Source: Acetobacteraceae bacterium
GTDB taxonomy: Bacteria > Pseudomonadota > Alphaproteobacteria > Acetobacterales > Acetobacteraceae
Direction of reading: 5' to 3'
Length of the DNA: 57,505 bases
Assembly (NCBI GenBank): GCA_036494925.1
Contig: DASXNR010000417.1
Location: 1 to 57,505, forward strand
Shown: positions 1-57,505 of the stretch, piece after piece
Numbering within the stretch: position 1 is the first letter of the stretch
How the letters are laid out: each line of letters opens with the position of its first letter
Notes under the pieces: generated by a model
What the model was told of the DNA's origin: nothing
Databases searched by the model: none
Seen by the model: the letters and a program-made list of their open reading frames with translations, nothing else
Program-made: the position numbers and the translations under genes

Positions 1-1
1 A

Positions 2-991
2 GCCGCCCTAGAGGCGGGCGATTCGGTCGCAGCCCTCCATTTCTGGCGTGAAGCCCTGGAGCGGTACCCAACGTTCGCAAGAACGGCCCATGATTCATTG
101 GAGGTGCCGCTCGGCCTCAGGCACTTCGATGAAGCTGAGGCATTGATGCAGGATGGCCAGAGGCGTGCACCGGGAGACATATTTTATGCAAGTGGCTACG
201 CGTTGACCGCCGAACGTCGTGGCGACACCGGAGAGGCAATCAACCGCTGGGGTTGGGTGCGCAAAAGATTTCCTGGCTCGTGGCAAGGTTATGTGAATGG
301 TGCGACGTGTCTAGGTCGGACGGGGCAACTTGAGGCTGCAGAAGCGCTGAGCCAACAAGCTATCAAGCTGTTTCCAAACGAGGTGCGGGGATGGATTAGT
401 TCGGCGCAGAGTGCCGAACGTCGGCGCGACTGGCCGGAAGCGATTCGCCGTTGGGAGATTGTCAGGGACAGATATAAACATATCATGGGCGATATAGGTG
501 TCGCCCGCGGTCTCGAGGAACTCGGTAGGATCGCGGAAGCGGAGGCACTGCTGAAAGAAGCGCAATTGCGTCGATCTATGGTACCTGAAATTGCAATTGG
601 GCTGGTTCGGTTGGCCGATTTACGCGGCGACACGGAAGAGGCCTTGCAACACTGCGCGGACGCACGGCGGCGATTCCCTTTATTAGCTTTTGGCTATCGG
701 GAAGGATTTCGACACCTGGCAAAGATGGCCCGTTACGAAGATGCTGAGATAATCCTGCTAGCGGCACTTGAGCGATTTCCGAAGGAAGCATGGCCGGCAG
801 TTGAGTATGCCGCACTGTCGCAGACGCGTCGCGACTGGGAGACAGCAGCGACACGTTGGGCCGCGGTGCGCGCAGCGTGGCCGGACCGGCAGGACGGATA
901 TCTCGGTGGCGCGGCGGCGAGCGCCGCGCTGGGACGGCAAGACGAGGCGGCGGAACTCAAGGCCGAACACCAGCTTCGGTTCCCCCGCTAG
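2..991 (+). CDS. TPR-repeat protein, 5' end truncated by window edge
   Basis: The frame of the 98..991 ORF stays open back to nt 2. Repeated helical units each carry an A-x-x-x-W-x-x-h-R-x-x-(F/Y/W)-P motif (ALHFWREALERYP, AINRWGWVRKRFP, AIRRWEIVRDRYK, ATRWAAVRAAWP). GC is visibly lower (about 57-60% in sampled stretches) than in neighbouring genes. Confidence 0.75.
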   Translation, partial: AALEAGDSVAALHFWREALERYPTFARTAHDSLEVPLGLRHFDEAEALMQDGQRRAPGDIFYASGYALTAERRGDTGEAINRWGWVRKRFPGSWQGYVNGATCLGRTGQLEAAEALSQQAIKLFPNEVRGWISSAQSAERRRDWPEAIRRWEIVRDRYKHIMGDIGVARGLEELGRIAEAEALLKEAQLRRSMVPEIAIGLVRLADLRGDTEEALQHCADARRRFPLLAFGYREGFRHLAKMARYEDAEIILLAALERFPKEAWPAVEYAALSQTRRDWETAATRWAAVRAAWPDRQDGYLGGAAASAALGRQDEAAELKAEHQLRFPR

Positions 992-1161
992 GCGAACGAT
1001 CCACTACCCACCCGCACGGACCCTTGGTCGGGATCTCTGGCCTTGGCCGCCTCCCGTTTCCGGACCCGTGGCTTTCTGTGACAAACGGACTATCTAGGCA
1101 TTAGCTGGCGTCTCACCGCCGGGCGACCGGCACCGCTTACGCGACTGGAAACCTCCACCCG

Positions 1162-2418
1162 ATGCCCCTGTCCCGCCCCTACCTCGACATGATCTCCCGC
1201 ACGCTGGGGATCGACGCGCGCACCGTCCTGCGCCAGGGGCAGACCTGCAAGCTGTGCGGCGGGTTCTCGCCCCCGTTCGACAGCCTCGACTTCTACAAAT
1301 ACTGCTCGCCCACCAACCCGTTCGCGTTCGGCTTCGCCGGCATCCAGGTGGATTACCGCCGCTGCGCGGACTGCGGCTTCCTGTTCACCGGCTTCTTCGA
1401 TGACTGGACCCCCGACGAGTTCGCCGCCTACGTCTACAACGCCGACTACGCGCGGATCGACTCCGAATACGCCGACATCCGCCCCGCCAACGTCTCCGCC
1501 ATGCTGGCCGAGCGCCTCGGCGCCTGGCGCGGCATCGATATGCTCGACTACGGCTCCGGCTCCGGCGCGTTCGCCCAGCACATGGCCGGCCACGGGTTCG
1601 CCGACATCAGCAACTACGATCCGTTCTCCAGCCCCGCGCGGCCGGACAAGAAGTTCAGCCTCATCACGTGCTTCGAGGTGATCGAGCACACCGTCTCGCC
1701 GCGCGCCTGCCTCGAGGACATGGCCTCGTTCCTGGCCCCCGGCGGCGCCATCGTGTTCTCCCAGCCGCTGCAGCCGGCGGACATCGCCACCATCCGCGGC
1801 GCCTGGTGGTATGTCGCGCCGCGCAACGGCCACGCCTCGATCTTCACCGCCGACGCGCTGGCCCGGCTGGCGGCCGACTGCGGGCTGGTGTTCCACTGCG
1901 GCGAGTGGCTGCACGGCTTCGCCCCGGCGGACGCCACCGCGACCTCGCGCGACATCCTGGCGACGATCGGCGCGCCCTACGCCTCGCTGCGGCTGGACGC
2001 GCCGGCGGACACCGCGGTGCGGACGGCGATGCGGGTGCCGCAGGCGGACGCCTGGCACGCGCTGGAGCAGGCCGGCGGGTTCCGCTTCCGCTGGACGCGC
2101 GCGGCGCGCATCGCGTGGAACGGCGTGCTGCCCGAGGCGTTCCCGTTGCGGCTGCGCATCGCGGTGCCGTTCCTCAACCAGGTGCGCGAGGGCTTCGCCG
2201 AGGCGTGCACCATCGAGGTGGGCGGCCAGGTGCTGACCCCGTCGCTGCGCGGCACCGAGCTGATCGCCGAGACGACGCTCGACGGGCCGGTGGAGAATAC
2301 CGTGGTGCTGTGCACGCCCGAGCCGGTCTCGCCGCGCGCGGTCCGCGACGCGCCGGACGATCGGCCGCTCGGGCTGGCGATCGCGGTGTATCCGTGGCTG
2401 CCGCCGCCGGACGCGTGA
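1162..2418 (+). CDS. class I SAM-dependent methyltransferase with N-terminal Cys4 zinc-ribbon-like motif and an uncharacterised C-terminal domain
   Basis: Motif I MLDYGSGSG. Post-I and later motifs ITCFEVIEH and LAPGGAIVFSQ. N-terminal CKLCGG...CADCGF pair. Confidence 0.85.
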   Translation: MPLSRPYLDMISRTLGIDARTVLRQGQTCKLCGGFSPPFDSLDFYKYCSPTNPFAFGFAGIQVDYRRCADCGFLFTGFFDDWTPDEFAAYVYNADYARIDSEYADIRPANVSAMLAERLGAWRGIDMLDYGSGSGAFAQHMAGHGFADISNYDPFSSPARPDKKFSLITCFEVIEHTVSPRACLEDMASFLAPGGAIVFSQPLQPADIATIRGAWWYVAPRNGHASIFTADALARLAADCGLVFHCGEWLHGFAPADATATSRDILATIGAPYASLRLDAPADTAVRTAMRVPQADAWHALEQAGGFRFRWTRAARIAWNGVLPEAFPLRLRIAVPFLNQVREGFAEACTIEVGGQVLTPSLRGTELIAETTLDGPVENTVVLCTPEPVSPRAVRDAPDDRPLGLAIAVYPWLPPPDA

Positions 2419-2475
2419 CCCGCGGCCGCGCCGCTCCTGACCTGCGCCGCGCCTGGGCCGGTGGCTGCCACAGTG

Positions 2476-2498
2476 CCCCCTCCCGCAAGGGGAGGGGG
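2476..2498. terminator. GC-rich hairpin between convergent genes (possible bidirectional terminator)
   Basis: CCCCCTCCC (2476-2484), loop GCAAG, GGGAGGGGG (2490-2498). Perfect 9-bp stem. It lies between the methyltransferase stop (2418) and the binding-protein stop (2516). There is no clear U-tract. Confidence 0.45.
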
Positions 2499-2515
2499 AA
2501 TTCGTGGCGGGACGG

Positions 2516-3682
2516 TCAGTAGCCGTACGACTCGGTGCCGACCTGCACCCAGTGGCCGTTCTTGACCTGGGCGAGGAAGGCCTCATTCGAGCCCTGATGC
2601 TTCGTCGCACTGAAGCTCATCGTCGGCGAACCAAAGATGTCCTTGTAGTCCTTGATGCTCTCCATCGCGGCGATGAAACTGTCAGCGCTGAGATCACGGC
2701 CAGCCTTCTGCAAGCCCAGCACCACCAGTTGCGCCGCCGAATAGCCGACCTGCGCGGCGAAGTTGGGCGGGTGTCCGAACAGCTTCTCATACCTCGTCGC
2801 GAATTCCCGCACCGCAGGACGCGGATCGCTCGGTTCGGCGAAAATCACCGACGTGGTGGTGTAGACCCCCTCGGTCACGCCACCGGGCACTTCCGCCACC
2901 GCCACGTCGTAGATCGCGACATTGCCCAGTACATCGACGTTCCATCCCGACTTGCGTATCGCCGAGACGATCTGCACGGTGTCCCGCACGATGGAGCCCA
3001 GCAGCACGAGGTCACAGTTGGCATCGTGCAGCTTGGCGACCGAGGCACTGAAGTCGGTGTCGGTCGGCTTGTGCAGCGTCTCCGCCACCAGCTGCATGTT
3101 CAGGACCTTCAATTCGTCCCGCGCACCGTCCATCACGTCACGGCCGAAGTCGGTGTCCTGCGACATCGCGCAGATCCGCTTCTTGCCGTATTTCTCGGCG
3201 AACAGCTTCACCCCGGCGCGCTCCATATCGTAGTACGACGCGGCGAAGCCGAACTTCATGTGGTTGAGCGGATAGTACATCGACCGTGCCGCGGTAAGCG
3301 GGAACATATTCGGCACGCCCTTGGCGATCTGTTCAGGCATGGTGGCGTTGTTCATCGGGGTGCCGCCGTTCGCCACCATCATGAACGCGTTGTCGCGATT
3401 GATCAGCTTGTTCGCTGCCTGCACCGCGCGCGGTACCTGGTACTGCATGTCCTCGACGATGTACTTGATCTTGCGGCCGTTGATGCCGCCTTCCGCGTTG
3501 GCTTCGTCGAACACCATGCGCCAGGCATTGGTGTTGTTGACACCCCACATCGCGGTCACGCCAGACAGGTCGGTGTAGGTGCCGATGACGATTTCGTTGT
3601 CGGTGACACGGGCGTTCTCTCCCGCCGTGGCCGGGACCGTGAGTGCGACGGCTGCGATCGCCGCGATGAACACGTTGCGCAT
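2516..3682 (-). CDS. ABC transporter substrate-binding protein, Leu/Ile/Val-binding (HAAT, LivJ/K-like) family, copy 1
   Basis: Signal peptide MRNVFIAAIAAVALTVPATA. Family-typical VIGTYTDLSGVTAMWG, GGINGRKIKYIVED, VMxGARDELK. About 70% identical by eye to the adjacent paralogue. Confidence 0.9.
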   Translation of the reverse strand: MRNVFIAAIAAVALTVPATAGENARVTDNEIVIGTYTDLSGVTAMWGVNNTNAWRMVFDEANAEGGINGRKIKYIVEDMQYQVPRAVQAANKLINRDNAFMMVANGGTPMNNATMPEQIAKGVPNMFPLTAARSMYYPLNHMKFGFAASYYDMERAGVKLFAEKYGKKRICAMSQDTDFGRDVMDGARDELKVLNMQLVAETLHKPTDTDFSASVAKLHDANCDLVLLGSIVRDTVQIVSAIRKSGWNVDVLGNVAIYDVAVAEVPGGVTEGVYTTTSVIFAEPSDPRPAVREFATRYEKLFGHPPNFAAQVGYSAAQLVVLGLQKAGRDLSADSFIAAMESIKDYKDIFGSPTMSFSATKHQGSNEAFLAQVKNGHWVQVGTESYGY

Positions 3683-3776
3683 GCGTCCCTACTCCCTCGC
3701 CGAATTGTTTCGGCTTTCCCGCGGCATCCGTCGGCGTTCGGCTACCGCAGTACGTGCCTCCTTTCCCGGTCGGCGA

Positions 3777-3800
3777 CCGGCCGGTGCGAACACCGGCCGG
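3777..3800 (-). terminator. perfect 10-bp GC hairpin between the two binding-protein genes (intra-operon attenuator or RNA-stabilising stem)
   Basis: CCGGCCGGTG (3777-3786), loop CGAA, CACCGGCCGG (3791-3800). It sits about 30 nt downstream of the stop of the 3831..4997 gene on the minus strand. No U-tract. Confidence 0.4.
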
Positions 3801-3830
3801 CCTGGAAAACGCGATGGTCCTGTTGTCGGC

Positions 3831-4997
3831 TCAGTAGCCGACCGGCGTCATGCTGACCGGCGCCCAGTGGCCGCCCTTCACCACGCACAGGAACGATTCG
3901 TTGGAACCCTGGTGGGTCGCACTGAAGCTCATCGCCGGCGAGCCGAAGATGTCGTGCCAGTCCTTGATGCTCTCCATGCCGGCGACGAAGCTGTCGGTCG
4001 TCAGGTCCTTGCCGGCATTCTTCAGCGCCTGCACGACAAGCTGCGCCGCCGTGTAGCCGATCTGCGCGGCGAAGTTCGGTTCCTTGCCGAACTCCTTCTT
4101 ATATTCCTCGGCGAACTTGGTCACCGCCGGACTGGAATCGCTGGCCGCGACGAACAGCACTGGCGTCATCGAGTAGAAGCCTTCCGTCACGCCGCCCGGC
4201 ACTTCGGCAACCGCCTCGTCATAGCTCGCGGCCTGGCCGAGCATTTCGACATTCCAGCCGATCTTGCGCACAGCAGAGACGATCTGAATGGTATCGCGGG
4301 TGATCGTGCCGAGCAGGATCAGGTCGCAGTTGGCTTCCTTCAACCGGGCCACCGACGCGCTGAAGTCGGTGTCGGTCGGCTTGTGCAGCGTCTGCGCCAC
4401 CAGCTTCAGGTTCATCGCCGCAAGCTGATCGTTGGCGCCCGCCATCACGTCGCGGCCGAAATCGGAGTCCTGCGACATCGCGCAGACCGCCTTGCTGTGG
4501 TGCTGCTCGACGAACGTCTTTACGCCGGAGCGCATCTGGTCATAGTACGAAGCCGCCAGACCGAACTTGAGGTGATGCAGCGGCTCGTACATCGAGCGCG
4601 CCGAGGTCAGCGGGAAGATGTTCGGCACACCCTTCGCGAGCTGGTCGGGCATCGTCGCGTTGTTCATCGGCGTGCCGCCGTTGGCGACCATCATGAACAC
4701 GTTGTCGCGGTTGATCAGCTTGTTCGCGGCCTGGACGGAACGAGGGACCTGATACTGATTGTCCTCTACGATGTACTTGATCTTGCGGCCGTTGATGCCG
4801 CCGGCGGCGTTGGTCGCGTCGAACACCATGCGCAGGGCATTGGAGTTGTTGACGCCCCACATCGCGGTCACGCCGGAGAGGTCGGTATAGGTGCCGATGA
4901 CGATCTCGTTGTCCGTCACGCCACGTTGGCTGTCCGCCGCCATGGCGGGACTGATCAGTGCGCTGGCGAGTGCCGCCGCGAATAGCCTGCTACGCAT
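3831..4997 (-). CDS. ABC transporter substrate-binding protein, Leu/Ile/Val-binding (HAAT) family, copy 2
   Basis: Signal peptide MRSRLFAAALASALISPAMA. Same conserved blocks as copy 1. Confidence 0.9.
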   Translation of the reverse strand: MRSRLFAAALASALISPAMAADSQRGVTDNEIVIGTYTDLSGVTAMWGVNNSNALRMVFDATNAAGGINGRKIKYIVEDNQYQVPRSVQAANKLINRDNVFMMVANGGTPMNNATMPDQLAKGVPNIFPLTSARSMYEPLHHLKFGLAASYYDQMRSGVKTFVEQHHSKAVCAMSQDSDFGRDVMAGANDQLAAMNLKLVAQTLHKPTDTDFSASVARLKEANCDLILLGTITRDTIQIVSAVRKIGWNVEMLGQAASYDEAVAEVPGGVTEGFYSMTPVLFVAASDSSPAVTKFAEEYKKEFGKEPNFAAQIGYTAAQLVVQALKNAGKDLTTDSFVAGMESIKDWHDIFGSPAMSFSATHQGSNESFLCVVKGGHWAPVSMTPVGY

Positions 4998-5011
4998 AGA
5001 ACTTCCTTCCT

Positions 5012-6151
5012 TCAGGTGCCGTACGCTTCTTGCATCAGGGCCTGGTAGCGCGGATCCAAGGCGGTGCCCCGTGCCGCCTGGCCGTCGATGGGTTGTATGG
5101 TGATGCCGAGCGCCGCGGCCCAGCTTTCGATCTCCGGCGCGAGCTTGGCCCCGCCGATATAGGCGCAGCGCAGCCGGCTAAGCCCGAGCTCGCGTTTGGC
5201 CGCGTGCAGCACGCACACGCGCGCCAGCAATGCCGTCGGCCCGCCTCGCGCACCCGCAGCGATAGCGCCGCGATACAGCATCCGCTGCACCGGCGTCGCG
5301 CCGGCCGCGGCGTTGCTGATGCGGGCATGCAGCAGTTGCCAGATATGCGGGTCGGTCGCCAGGACGGTGGGCTGCACCTCCTGAAGGTTCTCGATCGCTG
5401 TATCAGGATTCTCCAGGTAATTGCTGATCACCCGCGCGTCGAGCGAAAGATACAGACCCAGCACGCGCTCCATGACATGGCACATCGGCAGCAGCGCCAG
5501 CCGCTCGTCGCCCGCGCGCAGCGGCAGCAGCGAGCGCGTATTGGCGATCAGGTGCAGCGCGTCGCCATGAGTCAGCGTTTGACCCGCGCCGGTGCGTGGC
5601 AATAACAGTACCGCCGGTTGGTCGGCAGCGATTGCCGCGACACCGGCGTCCCAGTCACCGTCATTGCTCGCCCGCGCAACGAACGATTGCAGGCTTTCGC
5701 ACATCGGATCGGCGAAATCGCGCAGGCCTTTCATGTCGATGATGACGATGCGCTGCAGCGCGGGACAGCGCTCGCGCACCAGCAACACCTTGTCGAGCTG
5801 TTCGTCGTTCTCCACGAACAGTACGCGGCAACGCGCATCGCGCAGCGCCTGGCCGAGCGGTTCGGCTTCCTGCTCGGGATGGATGCCGCCGCTCACGCCA
5901 CCGGCGCTGAGGATGGCAAGGTCGATATGGACCCATTCCGGGCGCGTTTCGGCCAGCACGCAGGCGACGTCACCGGGACGGAAGCCGATCGCCTTCAGAC
6001 CCAGCCCCACATCGCGCACCAGCGCATCAAGCTGTGCCCAGGTGGTGGCCTTCCAGATGCCGTGATCCTTTTTGCGCAGCACGATGTCGCTGCCATGCGC
6101 CGCGACCCGCGCGGCGAGGACCGCGGGTATGCTCGCCGGATTCAGTGCCAC
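5012..6151 (-). CDS. AMP-binding (acyl-CoA synthetase, ANL superfamily)-like protein, short and with degenerate adenylation motifs
   Basis: N-terminal region resembles fatty-acid-CoA ligases (GDVACVLAETRPEWVHIDLAILSAGGV). The expected T-S/G-G-T-T-G-x-P-K-G position reads LPRTGAGQT. It is only 379 aa, so there is no C-terminal subdomain. It is embedded in the ABC operon and its start overlaps the LivF-like gene end. Confidence 0.75.
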   Translation of the reverse strand: MALNPASIPAVLAARVAAHGSDIVLRKKDHGIWKATTWAQLDALVRDVGLGLKAIGFRPGDVACVLAETRPEWVHIDLAILSAGGVSGGIHPEQEAEPLGQALRDARCRVLFVENDEQLDKVLLVRERCPALQRIVIIDMKGLRDFADPMCESLQSFVARASNDGDWDAGVAAIAADQPAVLLLPRTGAGQTLTHGDALHLIANTRSLLPLRAGDERLALLPMCHVMERVLGLYLSLDARVISNYLENPDTAIENLQEVQPTVLATDPHIWQLLHARISNAAAGATPVQRMLYRGAIAAGARGGPTALLARVCVLHAAKRELGLSRLRCAYIGGAKLAPEIESWAAALGITIQPIDGQAARGTALDPRYQALMQEAYGT

Positions 6152-6921
6152 AGCCGCTTCCTCTTCCAGCGCCGCTGGCCACGGATCCCGGTATCCTTCT
6201 GGCCCAGATAGAATTCCTTGATGGCGTCGGACTGCATCAGTTTCGCGCAGTCATCGGCCAGCACGATGCGGCCGACCTCCAGCACGTAGCCGAACTGCGC
6301 GGTTCGCAGTGCCATGTGGGCGTTCTGTTCCACCAGCAGGATGGCGACGCCTTGTTCGTCGTTGATGCGGCGGATGATGCGGAAGATCTGCGTGACCAGG
6401 ATCGGCGACAGGCCGAGCGAAGGTTCGTCGAGCAGCAGCAGCTTCGGCCGGCCCATCAGCGCACGGCTGATCGACAGCATTTGCTGCTCACCGCCGGACA
6501 GCAGACCGGCACGCTGGTGCGAACGTTCCTGGAGCACCGGGAAGTAGCCGTAACACAGCTCCAGATCGCGATGCACCGCGTCCTTGTCGCGCCGCGTGTA
6601 GGAACCCATCATCAGGTTCTCTTGCACCGTCAAAAAGGGGAAGACCTCACGGCCTTCCGGCACATGACAGATGCCGAGGCGCATGACGCGATCGGGCGGC
6701 AGGTGGTTGATATCGGTCCCCTCGAAGCGTACCGCGCCACGTTCCGCGTCGAGCACGCCGGAGATGGTGCGCAGCACGGTGGTCTTGCCGGCGCCATTGG
6801 CACCAAGGACGGTGACGATCTGGCCTTGCGCCACCTGCAGACTGACACCGCGGATCGCCTGGATCGGACCGTAGAAGGTCTCGATGGCGGTGACGTCGAG
6901 GAGTGGCGATGCGGCGCTCAT
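6142..6921 (-). CDS. HAAT-family ABC transporter ATP-binding protein (LivF-like)
   Basis: Walker A GANGAGKTT, signature LSGGEQQML, Walker B LLLLDEPS. Basic C-terminal tail. Confidence 0.9.
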   Translation of the reverse strand: MSAASPLLDVTAIETFYGPIQAIRGVSLQVAQGQIVTVLGANGAGKTTVLRTISGVLDAERGAVRFEGTDINHLPPDRVMRLGICHVPEGREVFPFLTVQENLMMGSYTRRDKDAVHRDLELCYGYFPVLQERSHQRAGLLSGGEQQMLSISRALMGRPKLLLLDEPSLGLSPILVTQIFRIIRRINDEQGVAILLVEQNAHMALRTAQFGYVLEVGRIVLADDCAKLMQSDAIKEFYLGQKDTGIRGQRRWKRKRLWH

Positions 6922-7682
6922 CCCTCACCCCCAATGTAGGCCCGCACCACCTCGGGATGGTTCTGCACCTCGTTCGGCGTACCGAGGGCAATGACCTTGC
7001 CATAGTTCAGCGCCATCACCCGGTCGGACACCATGCGGACAAGGTTCATGTCGTGCTCAACCATGATGACAGTGATGCCGAGGTCCTTCTTGATGTCCTC
7101 GATCCAGAAACCCATTCCTTCGGTCTCCTCGACGTTCAGGCCCGAGGACGGTTCATCCAGCAACAGCAGCTTTGGTTCGACGCACAGCGCGCGGCCGAGT
7201 TCGACCACCTTGCGCACGCCGTACGGCAGGTTGGCGATCAGCGTGTCGCGATAGCGTTCGAGCCCGAGGAAGGCGATCACCTCCTCCACCTTCTCGCGAT
7301 GCTTCAGTTCCGCGCGCCGCACCGCAGGGGTAAAGATGACCTGGGACAGCACGCCCACGGTCGAATGACAATGTCGGCCGATCAGCAGGTTCTGCAGCAG
7401 CGTGGCATTGGCGAACAGTTCGATATTCTGGAATGTGCGTGCGATGCCCAGGCCGGCGATGCGGTACGCCGGAACCGCGGTGATGTCCTGGTCCTGGAAG
7501 ATCAGCCTTCCCGCACTCGGCTGATAGATCCGGCTGATCAGGTTGAAGATCGTCGTCTTGCCGGCGCCGTTCGGACCGATGATCGAGAACACCTCGCCCG
7601 GCTCGACATCGAAACTCACCGCATCCACCGCACGGATGCCGCCGAAGCGGATCGCGATGTCCTCGGCGCGGAACAGGCTCAC
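6918..7682 (-). CDS. HAAT-family ABC transporter ATP-binding protein (LivG-like)
   Basis: Walker A GPNGAGKTT, LPYGVRKVVELGRAL, Walker B LLLLDEPSSG. GTG start at 7682 overlaps the upstream permease stop (GTGA). The 753-aa track ORF is a run-on upstream extension. Confidence 0.85.
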   Translation of the reverse strand: MSLFRAEDIAIRFGGIRAVDAVSFDVEPGEVFSIIGPNGAGKTTIFNLISRIYQPSAGRLIFQDQDITAVPAYRIAGLGIARTFQNIELFANATLLQNLLIGRHCHSTVGVLSQVIFTPAVRRAELKHREKVEEVIAFLGLERYRDTLIANLPYGVRKVVELGRALCVEPKLLLLDEPSSGLNVEETEGMGFWIEDIKKDLGITVIMVEHDMNLVRMVSDRVMALNYGKVIALGTPNEVQNHPEVVRAYIGGEG

Positions 7683-8755
7683 CGCAGCCGCTCCGAACGC
7701 GCATACGACTTCTGCCGGCGGAAGCCGGTGCGGCGCTTCAGCGGGTAGGCCTGGAACCATTGCTTCATCTTGATCCAGCGGCCGTAGATACCGCCCGGTT
7801 CGAACAGGATCACAATCACCAGCACGAGGCCGTACAGCGATGGCTCCAGGCCCGGCATGCGCCCGATGCCGAATGGCAGGTCGTCGCGCATGATGGCGAT
7901 GAACTGCGGCAACAGGCGGACGAACAGCGCGCCAAGGATGACGCCGTGCAGCGAGCCCAGCCCGCCGACGAACACGATGGTGACGAACTGCACCGACAGC
8001 AGAACATCGAACGCGTCGGGTGCCAGGAAGCGCACGTAATGGGCGAACAGCGCGCCCGCCAGGCCGGTGATGAAGGCGCTGAGCGCGAACGCGAAGGTCT
8101 TGTAGCGCGCCAGATGGATGCCCATGCTCTGCGCCGAAATCTCGCTGTCGCGGATCGCCACCATGGCGCGGCCCAGCGGCGTGCGCAGGATGTTGGCGGA
8201 GAACCACAGCACGATCACCAGCACCGCGAGCGATAGATAATAGATGCCGGTCGCGTTCTGGATCGGTACGCCGAAGATGTCGGGTGCCGGCACCGCGAAA
8301 CCATCGAAGCCGCCGGTGACGGCATCCCATTTCTGAAACACCGTACCGACGATACTGCCGAACGCCAGTGTGGCGATCGCGAGGTACAGGCCGCTCATGC
8401 GCAGTGTCGGCAGGCCGATCGCGATGCCGAACAGGCCGGTGAACAGGCCGGCGACCGGCAACGCGATCAGCAGCGGCACGCCGTGGGTGAGCAGTATCGC
8501 ATCGGTGTAGGCCCCGATGCCTAGGAATGCGGCGTTGCCCAGGCTGATCAGGCCGGTGTAGCCGGCGAGCAGCATCATGCCGACGCCGGCGACCGCGAAC
8601 ACGAACACACCGCCGAGTTCGCCGACATAGAACTCGCTCAGCACATAGGGGATCACCAGCAGCACAACGACCAGCAGGCCGTACCAGAACAGATCGCCGC
8701 GGTGGCGCCACAGCGTGGTGTCCTGCCGGTAGTCGGTCTTGAACAGGTAGCGCAT
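7679..8755 (-). CDS. HAAT-family ABC transporter permease (LivM-like)
   Basis: Polytopic membrane protein with typical LISLGNAAFLGIGAY block. Operon position between the LivH-like and LivG-like genes. Confidence 0.9.
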   Translation of the reverse strand: MRYLFKTDYRQDTTLWRHRGDLFWYGLLVVVLLVIPYVLSEFYVGELGGVFVFAVAGVGMMLLAGYTGLISLGNAAFLGIGAYTDAILLTHGVPLLIALPVAGLFTGLFGIAIGLPTLRMSGLYLAIATLAFGSIVGTVFQKWDAVTGGFDGFAVPAPDIFGVPIQNATGIYYLSLAVLVIVLWFSANILRTPLGRAMVAIRDSEISAQSMGIHLARYKTFAFALSAFITGLAGALFAHYVRFLAPDAFDVLLSVQFVTIVFVGGLGSLHGVILGALFVRLLPQFIAIMRDDLPFGIGRMPGLEPSLYGLVLVIVILFEPGGIYGRWIKMKQWFQAYPLKRRTGFRRQKSYARSERLR

Positions 8756-8758
8756 GGC

Positions 8759-9640
8759 TCAGACCCGCTTGCCGGCAAGCTCGGCGAACAGACCCTGCGG
8801 GCGCAGGATCAGCGTCGCGAGCAGCACCACGTTGGAGGTCACCTCCTGGAAACCGGCGGGCAGGAAGTAGCCGGCCAACTGTTCGACGATGCCGATGACC
8901 ACGCCGCCGACCAGCGCGCCGGGAATGCTGCCGAAGCCGCCGAGCACCGCGGCGGCGAAGGCCTTGATGCCGAGGAAGCCCATGTTCACGTCGATCATCG
9001 ACACCGGCGACAGCAGGATGCCGGCCACCGCGGCGACGCCGGCGCTGATTGCCCAGATCAGCGAGAACACGGTGCGTACCGGGATGCCCATGTAGTAGGC
9101 GGCGAGCTGGTTCTGCGATGAAGCCTGCATGGCGACGCCGAGCCGCGTGCGGCTGAAAAACAGATAGAGCACGCCGCACAGCAGTACGGTGCCGACGATG
9201 ATCGAAACGTTGTCCTGGCCGAGGATCAGGCCGTGCAGGTTGATGGTGCGGTTGGTGAAGGGGGTCTCGAAGCCGACGGAATCATAGCCCCAGGTGATGC
9301 CGGCCGCGGCGCGGAAGATGAAGCCCAGCCCCAGGGTCAGCATCACCACGGCGAATTGCGGCTGGCCGATCACACGACGGAGCACCACGGCATCCAACGC
9401 GAAGCCGAAGGCGGCGGTCAGCAGGATGGCCAGCAACGCGCCGACCCAGTAGTTCAGGCCGAAATGTGCGATCAGCGCGAATGCGAAGAACCCGCCCAGC
9501 ATCATGATGTCGCCCTGGGCGAAGTTGATCATCTCGGTCGCCTTGTAGATCAGGACGAATCCGAGCGCGATCAGGCCATAGATGCAACCGGCGGCTGCGC
9601 CGTTGACGACCAGCTGCAGCAGACGCGCAGCATCTTCCAC
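8759..9640 (-). CDS. HAAT-family ABC transporter permease (LivH-like)
   Basis: N-terminus LLQLVVNGAAAGCIYGLIALGF and INFAQGD block typical of LivH. GTG start. Confidence 0.9.
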   Translation of the reverse strand: MEDAARLLQLVVNGAAAGCIYGLIALGFVLIYKATEMINFAQGDIMMLGGFFAFALIAHFGLNYWVGALLAILLTAAFGFALDAVVLRRVIGQPQFAVVMLTLGLGFIFRAAAGITWGYDSVGFETPFTNRTINLHGLILGQDNVSIIVGTVLLCGVLYLFFSRTRLGVAMQASSQNQLAAYYMGIPVRTVFSLIWAISAGVAAVAGILLSPVSMIDVNMGFLGIKAFAAAVLGGFGSIPGALVGGVVIGIVEQLAGYFLPAGFQEVTSNVVLLATLILRPQGLFAELAGKRV

Positions 9641-9915
9641 GTTCGGCGGCCCTCCCTTAGGCGGGGCCGACTTCGTGGCGCCCCGGCAGTTGATTTCAGG
9701 CGCGACGATAGGACGAGCTTTTGCGGAGCGTCAATGCAACCGGCCCTTGGGTACAGGCAATTTGGATCCGGTGGGGCGCTTTGGTGGTCCGCGAGAAAGG
9801 ATTCAACCTGGCGCAGCCGTCGGCCGCAACCAAGCCAGAGCACGTCAAGGCAACAGGGTGAACGACAGACGCGCCCGGCTCGTTTGCTTTAGCGCAAGAA
9901 AGTAAGCGAGATATT

Positions 9916-10028
9916 GAAACCACAGATGCACACGGATGTACACAGGTCGGCGCTGATTCGGGCGCCCACCGACTGCTTTTGCGGCGGCGTGAATATATCC
10001 GTGTTCATCTGTGTGCATCTGTGGTTTC
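9916..10028. repeat. 113-bp palindromic (REP/MITE-like) element
   Basis: The left arm GAAACCACAGATGCACACGGATGTACACAGG (9916-9946) matches the reverse complement of the right arm CCGTGTTCATCTGTGTGCATCTGTGGTTTC (9999-10028), with about 3 mismatches in 30. It lies in a non-coding gap. The track ORF 9914..10120 is just its translation. Confidence 0.7.
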
Positions 10029-10387
10029 GACTTCTTGCCTCAATTCGACTGGACCGATCCGTCAGATTTCATCCACCAGTACCCCTGCACGGTGGTTTTG
10101 ACGGGCTGCGCCAGCTTTGACCGTTCCTGGGCGACTGTGCCAGCAGACGATCTGGACCGCCGCCTGCGAGCAATAGCGGCGCCGCAGGACAAGAAAAGGT
10201 TTTCACGCAGATAAGGGCGGATTCACGCGAAACACGCAGACGGTCCTGCGCGGCTCGCAGGCTTTGCTCCATGCGTAGGGGAACGGTCAACTCGCCGCCG
10301 AGCCAGGAATCAGTCAAAACCTCTGTGCAAGAGTACTAGCGGTTGGATAGTCTACAAGAAAGGATTCAACACGGAGGAAGTGCGAGG

Positions 10388-10510
10388 GTCACGGAGTGCC
10401 ACAGGAGTCGTAGCGCTCGCAAAATCTTCACAGAGTGCGCGGGTTTCCGAGGCCAGCCGCCTCCGTGGCGCTCAGTGGCCCTCGATCGTCCTCTGTGTTC
10501 AAGACTCTTC
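10388..10510. repeat. cluster of CACNGAG / CTCNGTG heptamer motifs
   Basis: Forward CACGGAG (10390), CACAGGAG (10401) and CACAGAG (10429). Inverted CTCCGTG (10461) and CTCTGTG (10491). Non-coding context. Confidence 0.4.
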
Positions 10511-10564
10511 TGGCTCGTGGCGGTATCGGCCGTTCACCCGATTGCCCTGCCTGGGTAGCGGCAC

Positions 10565-11353
10565 TTAGTCGAGCAGATCGATCGCATCGCCGGGGCGGAC
10601 CACTCCTTCGGTCAGCACCGCTCCGAAAAGCCCGGCGTTGCCGCCGTGATGCTGCGCCACCGTCCGCAACACTTCGGGCTTTGCTTCTGCCGTGTCGGGA
10701 TCGAGCGTAATCATCTTGCACCGGGGATCGAGACCAATCACAGCAACGACTGCCCTGGCGCCCAACGCGAGCCGGCGTCCCACCAGGGCATTCTCCGAAA
10801 ATGCCGCCATGTGCAGGTCGGCGTAGATGTTGGCGCGAAAACGTCGCTTGTCCAGAACCAATTCGGCCTCCCGGCCGATCTGCTGTATCGTCTGCAGGGA
10901 GAATACCGATACGGGCCGGCAATCCGTCAGCGATCGATCCGATCGAACGAGAGATAGGGCATGTCCATCACCAAGACCGTCGGACAATTCTGCGATCAGC
11001 GCCGGATCGTCTATCGCCAGAACACTTTTTGCCGGCGTTTCGACGTCCACCATCATCTCCTCGATGCTTGCGTACAGCGGAGTGGCGCCGGCACTCAGAC
11101 TCTCCGCCTCGGAGAGATTGGGGGGGTTTATCGCTGACTGCGGATGACGGAACATCGGCTTGTAGAGGAGCATGCGTTCCTGCTGCCGTCCCGTCAGCCA
11201 GGGAAATCCCTTCGAGGCGCCGCTGTCGTGAAAGGCGTACACGCGGTCGCCATAGATACCGGCAAACCCTACGAACGCCTGTTGCACCTCTTCGCCCCGC
11301 ATGCTCTTGACAGGGTAGCGGCAGAGACTTTCGACACGACCGACTATCGCCAT
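10565..11353 (-). CDS. MOSC domain-containing protein (YcbX-like: N-terminal beta-barrel plus MOSC)
   Basis: N-terminus VESLCRYPVKSMRGEEV. Conserved Cys context DPRCKMITLD. C-terminal GDAIDLLD. Confidence 0.85.
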   Translation of the reverse strand: MAIVGRVESLCRYPVKSMRGEEVQQAFVGFAGIYGDRVYAFHDSGASKGFPWLTGRQQERMLLYKPMFRHPQSAINPPNLSEAESLSAGATPLYASIEEMMVDVETPAKSVLAIDDPALIAELSDGLGDGHALSLVRSDRSLTDCRPVSVFSLQTIQQIGREAELVLDKRRFRANIYADLHMAAFSENALVGRRLALGARAVVAVIGLDPRCKMITLDPDTAEAKPEVLRTVAQHHGGNAGLFGAVLTEGVVRPGDAIDLLD

Positions 11354-11476
11354 CGGTTCTCATCCCCCTGATCGGTGACGCCATCACCCTGTCATCGGAG
11401 GAGCGCGAGGCACGGGAGTCGCTGGCCGGGTCGCTCACTGACTTCATGCTGAGACACTACCGGTCCTCGTCCGCCA

Positions 11477-12631
11477 TCACGGCAGCTCCAGCACGTTCTT
11501 TGCCAATATGTTGCGCTGGATCTCGTTCGATCCCGCGTAGATCGTCGATGGCCGCGACTGGATGAACAGGCCCGCGGGGTTCATTTCGCGGTTGCCGTCC
11601 AGCGGACCGAACTGACCGCCATGCTCGCCGGCGATCTCCAGCATCGTCTCGGTGATGCGCTGATACAGCTCGGTCTGGTGCACCTTCAGCATCGACACGT
11701 CAGGTCCCAGCGGCTCGCCGCGATACACCTTGGCGACGTATTCGTTGTACAGCGCCTTGTGGTCCTCGAGATCCAGGCGCAGCCGCGTGTAGCGGTCCTG
11801 GAACCACTCCTCCTCCCACACGCCCATGCGATCCGCGAGCAGACGCAGCCGGCTTAGCGCGTAGGAAGACTGCCGCGGCGAGCCGGAGCCGATGCGCTCG
11901 AACCCCAGCAGGTTCTTCGCCATCGTCCAACCCTTGTTGATCTGGCCGACCAGATTGCCCTTGGGCACGCGGACGTCGTCGAAGAACGTCTCGCAGAACT
12001 CGTCGCCCATGTCGATGTTGGTGATCGGCCGGACCGTGATGCCGGGACTGTCCATCGGGACCAGCAGGAAACTGATGCCGTCCTGCTTCTTCGCCTGCTT
12101 GTCAGTACGCACGAGGAGAAAGATCCAGTTGGCGTCCATCGCCAGCGAGGTCCAGATCTTCTGCCCGTTCACCACCCAGTCGTCGCCGTCCGGCACCGCC
12201 TCGGTGCGCAGGCTGGCAAGATCGGAACCGGCGTTCGGCTCGGAGTAGCCCTGGCACCAGATGTGCTCGCCGGTGAGGATCTTCGGCAGGTAGTAGTCCT
12301 GCTGTTCCTTGGTGCCGTAGCGGATCAGCAGCGGACCCAGCATCGTGACACCCATGCCGTTGAACGGCGCGCAGCCGTGGCGTTCCTTCTCCTCCAGCAT
12401 GATGAGCTGCTTGCCGGGCGACAGTCCCATGCCGCCGAACTCCTTCGGCCAGCCGGGACACAGCCAGCCTTTGCGCGACAGCTTGTGGTACCAGACCTTG
12501 GTGTCGCTGTGGTGCAGCCGCTTCGGCGGGTTGCGAATCTCCGGCGGATAGTTTGCCGCGATCCACTGCCGTACCTCGGCGCGGAAATCTTCGTCGGTGA
12601 GATCGTTCAGATCGTCGATGACTGCGGACAT
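11477..12631 (-). CDS. acyl-CoA dehydrogenase family protein
   Basis: Start taken at MSAVIDDL (ATG 12631, SD-like GGGGGAAACAGG upstream). Blocks WCQGYSEPNAGSDLASLRT and IYAGSNEIQRNILA. The longer track ORF is an upstream run-on. Confidence 0.9.
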   Translation of the reverse strand: MSAVIDDLNDLTDEDFRAEVRQWIAANYPPEIRNPPKRLHHSDTKVWYHKLSRKGWLCPGWPKEFGGMGLSPGKQLIMLEEKERHGCAPFNGMGVTMLGPLLIRYGTKEQQDYYLPKILTGEHIWCQGYSEPNAGSDLASLRTEAVPDGDDWVVNGQKIWTSLAMDANWIFLLVRTDKQAKKQDGISFLLVPMDSPGITVRPITNIDMGDEFCETFFDDVRVPKGNLVGQINKGWTMAKNLLGFERIGSGSPRQSSYALSRLRLLADRMGVWEEEWFQDRYTRLRLDLEDHKALYNEYVAKVYRGEPLGPDVSMLKVHQTELYQRITETMLEIAGEHGGQFGPLDGNREMNPAGLFIQSRPSTIYAGSNEIQRNILAKNVLELP

Positions 12632-12642
12632 CCTGTTTCCCC

Positions 12643-14757
12643 CTATGGCACGAAGGCCGCGGCCTTGGCTTCGCGGAACGGCGTGCCGGATTCCGCCAGC
12701 TCGCGCAACAGCCGCGACGGGGCCCAGCGGTCGCCGTACTGCTGATGCCAGGCGGCGATCTGGTTGTATACATCGCGCACGCCGATGCCGTCGGCCCAGA
12801 AGAACAGGCCGCCGCGGTAGCGTGGGAAGCCGAAGCCGTGCAGCCACATCACGTCGATGTCGCTCGGGCGGTACGCCTTGCCTTCCTCGAGTATCTTGCA
12901 CGCCTCGTTCACCGAGGAGAACAGCAACCGGCGCAGGATCTCCTGGTCGGTGAACTCGCGCTGCGGGACGCCGAGGCCGGCGGCAACCTCCCGGATGATG
13001 GCGGCGACCGCGGGATCGGGACGCGGCGTACGGTCGCCCTTCTCGTAGCGGTACCAGCCGGCACCGGTCTTCTGTCCGTAACGACCCATCTCCGCGAGGC
13101 GATCGGAGATCGGCTGCTTGCGGAAATTCGGGTTCTCCGCGGCGCGACGCTTGCGGCTGGCATAGCCGATGTCGAGGCCGGCCAGATCACCGACCGCGAA
13201 CGGTCCCATCGGATAGCCGAAATCCACCATGACCTTGTCGACCTGCTCCGGCAGACAGCCTTCCTCCAGCAGGATCACCATCTCGGTGTTGAACGGCGCC
13301 CGCGAGCGATTGGCAACGAAACCATCGGTGTTGCCCGCCATCGCCGAGAGCTTGCCGATCCTGCGGCCGATCTGCATCGCGGTGGCCAGTGTCTGCGGCG
13401 ACGACGCCTTGCCGCGCACCACCTCCAGCAGCTTCATCACGTTGGCCGGACTGAAGAAGTGCGTCCCCGCCACGTCCTGCGGCCGCGTCGTCATTTCCGC
13501 AAGCTGGTCGATGTCGAGCGCCGAGGTGTTGGAGAACAGCAGCGCGCCCGGCTTCATCACCTCGTCCAGTTTGGCGAACACCGGCTTCTTGACATCCATT
13601 TCCTCGAACACCGCCTCGATCACCAGATCGCAGTCGGCGATGTCCTCGTAGCCCGCGACCGGCTCGATGCGCGCCAGCCGGCGCTGCATCTCGTCTTCGC
13701 TTAGCGAGCCGCGACGGACGGAGGTCGCATAGTTGTCACGGATACGCTGCATGCCGCGCTCCAGCGCCTCCGGGGTGGCGTCCATGATCTTCACCGGGAA
13801 CCCGTAGTCGGCGAAGCTCATTGCGATGCCGCCGCCCATCGTGCCGGAGCCTATGACCGCGGCGGTGGCGAAGTCGCGCACCGGTGTGTTCGGCGGAATG
13901 TCGGGCAGCCGTGCCACCTCGCGCTCGATGAAGAACGCGTAGCGCAGCGCGCGCGCCTCGGGGCTGTCCTCCAGCTCCTTGAACAGATCCGCCTCGCGCC
14001 GGCAGCCCTCATCGAACGGCATCGCGCACGACGCTTCGACCGCGGCGATGCAATGATACGGCGCCTGCTGATTGCGCGCGCGGCGTGCGATCGACTTGCG
14101 CATCGCGTCGAAGATGCCGGGATTCTCCAGCTTTACCACACGGTCGCGCACACGCGGCAACGGACGCACGTCCATGATGCGCATCGCAAAGGCAATCGCG
14201 CTTTCACGCGGATCCGCCGTGTCCGGCAGCAATTCGTCAACGATGCCAAGCCGCTTTGCTTCCGGTGCCGGCACATGGCGTCCGGTCACGATCATATCGA
14301 GCGCCGCCTTCGGGCCGATCAGGCGCGGCAGCCGCTGCGTGCCGCCACCGCCCGGCAGGATGCCGATCAGCACTTCCGGCAGACCCACCTTCGCGCTCTG
14401 CAGCGCCATGCGATAGTGACAGGCCATCGCGATCTCCAGCCCGCCGCCGAGCGCGTAGCCGTGAATCACCGCGACCACCGGCTTTTGGCTGACGTCGAGC
14501 GTGTCATAGACGCGCTGTCCGAGTGGCAGCCGCGGACGGCTGGTGCCGAAGCCGCGGATGTCGGCGCCGGCGATGAAGCTGCGGCCGGCACCGATCAGCA
14601 CCATCGCCTTGATCGCCGGATCGGTGTTGCCGCGCGCGAGGCAATCCTTGATGCCCTCCGCGACTCCCGGGCCGAGCGCGTTCACCGGCGGATAGTTGAC
14701 CACGATGACGCCGATATCGCCCTGACGCTCCAGGCTGACCGGTGATGCCCCGCTCAT
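12643..14757 (-). CDS. bifunctional enoyl-CoA hydratase / 3-hydroxyacyl-CoA dehydrogenase (FadB/FadJ-like)
   Basis: N-terminal crotonase fold (FIAGADI, GGGLEIAMACH). Central Rossmann motif VIGSGTMGGGIA. 704 aa. SD AGAGGAAAC before the ATG. Confidence 0.9.
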   Translation of the reverse strand: MSGASPVSLERQGDIGVIVVNYPPVNALGPGVAEGIKDCLARGNTDPAIKAMVLIGAGRSFIAGADIRGFGTSRPRLPLGQRVYDTLDVSQKPVVAVIHGYALGGGLEIAMACHYRMALQSAKVGLPEVLIGILPGGGGTQRLPRLIGPKAALDMIVTGRHVPAPEAKRLGIVDELLPDTADPRESAIAFAMRIMDVRPLPRVRDRVVKLENPGIFDAMRKSIARRARNQQAPYHCIAAVEASCAMPFDEGCRREADLFKELEDSPEARALRYAFFIEREVARLPDIPPNTPVRDFATAAVIGSGTMGGGIAMSFADYGFPVKIMDATPEALERGMQRIRDNYATSVRRGSLSEDEMQRRLARIEPVAGYEDIADCDLVIEAVFEEMDVKKPVFAKLDEVMKPGALLFSNTSALDIDQLAEMTTRPQDVAGTHFFSPANVMKLLEVVRGKASSPQTLATAMQIGRRIGKLSAMAGNTDGFVANRSRAPFNTEMVILLEEGCLPEQVDKVMVDFGYPMGPFAVGDLAGLDIGYASRKRRAAENPNFRKQPISDRLAEMGRYGQKTGAGWYRYEKGDRTPRPDPAVAAIIREVAAGLGVPQREFTDQEILRRLLFSSVNEACKILEEGKAYRPSDIDVMWLHGFGFPRYRGGLFFWADGIGVRDVYNQIAAWHQQYGDRWAPSRLLRELAESGTPFREAKAAAFVP

Positions 14758-14787
14758 GGTTGTTTCCTCTGACGATGCGCGTCAATG

Positions 14788-15198
14788 CTAGGAGAGGTCG
14801 CGCCGCGCGTCCATGCTGGCCGGAATACGGAACAGGCGCCCGGTCGCCTCCATCGCATCCGCGGTCCATTCGCCGCCGATCCCCTCGATCATCCAGCGCA
14901 GGATCGACCAAAGATCGCGATCGACCGCCGCTTCGTCGATCGGTTCGAGTGCGGGGACGACGGCATGGATCTCGACGCCGGACGGAAAAGGTTCACCGCT
15001 GCGTCCGATAAAAACCAGTGCGTACATCGCGCCCGACGGCGTCTGCAGGTAACCCGGTTGATCGAGGCCGACGCGATCGAGATCGAAGCTGCGGACAAAC
15101 AAGGCGCGGAACTCGGGATAGTGGCCAAGCCGGTCCTCGGCCAGCACGAACGCAAGCCGTTTGCCGTCAAGCGAAGGCTGGGCGACCACGGTTATCAT
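14788..15198 (-). CDS. hypothetical protein (136 aa) inside the beta-oxidation-like operon
   Basis: Its ATG overlaps the stop of the upstream hydrolase gene (ATGA). It ends 30 nt before the FadB/J-like start. I recognise no family. Confidence 0.55.
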   Translation of the reverse strand: MITVVAQPSLDGKRLAFVLAEDRLGHYPEFRALFVRSFDLDRVGLDQPGYLQTPSGAMYALVFIGRSGEPFPSGVEIHAVVPALEPIDEAAVDRDLWSILRWMIEGIGGEWTADAMEATGRLFRIPASMDARRDLS

Positions 15199-16103
15199 GC
15201 CGGTTGCCGGAGGAACTCGACGATGCGTGCGGCGATCTCGGGGCCCGAGTCCTCCTGCAGGAAGTGCCGGCCGGTCACCAGATGCGGTCCCTCCGCATGT
15301 GGCAGCAATCGTTTCCAGCGCGGGATGAACACCGGCGCATCGAACACATCGTCCTCACGTCCCCAGATCAGCAGCGCGGGCAACTTGCAGGCCGACAGCT
15401 CGCGTTCCAGCCAGGTGAAGCGCTCGAACGCCTGCGCGCCCGCGTCGAGCGGAATCCAGCGCGGCCAGGTCCACGTCAGCATGCGGCTCGCCGGATCCGG
15501 CAGTACCGCCTCGTACGCGGTCTGCGCACGTTCCTGAAACCGCTTTCGATCGACCACTGACAGATAGACGCCGCGCGCCGCCAGGGCATTGTGCCGTCCG
15601 AGCAGATACGGCCCGAGCAACGGCGCATGCATCATCCGCCAGGGAAATATCCGGGTGTGAAACTCCGCCGGTGGCAGCGGCCAGGCCCACGTGCTCATCA
15701 GTACCAGCGCTCGCACGCGTGCGGGATTCGACAGCGCGAATCCCAGGCCGGTCGGCCCGCCCCAGTCGTGGCAGACCAGCGTCACGCGATGCAGATCGAG
15801 GCCGCGCAACAGCGCGGTCAGATTGGCAATGTGGCCGTCGAGGCTGTGGGCCTGTTCCCGTACCGGCTTTTCCGACAGGCCGAAGCCGATCATGTCGGGA
15901 ATGACGACGCGGTATCCCGCCGCGGCGAGTGGTGACACGAAATCGCGATACAGGAACCCCCATGTCGGATTGCCATGCAGCAGCACGACAGGATCGCCGG
16001 CGCCTTCATCCACGTAGTGCATGCGCCAGCCGTTCACGCGAGCGAAGCGCGGCTGGAACGGCCACTGGCGACGAACCGCGGCGGGCAAATCGATCTCGGT
16101 CAT
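15195..16103 (-). CDS. alpha/beta hydrolase (haloalkane-dehalogenase-like fold)
   Basis: Start at MTEIDL (ATG 16103). [25 protein letters not shown], nucleophile elbow VCHDWGG, C-terminal HFLQEDSG. Confidence 0.85.
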
Positions 16104-16168
16104 CGCGTCGGATGTTAGGAACCGCCGCCCGGTTCGTCTACGCTGCGCTGCGGATTGAGGAGGCATCG

Positions 16169-16981
16169 ATGCCAGATCGCTATGCGCGCTACATGCGGCT
16201 TCGCTTCGACCGGCCGCATCCGCGGGTGCTGAGGATCACCATGGGCGGCGGCGAGGAGCGGCTCAACCCGGTCGATGCGGTGATGCATCGCGAACTGGGT
16301 GAGATCTGGCGCGACGTCGATGCCGATCCCGCGGTGAACTCGGTGATCATCACCGGTGCCGGCCGCACCTTCTCCGCCGGCGGCGACTTCGCGATGATCG
16401 AGGAGATGATGGCCGACTTCGAAACCCGCGCGCGGGTTTGGAAAGAAGCGCGCGACCTGGTCTACAACATCATCAACTGCTCCAAGCCGGTGGTGAGCGC
16501 GATGCGCGGACCTGCGGTGGGAGCCGGCCTGGTGTGCGGCCTGCTGGCCGATGTGTCGATCGCCACCAGGGATGCGCGCATCATCGATGGCCATACCCGT
16601 CTTGGCGTCGCGGCGGGCGATCATTCGGTGATCGTCTGGCCGCTGCTGTGCGGGTTGGCGAAGGCAAAGTATTACCTGCTGCTGTGCGACGCGGTGTCGG
16701 GCGCCGAGGCCGAACGGATCGGCCTGATCTCGCTCGCGGTGGAGGACGCCGAGCTGGATGCGAAGGCGCTGGAGGTCGCGGTGCGTCTGGCCGAGGGTGC
16801 ACAGAGCGCGATCCGCTGGACCAAGTATGCGTTGAACAACTGGCTGCGCCTGGCGGGGCCGTCGTTCGACGCATCGCTGGCGCTGGAGTTCATGGGCTTC
16901 ACCGGGCCGGAGGCGAAGGAAGGCCTGGCGTCGCACCAGCAGAAGCGGCGTCCCGCCTTTCCGCCAGGCTCGTCGGTGTGA
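16169..16981 (+). CDS. enoyl-CoA hydratase/isomerase (crotonase) family protein
   Basis: Start at MPDRYARY (ATG 16169). [13 protein letters not shown] and [11 protein letters not shown] blocks. Confidence 0.85.
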
Positions 16982-17483
16982 CCGTTGCGGACCGTGCCCG
17001 CGTCCTACCGCCCCGCATCGCCTGAGGGAACGGCCAGACACGCTGCATGACGGCAAACAGAAATGCGGTGCTCAGTCCGAACATCAGCATCCCACCGATT
17101 GCTTCCAATGGGCCCATCAGCTTCCAGCGATCCCCCAGCTGGACCACGTCCGAGCCGAGGGTCGTGACCATCTGCAGGGAAAAGTAGATCGCACGCCTGA
17201 AGTCCGGAGCCGCGCCGAGCCAGACATACGCGGCCGCCCAATACGAGGCCTCGATGCCGTGCAGCAGCGCGAGCAGAACGGACGCGGCGCCGATCACGAG
17301 GGAAAACAGAATGAAGCGTCCATGCGCATGCCGAGGGGCTTCGATCATCAGACCGAGGCCTTTCGCTATGCCCATGCCGATCAGGGCCAGGCCGGCCGCG
17401 TGCGTCACCACGGACAGCCCTATCAGGGATATGCCCCAGATCCAGTCATCGCTCCAGCCAACAGTCGAGTCCGGAGGAAGCAT
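16899..17483 (-). CDS. two-TM pore-loop ion channel (Ion_trans_2-like) with non-canonical filter
   Basis: TM - pore helix - [13 protein letters not shown] - TM layout. The 3' end overlaps the convergent crotonase gene by 83 nt. Confidence 0.7.
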
Positions 17484-17666
17484 CGATGCCTCTCGTGCAT
17501 AGACAGATCGTTAAGTAATTCAGGGCAAGGGTTGCTTAGGCCAGTAATCCTCGCCGGGAAATACCCGGTTGACCTGAACGGGTGCGCAATGTAGCTCTGA
17601 GACCACGAGGACGGAACCAGGCTGCCCGGGTTCAATGCGCCGTCTGTGCATTGTGTCGAGGAAGAC

Positions 17667-19321
17667 ATGCGACGGATATTGTTGCGTTTCATCGCTTCCT
17701 CTTTCCTGTTCCGGCCGGATAGATCGGTCGATCGGCGGAACCGGTGTTGCCTTTTGATACTGGCGCTCCTGCTGCCGATGGCAGCCTGCAAGGTCGGCCC
17801 TGACTTCGCCGCGCCCGCCGCGCCGGTTGCCGGCAGCTGGCTGGAATCGAGCGACGCATCGGTTCATACCGATCGTCAGGACTATGAGCAGTGGTGGACG
17901 GCGTTCAACGACGCCACGCTGAATCGGCTGATCGAATTGGCGTACCGGCAAAATCTCACTTTGATGGCCGCCGGCACCCGGGTGCTCGAAGCGCGCGCCA
18001 CGCTTGGCGTTGCGGTCGGCGAGTTCTACCCGCAGACGCAGCAGATTGGCGCGAATGTGGGCTATAACCAGGCCAGTCAGGTCGATCCGACCTCGAACCC
18101 GCAGCATGAACTCGAGAATTACTGGCGCGCTTCGCTCGGTACCCAGATTGCCTGGGAGGTGGATCTGTGGGGCAAGTTCCGCCGCGGCGTGGAATCGGCC
18201 GATGCATCTTATCTGGCCTCGATCGCCACCTACGACGATGTGCTGGTGACTTTGCTGAGCGACGTTGCCACGACCTATATCGGAATCCGCACGCTGCAGC
18301 AGCAGATCGATATCGCGCGCGAGAACGTCATAAAGCAAAGGAAGGCGCTGCAGATCGCGACTGATCGTTTCCATGGCGGCACGGCAACCGCGCTCGATGC
18401 GTTCCAGGCGCAGAATGTCCTGGCGCAGACGGAATCCATGATCCCGCAGCTCACCGCGCAACTGCAGCAGGGCGAGGACGCGCTCCGCGTCCTGCTCGGC
18501 ATGACGCCGGCGTCGCTCGACGCGCTGCTCGCCGGTCCGCAGACCATTCCGGTCCCGCCGAACGATGTCGCGGTGGGCATTCCGGCGGATCTGCTCCGCC
18601 GCCGGCCGGACATTCGCAGCGCCGAACTCAAGGCCGCCGCCCAGAGTGCGCAGATCGGGTTGGCCAAGGCCGATCTGTTCCCGGCATTCTCGCTCACCGG
18701 CGCGTTCGGCACGGTGGCAGGATCGACGGGCAGCAACCGTCTGAACGACGTGTTCACGGCGCCGGGCATCCAGTTCGCATTCGGCCCCACGTTCAGTTGG
18801 CCGATCCTCAACTACGGACAGATCACCAACAACGTGCGGGTGCAGGACGCGCGCCTCCAGACGCTATTGATCGAATACCAGAACACCGTGTTGAGGGCGC
18901 AGCAGGAGGTGGAGAACGGCCTGAGCGGGTACCTGCAGGGACGCCAGCAGGTGGTTCTCCTGCGGCGCAGCGTCGCGGCCGCCAGCAGTGCGCTGCGCAT
19001 CGCGCTCGATCAGTACCTGCTGGGGACCAGGGACTTCACCACGGTGCTGACCGCCGAGCAGAACCTGTATCAGGCGCAGAGCAACCTCGCCACGGCGGAG
19101 GGCAATCTCTCGACCAGCCTCGCATCATTGTACCGGTCGCTTGGCGGTGGATGGCAGATACGAGAGGGGAATGATGTCGTGAACGACGCCACGCGCGACG
19201 AAATGCGCAGCCGTACCAACTGGGGGGTCTGCTGCCGCCTGCCGGCCAGCCGCAGCAGCCGACGCCCGGTCTTCCCGGTCCCGCCGACCGCGGCCCCGAC
19301 GTGCGGGCACCGCAATGGTAA
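17667..19321 (+). CDS. efflux outer-membrane lipoprotein (NodT/OprM family) with an apparent 1-nt frameshift in a G6 run near the 3' end
   Basis: Lipobox-like LLPMAAC and typical QWWTAFNDATLNRLIE, LYRSLGGGWQ. After RTNWG the as-sequenced frame runs on to 20483. Shifting frame at GGGGGG (19222-19227) gives GLLPPAGQPQQ...RAPQW and a TAA at 19319-19321 that overlaps the MFP ATG (ATGGTAA). Confidence 0.8.
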
Positions 19322-20562
19322 GGCTTCTGCGCGCGATCGCGGCGGCCGGCCGCAAGGTACCGAGATGGCGCGCCGTTGCCGCCATGGTGCTCGTGCTGAT
19401 CGGCGCGGCCGGCCTTTGGGATCACTGGGGGCAAGGCACGATCGGTGCGGATGCGAAGCCGCTTGCCGCGTCGCCGCCGGTCCCATCGGCCGTGGCCCAG
19501 GCGCAACCGCCGGCGGCCCCGACCATCCCCGTGGTTCGGCCGAAGGTCCAGACCGTCAGCGAGTCGCTGGAGATCACCGGCAATGCCGCGGCCGTCAATC
19601 AGGTGAAACTCATTGCCCGCGTCGTCGGTTTTCTGGACCAGATCCACTTCCAGGATGGCGCACTGGTCAGGAAGGGCGACCTGCTGTTCACCATCCAGCA
19701 GGACCAGTACAAGGCGCAACTGCAGCAGGCGCAGGCCCAGCTTCAGTTGCAGCAGGCGGCGCTGCTCTACGCGAAGACCGAGGTGGTCCGCTATACCGCG
19801 CTGCTGAAGCGCGACGCCGCCACCCAGGTGGATGTCGATCACTGGAATTTCGAACGGGCAAGCGCGGAAGCGAACATCGTGGCGGCCCAGGCGCAGATCG
19901 CACTTGCCCAGCTCAACCTGGGCTATACCGAGGTGAGGGCGCCGTTCGACGGTCAGATGGGGAAGCACCTGATCGACGTGGGCAATGTGGTCGGCGGCAA
20001 CGGGCAGGAAGCCGCCCTGGCCGAGATCACCCAGCTCGACCCGATCTATGTGGTGGCCAATATCAGTTCGCAACAGGCGTTGCAGATCCGCGCCAACCTG
20101 GATCAGCGCCGGCTCACGCTGGCCGAGCTGCAGCAGGTGCCGATCGAGGCCGCGCTGTCGGACGAAGCCGGCTTCCCGCACCGCGGCACGATCGAATACG
20201 TCGCGCCACAGATCGACTCGGCGACCGGCACGCTGCTGGTCCGCGGCATCATGCGCAATCCGGACCGGACGCTGGTGCCCGGCATCTTCGTCAAGATCCG
20301 GCTGCCGATGGGAAAGACCGTGCGGAGCGCGCTGCTGGTTCCGGACCGCGCGCTGCAGGAGGATCAGGGCGGCCGCTACCTGCTGGTGGTCGAGCCGGAC
20401 GACGTGATTCGGCAGCGCTATGTCCAGCTTGGCGAACTGAGCGGCAGCCTGCGCGTCATCACCAGCGGCCTGAAGCCGGATGACCGCGTGGTGGTCGGCG
20501 AGCTCTGGCGCGCGACGCCCGGGACCAAGGTGGTGCCACAGCTGACCGCCATCGACGGATAG
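19315..20562 (+). CDS. efflux RND periplasmic adaptor (membrane fusion protein)
   Basis: N-terminal anchor WRAVAAMVLVLIGAAGLW. Lipoyl/hairpin blocks GDLLFTIQQDQYKAQL and LGYTEVRAPFDG. Confidence 0.9.
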   Translation: MVRLLRAIAAAGRKVPRWRAVAAMVLVLIGAAGLWDHWGQGTIGADAKPLAASPPVPSAVAQAQPPAAPTIPVVRPKVQTVSESLEITGNAAAVNQVKLIARVVGFLDQIHFQDGALVRKGDLLFTIQQDQYKAQLQQAQAQLQLQQAALLYAKTEVVRYTALLKRDAATQVDVDHWNFERASAEANIVAAQAQIALAQLNLGYTEVRAPFDGQMGKHLIDVGNVVGGNGQEAALAEITQLDPIYVVANISSQQALQIRANLDQRRLTLAELQQVPIEAALSDEAGFPHRGTIEYVAPQIDSATGTLLVRGIMRNPDRTLVPGIFVKIRLPMGKTVRSALLVPDRALQEDQGGRYLLVVEPDDVIRQRYVQLGELSGSLRVITSGLKPDDRVVVGELWRATPGTKVVPQLTAIDG

Positions 20563-20573
20563 GACACGCGGCG

Positions 20574-23500
20574 ATGCTGTCGAAATTCTTCATCGAGCGC
20601 CCGGTCCTCGCCAATGTGCTGGCGATCGTCCTGGTGCTGCTCGGTGCCGTCTCGCTGTTCCGCCTGCCGGTGTCGGAATATCCCAATGTGGTGCCGCCCA
20701 CCGTTTCGGTCACAGCGAGCTATCCCGGCGCCAGCGCGCAGACCGTGATCGACACGGTCGCCTTGCCGATCGAGCAGCAGGTGAACGGCGTCGATCGAAT
20801 GCTCTACATGGAATCGACCAGCGCCTCCGACGGTACCTACAACCTGACGGTGACGTTCGCGATCGGGACCGACCCGGATATCGACCAGGTCCTGGTGCAG
20901 AACCGGGTCCAGCTTGCGCTCGCTTCATTGCCCGAACCCGTGCAGTCCCAGGGCGTGAGCGTCCAGAAGAAGAACACGGCGATCCTGCAGATCGTCACGC
21001 TCGATTCGCCGGACGGCAAGTACGACGGCCTGTTCATGAGAAACTACGCCACCATCAACCTGACCAACGTGCTGGCACGCCTGCCGGGCGTCGGCAGTGT
21101 CAAGGTGTTCGGTGCGGGCAACTATTCCATGCGGGTCTGGATGGACCCGCAGAAGCTCTATTCGTTCGGCCTGCAGCCGAAGGACGTGATCGACGCGATC
21201 CGACAGCAGAGCCAGAACGTGGCGGCCGGACAGGTCGGCATGCCGCCGGCGCCGGACGGCACGCAATTCCAGTACACCGTCGATATCCAGTCACGGCTGA
21301 ACGATCCCAGCCAGTTCGGCGACATCGTGGTCAAGGACCAGACCGCCCAGGGCGGGCGCCTGATCTATGTCCGCGATGTCGCGCGCATCGAGCTTGGTTC
21401 GCAGACCTACGCGCAGGACTTCAAGCTGAACGGCAGGCCCGCCGCCGGCATCGCCATCTATCAGACCCCCGAGTCCAACTCGCTCCAGGTCGGCAAGGAG
21501 ATCGCGGCAACGATGGCGGCGATGGCACGCCGGTTCCCGGAGGGATTGCACTATTCGATCCCGTACGACACCACGACCTTCGTCACCGACTCGATCAACG
21601 AAGTCTACAAGACGCTGTATCAGGCCGGCATCCTGGTGCTGATCGTCATCCTGGTGTTCCTGCAGAACTTCCGCGCGACGCTGGTTCCCGCCACCACGGT
21701 GCCGGTCACCATCATCGGTGCGTTCGCCGCGATGGCGGCGCTGGGCTTCACCGTCAATCTGTCCACCCTGTTCGGCATCGTGCTGGCGATCGGCATCGTG
21801 GTGGACGATGCCATCGTCATCGTGGAAGGCGTTTCCAAGTATATCGAGCAGGGCATGTCCGGCCACGACGCGGCCATCAAGGCGATGAGCGAACTGTTCG
21901 GACCGGTGGTCGGCATCACGCTGGTGTTGATGAGCGTGTTCCTGCCGGCCGCCTTCGTTCCCGGCCTGACCGGCAACATGTTCGCCCAGTTCGCGCTGGT
22001 GATCGCGGCGACGGCGCTGATCAGCGCGGTGAACGCCGCGACGCTCAAGCCGACGCAATGCGCCATGTGGCTGCGCACTCCGGTGCCCCCGGAACAGCGC
22101 AACTTCTTCTACCGCGGGTTCAACCGGATCTACGACCCGATGGAGCGCGGCTACGCGACGTTCATCGGCCGCATGGTGCGCCGCAGCGGCATCATGGTGG
22201 TGATCGCCCTGTTGGTCGCCGGCGCGGGCATCTGGGGACTCGCCCGGCTGCCGACGGCGTTCATCCCGATCGACGACCAGGGCTATCTGATCATGGCGCT
22301 GCAGCTGCCGGAGGGCGCGTCGCTCGGCCGCGCGACCGCGGCGCTGGAGCAGGCCGCCAAGGCGGCACGCGAGATACCCGGCGTGCAGCAGACGATCGCG
22401 CTGTCAGGGGTCTCCGTGCTCGACAACAGCGCCGATCTCGCCAATGCGGGAACCGGCTGGGTCATGCTGAAGCCGTTCGCCGAACGCCTGAAGGCAGGCG
22501 ACCAGGACCTGCTGACGATCTACCAGCGCCTGCAGAAGGCGCTCGCCTCGCTGCCTGACGGACAGGCGTTCGTGTTGCCGCCGCCGCCGATCCAGGGGAT
22601 CGGCAATGCCGGCGGCTTCCAGATGCAGCTCGAGCTGCTCGGCGGCAGCTTCGACTACCAGAAGCTGAACAATCTGACGCAGGAGATCGTCAAGCAGGCC
22701 AGCAGCGATCCCGCGCTGGCGAACGTGCTTTCCACGTTCAAGCCCGATGCGCCGCATGTCGCACTGACCGTGGATCGCGCCAGGGCGGAAACCCTGCGGG
22801 TGTCCGTGGGCGACATATTCTCGACGCTTACCGACTATGTCGGATCGACCTACGTCAATCAGTTCAACAAGTTCGGGCTGTCGCTGCAGGTCTATGTCCA
22901 GGCCGACTCGCAGTACCGCCTGCATCCGGACGACCTGCTCAACCTGTATGTGCGCAGCCAGGATGGGCAGATGGTGCCGATCGGCGCGGTTGCCCATCTC
23001 AGCCCGGTGGTCGCCCCGCCGCTGATCACGCTGTACAATCTCTACCCGTCCGCCACGATCGTCGGCGGCCCCGCGCGCGGCTTCAGCTCGGGCCAGGCAA
23101 TCGCCGCCATGGAGGCGATCGCCAGACGGGTCCTGCCGAGTGACGTCAGCTTCGAATGGACGGCGATGTCGTACCAGGAGAAGATCACCGGCAACCAGCT
23201 CTACTACGTGTTCGGCCTGTCGGTGCTGCTGGTCTATCTCTGCCTGGCCGGCCAGTACGAGAGCTGGATCCTGCCTTTGGCCGTGCTGTCGGCGGTGCCG
23301 CTGGCGCTGCTCGGACCGGTCATCGCCCTCACCAGCCTTGGCGCCGCCAACAACCTGTACACCCAGATCGGCCTGATGCTGCTGATCGCGCTGTCCGCCA
23401 AGAACGGCATCCTGATCGTCGAGGTCGCGCGCGAGCGGCGGCTTGTCGACGGTCTGTCCATCCTGGAATCGGCGGTGGAGGCATCGCGGACCAGGTTCCG

Positions 23501-23765
23501 GCCGATCCTGATGACGTCGTTCGCCTTCATCCTGGGCGTGCTGCCACTGGTGCTCGCGACCGGCGCGGGCGCCAATGCCAGGAAATCACTCGGCATCAGC
23601 GTGTTCAGCGGTATGATCGCTTCGACCTGCCTCGCGGTGTTGTTCGTGCCGTCGTTCTTCGCCGTGTTACAGCGCTTCGAGGAGTGGAGGAAGCGTCGCA
23701 AGACACCAGCGGGGACACCGGAACATCCGGCGGGCGAGGCGCGAGCGTTGCCGTCGGGAGAATGA
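20574..23765 (+). CDS. RND efflux transporter permease (AcrB/HAE1-like)
   Basis: 1063 aa. MLSKFFIERPVLANVLAIVLVLLG N-terminus. Typical 12-TM RND blocks (VDDAIVIVE, AKNGILIVE). Confidence 0.95.
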   Translation: MLSKFFIERPVLANVLAIVLVLLGAVSLFRLPVSEYPNVVPPTVSVTASYPGASAQTVIDTVALPIEQQVNGVDRMLYMESTSASDGTYNLTVTFAIGTDPDIDQVLVQNRVQLALASLPEPVQSQGVSVQKKNTAILQIVTLDSPDGKYDGLFMRNYATINLTNVLARLPGVGSVKVFGAGNYSMRVWMDPQKLYSFGLQPKDVIDAIRQQSQNVAAGQVGMPPAPDGTQFQYTVDIQSRLNDPSQFGDIVVKDQTAQGGRLIYVRDVARIELGSQTYAQDFKLNGRPAAGIAIYQTPESNSLQVGKEIAATMAAMARRFPEGLHYSIPYDTTTFVTDSINEVYKTLYQAGILVLIVILVFLQNFRATLVPATTVPVTIIGAFAAMAALGFTVNLSTLFGIVLAIGIVVDDAIVIVEGVSKYIEQGMSGHDAAIKAMSELFGPVVGITLVLMSVFLPAAFVPGLTGNMFAQFALVIAATALISAVNAATLKPTQCAMWLRTPVPPEQRNFFYRGFNRIYDPMERGYATFIGRMVRRSGIMVVIALLVAGAGIWGLARLPTAFIPIDDQGYLIMALQLPEGASLGRATAALEQAAKAAREIPGVQQTIALSGVSVLDNSADLANAGTGWVMLKPFAERLKAGDQDLLTIYQRLQKALASLPDGQAFVLPPPPIQGIGNAGGFQMQLELLGGSFDYQKLNNLTQEIVKQASSDPALANVLSTFKPDAPHVALTVDRARAETLRVSVGDIFSTLTDYVGSTYVNQFNKFGLSLQVYVQADSQYRLHPDDLLNLYVRSQDGQMVPIGAVAHLSPVVAPPLITLYNLYPSATIVGGPARGFSSGQAIAAMEAIARRVLPSDVSFEWTAMSYQEKITGNQLYYVFGLSVLLVYLCLAGQYESWILPLAVLSAVPLALLGPVIALTSLGAANNLYTQIGLMLLIALSAKNGILIVEVARERRLVDGLSILESAVEASRTRFRPILMTSFAFILGVLPLVLATGAGANARKSLGISVFSGMIASTCLAVLFVPSFFAVLQRFEEWRKRRKTPAGTPEHPAGEARALPSGE

Positions 23766-23810
23766 GCTCTCCCGTCGAGCGACGGTCTATTCGGCAGCAA
23801 GGACCATGAC

Positions 23811-24098
23811 ATGCACGTGATCGTTCGGAAGTATCAGTTGATACGCGATGAGGCCGATGTGCGTGCGGCGGTGGCGGGGGGGTTGGTGCCGCTGCTGAAG
23901 GCCGCGCCGGGCTTCGAGGGTTGCTGGACGATGCGCTGCAATGACGGTGATTTCGCCCTGTTGAGCATCTTCGATACGGAGGCGAATGCGCACGCGGCGA
24001 TGGACAACATCCGCGAATGGGTCAATGCGCATATCCGCGAACTCGTGGAGTTACCGGCGCGGGCTATGTTCGACGGGGCGGCAGACAAGCTGGTCTGA
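23811..24098 (+). CDS. small ABM-like (dimeric alpha/beta-barrel) protein
   Basis: 95 aa. The pattern HVIVRKY...GFEGCW...FALLSIFDTEANA is reminiscent of antibiotic-biosynthesis-monooxygenase-fold proteins. Assignment by eye only. Confidence 0.55.
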   Translation: MHVIVRKYQLIRDEADVRAAVAGGLVPLLKAAPGFEGCWTMRCNDGDFALLSIFDTEANAHAAMDNIREWVNAHIRELVELPARAMFDGAADKLV

Positions 24099-24201
24099 GC
24101 CTGGTGCCGATCGAAACGTTTCCAACCACACTGGCGTTTGCCGCCGGCACTTGACCCAGATCGACGAACCGGCATCCGGCGCGGCGCCGTAAGCCGCTGG
24201 C

Positions 24202-24960
24202 CTATTCCGGCAGCAGCTCGATCGCATCCCCGACTGCGAAGCGGCCGCCCTCGATCACCTCGGCATGCACGCCGAGTTCGACGTGGCCGTACAGCTGGCG
24301 CAGTTCCTCCAGCGGATCGACGTCACGCTCCGCCGTCACCGGGTTGACCTGGGTGGCGGCGCAGCGGGTGACTGGCCTGGTCACCCGCAGCACGGCGCCG
24401 CCGACCTGGATCTGCTGACCGACCCAGGCACGCTCGCTCCACGCCGGTGCGCCGCTGAACCAGACATTGCCGCGGAACCGCCGTCGGTGCCGGCGCGCGC
24501 CCACCTTCGTCTCGTAGTCGCGCAGGCTGGCGAGGTTGATCAGGCTGACGACCTGTTGGCGCTGGTCGCAGAAACTGTGGCCCGGCACGTAATGGAAGCG
24601 GGGCGTGCCGCGCGCATCCTCGCCCAGATAGCCGGTCAGGAAGGTGGCGATCCGCTCGCGCCCCGCCTCGGTCAGCGCATTCTCCACCACCGCCGAACCG
24701 TCGGGGGCGCGGATCGCCAGCATGCCGTTGCGCGGTTCGAAAAACGAGAACAGCGCCGCGATGCGCGCGTTCTTCATCTGACACATGAAGTTCGTCTTCT
24801 GCTGCCAGTCCGGCTGCGCGGGATCGAACCCGGAATCGCCCTGCGCCAGGGCGAAGGCGCGGTCCCACGGGATGCAGCCGCCCTCCTCCACTTCGGCCGA
24901 CTCCAGTGCCTCGGCGGTCAGACCCTTCACCGGATAGCGGTACAGGTATTCGATGCGCAT
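24202..24960 (-). CDS. MOSC domain-containing protein (second paralogue)
   Basis: Start at MRIEYLYRYPVKGL (ATG 24960). Conserved Cys context PVTRCAATQVNP. C-terminal GDAIELLPE. Confidence 0.85.
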   Translation of the reverse strand: MRIEYLYRYPVKGLTAEALESAEVEEGGCIPWDRAFALAQGDSGFDPAQPDWQQKTNFMCQMKNARIAALFSFFEPRNGMLAIRAPDGSAVVENALTEAGRERIATFLTGYLGEDARGTPRFHYVPGHSFCDQRQQVVSLINLASLRDYETKVGARRHRRRFRGNVWFSGAPAWSERAWVGQQIQVGGAVLRVTRPVTRCAATQVNPVTAERDVDPLEELRQLYGHVELGVHAEVIEGGRFAVGDAIELLPE

Positions 24961-24972
24961 CGTGCGGTCCCT

Positions 24973-25002
24973 CTTGAGTCTCACTTTGCCTGGACCCACC
25001 TG
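24973..25002 (+). promoter_or_regulatory. candidate sigma-32 (RpoH)-type heat-shock promoter of clpB
   Basis: CTTGAG (24973-24978), 16-nt spacer, then CCCACCTG (24995-25002), about 77 nt upstream of the clpB ATG. It resembles CTTGAA-N(13-17)-CCCCATNT. By-eye match only. Confidence 0.3.
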
Positions 25003-25078
25003 GATTGCCAAAGGGTCATGTTTCCGTTGCCTGATGAGGGATGGATGAGACCGGTCGCCTACGAACAGGGACACAGAG

Positions 25079-27658
<2,580 letters not shown>

Positions 27659-27664
27659 CATCCA

Positions 27665-27695
27665 TCCCTCCCGCTTCCGCAACGGAGTGGGAGGG
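27665..27695 (+). terminator. hairpin downstream of clpB
   Basis: TCCCTCCC (27665-27672) pairs with GGGAGGGA (27688-27695) around a 15-nt loop, 7 nt after the clpB stop. No U-tract. Confidence 0.35.
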
Positions 27696-27810
27696 AGCTC
27701 GCCTCCAGAGTACGGCGTAATTAGGGAAAAATTAGTACGTAGAATACCGAATTGCGCGACCGCTCGGGTTCACTAGACCTGCGGGCAACGCGTCAATCGA
27801 AGGGACCGGT

Positions 27811-28005
27811 GTGGCCAGTCCGTCGCTCTCCCGGTCCAGCCCTTCCGCAACGCCGCCGCGGCGACGGCTGGAGCTGCTGGTATTTGCCGTGCTGGCTATT
27901 CTGGTCTGGCCGGTGATTGCTGTCGGTGTCGTCGGCGGCTGGGGCCTTGCCGTCTGGATGTATCAGCAGTTCAACGGCCCGCCAGGGCCGCCTTCGCATT
28001 CCTGA
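27811..28005 (+). CDS. napE: periplasmic nitrate reductase accessory membrane protein NapE
   Basis: 64 aa with a single TM LELLVFAVLAILVWPVIAVGVVGGWGLAVWMY typical of NapE. GTG start. Located immediately upstream of napFDABC. Confidence 0.75.
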   Translation: MASPSLSRSSPSATPPRRRLELLVFAVLAILVWPVIAVGVVGGWGLAVWMYQQFNGPPGPPSHS

Positions 28006-28009
28006 CGCA

Positions 28010-28270
28010 ATGGCGACGACCAGGCGCTCCTTCCTGACGCTCGCGCGGCCGGCGCCCGTCGCGATCGCCGATACCTGCCTGGCCCGGCAGTTCGTGCACT
28101 GCCAGTCATGTGCGGATGCCTGCCCCGAGCAGGCGATCAGCTTCACGCCACGTATCGGCGGGCCGCCGTTGCCGGGTATCGTCGGCGCCAGGTGCACGGC
28201 CTGCGGCGAGTGCCTGCCCTCCTGTCCGGTGAGCGCGATTGCCGTTGCGCAGGCGGGTGCCGGTGTCTGA
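28010..28270 (+). CDS. napF: NapF-like iron-sulfur protein (short, about 86 aa)
   Basis: Start at MATTRRSFLT. One canonical CTACGECLPSCP motif plus CLARQFVHCQSCADACP. Position between napE and napD. Confidence 0.7.
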   Translation: MATTRRSFLTLARPAPVAIADTCLARQFVHCQSCADACPEQAISFTPRIGGPPLPGIVGARCTACGECLPSCPVSAIAVAQAGAGV

Positions 28271-28274
28271 GCGG

Positions 28275-28520
28275 ATGCTGCATATCGCCTCCGCCGTGGT
28301 GAAGGCGCGGCCTCCTGCGCAGGACGCGGTGGCAGCGCGGATCGCGGAACTTGCCGGCGCCGCCGTGCTGGCGATCGACCACGGCCGCATCATCGTGGTG
28401 CTCGAGGCAAGCCGGCACCGCGATATCGCGGACACGCTCGGTCGCATCGGCGACCTGAACGGCGTGCTGTCCGCCACCCTCGTCTTCGAGCACTCGGAAC
28501 CCGATGGAGACCCCGCATGA
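28275..28520 (+). CDS. napD: NapD chaperone for NapA
   Basis: Start at MLHIASAVV, typical of NapD (HISSLVV-like). About 81 aa. Its end overlaps the napA ATG. Confidence 0.8.
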
Positions 28521-31006
28521 ACCGTCGCGATCTGCTGAAGGCGCATGCCGGCGCGGTCGCGGCGCTGGCGGCCGGCGTGGTACTGCCGGCCCACGCGCAG
28601 CCGGTGGCCGGCGGCATCGAATCGCTGCGGATCAAGTGGTCCAAGGCCGCCTGTCGCTTCTGCGGCACCGGCTGCGGCGTGATGGTCGGCGTGAAGGAAG
28701 GCCGCGTCGTCGCCACCCATGGCGATATGCTGTCCGAGGTGAACCGTGGCCTGAACTGTGTGAAGGGCTACTTCCTTTCCAAGATCATGTACGGCGCCGA
28801 TCGCCTCACCCAGCCGCTGCTGCGCAAACGCGACGGTCGCTACGCCAAGGACGGGGTGTTCACGCCGGTGACCTGGGACGAGGCCTTCGACGTGATGGCA
28901 GGCGAGGCCAAGCGCGTGCTGAAGGCGAAGGGTCCGACCGCACTGGGCATGTTCATGTCCGGCCAGTCCACCATCTGGGAAGGCTACGCCGCCACCAAGC
29001 TGATGCGCGCCGGCTTCCGCTCCAACAACCTCGATCCGAATGCACGGCACTGCATGGCGTCGGCGGCCTACGCGTTCATGCGTACCTTCGGCATGGACGA
29101 GCCGATGGGCTGCTACGACGATTTCGAGCAGGCCGACGCGTTCGTGCTGTGGGGCTCCAACATGGCGGAGATGCACCCGATCCTGTGGACGCGGGTGACC
29201 GATCGCCGGCTGTCTTCGGCGCATGTACAGGTCGCGGTGCTGTCCACCTTCACCAACCGCAGCTCGGATCTGGCGGACCTGCCGATCGTGTTCCGGCCCG
29301 GTACCGATCTCGCGATCCTCAACTACATCGCCAACCACATCATCACCACCGGCCGCGTGAACCAGGACTTCGTGCGCGAACACACCACGTTCATGCGTGC
29401 GCAGACCGATATCGGCTATGGGCTGCGCCCCGACGATCCGCGCGAGAAGCAGGCAACCGGCGCCGCCGATCCCGCCGTTATGACGCCCACCGACTTCGAC
29501 GCCTACACCGCCTTCGTGAAGGACTACACGCTGGAAAAGGTCTCCGCGCTGTCCGGCGTGGAGCCCGATCAGTTGCACGCGCTCGCCGAACTGTATGCCG
29601 ATCCGAAGCGCAAGGTCGTGTCGTTGTGGACCATGGGCTTCAACCAGCACGTCCGCGGGGTATGGGTGAACCAGCTCTGCTACAATCTGCATCTGTTGAC
29701 CGGCAAGATCGCCGAACCGGGCAACGGTCCATTTTCTCTCACCGGTCAGCCCTCGGCCTGCGGCACGGCGCGCGAGGTCGGCACGTTCGCGCATCGCCTG
29801 CCTGCCGACATGGTCGTGACGAACCCCGCGCATCGCAAGCACGTCGAGGAGGTCTGGCGTGTGCCGCAAGGCCTGTTGCCAGACAAGCCCGGCTACCACG
29901 CCGTGCAGCAGGACCGGATGCTGAAGGACGGCAAGCTCAACTGGTACTGGACGCAGACCACCAACAACGTGCAGGCGGCACCGAACAGCGCCAACGAAAC
30001 CTATGTGGGTTATCGCAATCCGGATAACTTCGTTGTCGTGTCGGAGGCCTATCCCACCGTCACCGCGATGGCGGCCGACCTGATCCTGCCGGCGGCGATG
30101 TGGGTGGAGAAGGAAGGCGCCTACGGCAACGCCGAACGGCGCACCCAGTTCTGGCATCAGCTGGTGGACGCGCCCGGCGAGGCGCGGTCGGATGTCTGGC
30201 AGATCGTCGAGTTCTCCAGGCGGTTCACCACCGATGAAGTCTGGCCGGCGGACATTCTCGCCGCCAACCCGGCATTTCGCGGCAAGACCCTGTTCGACGT
30301 GCTGTTCCGCAACGGCCAGGTCGACCGCTATCCGGCCAGCGACTGTGATCCGGCTTACGCGAACGCCGAGGCGGAGCATTTCGGCTTCTATCTGCACAAG
30401 GGACTGTTCGAGGAATACGCCGCCTTCGGCCGCGGCCATGGTCACGACCTCGCGTCGTTCGACAGCTATCACCAGACGCGCGGTCTGCGCTGGCCGGTGG
30501 TGGACGGCAAGGAAACGCGCTGGCGCTATCGCGAAGGTCTCGACCCCTATGTCAAAGCCGGCGAGGGCGTGCGGTTCTATGGCCGTCCCGACGGCCGTGC
30601 GGTGATCCTCACCGCTCCGTATGAGCCGCCGGCCGAATCGCCTGATGCCGACTACAAGTTCTGGCTCGTCACCGGTCGCGTGCTGGAGCATTGGCATTCC
30701 GGCTCGATGACGATGCGCGTGCCGGAGCTGTATCGCGCCTTCCCGGGCGCACGCGTGTTCATGAACGCGGTGGACGCGCGCACGCTTGGCATCAACCAAG
30801 GCGCGGAGGTGCGGGTGATCTCGCGGCGCGGCGAGATCCGCTCACGCGTCGAGATCCGCGGCCGCAACCGCATGCCGGAGGGCGTGATCTTCGTGCCCTG
30901 GTTCGACGCCAGCCAGTTGATCAACCAGACAACGCTGGACGCGACCGATCCGATTTCCAAACAGACCGACTACAAGAAATGCGCGGTCAGGGTGGTGCCG
31001 GCATGA
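28517..31006 (+). CDS. napA: periplasmic nitrate reductase catalytic subunit NapA
   Basis: Tat signal [20 protein letters not shown]. 4Fe-4S motif [10 protein letters not shown]...C. 829 aa bis-MGD enzyme. Confidence 0.97.
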
Positions 31007-31446
31007 TGATGCGACGCACGCTGCTGGTCGCGGCGGCGTTGCTTGCCGCCGTGGGTGCGGTTGCGCAGCAGACGCCCGACGCACCGCGGCTCACCGGCAA
31101 TACGCCGCCCACCACGCCGGTGCCGGCACCGCCCGTGCCGCGCCCGGTCACCGACGATGTCCGGCGCGCGCGCAACTACCCGGAACAGCCGCCGGTCATT
31201 CCGCACGCGATCGATGGCTACCAGATCACGCTGCACACCAACCAGTGCCTTACCTGCCACGCGCGGCAGTTCATCGAGAGCTCCGGTGCACCGATGATCA
31301 GCGTCACGCACTTCATGGATCGCGATGGGCAGGTGTTGGCCGACGTGACGCCGCGGCGCTATTTCTGCAATGTGTGTCATGTGCCGCAGACCGACGCGCA
31401 GCCGCTGGTGCGCAATACGTTCCGCGACGCATTACAGGCGCGCTGA
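31003..31446 (+). CDS. napB: dihaem cytochrome c NapB
   Basis: ATG overlaps the napA stop (ATGA). Signal peptide [21 protein letters not shown]. Two CxxCH motifs (CLTCH, CNVCH). Confidence 0.9.
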
Positions 31447-31447
31447 C

Positions 31448-32089
31448 ATGCGCGTGGTGTTCGGCTGGCTGCGCATCCTGTGGTCAGTGGCACGCTCGCC
31501 CGCCGCCATGCTCAGCCTTGGATTTCTCACTCTCGGTGGCTTTGTCTGCGGCGTGATGTTCTGGGGCGCCTTCAACACCGCGCTGGAGTTCACCAACACC
31601 GAGACGTTCTGTCTGTCCTGCCACGAGATGCGCAGCAACGTATATCAGGAGCTGTCGCACACCGTGCATTTCTCCAATAGGTCCGGCGTGCGGGCGATCT
31701 GCTCGGACTGCCACGTGCCGCACAACTGGACAGTCAAGATCGCGCGCAAGATGCAGGCTTCGAAGGAGGTGTGGGGGCATCTGTTCGGAACCATCGCCAC
31801 GCGGCAGACATTCCTCGACCACCGCCTGGAGCTGGCCGAGCATGAATGGGCACGGTTCAAGGCGAACGATTCGCTGGAGTGCCGGAATTGCCATTCGGCA
31901 GTCGCCATGGACCTGTCGAAGCAGACCGCACGGGCGGCGCGCATCCATCAGCAGTACCTGCTGACCGGGCAGCGTACCTGCATCGACTGCCACAAGGGCA
32001 TCGCGCACGAACTGCCGGACATGGCGGGTATGCCGCCCGGCTGGGCCGAGACGCCGGAACTGATCGACACCCGTCAGCCCAGCCGCTGA
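31448..32089 (+). CDS. napC: tetrahaem cytochrome c NapC (NapC/NirT family)
   Basis: N-terminal TM then four CxxCH motifs (CLSCH, CSDCH, CRNCH, CIDCH). Confidence 0.92.
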
Positions 32090-32195
32090 TCCGCCGGCGC
32101 GGTCGTGCAATGGTCTGGCGCCTCGCGGCCCAGATGGCCTATCACACCGGCAGCGCCCGACGTAGCGTCGGCGGTCATCCCGGTGGAGGCGAGGC

Positions 32196-34214
32196 GTGGA
32201 AACCATCCGCGTGGTCTGTGCACATGATTGTCCCGACATGTGCTCGCTGCTGGCACGCGTCGAAGATGGCCGCGTCATGCGGATCGAGGGCGACCCCGAT
32301 CATCCGTTCACCGCCGGCTTTGCCTGCGCCAAGGTGAACCGCGACGCGGAACTGGTGCACTCGCCCGACCGCATCGCCACGCCGCTGCGTCGTGTCGGTG
32401 CAAAAGGCGAGGGCAGGTTCGCACCGATCACCTGGGACGCCGCGCTGGACGAGATCACCGCGCGCTGGAAGTCGGTCATCGCCGAATCCGGACCGCTGGC
32501 GCTGCTCGGCTATTGCTACAGTTCGCATCAGGGCCAGATGAATCGCGGCCTGCCGAACGGGCTGTTCCATGCCATGGGTGTCAGCCGGCTGTGGGCCGGC
32601 ACGGTGTGCGACAGCTGCATGGAGGCGGCCTGGGACGCGACGGTCGGACCGATCGGCGGCGCCGATCCGGAATCGGTCGTCGAGTCCGATCTGGTGATCT
32701 GCTGGGGCGCCGACCTGTTCGCCACCAATGTGCATTTCTGGGCCAGGCTCGAGGAGGTCCGCAAGCGCGGCGTGCCGTTCGTGGTGATCGATCCGCGCCG
32801 CACGCGCTCGGCACAGAACGCGGACTGGCACATTCCGATCCGGATCGGCACCGATGCCGCGCTCGCGCTGGGCATCATGCACGTCCTGGTGCGCGACGGG
32901 CTGTGCGACCGCGACTACATCGCGGCGCACACTCTCGGCTTCGATCGCGTCGAGCGCGAGGTGCTGCCGCGCTTCCCGCCGGGACGCGTCGCCGAGATCA
33001 CGGGCGTGGCGGCGGCCGACGTGGAACGGCTCGCCGCAATGTACGGCGCGGCGAAGCAGTCACTGATCCGGCTGGGCTGGGGCATGACCCGCTTCACCTA
33101 CGGCGGCCAGGCGCTCCGCACCGTGGCACTGCTGCCCGGCGTCACCGGCGCCTATGGCCGTTACGGCGGCGGCGCGGTCAACCTGACGGCCGCGTCGTTC
33201 GAGTTCAACTACAACGTACTGCGCAAGCCGTCAGGCCCCGCAACGACGCGCACGATCAACCATAATCGCCTTGGCGAGGCGCTGCTGGAACTGACCGACC
33301 CGCCGATCCGCGCGCTGTTCATCGCTTCCAACAACCCCGCGATCACCTGTCCGGACAGCGCGAAGACGCGGCGCGGTCTGGCGCGCGAGGACCTGTTCAC
33401 CGTGGTGCACGACCCGTTCCTGACCATGACCGCGCGCTATGCCGACATCGTGCTGCCGGCGACGACCTATCTGGAGACCGAGGATTTCTTCCGTGCCTAT
33501 GGTACCTATTACATGCAGTATTCGCCGCGCGCGGTGGCGCCGCAGGGTGAGGCGTGGTCCAACCTGAAGCTGACGCAGGAGCTGGCGGCACGGATGGGCG
33601 TCTCCGATCCGGTGTTCCGCATGTCGGAGCCTGAGCTGCTGCGCGAGCTGTTCCGTGGCGCGAAAGGCGAGGTCGCGGCATTCGATCCCGACGCGCTGCG
33701 CGATGCCGGTCCGGTTTCCATCGCAACCAGGGCCGGCCAGCAATTCCGCACGCCCTCGAGCCGATTGGAATTCTATTCGGAGGCGCTGGCGAAACAGGGA
33801 CTGCCGCCGATGCCGGACTGGCGGCCCGATCCGGTCGAAGCAACGCAGGGTGCGCAATGGCCGCTGCGGCTGCTGACCGGTCCGGGATATTTCCTGAGCC
33901 ACACGGCATTTTCCGGCGTCGCCTTCCTGCGTCGGCGCGAGGGCACGCCGTATTGCGTGCTGCATCCTGCCGATGCGGACGCTCGCAATCTGCGGGATGG
34001 CGATCGCGTACGCCTGGTGAACGATCGCGGCACGGTCGGGCTCACGTTGCACGTGCGCGACGAGATCCAGCCGGGCGTGGTGCTGGTTCCAGGTCAGCGC
34101 CCCGACGATGAGACAGCGGACGGCACGGTGAACATGTTGTGCTCCGATGCCTACACCGACATGGGCGAAGGTGCGACCTATCAGAGCACCTGGCTGGACG
34201 TGCGCCCCTGGTAG
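32196..34214 (+). CDS. cytoplasmic molybdopterin (bis-MGD) oxidoreductase of unknown substrate
   Basis: N-terminal 4Fe-4S motif CAHDCPDMC...C beginning at residue 8, so there is no Tat or signal peptide. 672 aa. C-terminal GDRVRLVNDRG beta-barrel block. GTG start preceded by GGAGG. Confidence 0.85.
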   Translation: METIRVVCAHDCPDMCSLLARVEDGRVMRIEGDPDHPFTAGFACAKVNRDAELVHSPDRIATPLRRVGAKGEGRFAPITWDAALDEITARWKSVIAESGPLALLGYCYSSHQGQMNRGLPNGLFHAMGVSRLWAGTVCDSCMEAAWDATVGPIGGADPESVVESDLVICWGADLFATNVHFWARLEEVRKRGVPFVVIDPRRTRSAQNADWHIPIRIGTDAALALGIMHVLVRDGLCDRDYIAAHTLGFDRVEREVLPRFPPGRVAEITGVAAADVERLAAMYGAAKQSLIRLGWGMTRFTYGGQALRTVALLPGVTGAYGRYGGGAVNLTAASFEFNYNVLRKPSGPATTRTINHNRLGEALLELTDPPIRALFIASNNPAITCPDSAKTRRGLAREDLFTVVHDPFLTMTARYADIVLPATTYLETEDFFRAYGTYYMQYSPRAVAPQGEAWSNLKLTQELAARMGVSDPVFRMSEPELLRELFRGAKGEVAAFDPDALRDAGPVSIATRAGQQFRTPSSRLEFYSEALAKQGLPPMPDWRPDPVEATQGAQWPLRLLTGPGYFLSHTAFSGVAFLRRREGTPYCVLHPADADARNLRDGDRVRLVNDRGTVGLTLHVRDEIQPGVVLVPGQRPDDETADGTVNMLCSDAYTDMGEGATYQSTWLDVRPW

Positions 34215-34247
34215 TGCACAATCGGCCGCGTCGGGAAGGAGCGGCCG

Positions 34248-35033
34248 ATGTCGGACCTGGTCGAGTACGCGAGCAGCGATCACATCGCGACAATCACGCT
34301 GAACCGGCCGGACAAGCTGAATGCGGTGAACGACGACATGGTGCGTCAGATCGCCGCGGCGCTGAAGCAGTTCGACATCGACGACGACGCTCGGATTGCC
34401 ATCCTGTGCGGCCGCGGCCGGGCGTTTTCCACCGGCGCGGATGTGCGGCAGCGACAGTTGCGCTCGCGCGAGGAATTTGCGCGCTATGGCGGCGCGCAGG
34501 CGCCCGACGCGTCGAGCCACGAGCTGCTGCTGCGCGCGGTGAACTGGAAGCCGGTGATAGCCGCGGTGCATGGCTATGTGCTCGGCTTGGCACTCGGCCT
34601 GATCCTGGAATGCGATCTGGTCGTTGCCGAGGCAGGCACGCAGTTCCAGGTCACCGAGACACCGCGGGGCCTGTCGGGCGCGAAATACTGGGCGCTGCTG
34701 AACTTCCGCGGTGGCGGCGCGTTCGCCACCGAGGTCGCGTTGACCGGCCGGTTCTTCACCGCCGAGGAGGCGCGCGCCGCCAACATCATCGAGCGCGTCG
34801 CACCGCAGGGCGCGTTGATGCAGACCGCGCGCGCCATGGCGGCCGAGGTGGCGAATAACCCGCCGCTCGGCGTGCGCTCCACGGTGCGGGCGCGTCGTTA
34901 TTATCTGGAACAACTGTCGCGCGACGTGCTGCTGCAGGTGAATCTCGCGAAACTGCATCTGACCGAGGACTTTTCCGAGTCCGCCCGTGCGTTCGCCGAG
35001 AAGCGCCCTCCCGGACCATTCAAGGGTCGCTGA
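34248..35033 (+). CDS. enoyl-CoA hydratase/isomerase (crotonase) family protein
   Basis: ITLNRPDKLNAV, GRGRAFSTGADV and AAVHGYVLGLALGL blocks. Confidence 0.85.
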   Translation: MSDLVEYASSDHIATITLNRPDKLNAVNDDMVRQIAAALKQFDIDDDARIAILCGRGRAFSTGADVRQRQLRSREEFARYGGAQAPDASSHELLLRAVNWKPVIAAVHGYVLGLALGLILECDLVVAEAGTQFQVTETPRGLSGAKYWALLNFRGGGAFATEVALTGRFFTAEEARAANIIERVAPQGALMQTARAMAAEVANNPPLGVRSTVRARRYYLEQLSRDVLLQVNLAKLHLTEDFSESARAFAEKRPPGPFKGR

Positions 35034-36044
35034 ATGCTCGATTCCGACCGGCCGGATGGCGTTCGTCTCAGCGTCGCCGAAGCGCGCGCGTTGGGTGAGG
35101 CCACGTTGCGGCGCATCGGTTATCCCGCCGATGAAGCGGCGATCATCACCGACCAGTTGATCGACAACGCGCTGTGCGGCTACCGCTTCGCCAGCCTGCC
35201 GCGCATCCTGGCGATCGCCGAGGACGAGAAGACCAACCGGCCGCGCACACCGGTGCGCATGGTGCGCGAGACGCCGGTGTCCGCTCTCGTCGATGGCGGC
35301 AACAAGCTCGGCTACGTCACGGCATATCGCGGCGCGGAGATCGCCATCGCCAAGGCGAAGGCAAGTGGTATCGCCATCGTCGGCGTACACAACAGCTACT
35401 ACAGCGGCCGCAACGCGTATTATGTGGAACAGATCGTGCGCGAAGGCCTGGTGGCAATCCACACCGCCAGCGCAAAGCCCCACGTGGTGCCGCCCGGCGG
35501 ACGCAGGCCGGCGCTTGGCACCAATCCGTTCAGCGTCGGCTTTCCGTCAGCGAACGGGCCGGTGATCTACGACATCGGCACCGCGTCGCTGATGTGGGGC
35601 GAGGTGCTGCTGATGGCGCGCCTCGGCGAAGCGCTGCCTGAGGGCATTGGCTTCGATGCCGCCGGCAATCCGACACGCGATGCGCGCGCGGTGGCGCAGG
35701 GCGGCGGCGTGGTGCCGTTCGGCGGCCACAAGGGTTATGGCCTGTCGTTTGCCGTTCAGGCGCTTGGCCTGCTGGCCGGCGCTGCCTTGCCGCGCGGCGA
35801 CGTGCAGGACTACGGCTTCCTGTTCATCGTGATCGATCCCGCGGTGATGCTGCCGGATTTCCCGGCGCAGATGGGGGAACTGGTCGCTCGCATCAAGGCG
35901 ACGCCGCGCCAGCCGGGCGTGGACGAAATCCGCATACCCTCGGAACGCTCGTTCCGCGAACGCGAGCAGCGTCGTGCCGAAGGCATCGTGTTGGACCGCA
36001 AGGTGTTCGACGCATTGCACGCGTTGCGGGGAAATGCCGTGTGA
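35034..36044 (+). CDS. Ldh_2 (malate/L-lactate/ureidoglycolate dehydrogenase type 2) family oxidoreductase
   Basis: The ATG directly abuts the preceding stop. Family hallmark FGGHKGYGLSF. GTNPFSVGFP block. Confidence 0.85.
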   Translation: MLDSDRPDGVRLSVAEARALGEATLRRIGYPADEAAIITDQLIDNALCGYRFASLPRILAIAEDEKTNRPRTPVRMVRETPVSALVDGGNKLGYVTAYRGAEIAIAKAKASGIAIVGVHNSYYSGRNAYYVEQIVREGLVAIHTASAKPHVVPPGGRRPALGTNPFSVGFPSANGPVIYDIGTASLMWGEVLLMARLGEALPEGIGFDAAGNPTRDARAVAQGGGVVPFGGHKGYGLSFAVQALGLLAGAALPRGDVQDYGFLFIVIDPAVMLPDFPAQMGELVARIKATPRQPGVDEIRIPSERSFREREQRRAEGIVLDRKVFDALHALRGNAV

Positions 36045-36502
36045 TGGCCGACAGATTTCGCGTTCGAACCATGGATGGCGCGGATCGCACTGCCTGGGCG
36101 AACATGCGGGCCAGGCTTTGGCCGGAGGAAACGGCGCACGCGCATGCCTACATGATCGACGCGGTGATCGACGCAGACGATGCCTGGGGTTTCATCGCGG
36201 AAACCGCCGATGCAGTGCCCGCTGGTTTCGCGGAGGTCACGATCCGAAAGTTTGCCAATGGCTGCGAGACCCAGCCGGTGCCGTTCCTTGAAGGCATCTG
36301 GGTGAAGCCGGAATGCCGGCGGCGGGGCATCGGCGCGCTGTTGGTGGCCCACATCGAAATGTTCGTAGCCGGCAGGGGGTTTCGGGAAATCGGTTCCGAT
36401 ACCTCCATTGCCAACCTCGCGTCGCAGGCTGCCCACGTTGCCTGGGGATTCTCGGAAACCGAACGGGTCGTGTATTATCGAAGGGACGTGCCGGTACGCT
36501 GA
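36044..36502 (+). CDS. GNAT acetyltransferase, aminoglycoside 6'-N-acetyltransferase AAC(6')-I-like
   Basis: The pattern LWP...GFAEVTIR...NGCETQPVPFLEGIWVKPECRRRGIGALL...SDTSIANLASQAAHVAWGFSETERVVYY matches my recollection of the AAC(6')-I family. The ATG overlaps the upstream stop by 1 nt. Confidence 0.8.
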   Translation: MADRFRVRTMDGADRTAWANMRARLWPEETAHAHAYMIDAVIDADDAWGFIAETADAVPAGFAEVTIRKFANGCETQPVPFLEGIWVKPECRRRGIGALLVAHIEMFVAGRGFREIGSDTSIANLASQAAHVAWGFSETERVVYYRRDVPVR

Positions 36503-36554
36503 ATGGCACGTCGCCTTCTGTGTCACTCGAACCCGCCACCACCAGGAGCCGACC

Positions 36555-37724
36555 ATGACCTCGCCGATCGACCAGATCCGCCGCTATCACTCCGAGCTCA
36601 CCGCGATCCGCCAGGACATCCATGCCAATCCGGAGCTCGGTCTGGAAGAGCATCGCACCGCCGATCTGGTGGCCCGCAAGCTCGAGGAGTGGGGCATTGA
36701 GGTGCATCGCTCCGTCGGCGGCACCGGCGTGGTCGGGGTGCTGCGCTCCGGCAATGGCGAGGGCACGATCGGGCTGCGCGCCGACATGGACGCGCTGCCG
36801 ATCCAGGAGGCAAACGAGTTTCCGTATCGCAGCCGCAACCAGGGTAAGATGCACGCCTGCGGCCACGACGGCCATACCACGATGCTGCTCGGCGCCGCGC
36901 GCTACCTGGCGGAGACGCGCGACTTCAACGGCACGGTGAACTTCATCTTCCAGCCGGGCGAGGAAGGCGTCGGCGGCGCGCTCGCCATGTTGCAGGATGA
37001 TCTGTTCCAGCGCTTTCCGTGCAATGCGGTGTACGGGATGCACAATCGCCCGGGGATGTCGGTCGGCAAGTATGGCATCGCGCCCGGCACAGCAATGGCA
37101 GGCGGCGGGTTCTTCGACATCGCGATAACCGGCAAGGGCGCGCATGGCGCGCGGCCGGAAGAATCGATCGATCCGGTGCTGGTCGCCTGTCACATCGGGG
37201 CGGCGCTGCAGTCGATCGTATCACGCAACGTGTCCCCGCGCGAGACGGCGATACTCAGCGTCACGCGCATTCTTTCCGGCGACGCCTACAACGTCATCCC
37301 GCAGACCGCGACGCTCGGCGGCACGGTTCGCACGATGAAGCGCGAGACGATGACGCTGATCGAGCAAGGCATGCAGCGCGTCGTCGCCGGCGTGGCGTCG
37401 GCGTTCGGCGCGACGGCGGAGGTGGATTTCCGGCTGATCTTCGCGCCGCTGGTCAACCACGAAGCGGAGTTCCACGCGATCGCCGATGCGGCGGCCGAAT
37501 TGGTCGGCGATGCCAACGTCAACCGCGCGCAGGCGCCGGCGCCGGCATCCGAGGACTTTGCCTTCATGCTGGAGCAGGTGCCGGGCGCCTACATCAACCT
37601 TGGCAACGGCGATTGTGCGCCGGTGCACAATCACCACTACAACTTCAATGACGAGGCGATACCGTTCGGATCGGCGTTGTATGCACGGCTGGTGGAACGG
37701 CAGTTGCCACGTGGCACCGAGTAA
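36555..37724 (+). CDS. M20 family amidohydrolase (hippurate hydrolase / N-acyl-amino-acid amidohydrolase-like)
   Basis: Start at MTSPIDQIRR. IHANPELGLEE, GLRADMDALP and MHACGHDGHT motifs. Confidence 0.9.
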   Translation: MTSPIDQIRRYHSELTAIRQDIHANPELGLEEHRTADLVARKLEEWGIEVHRSVGGTGVVGVLRSGNGEGTIGLRADMDALPIQEANEFPYRSRNQGKMHACGHDGHTTMLLGAARYLAETRDFNGTVNFIFQPGEEGVGGALAMLQDDLFQRFPCNAVYGMHNRPGMSVGKYGIAPGTAMAGGGFFDIAITGKGAHGARPEESIDPVLVACHIGAALQSIVSRNVSPRETAILSVTRILSGDAYNVIPQTATLGGTVRTMKRETMTLIEQGMQRVVAGVASAFGATAEVDFRLIFAPLVNHEAEFHAIADAAAELVGDANVNRAQAPAPASEDFAFMLEQVPGAYINLGNGDCAPVHNHHYNFNDEAIPFGSALYARLVERQLPRGTE

Positions 37725-37739
37725 CCAACGGAGGCACTC

Positions 37740-38597
37740 ATGCTGAAATTCGGCGCGGCCATGTTCTTCACCGACTATTCGATGAGGCCGGGCGAGCTCG
37801 GCAAGGCGCTGGAGGAGCGCGGCTTCGAATCGGTGTGGGCGCCCGAGCACTCGCACATCCCGCTGTCGCGCAAGACACCGCCCGCGGGCGGCGGCGAACT
37901 GGCGAAGAAGTACTACGACACGATGGATCCGTTTGTGACGTTGACCATGGCGGCGGCGGCGACCAAGACATTGAAGGTCGCGACCGGTGTCTGCCTGGTC
38001 GCGCAACGCGATCCGATCCAGACCGCGAAGCTGGTCGCATCGATCGATCAGGTTTCGGGCGGCCGGTTCCTGTTCGGCATCGGCAACGGCTGGAACCAGG
38101 ACGAGATGGAGAACCACGGCACGGTCTACAAATCGCGCCACAAGCTGGCACGCGAACGGGTCGAGGCGATGAAGGAGATCTGGACCAAGTCGAAACCGGA
38201 ATATCACGGCGAGTTCGTCAACTTCGATCCGATGATGGCCTGGCCGAAGCCCGTGCAGAAGCCGCATCCGCCGGTCATCGTCGGCGGCGCATTCCCGTAT
38301 TCCGCGCGCCGCGCCATCCGCTATGGCGACGGGTGGATTCCGCATGCGACGCGGAATACCTACGCCGAGATCGCCGACATGCTGCCCGAGTTTCGCAAGA
38401 TGGCCGCCGAGGCGAAGCGCGATCCGAAGTCGATCGAGATCACCGTGTGGGGTCCCAAGCAGGACGCCGACCTGATGAAGCGCTACCAGGACCTCGGCGT
38501 GGCGCGCGTGGTGTTCAATCTGGAGTCGGAGAAGGCGGACGCCATCCTGCCTTTGATCGATGGCTGGGCGGCACTGACGCGCAAGGTCAACGGCTGA
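37740..38597 (+). CDS. luciferase-like monooxygenase (LLM) class, F420-dependent-type oxidoreductase
   Basis: MLKFGAAMFFTDYS..., SVWAPEHSHIP, GGRFLFGIGNGWNQDEM. About 285 aa. Confidence 0.85.
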   Translation: MLKFGAAMFFTDYSMRPGELGKALEERGFESVWAPEHSHIPLSRKTPPAGGGELAKKYYDTMDPFVTLTMAAAATKTLKVATGVCLVAQRDPIQTAKLVASIDQVSGGRFLFGIGNGWNQDEMENHGTVYKSRHKLARERVEAMKEIWTKSKPEYHGEFVNFDPMMAWPKPVQKPHPPVIVGGAFPYSARRAIRYGDGWIPHATRNTYAEIADMLPEFRKMAAEAKRDPKSIEITVWGPKQDADLMKRYQDLGVARVVFNLESEKADAILPLIDGWAALTRKVNG

Positions 38598-38602
38598 ACC
38601 GG

Positions 38603-39208
38603 TTGCGGATACTCTACGGCCTGGATCGCCTGCCGCGCGATTTGGGCTTGCGTTGTGTGGAAGTGGGTGACGAACCGCTGCGGCTGAACAGTGAGCCGGT
38701 GCCGGCGGATGCGATGCCGCTGGTCACCGGCGAGCACGGGGCGCGGGTGGCGGCGGCGGTGGCGTGGCTGGACAGCCAGTGCGGCGACTACGCGCCGCTG
38801 CGGCAGCAGTTCATTGCCGCTTATCTGCGATGCGTCGCGGCTCAAATCCAGATGCACCGGGCGGAACTGGCGGAAACGCTGAAGCCGTACGACGGGCTTT
38901 ACGCGCCGGAGGATTTCCTGTGGTCGGCGCTGCGGCCGCTGCCGCGGGGATGGGTGCCGGTAGGCGACCGTTATCTGCCGGCCGATATTGTGTTCTGGGA
39001 TGGCACGAACACCATCGCGCTCGAACTTGCCGTGCGGGAGACGGAGAAGCAGAAGGCGCTGATGGCTGCGGGGATTGCTGTGTATCGTGTTGGCCTCAGC
39101 GCATTCGATCGGCTGCAGGAGATACTGCCACAGCCATTCAAGGATTTTTGGAGGGAGCAGAGATTGCCGTCGAGTCCGTTCCGCCGCGCCATACCGCGCC
39201 TTGTGTAG
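38603..39208 (+). CDS. hypothetical protein (start uncertain; frame open from 38594, first ATG at 38714)
   Basis: The ORF continues in a different frame right after the LLM stop. High third-position GC throughout. I recognise no family. The C-terminal ADIVFWDG..IALELAVRETEKQK stretch loosely resembles a D...E-x-K nuclease core. Confidence 0.5.
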   Translation: MRILYGLDRLPRDLGLRCVEVGDEPLRLNSEPVPADAMPLVTGEHGARVAAAVAWLDSQCGDYAPLRQQFIAAYLRCVAAQIQMHRAELAETLKPYDGLYAPEDFLWSALRPLPRGWVPVGDRYLPADIVFWDGTNTIALELAVRETEKQKALMAAGIAVYRVGLSAFDRLQEILPQPFKDFWREQRLPSSPFRRAIPRLV

Positions 39209-39215
39209 TTCACCT

Positions 39216-39300
39216 GCCATTGCGAGCGTAGCGGAGCAATCACGGGCCACGTGCGCACTCGGATCGAGATTGCTTTGTCGCCGCGCTCCGCGCAATGACA
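39216..39300. repeat. REP-like palindromic element between convergent genes
   Basis: The left arm CATTGCGAGCGTAGCGGAGCAATC (39218-39241) is an imperfect reverse complement of the right arm GATTGCTTTGTCGCCGCGCTCCGCGCAATG (39268-39297). It fills most of the 99-nt gap between the stops at 39208 and 39308. Confidence 0.6.
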
Positions 39301-39307
39301 GGACGGG

Positions 39308-40516
39308 TTAGACCGTCATCTCCAGCACATAAAGCCCGCCGGCGAAGCGATCGACCGTATAAACCAGCCGGTTCTCATCGACGTACACGTCATTGATCAT
39401 CCCGGCCTTCATCGGCGATCCGTCCGGCGGATCCGGAATGAACGACGCCACCTCCTTCGGTTGCAGTGGATCGGTGATGTCGTGCACGCGCAGCCCACCA
39501 CCGAAATATGTGCCGAACACCAGCGTGCTGGACTGGAACGATGGGCCCGTCCGGTTCTCCCACAAATTGTGCGCGCCATAACGTCCGCCGATCGCGTAGT
39601 CCTCCATCGGTGGCAGCGGCAGCGTTGCTATCGACACCAGATTGTCTTCCCGTCGTGCATCCAGCAGCCACACCAGCTTCGGCCAGTCGGCGCCTTCCGT
39701 GCGCACGCACTCGTCGCTTACCACCAGCAGATCGCGATCGAACAGCGGCAAAACGGTATGGGTGAAGCCAGGGAACGGCGGGTGCGGGTTCCAGTGCCCT
39801 ACCAGCTTCGGCCTGCCGATATCCGAAATGTCGAGCACACACGCGCCGCCGTCGATATAGCCGACATAGGCGCGGTCCGGCCGCTCCGGATACACATTTG
39901 TATTGTGAGCCCTACAGCCGGTGTCGAACTTCGGATGCCGCGGCACCGGCGGTGCCTCGTCGCGCTCCTCGGTGCCCGGATACCACCACCGGCCAATTTC
40001 GCGCGGCTTTACCGGATCGCTCACGTCGAACGCCGTGTAGCACTGGTCGTCCTTCAGGTTGCGCGGCATGAAGTCGGCGGCGCCGCTGGAACAATGGATC
40101 GTCTTGCCGTCGACGAACCAGAGCTGGTGCACGCCGCGCGACCGTGGCCCGGAGCGGTCGATGAAGCTGATGCTGCGCGGCTGTTCGGGAGTGGAGATGT
40201 CGAACAGCTCGATCCCCGCCGGCGTCGCGCCGTGCGTGCCGGTCTGGTACGCCACCGCCATGATGTTGCCGCACACCTCCAGCGAATTCGACCGCACGTT
40301 GCGGTGCGGCAGATCGGTCTGCACCACGACGCGCGGCTTCGTCGGATCGGTGACATCGACACCGGTGAAATTCTTTGGCGCGCACTCGTGCGCCAGCCAC
40401 ATGATGCGCCGCCCGCCGGGGGCCAATTGCAGACTCATGCCCTCGCCGACGTTGCCGAAGCCGCTCATCAGGTCGTGCGAGATCAGGCGGAAATTATGGG
40501 CTTCCGGTTGTGCCAT
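39308..40516 (-). CDS. LVIVD-repeat beta-propeller protein, no signal peptide
   Basis: Start at MAQPEAHNF (ATG 40516, SD GGAGA 7 nt upstream). Five blade motifs of type D(V/I)(S/T)DPxxP: VDVTDPTKP, LFDISTPEQP, FDVSDPVKP, LDISDIGRP, VHDITDPLQP. The 744-aa track ORF is a run-on. Confidence 0.75.
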   Translation of the reverse strand: MAQPEAHNFRLISHDLMSGFGNVGEGMSLQLAPGGRRIMWLAHECAPKNFTGVDVTDPTKPRVVVQTDLPHRNVRSNSLEVCGNIMAVAYQTGTHGATPAGIELFDISTPEQPRSISFIDRSGPRSRGVHQLWFVDGKTIHCSSGAADFMPRNLKDDQCYTAFDVSDPVKPREIGRWWYPGTEERDEAPPVPRHPKFDTGCRAHNTNVYPERPDRAYVGYIDGGACVLDISDIGRPKLVGHWNPHPPFPGFTHTVLPLFDRDLLVVSDECVRTEGADWPKLVWLLDARREDNLVSIATLPLPPMEDYAIGGRYGAHNLWENRTGPSFQSSTLVFGTYFGGGLRVHDITDPLQPKEVASFIPDPPDGSPMKAGMINDVYVDENRLVYTVDRFAGGLYVLEMTV

Positions 40517-40543
40517 GCGCGTTTCTCCCCGATGCTGCGCGTG

Positions 40544-41554
40544 ATGAGCGAGGCAGCGAACACTGTGCCGGTGACGATACTCACCGGCTTCCTGGGCAGC
40601 GGCAAGACCACGGTGCTGAATCACCTGCTGCGGCAGCCCTCGCTCGCCGACACCGTGGTGATCGTCAACGAGTTCGGCGCGGTAGGGCTGGATCATCTGC
40701 TGATCGAGCAGGCGATCGAGGACGCCGTGCTGCTGAAGAACGGCTGCATCTGCTGCACCGTCCGCGGCGACATCGCCGATACGCTCGACGTGCTGTGGCA
40801 ACGCCGCGAGGCCGGCGAGCTGCCGCCGTTCCGCCGCATCGCGATCGAAACAACGGGACTGGCGGATCCGGCGCCGGTGGCGCATGCGCTGCTCGCCGAG
40901 CCTGGCGCGCGCTATGCGTGCCGACTGGACGGCATCGTCACCACGGTCGATGCGCTGCACGGTCCGATGCAGCTCGATCGACAGCCCGAGGCGCGACGCC
41001 AGGTAGCGATGGCCGACCGTATCCTGCTCACCAAGACCGACCTCGCCAGTTCGGCGCAGATAGCGGAAACCAGGGAGCGCATTGCCGCCTTGAATGCGAC
41101 CGCCCCGTTGCGGCAGGTCGTCGCCGGCGCCGTCGATACCGCCGATGTGTTCGACCTGGGTCCCGACGGCGCGCGGCTGGAACAGTGGCTCCGGCCGCTG
41201 GAGATCGAGGGCCATCGTGGCCACCAGCATCTGCCCTTCCGCCACGGAGAACAGATCGGATCGGTGGCGCTGCGTCATGACAAGCCGATCGCCTGGGCTG
41301 CGCTGCAGCGCTGGCTCGAATCCGTGCTGTCGCTGCGCGGCGACAGCGTGCTGCGACTGAAGGGCATCGTCTGGCTGCACGGCGAGACCCGGCCGATCGT
41401 GTTGCAGGGCGTGCATCATGTCGTGCATCCACCGGTATATCTCGATCGTTCGGTGCAGCCCGAGGGCACCTCCCGCATCGTGCTGATCACCCGCGGCCTG
41501 TCCGCGGCGGGCCTGCGTGCCAGCTTCGCGACGGCGCTCCAATTGACACGGTAA
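40544..41554 (+). CDS. COG0523 (CobW/G3E family) GTPase metallochaperone
   Basis: P-loop GFLGSGKTT, metal motif GCICC, switch ETTGLADP, LLTKTDL. Start at MSEAANTVPVT (alternative ATG at 40532). Confidence 0.85.
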   Translation: MSEAANTVPVTILTGFLGSGKTTVLNHLLRQPSLADTVVIVNEFGAVGLDHLLIEQAIEDAVLLKNGCICCTVRGDIADTLDVLWQRREAGELPPFRRIAIETTGLADPAPVAHALLAEPGARYACRLDGIVTTVDALHGPMQLDRQPEARRQVAMADRILLTKTDLASSAQIAETRERIAALNATAPLRQVVAGAVDTADVFDLGPDGARLEQWLRPLEIEGHRGHQHLPFRHGEQIGSVALRHDKPIAWAALQRWLESVLSLRGDSVLRLKGIVWLHGETRPIVLQGVHHVVHPPVYLDRSVQPEGTSRIVLITRGLSAAGLRASFATALQLTR

Positions 41555-41612
41555 CGGCGGTCTATGGCATCCAGCCGGCAGCGCAACAGCTGGCCGCCGA
41601 AAGGAGATCGCC

Positions 41613-42047
41613 TTGCCTGACGATGTGGTGCCGAAGTCGCAGCGCGCCGGCAGCGCGGAATCCAGGACACGCGAGGCCCTCGCGAATCTGCGCAGCGATC
41701 TTGGCTATCTGCGGCGTCAGCAGCACGAATTGCGCTGCAGGTTTCACGGCGAACTGGCGGTGCTGGCGCTGCGCATCGAGGACAATGAGCGGCGAGCGAT
41801 GCGGCGGCGCAGGGTGGCGCGGCGGTGGGCGGTAGTCGCTCTGGTCGCGGCGTGGTTGTGGCTCAGCCGCGGTGCCGTTCTGGAGATGCTCGGCGGCAGT
41901 CCGCTGCTTCTGCCGGGACTGTTCATCGTCGTCATGACCCTGCTCGTGGGGATTACGGTCGTGGTGCTTTTCCTGCACAACGCCGCAGACGAGCAGGAGC
42001 ATCGCGACCGGCATCAGAACTGGTTCCGGCTGACGGAACGGGACTGA
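41613..42047 (+). CDS. hypothetical membrane protein (basic coiled N-terminus plus 2 TM)
   Basis: TTG start preceded by a strong SD AAGGAG at 6-nt spacing. TM segments WAVVALVAAWLWL and LLLPGLFIVVMTLLVGITVVVLFL. Confidence 0.6.
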   Translation: MPDDVVPKSQRAGSAESRTREALANLRSDLGYLRRQQHELRCRFHGELAVLALRIEDNERRAMRRRRVARRWAVVALVAAWLWLSRGAVLEMLGGSPLLLPGLFIVVMTLLVGITVVVLFLHNAADEQEHRDRHQNWFRLTERD

Positions 42048-42081
42048 GCGGAGTCGCGGGCGGCACCACGATGCTAATCGA

Positions 42082-42948
42082 TCACAGCGGTTCCGCCTCC
42101 CGCATCGCCTCGGCCTCGCGCTTCAGCAGCCGGAAGCTGCGCACACTGAGCGGCAGCATCCCCAGATAGATCAGGCCGCCGGCGGCCAATGCCGCCCAAG
42201 GGTCGGCGACCAGCACCGCGGCGAACGTGACAGCACCGAGCAGCAGCGGCAGCACGTATTCATGCGGCACCTTGAAGTTCTTGAAGCTCCAGACCGGCAG
42301 GGTCGAGACCAGCAGGAACGCAGTGCCGATCAGCACGACGGCACAGAATAGCGGGTGTTGCGCAACGCTCAGCAGCCAGTCCCAGCCAAGCGATTTCGCC
42401 TCCAGACCGAGGAACAGCGGAAACAGCACGACGCCGGCGCCGGCGGGCGCGGGGACGCCGGTGAAGAAGTTGTAGGTGTAGGCAGGAGCCGGCGCGCCAT
42501 CCAGCGCGGCGTTGAAGCGCGCCAGCCGCAGCGCCATGCACACCGTGAAGATCAGGCAGGGCGTGTAGCCGAAGCCGCCGGCGCGCTGCAGCGACCACAG
42601 GAACAGAATGAACGCCGGCGCGACGCCGAAGCACAGGAAGTCGGCCAGACTGTCGAGTTCGGCGCCGAAGCGCGATGTGGCCTTCAGCAGCCGCGCCAGC
42701 CTGCCGTCCAGTCCGTCGATCGCGCCGGCGACCACGATCGCCACCGCCGCGGGACCGAACCGGCCCTCATAGGCGAAGCGCATCGACGTCAGGCCGGCGC
42801 ACAGGCCGATCAGGGTCAGCAGGTTGGGGACGATGCGGTTGAACGACTGTCCCTTGAAGCGCGGCCGGGAGCGCGGGCGCAGCCGGCGCAGCCGGTTGAT
42901 CGGCGAGACGCGGCCATTGTGCCAGTCGGGGTGCGGCGATCCGCTCAT
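42082..42948 (-). CDS. pssA: CDP-diacylglycerol--serine O-phosphatidyltransferase
   Basis: CDP-alcohol phosphatidyltransferase motif DGLDGRLARLLKATSRFGAELDSLAD. Its ATG overlaps the psd stop (ATGA). Confidence 0.9.
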   Translation of the reverse strand: MSGSPHPDWHNGRVSPINRLRRLRPRSRPRFKGQSFNRIVPNLLTLIGLCAGLTSMRFAYEGRFGPAAVAIVVAGAIDGLDGRLARLLKATSRFGAELDSLADFLCFGVAPAFILFLWSLQRAGGFGYTPCLIFTVCMALRLARFNAALDGAPAPAYTYNFFTGVPAPAGAGVVLFPLFLGLEAKSLGWDWLLSVAQHPLFCAVVLIGTAFLLVSTLPVWSFKNFKVPHEYVLPLLLGAVTFAAVLVADPWAALAAGGLIYLGMLPLSVRSFRLLKREAEAMREAEPL

Positions 42949-43616
42949 AGCGTCAACTCCGCGATCACGGTTTCGCCGCCGATCATGGTCTGACCGACGG
43001 CCACCAATGGGCGCACACCCTCCGGAAGGTAGAGATCCGCCCGGCTGCCGAAGCGGATGATGCCGAAGCGCTGGCCGGCACGCACCGGGTCACCCTCACG
43101 CAGGTCGCAGACGATGCGGCGGGCTATCATCCCGGCGATCTGCACCACGGCGATCTCCCGTCCGTCCGACAGTCGCAGGGCGACGGCGTTGCGCTCGTTG
43201 TCGTGGCTCGCCTTGTCCAGGCTGGCACTGACGAAGCTGCCATGCCGGTAGGCGATGCGGGTGATGATGCCATCGGCCGGGACGCGGTTCACGTGGACGT
43301 TGAGGATTGACAGGAAGGTGGACACCCGCCAGCGCGGCATGGCGCCGAGACCGAGTTCCGCCGGCGGCACGGCTGGCGTCACCGACACCACGCGGCCGTC
43401 GGCCGGCGCGATCACCGCACCCGGCCGGCCGGGCGGGACGCGCTCGGGATCGCGGAAGAAGAACAGGCAGAACAGGGCGAACAGCAGCCCAAGCCAGGCC
43501 AGCCATGGCCCGATTGCCAGTCCGAGCATCACCGCGATCAGCCCGCCCAGGATGAATGGCCGCCCGGCAGGATGCGGCGGGGACAACACGTGGCCAATGT
43601 CGTCGACGAGGGACAT
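42945..43616 (-). CDS. psd: phosphatidylserine decarboxylase proenzyme (short type)
   Basis: FFRDPERV, ADGRV, NVHVNRVP, and the self-cleavage region IIRFGSR. Confidence 0.9.
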   Translation of the reverse strand: MSLVDDIGHVLSPPHPAGRPFILGGLIAVMLGLAIGPWLAWLGLLFALFCLFFFRDPERVPPGRPGAVIAPADGRVVSVTPAVPPAELGLGAMPRWRVSTFLSILNVHVNRVPADGIITRIAYRHGSFVSASLDKASHDNERNAVALRLSDGREIAVVQIAGMIARRIVCDLREGDPVRAGQRFGIIRFGSRADLYLPEGVRPLVAVGQTMIGGETVIAELTL

Positions 43617-43684
43617 ACGCAGCGCGGTTTATGGAAGCTTCACCTTGGTGGGGCAAGACTGGTGGCAACCAAGGAGCACCCGCA

Positions 43685-44140
43685 ATGCCGTTCGACGCGC
43701 CATTCAAGCTTGGGCCATTTTCGGTCGATTCCGAGGGGCGGTTGGCGCCCCGCAAACCGGCGGCGGCGCCTGCCTTTCTGTTCCGCTGGCACAACCGCGC
43801 GGTACGGGCGCGATTGGATCAGGCCGATGACGAAACCGGGCGACTGATGCTCCAGGTGACGTTGGCGCGCGTGCAGAGCTCGGCGAGCGCTCCCGATGCG
43901 ACGCTGCGGCCACGCAGCTTCGCCCTGCTGCACTGGCTCGAGCGGAAGGTCCCAACGGATTGGCAGGTGCTCCTCCTGGCCGACCATCGTGTGTGGCTGG
44001 AAACCGAGCGGCGGATCGACCTGCCCATCACCGCCGCAAATCTGATAACCGAGATCACTCGCTTCGCGCTCGACCTGGCGCCTTATCTCGAGCTGATGGA
44101 CGAGAGCGGCCTGACCGTGGCGGATAGTGGCGCGGCCTAG
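43685..44140 (+). CDS. hypothetical protein (151 aa)
   Basis: ATG preceded by AAGGAG. I recognise no family. Its stop overlaps the stop of the convergent gene in CTAG. Confidence 0.6.
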   Translation: MPFDAPFKLGPFSVDSEGRLAPRKPAAAPAFLFRWHNRAVRARLDQADDETGRLMLQVTLARVQSSASAPDATLRPRSFALLHWLERKVPTDWQVLLLADHRVWLETERRIDLPITAANLITEITRFALDLAPYLELMDESGLTVADSGAA

Positions 44141-44961
44141 CGGCCGAGGAGCAGCCGCGCCAGCCAAACACAGCCGACAGCGATCGCGCCCGCCAGCAGG
44201 CAGCCGGCCAGCGGCGCCGCTCGGCCCAGACTGCGCAGGCGCTCCGCCGTGCGCGGTCGCAGCCAGACCGCCAGCAGCGGCGACAGCGCGGCGGCGTCCA
44301 CCGGCGCGAACCCCAGCCGAGGCAATCTCCCGAGGCTGATCGCCGTCACGCAGCCGAGCGCGGCGACGTCGACGGCGACCGGAAGTGCCGCCAGCCCCGG
44401 CATTGGCGGCAGGGCGAACATCGCCAGTGCAACGAGACCCGGCACCAGGGCCAGATGGGTCCACATCGGCGATGTCCCTGCGACATGCAGCGCCACGGCC
44501 AGCGTCAACCCCGCCAACGCGAGGCCACATGGTTCGAGCGCTTTGGCGGTCAGGACGCGCGCGAACAGCAGCACGGCGACAGCGACGCCGAGGCCCATCG
44601 GCCAGTTCGCGCGCAATCCCGCCAGATGGCGCGGCGCACCCGACAGCAGCCAGCCGGCGGCGAGCGCGGCAAGCAGCGCGCCGATCCACTCCTGGCGGCC
44701 GGGACCAAGCCAGGAGCAGACCAGGCCGATAATCAGGGCGATGGCGGCCAGCGCGGTAAGCTCATCCGCCGCCGGCTGGGGCGAAATGACCCAGAGCCGG
44801 CCCGTCATCGCATACCAGCCGGCGGCCACGCCCGCGCCGCCCGCCGCCGCGCCAAGCAGCCCGATGCGCAGGAAGCGACCGGCCAGAGCGAACCCGAGTG
44901 CCACAGCAAACGCGATCAGCGGTCCGTGGAACTGCTGCCATTGGATGAAATGAGTCGGCAT
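44137..44961 (-). CDS. hypothetical polytopic membrane protein (Ala/Gly/Leu-rich)
   Basis: Start taken at MPTHFIQW (ATG 44961; alternative at 44985). About 8 hydrophobic segments. No family recognised. Confidence 0.55.
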   Translation of the reverse strand: MPTHFIQWQQFHGPLIAFAVALGFALAGRFLRIGLLGAAAGGAGVAAGWYAMTGRLWVISPQPAADELTALAAIALIIGLVCSWLGPGRQEWIGALLAALAAGWLLSGAPRHLAGLRANWPMGLGVAVAVLLFARVLTAKALEPCGLALAGLTLAVALHVAGTSPMWTHLALVPGLVALAMFALPPMPGLAALPVAVDVAALGCVTAISLGRLPRLGFAPVDAAALSPLLAVWLRPRTAERLRSLGRAAPLAGCLLAGAIAVGCVWLARLLLGR

Positions 44962-45054
44962 CCGCGCTGCGTGACGCGGCGCCATCGGTGCGTCAAGCTT
45001 GCGCCATGCGACCGGTATCGCGAGGCACCCTACGTGAGTGAACGGATCGTGCCG

Positions 45055-45696
45055 ATGCGCGTGTGGGACGCGCCAACGCGCCTGTTCCACTGGGCGATCG
45101 TCTTCCTGCTCGGCCTGAGCTGGCTGACCGAAAGCCGCGGCTGGATGGAACTGCACTTCCTGTCCGGCTACAGCGTCATCGCGCTATTGCTGTTCCGTGT
45201 GGCCTGGGGCTTTGCCGGCAGCGAGACCGCACGCTTCTCGAAGTTCGTCAGGAGCCCGGTCGCGGTGCTGCGGCATCTCGCCCGCCTGCACCAGCGGGAG
45301 CCGGACGCCGAGATCGGTCACAACGCCGCCGGCGGCTGGATGGTGCTGATGATGCTGGCCTTGCTCGCTGTTCAGGCTGCGACGGGTCTGTGCGCCAATG
45401 ACGACGGCGACACCGAGGGGCCCCTGTCCGCGTATGTCGGCAAGGACTGGAGCGATTGGCTGTCGCACATCCACGCGGTCAATTTCAGACTGATCAAGCT
45501 TGCCGTGGTCGCGCACATCGTCGCGATCCTCGCCTATGCCGTGCTGAAGCGGCACGACCTGGTGCGGCCGATGATCACCGGGCGAAAGCATCTACCGGAT
45601 GCGATGACCCCGCCGGCGCTGGCCAGCCCTCGACGTGCGATCCTGCTGCTTGCGGTGGCGGCGGGGATCGTGGGGCTGCTGGTGAACTCGCTGTAG
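45055..45696 (+). CDS. cytochrome b (Ni/Fe-hydrogenase b-type / cytochrome b561 bacterial family) membrane protein
   Basis: MRVWDAPTRLFHWAIVFLL N-terminus. Conserved His positions (FHW, HNAAGG, HIHAVNF, VVAHIVA). An alternative GTG start lies at 45034. Confidence 0.8.
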   Translation: MRVWDAPTRLFHWAIVFLLGLSWLTESRGWMELHFLSGYSVIALLLFRVAWGFAGSETARFSKFVRSPVAVLRHLARLHQREPDAEIGHNAAGGWMVLMMLALLAVQAATGLCANDDGDTEGPLSAYVGKDWSDWLSHIHAVNFRLIKLAVVAHIVAILAYAVLKRHDLVRPMITGRKHLPDAMTPPALASPRRAILLLAVAAGIVGLLVNSL

Positions 45697-45701
45697 CCGG
45701 T

Positions 45702-46523
45702 TCAGGCGGCGAGGCGCGCGGCCAGGCGGTGGCGGCGCCACTGCATCAGCCGCCAGGCCGCCTTGGCCGACAGGTCGGACAGGCGCCCGCGCGGCGGCAG
45801 GCCCACCGCCTTGAAGATCATGCCCATGCCGCGCTCGACATGGCGGAAGCGGTACAACGCCGCGGCGCGGGCCATGTAGGCGGCGGTACAGCTGGCGTGT
45901 TGGTACGCCTGCCCTTCCGGCTCGTTGCCGCAGTGCCAGGCGTAGGCCAGTTCATCGTCCTCGCTTTCGCCGATGCGGCTGGCGGCGATCCGCAGGCGGC
46001 GCAGCAGGCCGATGTTCTCGCGCGCCAGATAGCGGCGCATGTGGTCGTAGAACAGCTTGAAGTGACGGAACTCGTCGGCGGCGATATGGCGGCAGATCTG
46101 CTGGAGCACGGGTTCCTGCGTCGCCTCGGCCAGTGCGGTGTAATAGCTGGAGGTGCCGGTCTCCACCATGCAGCGCGCGATCAGCTCGCCGGTACGCGAG
46201 CCGCGGACCGACGCTTCCGCGTCCAGCGGCAGATGGAAGCCCGCCTTGTAGCGGGCGAAGGCGGCCTGATAGTCCCAGCCGGGGTCGGCCAGCATCGCCC
46301 ATTTGCCGAGTGCGTCGCCGTGCTGCACCTCTTCGAGGGCCCAATAGTCGGCGGCCTGACGGAAGTCCGGATCGTCGCCGAATACACGATTGAGGTAGAT
46401 GGCGTAGTCGGTGCCGTTCCGCTCCACCATGGCAGCGGCCTTCACCAGCGGAACCAGTTCGGGGTCCGCCCTGGCGGGGTCGAACCGGTCCCAGGCCACG
46501 TCCTCGAGGCGCCAATGCTTCAT
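45702..46523 (-). CDS. ferritin-like di-iron carboxylate protein (AurF / desaturase-like superfamily)
   Basis: Two E-x-x-H motifs (EEVQH, DEFRH) plus the intervening carboxylate helix CMVETGTSSYY. Confidence 0.7.
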   Translation of the reverse strand: MKHWRLEDVAWDRFDPARADPELVPLVKAAAMVERNGTDYAIYLNRVFGDDPDFRQAADYWALEEVQHGDALGKWAMLADPGWDYQAAFARYKAGFHLPLDAEASVRGSRTGELIARCMVETGTSSYYTALAEATQEPVLQQICRHIAADEFRHFKLFYDHMRRYLARENIGLLRRLRIAASRIGESEDDELAYAWHCGNEPEGQAYQHASCTAAYMARAAALYRFRHVERGMGMIFKAVGLPPRGRLSDLSAKAAWRLMQWRRHRLAARLAA

Positions 46524-46685
46524 CGTCGGGTCCGCAGTGTCCCAAGCCGTATCGCCAAGCTGCCATCGTTAGGCGGGATTCGGAAGAGTGGGAGTATCCG
46601 GGCGTGTTATCGCAACCGATAGCCCGCGAGGGGGACGTGAGGAACCGAGGCGAAAGTGATAGAAGGCCGCCGTCAGGAGGGTGTG

Positions 46686-47231
46686 ATGGCACAACGCCTC
46701 AGCCGTGAGGAATTCCATCATTGGGCGGAACGTCAGCCGGTCCGCTATGAACGGGTGGACGGCGAGCCGGTGGCCATGTCGCCCGAGCGCATCCAGCACG
46801 TCAGGGTCAAGGCCCGCGTCTGGGCGGCGCTCGATCGCGCGATCGCCGCCGCAGGCGTGGAGTGCGAGGCGCTGAACGACGGCGTGACGATCGAAGTCGA
46901 TGACGACACAGACTACGAGCCGGACGCGGTGGTGAACTGCGGCCCGCCGGCGTCCCCCGATGCGATCGCTGCCGCGAACCCGGTGATCGTCGTAGAGGTG
47001 CTATCGCCTGGCACGCAGTCGATCGACACCAGCGACAAGCTCTCAGGGTATTTCAGGCTTGCCAGCGTCCAGCATTACCTGATCGTCAGCACGCGGCGGC
47101 ACGAGGTCGTGCATCATCGGCGCGAGGGCGATACGATCGAGTCGCGGGTCATCAACGTGGGCACGATCGGCCTGGATCCGCCCGGGATCACGATCGATGT
47201 CGCCGAACTGTACCCGGCTGGACGATCGTGA
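46686..47231 (+). CDS. Uma2 family (DUF820) PD-(D/E)XK endonuclease-like protein
   Basis: Start at MAQRLS (SD AGGAGG upstream). Hallmark YERVDGEPVAMSPE, EPDAVV, VVEVLSPGT...D...K...Y. Confidence 0.8.
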   Translation: MAQRLSREEFHHWAERQPVRYERVDGEPVAMSPERIQHVRVKARVWAALDRAIAAAGVECEALNDGVTIEVDDDTDYEPDAVVNCGPPASPDAIAAANPVIVVEVLSPGTQSIDTSDKLSGYFRLASVQHYLIVSTRRHEVVHHRREGDTIESRVINVGTIGLDPPGITIDVAELYPAGRS

Positions 47232-47382
47232 GCGCCAGGGTCAACCCGATCACATGGATACCGGTGGTGGCGTTCGACGGCCACGAGGGTGGAGCACGAA
47301 ACTTGACATCCAGGCCCTGCCCGGGCGGCACGGCCAGGCCATCAATCACGGCACATTCAGCAATCTGCGCGCCAGGGCGCCG

Positions 47383-47805
47383 CTACCGCCCGCCGGTCAG
47401 CAACGCATCCACCGCCTCGATCAGCGCGCGTGCCGACTGCACCCGCTCCAGCGCCATCTCCTCGCCGACGACATCGGATGTCTCCACCTGCGCCAGCGCC
47501 TCCTCTGCCGCCGCCAGCCGCCGTTCGCCTTCATCGCGCGCCAGATCGCCGGGCGCCATCACTTCGTTGGCCAGCACGGTGCAGCGTTCCGGCGTCACCT
47601 CGGCGAAGCCGCCGGCGACGTACATCTGGTCGGTGACCCGCTCGCCTTCATACAGCGCGATGATCCCGCCGCGCAGCATCACGATGGTGGGCGCGTGGCC
47701 TTCCAGCACGCCCATATCGCCCTCGGAGGCCGGTATCACCACCATGTCCACCGGTCGCGACAGCAGCAGCCGGTCCGGGGTGACGATCTCCAGGTTCACC
47801 GGCAT
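47383..47805 (-). CDS. atpC: F0F1 ATP synthase subunit epsilon
   Basis: LEIVTPDRLLLSRPVDMVVIPASEGDMGVL. Follows atpD. Confidence 0.95.
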   Translation of the reverse strand: MPVNLEIVTPDRLLLSRPVDMVVIPASEGDMGVLEGHAPTIVMLRGGIIALYEGERVTDQMYVAGGFAEVTPERCTVLANEVMAPGDLARDEGERRLAAAEEALAQVETSDVVGEEMALERVQSARALIEAVDALLTGGR

Positions 47806-47811
47806 GCCGCG

Positions 47812-50143
<2,332 letters not shown>

Positions 50144-50183
50144 TGCGATACCTTACCGGGGCTATTCGACACGAACGCACGCA

Positions 50184-51716
<1,533 letters not shown>

Positions 51717-51717
51717 A

Positions 51718-52287
51718 TCAGGCGGCTCCCTTCATGGCGTACTGCAGTCGCTGCAGGCGGGACTTGAGTGAGGTGTCGTAGAGGCGGGCGCCGACGCGCA
51801 CGACGAGACCGCCGAGCAGGTCGGGTTCCACGGCTTCGAGGATGTTGACGTTGCCGTAGCCGGCCTCGATCAGGCGGGCACGCAGCTGCTGGCGCTGCAC
51901 GTCGTTCAGCGGATGCGCGGAGGCGACGTGGGCGGTGATGATGCCGCGGCGTTCCGCCACCAGGGCGGCGAAGGCGCGTACGATGTCGCGCAGACTGCGG
52001 AGCCGGCGGTTGGCCGCCACGACGCCGACGAAGTCGCACACCGGTTTGGAAAAGCCTTCCTGTTGCAGCACCGCCAGCGCCGCCCGCGTGGCCTGATTGA
52101 CGTCGATCAGCGGCGATTCCAGCAGGCGGCGGAAATCCGCGCTCGCATCGATGGTCTGGCCCAGTGCCTCCATCTCGGCCACCACGGCATCGAGCGCGTG
52201 CTGTTCGTCGGCATGGGCATACAGCGCCGCGGCGTAGCGGTCGGTCAGGCCGCCGCCGGATGCGATCGTCGTAGCGCCTGAGGCCAC
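51718..52287 (-). CDS. atpH: F0F1 ATP synthase subunit delta (OSCP)
   Basis: RYAAALY..., [23 protein letters not shown]-terminal block. Immediately upstream of atpA. Confidence 0.93.
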
Positions 52288-52456
52288 GTGCCGTTCCCTG
52301 TGCTGAGGCCGCGCGCAAGCGCGGGCGTGGGCGGGAGACCGGCCGCCCTGACCGGCGCGCGGCCTCTAGCATGGGGTCCGATGGGGAGCAACACGGGTCA
52401 TTGGTGTTGGGCGGAAGCGATTTGGACTAGTCGGAAGACTGGTGCAAACTGGCGGC

Positions 52457-52735
52457 ATGGATCAGGTTCCCCCTCCAGCGGCCAGGACCGTTGGCGCCTA
52501 TGACGCGAAGTCCCGGCTGTCCGAGTTGCTCGACCGTGTCGAGCGTGGCGAGCAGATCGTCATCACCCGGCACGGCAAGCCGATCGCACGACTGGTGCCC
52601 GAGGGTGCGCATGACCGGGAAAGCGCGCACGCTGCCGTGGCGCGCATTCGGGCCCTGCGGGCCAAACTCGCAGCGCGGGGGGTCAACCTTTCGGATGCGG
52701 AAATCCGGGCATTGCGTGACGATGGACGACGATAA
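52457..52735 (+). CDS. type II antitoxin, Phd/YefM-like
   Basis: TVGAYDAKSRLSELLDRVERGEQIVITRHGKPIARLVP is a classic Phd/YefM N-terminal domain. The start is uncertain (52442 GTG or 52457 ATG). Confidence 0.8.
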   Translation: MDQVPPPAARTVGAYDAKSRLSELLDRVERGEQIVITRHGKPIARLVPEGAHDRESAHAAVARIRALRAKLAARGVNLSDAEIRALRDDGRR

Positions 52736-52752
52736 CCGGGCAAGGGCGGACG

Positions 52753-53163
52753 ATGGCGGCCTTGGTGCTGGACGCATCTGTGACACTTGCCGCGGTCCTG
52801 CAGGAGTCCAACGCTGCCGCCGCAATCGATCTGCTGGACCGGGTCGCGGCCGACCGCGCGGCGGTACCCGGTCATTGGCATCTCGAGGTCGGAAACGCCC
52901 TGCTTATGGCGGAACGGCGGCGCGGCATTTTGCCATCACAGCGCGCCGCCTACGTTCACGACCTGCTCACTTTGCCGATCGAAGTCGATCTGGAGACATC
53001 AGCCCGTGCATGGCGCGAGACTGCATCGCTCGCCGAGCGACATCGCCTGACCTTGTATGACGCGGCCTACCTGGAACTGGGCCTGCGCCGTGGACTGCCG
53101 CTCGCGACGTTCGACGCTGCGCTGCGCCGTGCCGCATCCGCCGCCGGCTTGCAGCTGCTGTGA
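52753..53163 (+). CDS. vapC: PIN-domain toxin (VapC-like)
   Basis: LVLDASV N-terminal acidic residue, HLEVGNAL, LTLYDAAYLELG, LATFD. 17 nt downstream of the antitoxin gene. Confidence 0.8.
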   Translation: MAALVLDASVTLAAVLQESNAAAAIDLLDRVAADRAAVPGHWHLEVGNALLMAERRRGILPSQRAAYVHDLLTLPIEVDLETSARAWRETASLAERHRLTLYDAAYLELGLRRGLPLATFDAALRRAASAAGLQLL

Positions 53164-53201
53164 GGGGCTGGAGATGCCGTCCGACCTGTTCGCCGCCGGT
53201 A

Positions 53202-53996
53202 CTACTCCCGCAGCCGCTCCAGCAGCCGCGCGGCAAGCGGGGCTTCGATTGCCTCGAGCGCATCGAGCGCCGCGACTGCCATATCGGGTGAAGCGCGCGC
53301 GGTCCTGCCGAGCAGGACGATACACTCGTCGTCGGCGATCGGCGGTATCGCTTCGATCACATGCCGGGAAGCCGCCTCGCGCAGCGCCTGTTTGAGCAGC
53401 GGCGCGGCCTCCGCGTGGCCCATGCGGGCCAGCGCGCAGGCGGCCTCGAGGCGGATTTCGGAGCGCAGGTCGCCGAGCAGATCGACCAGTGTCGTGATGA
53501 CATCCGGTGCCGCCCTCGCCAGCCGGCAGGCATTGCCACGGATCGCGGGGTCGGCGTGGCGCAGCAACGCCAGCACCGTTTGCGCCGGCAGATGCGATCC
53601 GAGTTGGGTTGCGGCGGCCACGGCGGTGGCCAGTGTCGGCCCCTGCACCCAGCCCCGATCGATGATCCGTGCCACGCCGAGCGCGGCCTCCGGCCCGCCG
53701 ATCGCCGCCAGCGCATTCAGCGCGGCGATCTGCTCCGGCAAGGCGCGCTGCATGCCGAAGCCGGCGAAGCGACGGCAATAGTCCTCCAGTATCGGGATGG
53801 CAGCGGCGAGCCCGCGCCGCCCGGCCTCCGCCGCCAGCAAGGGACCGTCCGTGAGTACGGACGCGGGAATCGCTGCCAGCAGGTCCGCATCGTCAAGTTC
53901 TGCCGGGACGGGACGCGGCCGCCGCTCGACCGGCGGTGCCTGCGCCGGAGGCGGAACCCCTGACCTGGAAAACAGGTCGAGCTGTCCGTCCGACAC
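53202..53996 (-). CDS. HEAT/armadillo-like repeat protein
   Basis: Repeated about 30-aa units of type LLxHxDPxIRxxAxxAL (LLRHADPAIRGNACRLA, LLGDLRSEIRLEAACALARMG). Starts 15 nt downstream of the DODA-family gene. Confidence 0.6.
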   Translation of the reverse strand: MSDGQLDLFSRSGVPPPAQAPPVERRPRPVPAELDDADLLAAIPASVLTDGPLLAAEAGRRGLAAAIPILEDYCRRFAGFGMQRALPEQIAALNALAAIGGPEAALGVARIIDRGWVQGPTLATAVAAATQLGSHLPAQTVLALLRHADPAIRGNACRLARAAPDVITTLVDLLGDLRSEIRLEAACALARMGHAEAAPLLKQALREAASRHVIEAIPPIADDECIVLLGRTARASPDMAVAALDALEAIEAPLAARLLERLRE

Positions 53997-54011
53997 GGTC
54001 GTTGGAACCTG

Positions 54012-54398
54012 TCAGCCCTTCGGCAGCAGTGCCTCGGAGTAGCCGCGGCGCTGCATCGTATCGAGTTTCAGCTTGATCGGCGTGCCGAGCCACAAGGCGT
54101 AGTCGGTGTGGTCATCAACCATGTCGTCGGTCAGCGGATGCACCAGAATGTCGAGACCCTCGCGGTTGAGCATCAGCCACGGGACAACGCTCCGGAACGC
54201 ATCCTGCCTGAAGATCACCTGGAACTGCGGCACCGGGTGCGGTCCGACCTGCTCGCCGCTGAACCGGCCGAGTTCGACCGGGAAGCCCGCGGCAAGCGCC
54301 TCGCGCAGCCTCTCGGCGACGGGACGCGTGGCAGCGTCGTAATAGACATGCGCGTGATAGCCATGAACCGCTGGCGTTGCGGCCGCTGCGTTGGTCAT
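54012..54398 (-). CDS. DOPA 4,5-dioxygenase (DODA) family protein
   Basis: Start at MTNAAA (ATG 54398, SD GGGAGGG). Hallmark HGYHAHVYYD, PVELGRF, VGPHPVPQFQV, ILVHPLT. Confidence 0.8.
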   Translation of the reverse strand: MTNAAAATPAVHGYHAHVYYDAATRPVAERLREALAAGFPVELGRFSGEQVGPHPVPQFQVIFRQDAFRSVVPWLMLNREGLDILVHPLTDDMVDDHTDYALWLGTPIKLKLDTMQRRGYSEALLPKG

Positions 54399-54548
54399 CA
54401 CAGGCCCTCCCAGTAGTCCGGGCACTCTCGCAGGCCGAAGCCAGCGGCACAACCGGCGGCACCGGGCGTTCGATGCCATGGCTGGCGTCGCGGGCCTGGT
54501 TGTGATGCAACAGGACGGCGGATAATTCCTGCCGCGGGAGGATTTGTC

Positions 54549-55487
54549 ATGTCAGGCAGCAACAGCGCCCAATCATCTGGACGGATCGAACAATCGGCTC
54601 CGGAGCTGGAGAGGATCATCGCCACGTCCGAGCCTATCCACTACCTGGCCGATGGCTTCGGAGGTGCGCATGGCCCGGCGGAAGGACCGATCTGGTGGCA
54701 GGAGGGCGGCTACCTGTTGTTCAGCGACATCCACAACAACAAACGTATGAAATACCTCCCCGGCACCGGCGTGACGCTGTTTCAGGAACCGACCAACCGT
54801 GCCAACGGACTGACCCGGGACCAGCAGGGCAGGCTGATCGCCTGCGAGCATGACTCGCGCCGGGTCACGCGTCAGGAACCCGACGGCAGTATCACGGTGA
54901 TCGCCAACAGCTTCCAGGGACGGCAGCTCAACCGGCCCAACGACGTGGTGGTGAAGTCCGACGGCTGCATCTACTTTACCGATCCGTGGACCAGTCCCGC
55001 GCCGGCCGAGCAGTGGGACCTGACATTCTCGGGCGTCTACCGTGTCACCCCCGATCTGGGAACGATGACGCTGCTGATCGGCGACTTCGTGATACCGAAC
55101 GGCCTCGCGTTTTCGCCGGACGAAAGCGTGCTCTACATCAACGACTCGCGCCGCGGGCATATTCGGGCATTTGATCTGATGCCCAACGGAACGCTGGCAA
55201 AGCAGACCGACCGCGTGTTCGCCGATCTGCGCGGCGACGAACCGGGCGTTCCCGACGGCATGAAGGTGGATGTCGAAGGCAACGTCTATTGCGGCGGCGC
55301 CGGCGGGTTGTGGATCATGGATCCGAAGGGAAAGAAGCTGGGCCGGATCGTGCATGGGGCCTCGGCCACCACCAACCTGGGCTTCGGCGGCGATGACTGG
55401 AAGACGCTGTACTTCACCAGCCGCAATCACCTCGGCGCGGTCAAGGTGAAGATTGCGGGTATCCCGGTGCCATCGCGGAAAAAGTAG
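54549..55487 (+). CDS. SMP-30/gluconolactonase/LRE family protein
   Basis: AEGPIWW, LLFSDI, NGLTRDQQGRLIACEH, NRPNDVVVKSDGCIYFTDP, PNGLAFSPD, PDGMKVD blocks. Confidence 0.88.
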   Translation: MSGSNSAQSSGRIEQSAPELERIIATSEPIHYLADGFGGAHGPAEGPIWWQEGGYLLFSDIHNNKRMKYLPGTGVTLFQEPTNRANGLTRDQQGRLIACEHDSRRVTRQEPDGSITVIANSFQGRQLNRPNDVVVKSDGCIYFTDPWTSPAPAEQWDLTFSGVYRVTPDLGTMTLLIGDFVIPNGLAFSPDESVLYINDSRRGHIRAFDLMPNGTLAKQTDRVFADLRGDEPGVPDGMKVDVEGNVYCGGAGGLWIMDPKGKKLGRIVHGASATTNLGFGGDDWKTLYFTSRNHLGAVKVKIAGIPVPSRKK

Positions 55488-55534
55488 CATTGGGTCCGCG
55501 GCGAACCAAGTTGAGGCCGAAATCCGACCGCCAT

Positions 55535-55568
55535 CGTCGTGGCCGGGCTTGGCCCGGCCATCCATGTC
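55535..55568. repeat. inverted repeat L with internal perfect hairpin, flanking the GIY-YIG gene
   Basis: CGTCGT-GGCCGGGC-TTG-GCCCGGCC-ATCCATGTC. 8-bp GC stem at 55541-55548 / 55552-55559. It ends 1 nt before the GIY-YIG stop codon. Confidence 0.7.
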
Positions 55569-55569
55569 T

Positions 55570-55857
55570 TTAGCTCAGCAACGACGGGTACAAGTCGTCC
55601 CATTCCGGATTCTCAGCTGCCAGCAGACGAGTTTTCCAGGCGCGCGGCCAACGTTTGAGGCTGGTCTCTCGCTGAATCGCGGCGGGTATATCCTCGTGGC
55701 GTTCAAAATACACGAGCTTGGTCAGGTCATAGCGATGAACGAAGCTGCTACCAGTGCCTTCTCGATGCTCCCACACACGACGGATGAGGTCGTTCGTGAC
55801 ACCGGCGTACAGAGTGCCATTGCGTCGGTTCGTCACGATGTAGATCCAGCCTCCCAT
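55570..55857 (-). CDS. GIY-YIG nuclease family protein (UPF0213-like, 95 aa)
   Basis: WIYIVTNRRNGTLYAGVTNDLIRRVWEH (GIY...YxG) and downstream R...E (AIQRETSLKRW). Confidence 0.88.
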   Translation of the reverse strand: MGGWIYIVTNRRNGTLYAGVTNDLIRRVWEHREGTGSSFVHRYDLTKLVYFERHEDIPAAIQRETSLKRWPRAWKTRLLAAENPEWDDLYPSLLS

Positions 55858-55887
55858 TCAGGGATGATCTGCCTGCATGGTAAAGAA

Positions 55888-55920
55888 GACGTGGATGGCC
55901 GGGCCAGGCCCGGCCATGAT
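55888..55920. repeat. inverted repeat R with internal perfect hairpin, flanking the GIY-YIG gene
   Basis: GACGTGGAT-GGCCGGGC-CAG-GCCCGGCC-ATGAT. Stem at 55897-55904 / 55908-55915. It lies 30 nt upstream of the GIY-YIG start codon. Confidence 0.7.
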
Positions 55921-55972
55921 TCCTGTGGGGCACAGTATCGCGGTCCTCCGGGAGCTCGTCTTCCTCAGGCCC

Positions 55973-57421
55973 CTACCGCGACAGTGATCGCCCCAGCACT
56001 GTCCAGCCCAGCCGACCGGGCACCACGCCGCTCCCCTGCTCCATCGTCCCCTTGACCTCGATGGAGCGGAACCGCTGCGCCCGGAAACCCGGGGAGAAGT
56101 GATCGGCCCCAAGCCCCGCCTTCAGCTTCAGCGCCGTCAGGAACTGCCGCCGGTCGGCCAACTCCTCCCACACGCTGGGCAGGAACAGTGAACGCCGTCC
56201 AAGGTCCTCGATGATCAGCCCGTCAACCCCCGGGCGAAGCTGCGCCAGCAGGTCGGCCTCGGCGGTGAAGCGCATCGGCTCCGGCGGGGTCAGCACCGAG
56301 ACCGAAAGTGACAGCCGCGGCAGCTCCAGCCAGTCCAATCGCGGGAACCGCCAATCGCGGAACGCCGCGTTGAACGCGTGCTGCACCACGTCGACGAGCA
56401 GCGGCCGGGTCGCCACCGCCGAGCCGATGCAGCCGCGCAGCTCGCCGCTCCGTCGCAGCGTGATGAATGCGGCGCCCGGCGCGGCCAACAGCGGAGCCAC
56501 GGCGCCGTCCGCGATCAGGTGCGGTGGCTGGCCGGTGTCCAGCCCGAACAGGATCGAGCGTCGCGCCAGGTCGATCAGCGCCGGCCCGACCGCCTCGACG
56601 GCGGTCCGTTCGGTATCCGGCACAATCCCCTCGTACAGCGCCCAGGCGCCGTAGCCCACCACACGGTCGCGCGGGCCGGCGGTGTCGCCGGAGTTGCGCA
56701 GGTCCAGGCGCTCGATCGCCAGACCTCGCTGGCGTGCCGCCAGCAGCAAACCGCGCGTCGGCACTGCCCCGCAGGCCTGCGTCGGTGTGATGGCGGGATC
56801 GAACCGCTCGATCGCTTCGGCCGTGGTCTGGTCGAGCCGCCGGCACGCGGCGTAGTCGAGGTAGTGCGACAGGTCGGTGGAGACCACGATCAGCGTCTCC
56901 GGGCCACCCCACAGCGCGTCGAACACCGCCGCGACCGCCTCGGCTGGCGCATCGCCGGCGACGATCGGCACCAGGCGGAACTCGCCCAGCACGTGCTGCA
57001 GGAACGGCACGTGCACCTCCAGCGCATGCTCGCGCTGATAGGCGGCATCGAGCTCGCCCACCATGGGCAGCGCGCGGAGCCGTGCGATCGCCTCCGTGTC
57101 GAGCTGCACGGTGCCGCCCGGCATGGCCCAGGCCTGGGCGGTATCCACCGCAAGGCCGCGGAACGCGACATAGTGGGACGGCCCGATCAGTACCACGCGG
57201 CGGATCGTGCCGCGCCCGGCAGCCAGGCGCGCATAGGCCCGGGCGGCAACGGGGCCGGAATAGATGTAGCCGGCGTGCGGGCCGATGATCGCCTTCGGGA
57301 CCGCGGGCGACGGCGCGTCGTTGGCCGCCTCGGACAGGAACTGCACGAGCTGCCGTTCCAGCACATCCGGCTCGGCCGGGTAGAAGGTTCCCGCGACAGC
57401 GGGATGGCGGATCGCGGTCAT
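55973..57421 (-). CDS. fused Memo-like (AmmeMemoRadiSam system protein B) and AMMECR1 (protein A) domains
   Basis: N-terminal half: HPAVAGTFYP, GPHAGYIYSG, ALEVHVPFLQ, VSTDLSHY (Memo/MEMO1 family). C-terminal half: GAAFITLRRSGELRGCIGS, LSVSVLT, GLIIEDLGRRSLFLPSVWE (AMMECR1). Start uncertain: ATG 57421 or 57442, or GTG 57451. ATG 57421 overlaps the TGA of another frame that stays open to the window edge. Confidence 0.85.
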   Translation of the reverse strand: MTAIRHPAVAGTFYPAEPDVLERQLVQFLSEAANDAPSPAVPKAIIGPHAGYIYSGPVAARAYARLAAGRGTIRRVVLIGPSHYVAFRGLAVDTAQAWAMPGGTVQLDTEAIARLRALPMVGELDAAYQREHALEVHVPFLQHVLGEFRLVPIVAGDAPAEAVAAVFDALWGGPETLIVVSTDLSHYLDYAACRRLDQTTAEAIERFDPAITPTQACGAVPTRGLLLAARQRGLAIERLDLRNSGDTAGPRDRVVGYGAWALYEGIVPDTERTAVEAVGPALIDLARRSILFGLDTGQPPHLIADGAVAPLLAAPGAAFITLRRSGELRGCIGSAVATRPLLVDVVQHAFNAAFRDWRFPRLDWLELPRLSLSVSVLTPPEPMRFTAEADLLAQLRPGVDGLIIEDLGRRSLFLPSVWEELADRRQFLTALKLKAGLGADHFSPGFRAQRFRSIEVKGTMEQGSGVVPGRLGWTVLGRSLSR

Positions 57422-57505
57422 CGTCGCCAGATATTGGCGCATGGATACCACGATTGAAGGTTCGCTGTTCCCCGCGCGACACTGGCACGCGCTGGCCGAC
57501 GGGCG

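Follow-up and report, generated by a model that had tools for sequence, protein, structure and literature searches.

Results

A nuclease gene enclosed by two hairpin repeats

The window, i.e., the whole 57.5-kb stretch of DNA that was analyzed, contains a stand-alone gene for a 95-aa nuclease, which lies between an SMP-30 gene converging on it and a Memo/AMMECR1 gene located upstream on the same strand (Table 1). The GIY-YIG fold of the protein is not in doubt: Pfam assigned residues 3–75 to PF01541 (E = 1.2e-13) and found no second domain. A search of NCBIfam with the window protein returned no family above cut-off; TIGR01453 stayed far under it (17.5 vs. 56 bits). Among solved structures, a sequence search returned the UPF0213 entries 1ywl (E = 3e-4) and 1zg2 (E = 3.5e-3), both weak matches. 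Proteins of the UPF0213/YhbQ type share the GIY-YIG core and a similar size with the window protein; nevertheless, the weak match to their structures compares with an E-value of 2e-30 for the Neisseria Ssn gene described below.

The frame is intact, and dN/dS values of 0.125 and 0.052 against two relatives (range 0.05–0.13) show that the gene is under strong purifying selection and has retained its function. The GC content of the gene (0.545–0.57) is lower than that of the SMP-30 side (~0.62–0.66) and of the Memo/AMMECR1 side (~0.69–0.76), as an earlier note on this DNA, made from the letters of the sequence, had remarked. No sigma-70-like promoter was found in the region 55400–56100, and transcription by read-through from the upstream Memo/AMMECR1 gene is possible. 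The leader of the gene contains a TGA stop directly 5′ of the ATG and is conserved in two related cassettes, L129 and L065 (see below).

Table 1. Features of the nuclease locus and its neighbors, in positions of the window.
Feature	Position	Strand	Basis
GIY-YIG nuclease gene, ssn-type, 95 aa, single-domain, frame intact	55570..55857	-	Pfam, homology, dN/dS
Left hairpin unit, sense on + strand	55535..55570	+	repeat search, folding, family consensus
Left unit, head CGTC	55535-55538	+	
Left unit, stem-loop (G)TGGCCGGGC-TTG-GCCCGGCCA(T)	55539-55561	+	
Left unit, tail CCATG	55562-55566	+	
Left unit, inner extension TCTT, 1-base overlap with stop codon	55567-55570	+	
Right hairpin unit, sense on - strand	55886..55921	-	repeat search, folding
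Right unit, head AATC, degenerate vs. CGTC	55921-55918	-	
Right unit, stem-loop ATGGCCGGGC-CTG-GCCCGGCCAT	55917-55895	-	
Right unit, tail CCACG	55894-55890	-	
Right unit, inner extension TCTT	55889-55886	-	
Leader, 28 nt, right unit to start codon	55858..55885	-	
27 nt outside left unit, common to L129, absent from L065 and L130	55508..55534	.	comparison with related cassettes
Memo/AMMECR1 gene, upstream of nuclease gene, same strand	55973-57451	-	
SMP-30 gene, converges on nuclease gene	54549-55487	+	
Spurious ORF headed by translated repeat 'MDGRAKPGHDD'	54573-55565	-	

The gene is flanked by inverted arms of 34 nt each (55537–55570 and 55886–55919), which are 91% complementary, lie 315 nt apart, and bracket the gene at 0 and 28 nt. 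The earlier note had described these repeats as ~33 nt long, the left one ending 1 nt from the stop codon and the right one lying 30 nt before the start codon, and this description held. Both arms contain the hairpin pattern GGCCGGGC-NNN-GCCCGGCC. Pattern and 32-nt consensus of the repeat, the latter proposed in the same note, each occur exactly twice in the 57.5-kb window (expected 0 in 100 shuffles), and neither scan found a copy beyond the two flanking ones. Folded as single-stranded DNA, both arms formed GC stems of 9–10 bp with 3-nt loops at −13 to −15 kcal/mol (z-scores −3.0 to −3.9). An Rfam search of the window gave no match. The palindrome is flanked as CGTC-GTGGCCGGGC..GCCCGGCCAT-C in the left unit, where the first base of the stem is G and the family consensus has A (CGTC-GT vs. 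CGTC-AT), and as AATC-ATGGCCGGGC..GCCCGGCCAT-C in the right unit. The left unit was scored as terminator-like for the + strand, 50 nt past the SMP-30 stop codon (55487). A suspected link of the translated repeat to spurious ORF calls was borne out in the window itself (Table 1), and among the homologues described below 17 of 22 N-terminally extended gene calls turned out to be in-frame translation of the upstream hairpin.

The repeat resembles CGTC-tagged REPs and is dispersed in relatives

CGTC-tagged REPs have been described as the families CGTC-1 to CGTC-4 (Di Nocera, De Gregorio, Rocco, BMC Genomics 2013, PMC3733652). They consist of an unpaired CGTC (or TGTC/CCTC) head, a stem of 8–9 bp starting with AT, a loop of 4–5 nt, and a CCA tail; they occur mostly in Alphaproteobacteria and mostly as inverted dimers, often heterodimers, and the Neisseria dRS3 repeat belongs to CGTC-1 (PMC3733652). 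With its CGTC head, a 9-bp stem from AT with a 5-nt loop (or 10 bp with 3 nt), and its CCA tail, the repeat family of the window fits this anatomy, and judging by its sequence it would be a CGTC-tagged REP equivalent to the NTS/SRM repeats of the Ssn literature. The verbal description given for CGTC-3 would place it in that family. While no dedicated enzyme was reported for these REPs in 2013 (PMC3733652), the gene associated with the repeat, both in the window and in the Ssn paper, encodes a GIY-YIG nuclease.

The family consensus unit from related Alphaproteobacteria is CGTCATGGCCGGGCTTGGCCCGGCCATCCACG, and its grammar of CGTC head, AT at the start of the stem, C directly after the palindrome, and CCA tail fits NTS as well as CGTC REPs. 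When relatives were scanned, the unit was found at at least 120 loci in many alphaproteobacterial families, so that the repeat is indeed dispersed among relatives, as had been suspected. Among the matches listed, 143 of 156 units carried the head CGTC, with stem and tail as published, and there were 51 tail-to-tail doublets. These doublets are intergenic with spacers of 15–31 nt and represent the most common arrangement of the unit. In the window cassette the gene occupies the position of the doublet’s spacer, and the inner extension (CGTCTT / AAGACG) is common to gene-less doublets and cassette.

The published SRM search motif, HGTCWYN(0-2)YYVSBRHN(0-5)WNVSBRGN(0-2)RNCYNB, is a heuristic built from 29 genomes. 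It had no match in the window, and the family consensus fails it too, at one position of the longer stem. Taken literally, the motif misses the window unit and most units of close homologues because their stem is longer and starts with GG; it was found near 11 of 80 close homologues. Units that pass the motif flank homologues in Rhizobium sp. CIAT894 (61% aa identity) and Azospirillum lipoferum 4B (48% aa identity) in the same geometry.

The 2013 work on CGTC REPs is absent from the references of the 2025 Ssn paper (PMC11893778, PMC3733652), and the two descriptions of these repeats are therefore not joined in either text. Our literature search found no further SsnA paper beyond PMC11893778.

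The association of gene and repeat is conserved

The earlier note had proposed to test whether GIY-YIG genes are flanked by inverted copies of the repeat. We compared 68 close homologues (58–85% aa identity) with enough flanking sequence and counted a unit if it was correctly oriented and within 130 nt of the gene. Such a unit adjoined the gene at 52 of the 68 loci (both sides 26, one side 26, neither 16), against a background of 13 units in 160 kb or 0.006 per flank; the enrichment is thus evident. The published Ssn association is 71% with at least one repeat and 42% with repeats on both sides (PMC11893778). As the SRM motif recovers 11 of 80 loci and the structure 52 of 68, these published figures are probably underestimates. 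Between the loci the stems covary, with CGTC-AT...AT-CCACG remaining constant. Gene and repeat stay together from Neisseria to Alphaproteobacteria, and the hairpin variants of the two flanks match.

Relation to the Ssn nucleases

Ssn enzymes, with SsnA of Neisseria meningitidis as the described example, bind a cognate hairpin when the DNA is single-stranded and cleave the strand a few bases 5′ of that hairpin (Chenal et al., Nat Commun 2025, PMC11893778). Experimentally, SsnA of Neisseria binds and cuts single-stranded DNA at its flanking hairpin repeat; the NTS repeat is CGTCATTCCCGCGMAVGCGGGAATCYRG, cleavage depends most on the three bases preceding the palindrome, and mutation of Y6, Y17, or E64 abolished cleavage (PMC11893778). 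The characterized enzymes are strand-specific on single-stranded DNA and cut neither double-stranded DNA nor RNA (PMC11893778). Homology to Ssn was defined by tblastn/blastp with E < 1e-10, and the CDD family cd10448 was used to delimit Ssn (PMC11893778).

A tblastn search with the window protein matched a 2.17-Mb N. gonorrhoeae record (NZ_CP119142.1, E = 3e-20). We took the gonococcal gene as the ssnA orthologue by three features rather than by accession, namely its 94 codons, the Y6/Y17/E64 numbering, and the 8 NTS motif copies around it within 3.3 kb. In BLASTP both proteins were 44% identical over 90 residues without gaps (E = 2e-30); these E-values lie below the published threshold and clearly place the window protein among SsnA homologues. 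Since residues 5–94 align to 5–94 without gaps, Y6, Y17, and E64 of the window protein coincide with the positions at which SsnA was mutated (PMC11893778), and these positions are kept in at least 90% of 120 homologues.

In size the single-domain GIY-YIG protein of the window (95 aa) corresponds to Ssn proteins (94–95 aa). Its gene likewise lies between inverted hairpins on both sides, with CGTC head, AT-started stem, and C after the palindrome, and the repeat is also dispersed in genomes of related organisms. The window locus differs in the longer stem with its GG start (ATGGCCGGGC), in the slight degeneration of both flanking copies at their heads, and in its host, a high-GC alphaproteobacterium in which the activity of the protein is deduced by homology. 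The source names attached to homologues suggest Acetobacteraceae/Rhodospirillales. We are rather confident that the locus is an Ssn-type cassette, i.e., a stand-alone 95-aa GIY-YIG gene flanked by its cognate hairpin repeat in two inverted copies. As the family was characterized in 2025, the window locus opens no new category; it is a rediscovery of a published kind of element and adds one more member. What the earlier note had observed is confirmed, and its interpretation is supported: for the protein as cognate enzyme of the hairpin, the recognition part is backed by the experiments on the homologue SsnA, the mobilization part being hypothetical.

By homology with SsnA, the window protein would bind the folded hairpin only in single-stranded DNA, and there solely when the sense strand is present (CGTC-AT-stem-loop-stem-AT-C...). 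As the Neisseria enzyme suggests, it would then cleave on the 5′ side of the CGTC head, at a distance of a few nucleotides; single-strand cleavage by this particular protein is what we infer from the comparison. As the heads of both units point outward, the predicted cuts would lie immediately beyond the ends of the cassette: directly left of 55535 on the + strand (within 55508–55534) and directly right of 55921 on the − strand. Given the deviating heads (AATC on the right, CGTC-GT on the left) and the importance of the bases before the palindrome, both window copies may be poor substrates. The role in the host may be control of incoming or replicating single-stranded DNA, or spread of the repeats.

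Genomic context of the cassette

Related cassettes (L129, L065, and L130) are 80–92% identical to the window cassette at the DNA level, L129 being the closest (92%), and lie among unrelated genes; the contexts of the closest nuclease homologues were all different. Similarity to the window breaks off where the arms end on their outer sides (55535/55545 and 55919), extending to 55508 in L129. The 27 nt outside the left unit could represent an extra piece of the unit or the remnant of an older context. Sharp similarity boundaries in unrelated contexts mark the cassette as a discrete unit.

The spacer between sufB and sufC of A. lipoferum 4B is 618 nt long and is taken up by a doublet-ssn-doublet block. 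The corresponding spacer is 88–92 nt long, without unit or gene, in relatives with 95–97% identical sufB/sufC, and measures ~32 nt in A. brasilense and 56 nt in A. thermophilum. The insertion does not begin and end cleanly at the CGTC heads. This is a presence/absence case within a suf operon of a single Azospirillum species; together with the unrelated contexts, it argues that cassettes are gained as units. Self-mobilization is hypothetical, an idea also considered by the Ssn authors.

The earlier note had suggested comparing syntenic loci in relatives. Among seven loci with SMP-30 homologues 86–88% identical, no empty site was found; the neighbors all differ, and no empty site can be defined because synteny is not conserved. 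As to the target-site signatures named in the same note, no target-site duplication or direct repeat outside the arms was visible by eye in the window and six related cassettes. The ssn gene was present in 1–2 copies per replicon, even in records of 2–5 Mb.

Discussion

The hairpins could be ordinary REPs or terminators of the neighboring genes with the nuclease gene merely between them; the terminator-like left unit behind SMP-30 and published work placing REPs mostly downstream of genes would agree with this. Yet the sole two copies in the window directly bracket the gene, and the same arrangement recurs at most homologue loci, far above background, as well as in Neisseria, Rhizobium, and Azospirillum. 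Chance juxtaposition is effectively refuted by these association statistics, and we give coincidence almost no credence. The locus does not fit an insertion sequence either; inverted arms are present, but there is no known transposase fold and, by eye, no direct repeat.

Slightly less improbable, though still very unlikely, is that a gene resembling a free-standing homing endonuclease entered an existing hairpin doublet by recombination between homologous arms and contributes nothing to the biology of the repeats. In favor of this, the gene occupies precisely the spacer position of a doublet, the similarity boundaries coincide with the arms, and GIY-YIG domains are common in homing endonucleases (PMC1564403). 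Against this, the characterized homologues leave double-stranded DNA uncut (PMC11893778), the gene remains at 1–2 copies per replicon although many doublets could serve as targets, and its pairing with the repeat, in variants that match between the flanks, persists from Neisseria to Alphaproteobacteria. GIY-YIG homing endonucleases combine an N-terminal GIY-YIG domain with a C-terminal DNA-binding domain and usually reside in an intron or a phage genome. The window protein has the GIY-YIG core in common with I-TevI and I-BmoI; these, however, cleave double-stranded DNA and have an additional domain for DNA binding. A GIY-YIG homing endonuclease was therefore rejected as the identity of this single-domain, 95-aa protein, whose gene lies on the chromosome in the interval separating SMP-30 from Memo/AMMECR1.

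The Ssn-type cassette overlaps with a further explanation, from which it differs in biological role only: the cassette itself may be mobile, a GIY-YIG analogue of a REPtron, with gene-less doublets as REPIN/MITE-like non-autonomous derivatives. Its nuclease would then cut at the outward heads, after which the unit would move or be copied. The likeness to REPtrons (RAYT with GTAG REPs and REPIN doublets) had been noticed earlier, and the architecture indeed agrees: a low-copy gene between inverted hairpin repeats, a repeat otherwise dispersed as inverted doublets, and an enzyme which, by homology with SsnA, would act on the hairpin in single-stranded DNA. A strict REPtron was rejected because there is neither a HUH/Y1 transposase nor a GTAG tag; the window has a GIY-YIG hydrolase and the tag CGTC, the HUH tyrosine transposase of REPtrons can rejoin strands and is unrelated in fold and chemistry, and mobilization is hypothetical here. 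Mobility would suit the 80–92% identical cassettes ending at their arms amid unrelated genes, the A. lipoferum 4B block compared with the short empty spacers of relatives, the inner extension common to doublets and cassette, the similar spacers of several doublets in one Alsobacter genome, and the lower GC of the gene. It is weakened by the missing target-site duplication at the inspected ends, the lack of an empty site for the window locus where synteny is not conserved, the unclean Azospirillum boundaries, and the low copy number; a gene retained by the host would account for strong purifying selection no less well than a selfish gene. GIY-YIG enzymes hydrolyze DNA, and we know of no strand rejoining in this superfamily; mobility would therefore need host repair or recombination. 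On balance, we regard a mobile cassette as conceivable but rather doubtful.

The enzyme of the CGTC-tagged REPs was an open question in 2013, and the link to GIY-YIG nucleases is made in neither PMC3733652 nor PMC11893778. We tentatively put forward, as a minority possibility, that Ssn cassettes supply the autonomous partner so far missing from the CGTC-tagged REP superfamily, with gene-less doublets as non-autonomous derivatives. The nuclease would then nick single-stranded DNA at the outward heads, and host repair or recombination would spread the doublets. The sharp boundaries, the unrelated contexts, and the Azospirillum suf case are compatible with this, but are no proof. If true, it would mean that the REPIN/RAYT lifestyle arose a second time, by an independent mechanism. 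As discrete units, the cassettes offer loci for asking whether a non-rejoining nuclease can drive the spread of repeats. The clade studied here uses a hairpin variant that is largely missed by the published SRM motif, and each hairpin variant could provide a new specificity for site-specific single-strand nucleases, a tool sought by the Ssn authors.

Anatomy of the nuclease cassette

The gene of interest encodes a 95-aa protein with a Pfam GIY-YIG match over residues 3–75 (E = 1.2e-13) and lies between two inverted arms that are 91% complementary, with 315 nt between them. One base of the stop codon is shared with the left arm, and the right arm ends 28 nt from the start codon. Both arms contain the core GGCCGGGC-NNN-GCCCGGCC; this core, and likewise the 32-nt consensus from the earlier note, occurs in 2 copies in the 57,505-base window where 0 were expected (100 shuffles). 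Folded as single-stranded DNA, the arms form a stem of 9–10 bp with a 3-nt loop (-13 to -15 kcal/mol, z -3.0 to -3.9). The GC content of the gene (0.545–0.57) is below that of the SMP-30 side (about 0.62–0.66) and the Memo/AMMECR1 side (about 0.69–0.76). Open reading frame, arms, hairpin cores and lower GC were thus confirmed in every detail in which they had been described.

Coordinates of the cassette and its neighboring genes in the window
Feature	Position	Strand	Remark
SMP-30/gluconolactonase gene	54549–55487	+	converges on the nuclease gene
Left inverted arm	55537–55570		34 nt
GIY-YIG nuclease gene	55570–55857	-	ORF, 95 aa
Right inverted arm	55886–55919		34 nt
Memo+AMMECR1 fusion gene	55973–57451	-	same strand as the nuclease gene, upstream of it

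The left hairpin has a terminator-like score for the converging SMP-30 gene. A search for promoter-like sites near the nuclease gene found none; transcripts of the Memo/AMMECR1 gene may read through into it.

Elsewhere in the window, a 38-nt inverted repeat (9906–9943 / 10001–10038; arms 84% complementary, with 57 nt between them) has a higher AT content than the flanking sequence, contains GAAACCACAGATGCACAC / GTGTGCATCTGTGGTTTC and lies within about 500 nt without an ORF of at least 120 aa; unrelated to the cassette hairpin, it is possibly an operator or a small repeat of another kind. Segments 2604–3422 and 3916–4734, 1312 nt apart and 74–80% identical over at least 600 nt, look like a tandem pair of paralogous genes. 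ARAGORN called an 88-nt tRNA-Leu(CAA) at 22014–22101 (+), inside a 1063-aa ORF (20574–23765); Rfam found no family over threshold in the whole window, tRNA included, and the call is probably a false positive.

In related genomes the hairpin is dispersed, mostly as an inverted doublet

Scanning one genome per species with GGATGGCCGGGCNNNGCCCGGCCA returned at least 120 stretches from many alphaproteobacterial families, which bears out, for related genomes, the proposal that the hairpin is a dispersed repeat. Among the matches listed, carriers include Xanthobacteraceae, Bradyrhizobium, Alsobacter, Methylobacteriaceae, Ancylobacter, Rhodopila, Acidisphaera and Ferrovibrio. When 128 copies were aligned, conservation reached past the searched bases and gave the consensus unit AAGaCGTGGAT-GGCCGGGCCAAGCCCGGCC-ATGACG, or, on the opposite strand, CGTCAT-stem-loop-stem-ATCCACGtCTT. 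Defined structurally, by a perfect stem of at least 8 bp and the tail ATCCACG with at most one mismatch, 156 units were present in 858 kb among the matches listed, 143 of them with the CGTC head. Of these 156, 102 were paired in 51 tail-to-tail doublets with spacers mostly of 15–31 nt, and only 4 head-to-head pairs were found in the same sequence. In its dispersed form the repeat is therefore chiefly an inverted doublet, and the nuclease gene of the window occupies the position of the doublet's short spacer.

Several doublets with similar spacers (tgccggggccgtcctg, tgccggggccgtccct, tgcctgggccatcctc, tgccgggaccatgctg) were seen in one genome, an Alsobacter sp. MAG (NZ_CAMFHB01; loci L003, L028, L040, L073, L097, L107 and L115), as would be expected if the copied unit were the whole doublet and not the single hairpin. 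One exact match lay outside the Alphaproteobacteria, in a MAG labelled Chloroflexi (VBIA01000147.1, locus L014), and may reflect a binning error or a genuine occurrence in another phylum.

CGTC-tagged REPs were defined by an unpaired CGTC head, a stem of 8–9 bp starting with AT, a loop of 4–5 nt and a CCA tail; they occur mostly in Alphaproteobacteria, mostly as inverted dimers, and include dRS3 of Neisseria as CGTC-1; the same study reported no enzyme dedicated to them (Di Nocera et al., 2013; PMC3733652). The window unit follows this pattern, as CGTC-(A/G)T-GGCCGGG-CTTGG-CCCGGCC-AT-CCA. A lone hairpin at 38332–38357 (-), ATTCCGCGTCGCATGCGGAAT-CCACC, combines a CCAC tail with a stem like that of the Neisseria NTS repeat but lacks the CGTC head, and is perhaps a chance match or a degenerate member of another CGTC-REP type.

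Homologous genes are flanked by oriented units

Among the matches listed, the 858 kb hold seven genes related to the window protein. An exact hairpin match lies within 150 nt of five and within 200 nt of six, and the seventh (locus L120) has units with variant loops on its flanks. In every cassette read, in gene orientation, a sense unit precedes the start codon by 25–50 nt and an antisense unit follows the stop codon by 0–15 nt.

The sample was extended to 80 metagenome homologues (58–85% amino acid identity), for 68 of which 130 nt or more of sequence was available on each side. Correctly oriented units were found on both sides in 26, on one side in 26 and on neither in 16. Away from the gene there were 13 units in 160 kb, corresponding to 0.006 expected per flank. 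The repeat is thus enriched beside these GIY-YIG genes (52/68 with at least one oriented unit). Stems vary between loci by paired changes (GGCCGGGC, GGCCGGCC, GCCCGGCC, CCTCGGCC, CCCCGGGC, GGCAGGCC and others) while CGTC-AT...AT-CCACG stays constant, and the same stem is usually present on both flanks of one gene. Many database gene calls for homologues reach 115–133 aa only through in-frame translation of the upstream hairpin ('MAGLGPAIHVFF...'), which explains 17 of 22 extended calls.

Relationship to the Ssn family

Members of the Ssn family (CDD cd10448) consist of a single GIY-YIG domain and measure about 94 aa; their genes are flanked by hairpin repeats, known in Neisseria as NTS (CGTCATTCCCGCGMAVGCGGGAATCYRG) and more generally as SRM; at least one SRM lies near 71% of homologues, with SRMs on both sides in 42% (Chenal et al., 2025; PMC11893778). 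The window protein matched one of two 2.17-Mb Neisseria gonorrhoeae records (E = 3e-20). The locus holds a gene of 94 codons, and the published motif occurs there eight times within 3.3 kb. BLASTP against the gonococcal protein gave 44% identity over 90 residues with no gap (E = 2e-30); residues 5–94 align to 5–94, so that Y6, Y17 and E64 coincide. Matches to UPF0213 structures were weaker (E = 3e-4 and 3.5e-3). The gonococcal records (NZ_CP119142.1, locus L211, and NZ_CP119140.1) are filed as plasmids, and their size suggests chromosomes. The ssnA-like frame of L211 lacks an in-frame ATG at the expected start, and a nearby ATG in another frame meets a stop after 10 codons; this copy may be frameshifted or have an unusual start.

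In Rhizobium sp. CIAT894 (61% amino acid identity) and Azospirillum lipoferum 4B (48%), the units flanking the plasmid-borne homologues match the published SRM motif and have the same geometry. The motif matched neither the window units nor their family consensus and was found near only 11 of 80 close homologues; it misses window-type units because their stem is longer and starts with GG. As the motif is a search heuristic, we read the mismatch as a repeat variant and not as failed membership. On sequence grounds we assign the window system to the published Ssn/SRM kind, so that it would not be new. The association, together with homology to the characterised SsnA, supports the earlier interpretation of the nuclease as cognate to the dispersed hairpin.

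Gene integrity and predicted action

The frame of the window nuclease is intact and its catalytic positions are conserved in 120 homologues. dN/dS was 0.125 against L129, the closest relative (gene DNA 93% identical), and 0.052 against a relative at 81%, showing purifying selection. Decay is seen in some related cassettes: L065 (4880–5146) is frameshifted close to its 3' end and its downstream hairpin is degraded, an in-frame stop interrupts L089 (3785–4063), and the gene of L120 (7603–7873) is broken; across genomes, intact and dead copies coexist.

Purified SsnA binds its repeat only as single-stranded DNA and on one strand only, and cuts a few nucleotides upstream; the substitutions Y6A, Y17A and E64A eliminate cleavage, which is also sensitive to the bases immediately 5' of the palindrome, and binding is sensitive to the C immediately 3' of it (PMC11893778). 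With the anatomy of the cassette, its conserved association and its homology to an enzyme of known activity established, the window protein would be expected to act on single-stranded DNA, binding the sense strand of each unit in its folded form and cutting a few nucleotides 5' of the head. Since the heads face outward, the predicted cuts would fall at the two outer cassette edges, on the plus strand immediately to the left of 55535 and on the minus strand immediately to the right of 55921. The heads of the window units are slightly degenerate (AATC right, CGTC-GT left), and L129 has the canonical CGTCAT on both sides; judging from the published mutagenesis, cutting may be weakened at both window copies.

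Mobility of the cassettes

At the DNA level the window cassette is 92% identical to that of L129 and about 80% to those of L065 and L130, and all four lie among different genes. Similarity to the window stops at the outer arm ends (55535 or 55545, and 55919), with L129 sharing 27 nt more on the left, to 55508. On plasmid AZO_p3 of A. lipoferum 4B (NC_016623.1, 255374–255992; locus L213), a doublet-ssn-doublet arrangement fills the 618-nt spacer between sufB and sufC. In A. ramasamyi and A. oryzae, with sufB/sufC 95–97% identical, this spacer is 88–92 nt with neither unit nor gene; it is 56 nt in A. thermophilum and about 32 nt in A. brasilense, and the five Azospirillum relatives, including sp. 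B510, have 32–130 nt and no such element. Within this operon, orthologous sites thus differ in the presence of the element. Together with the arm-bounded similarity among unrelated genes, this is concrete evidence for the gain of cassettes as discrete units. No empty site for the window locus was found through the SMP-30 surroundings in relatives, because SMP-30 synteny is not conserved in those compared.

The authors of the Ssn study noted that NTS-ssnA-NTS resembles an insertion sequence and drew the comparison with RAYT/REP (PMC11893778). That the cassette mobilises itself, with the nuclease driving the spread of the repeats, would agree with the 80–92% identical cassettes in different contexts, whose similarity ends at the arms, and with the sufB-sufC difference. 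However, no target-site duplication was seen at the inspected cassette ends, the breakpoints in Azospirillum do not coincide cleanly with the heads, and replicons carry 1–2 gene copies even in records of 2–5 Mb. GIY-YIG enzymes moreover act by hydrolysis, and strand rejoining is not known for them. We regard self-mobilisation as a possible, if less likely, reading; gain of the cassettes as discrete units stands.

The present analysis adds to the published picture the doublet anatomy with the gene in the spacer and a hairpin variant of this clade that escapes the published search motif. The 2025 Ssn paper (PMC11893778) does not cite the 2013 CGTC-REP paper (PMC3733652); the explicit link, that the Ssn repeats are the CGTC-tagged REPs, is contributed here.
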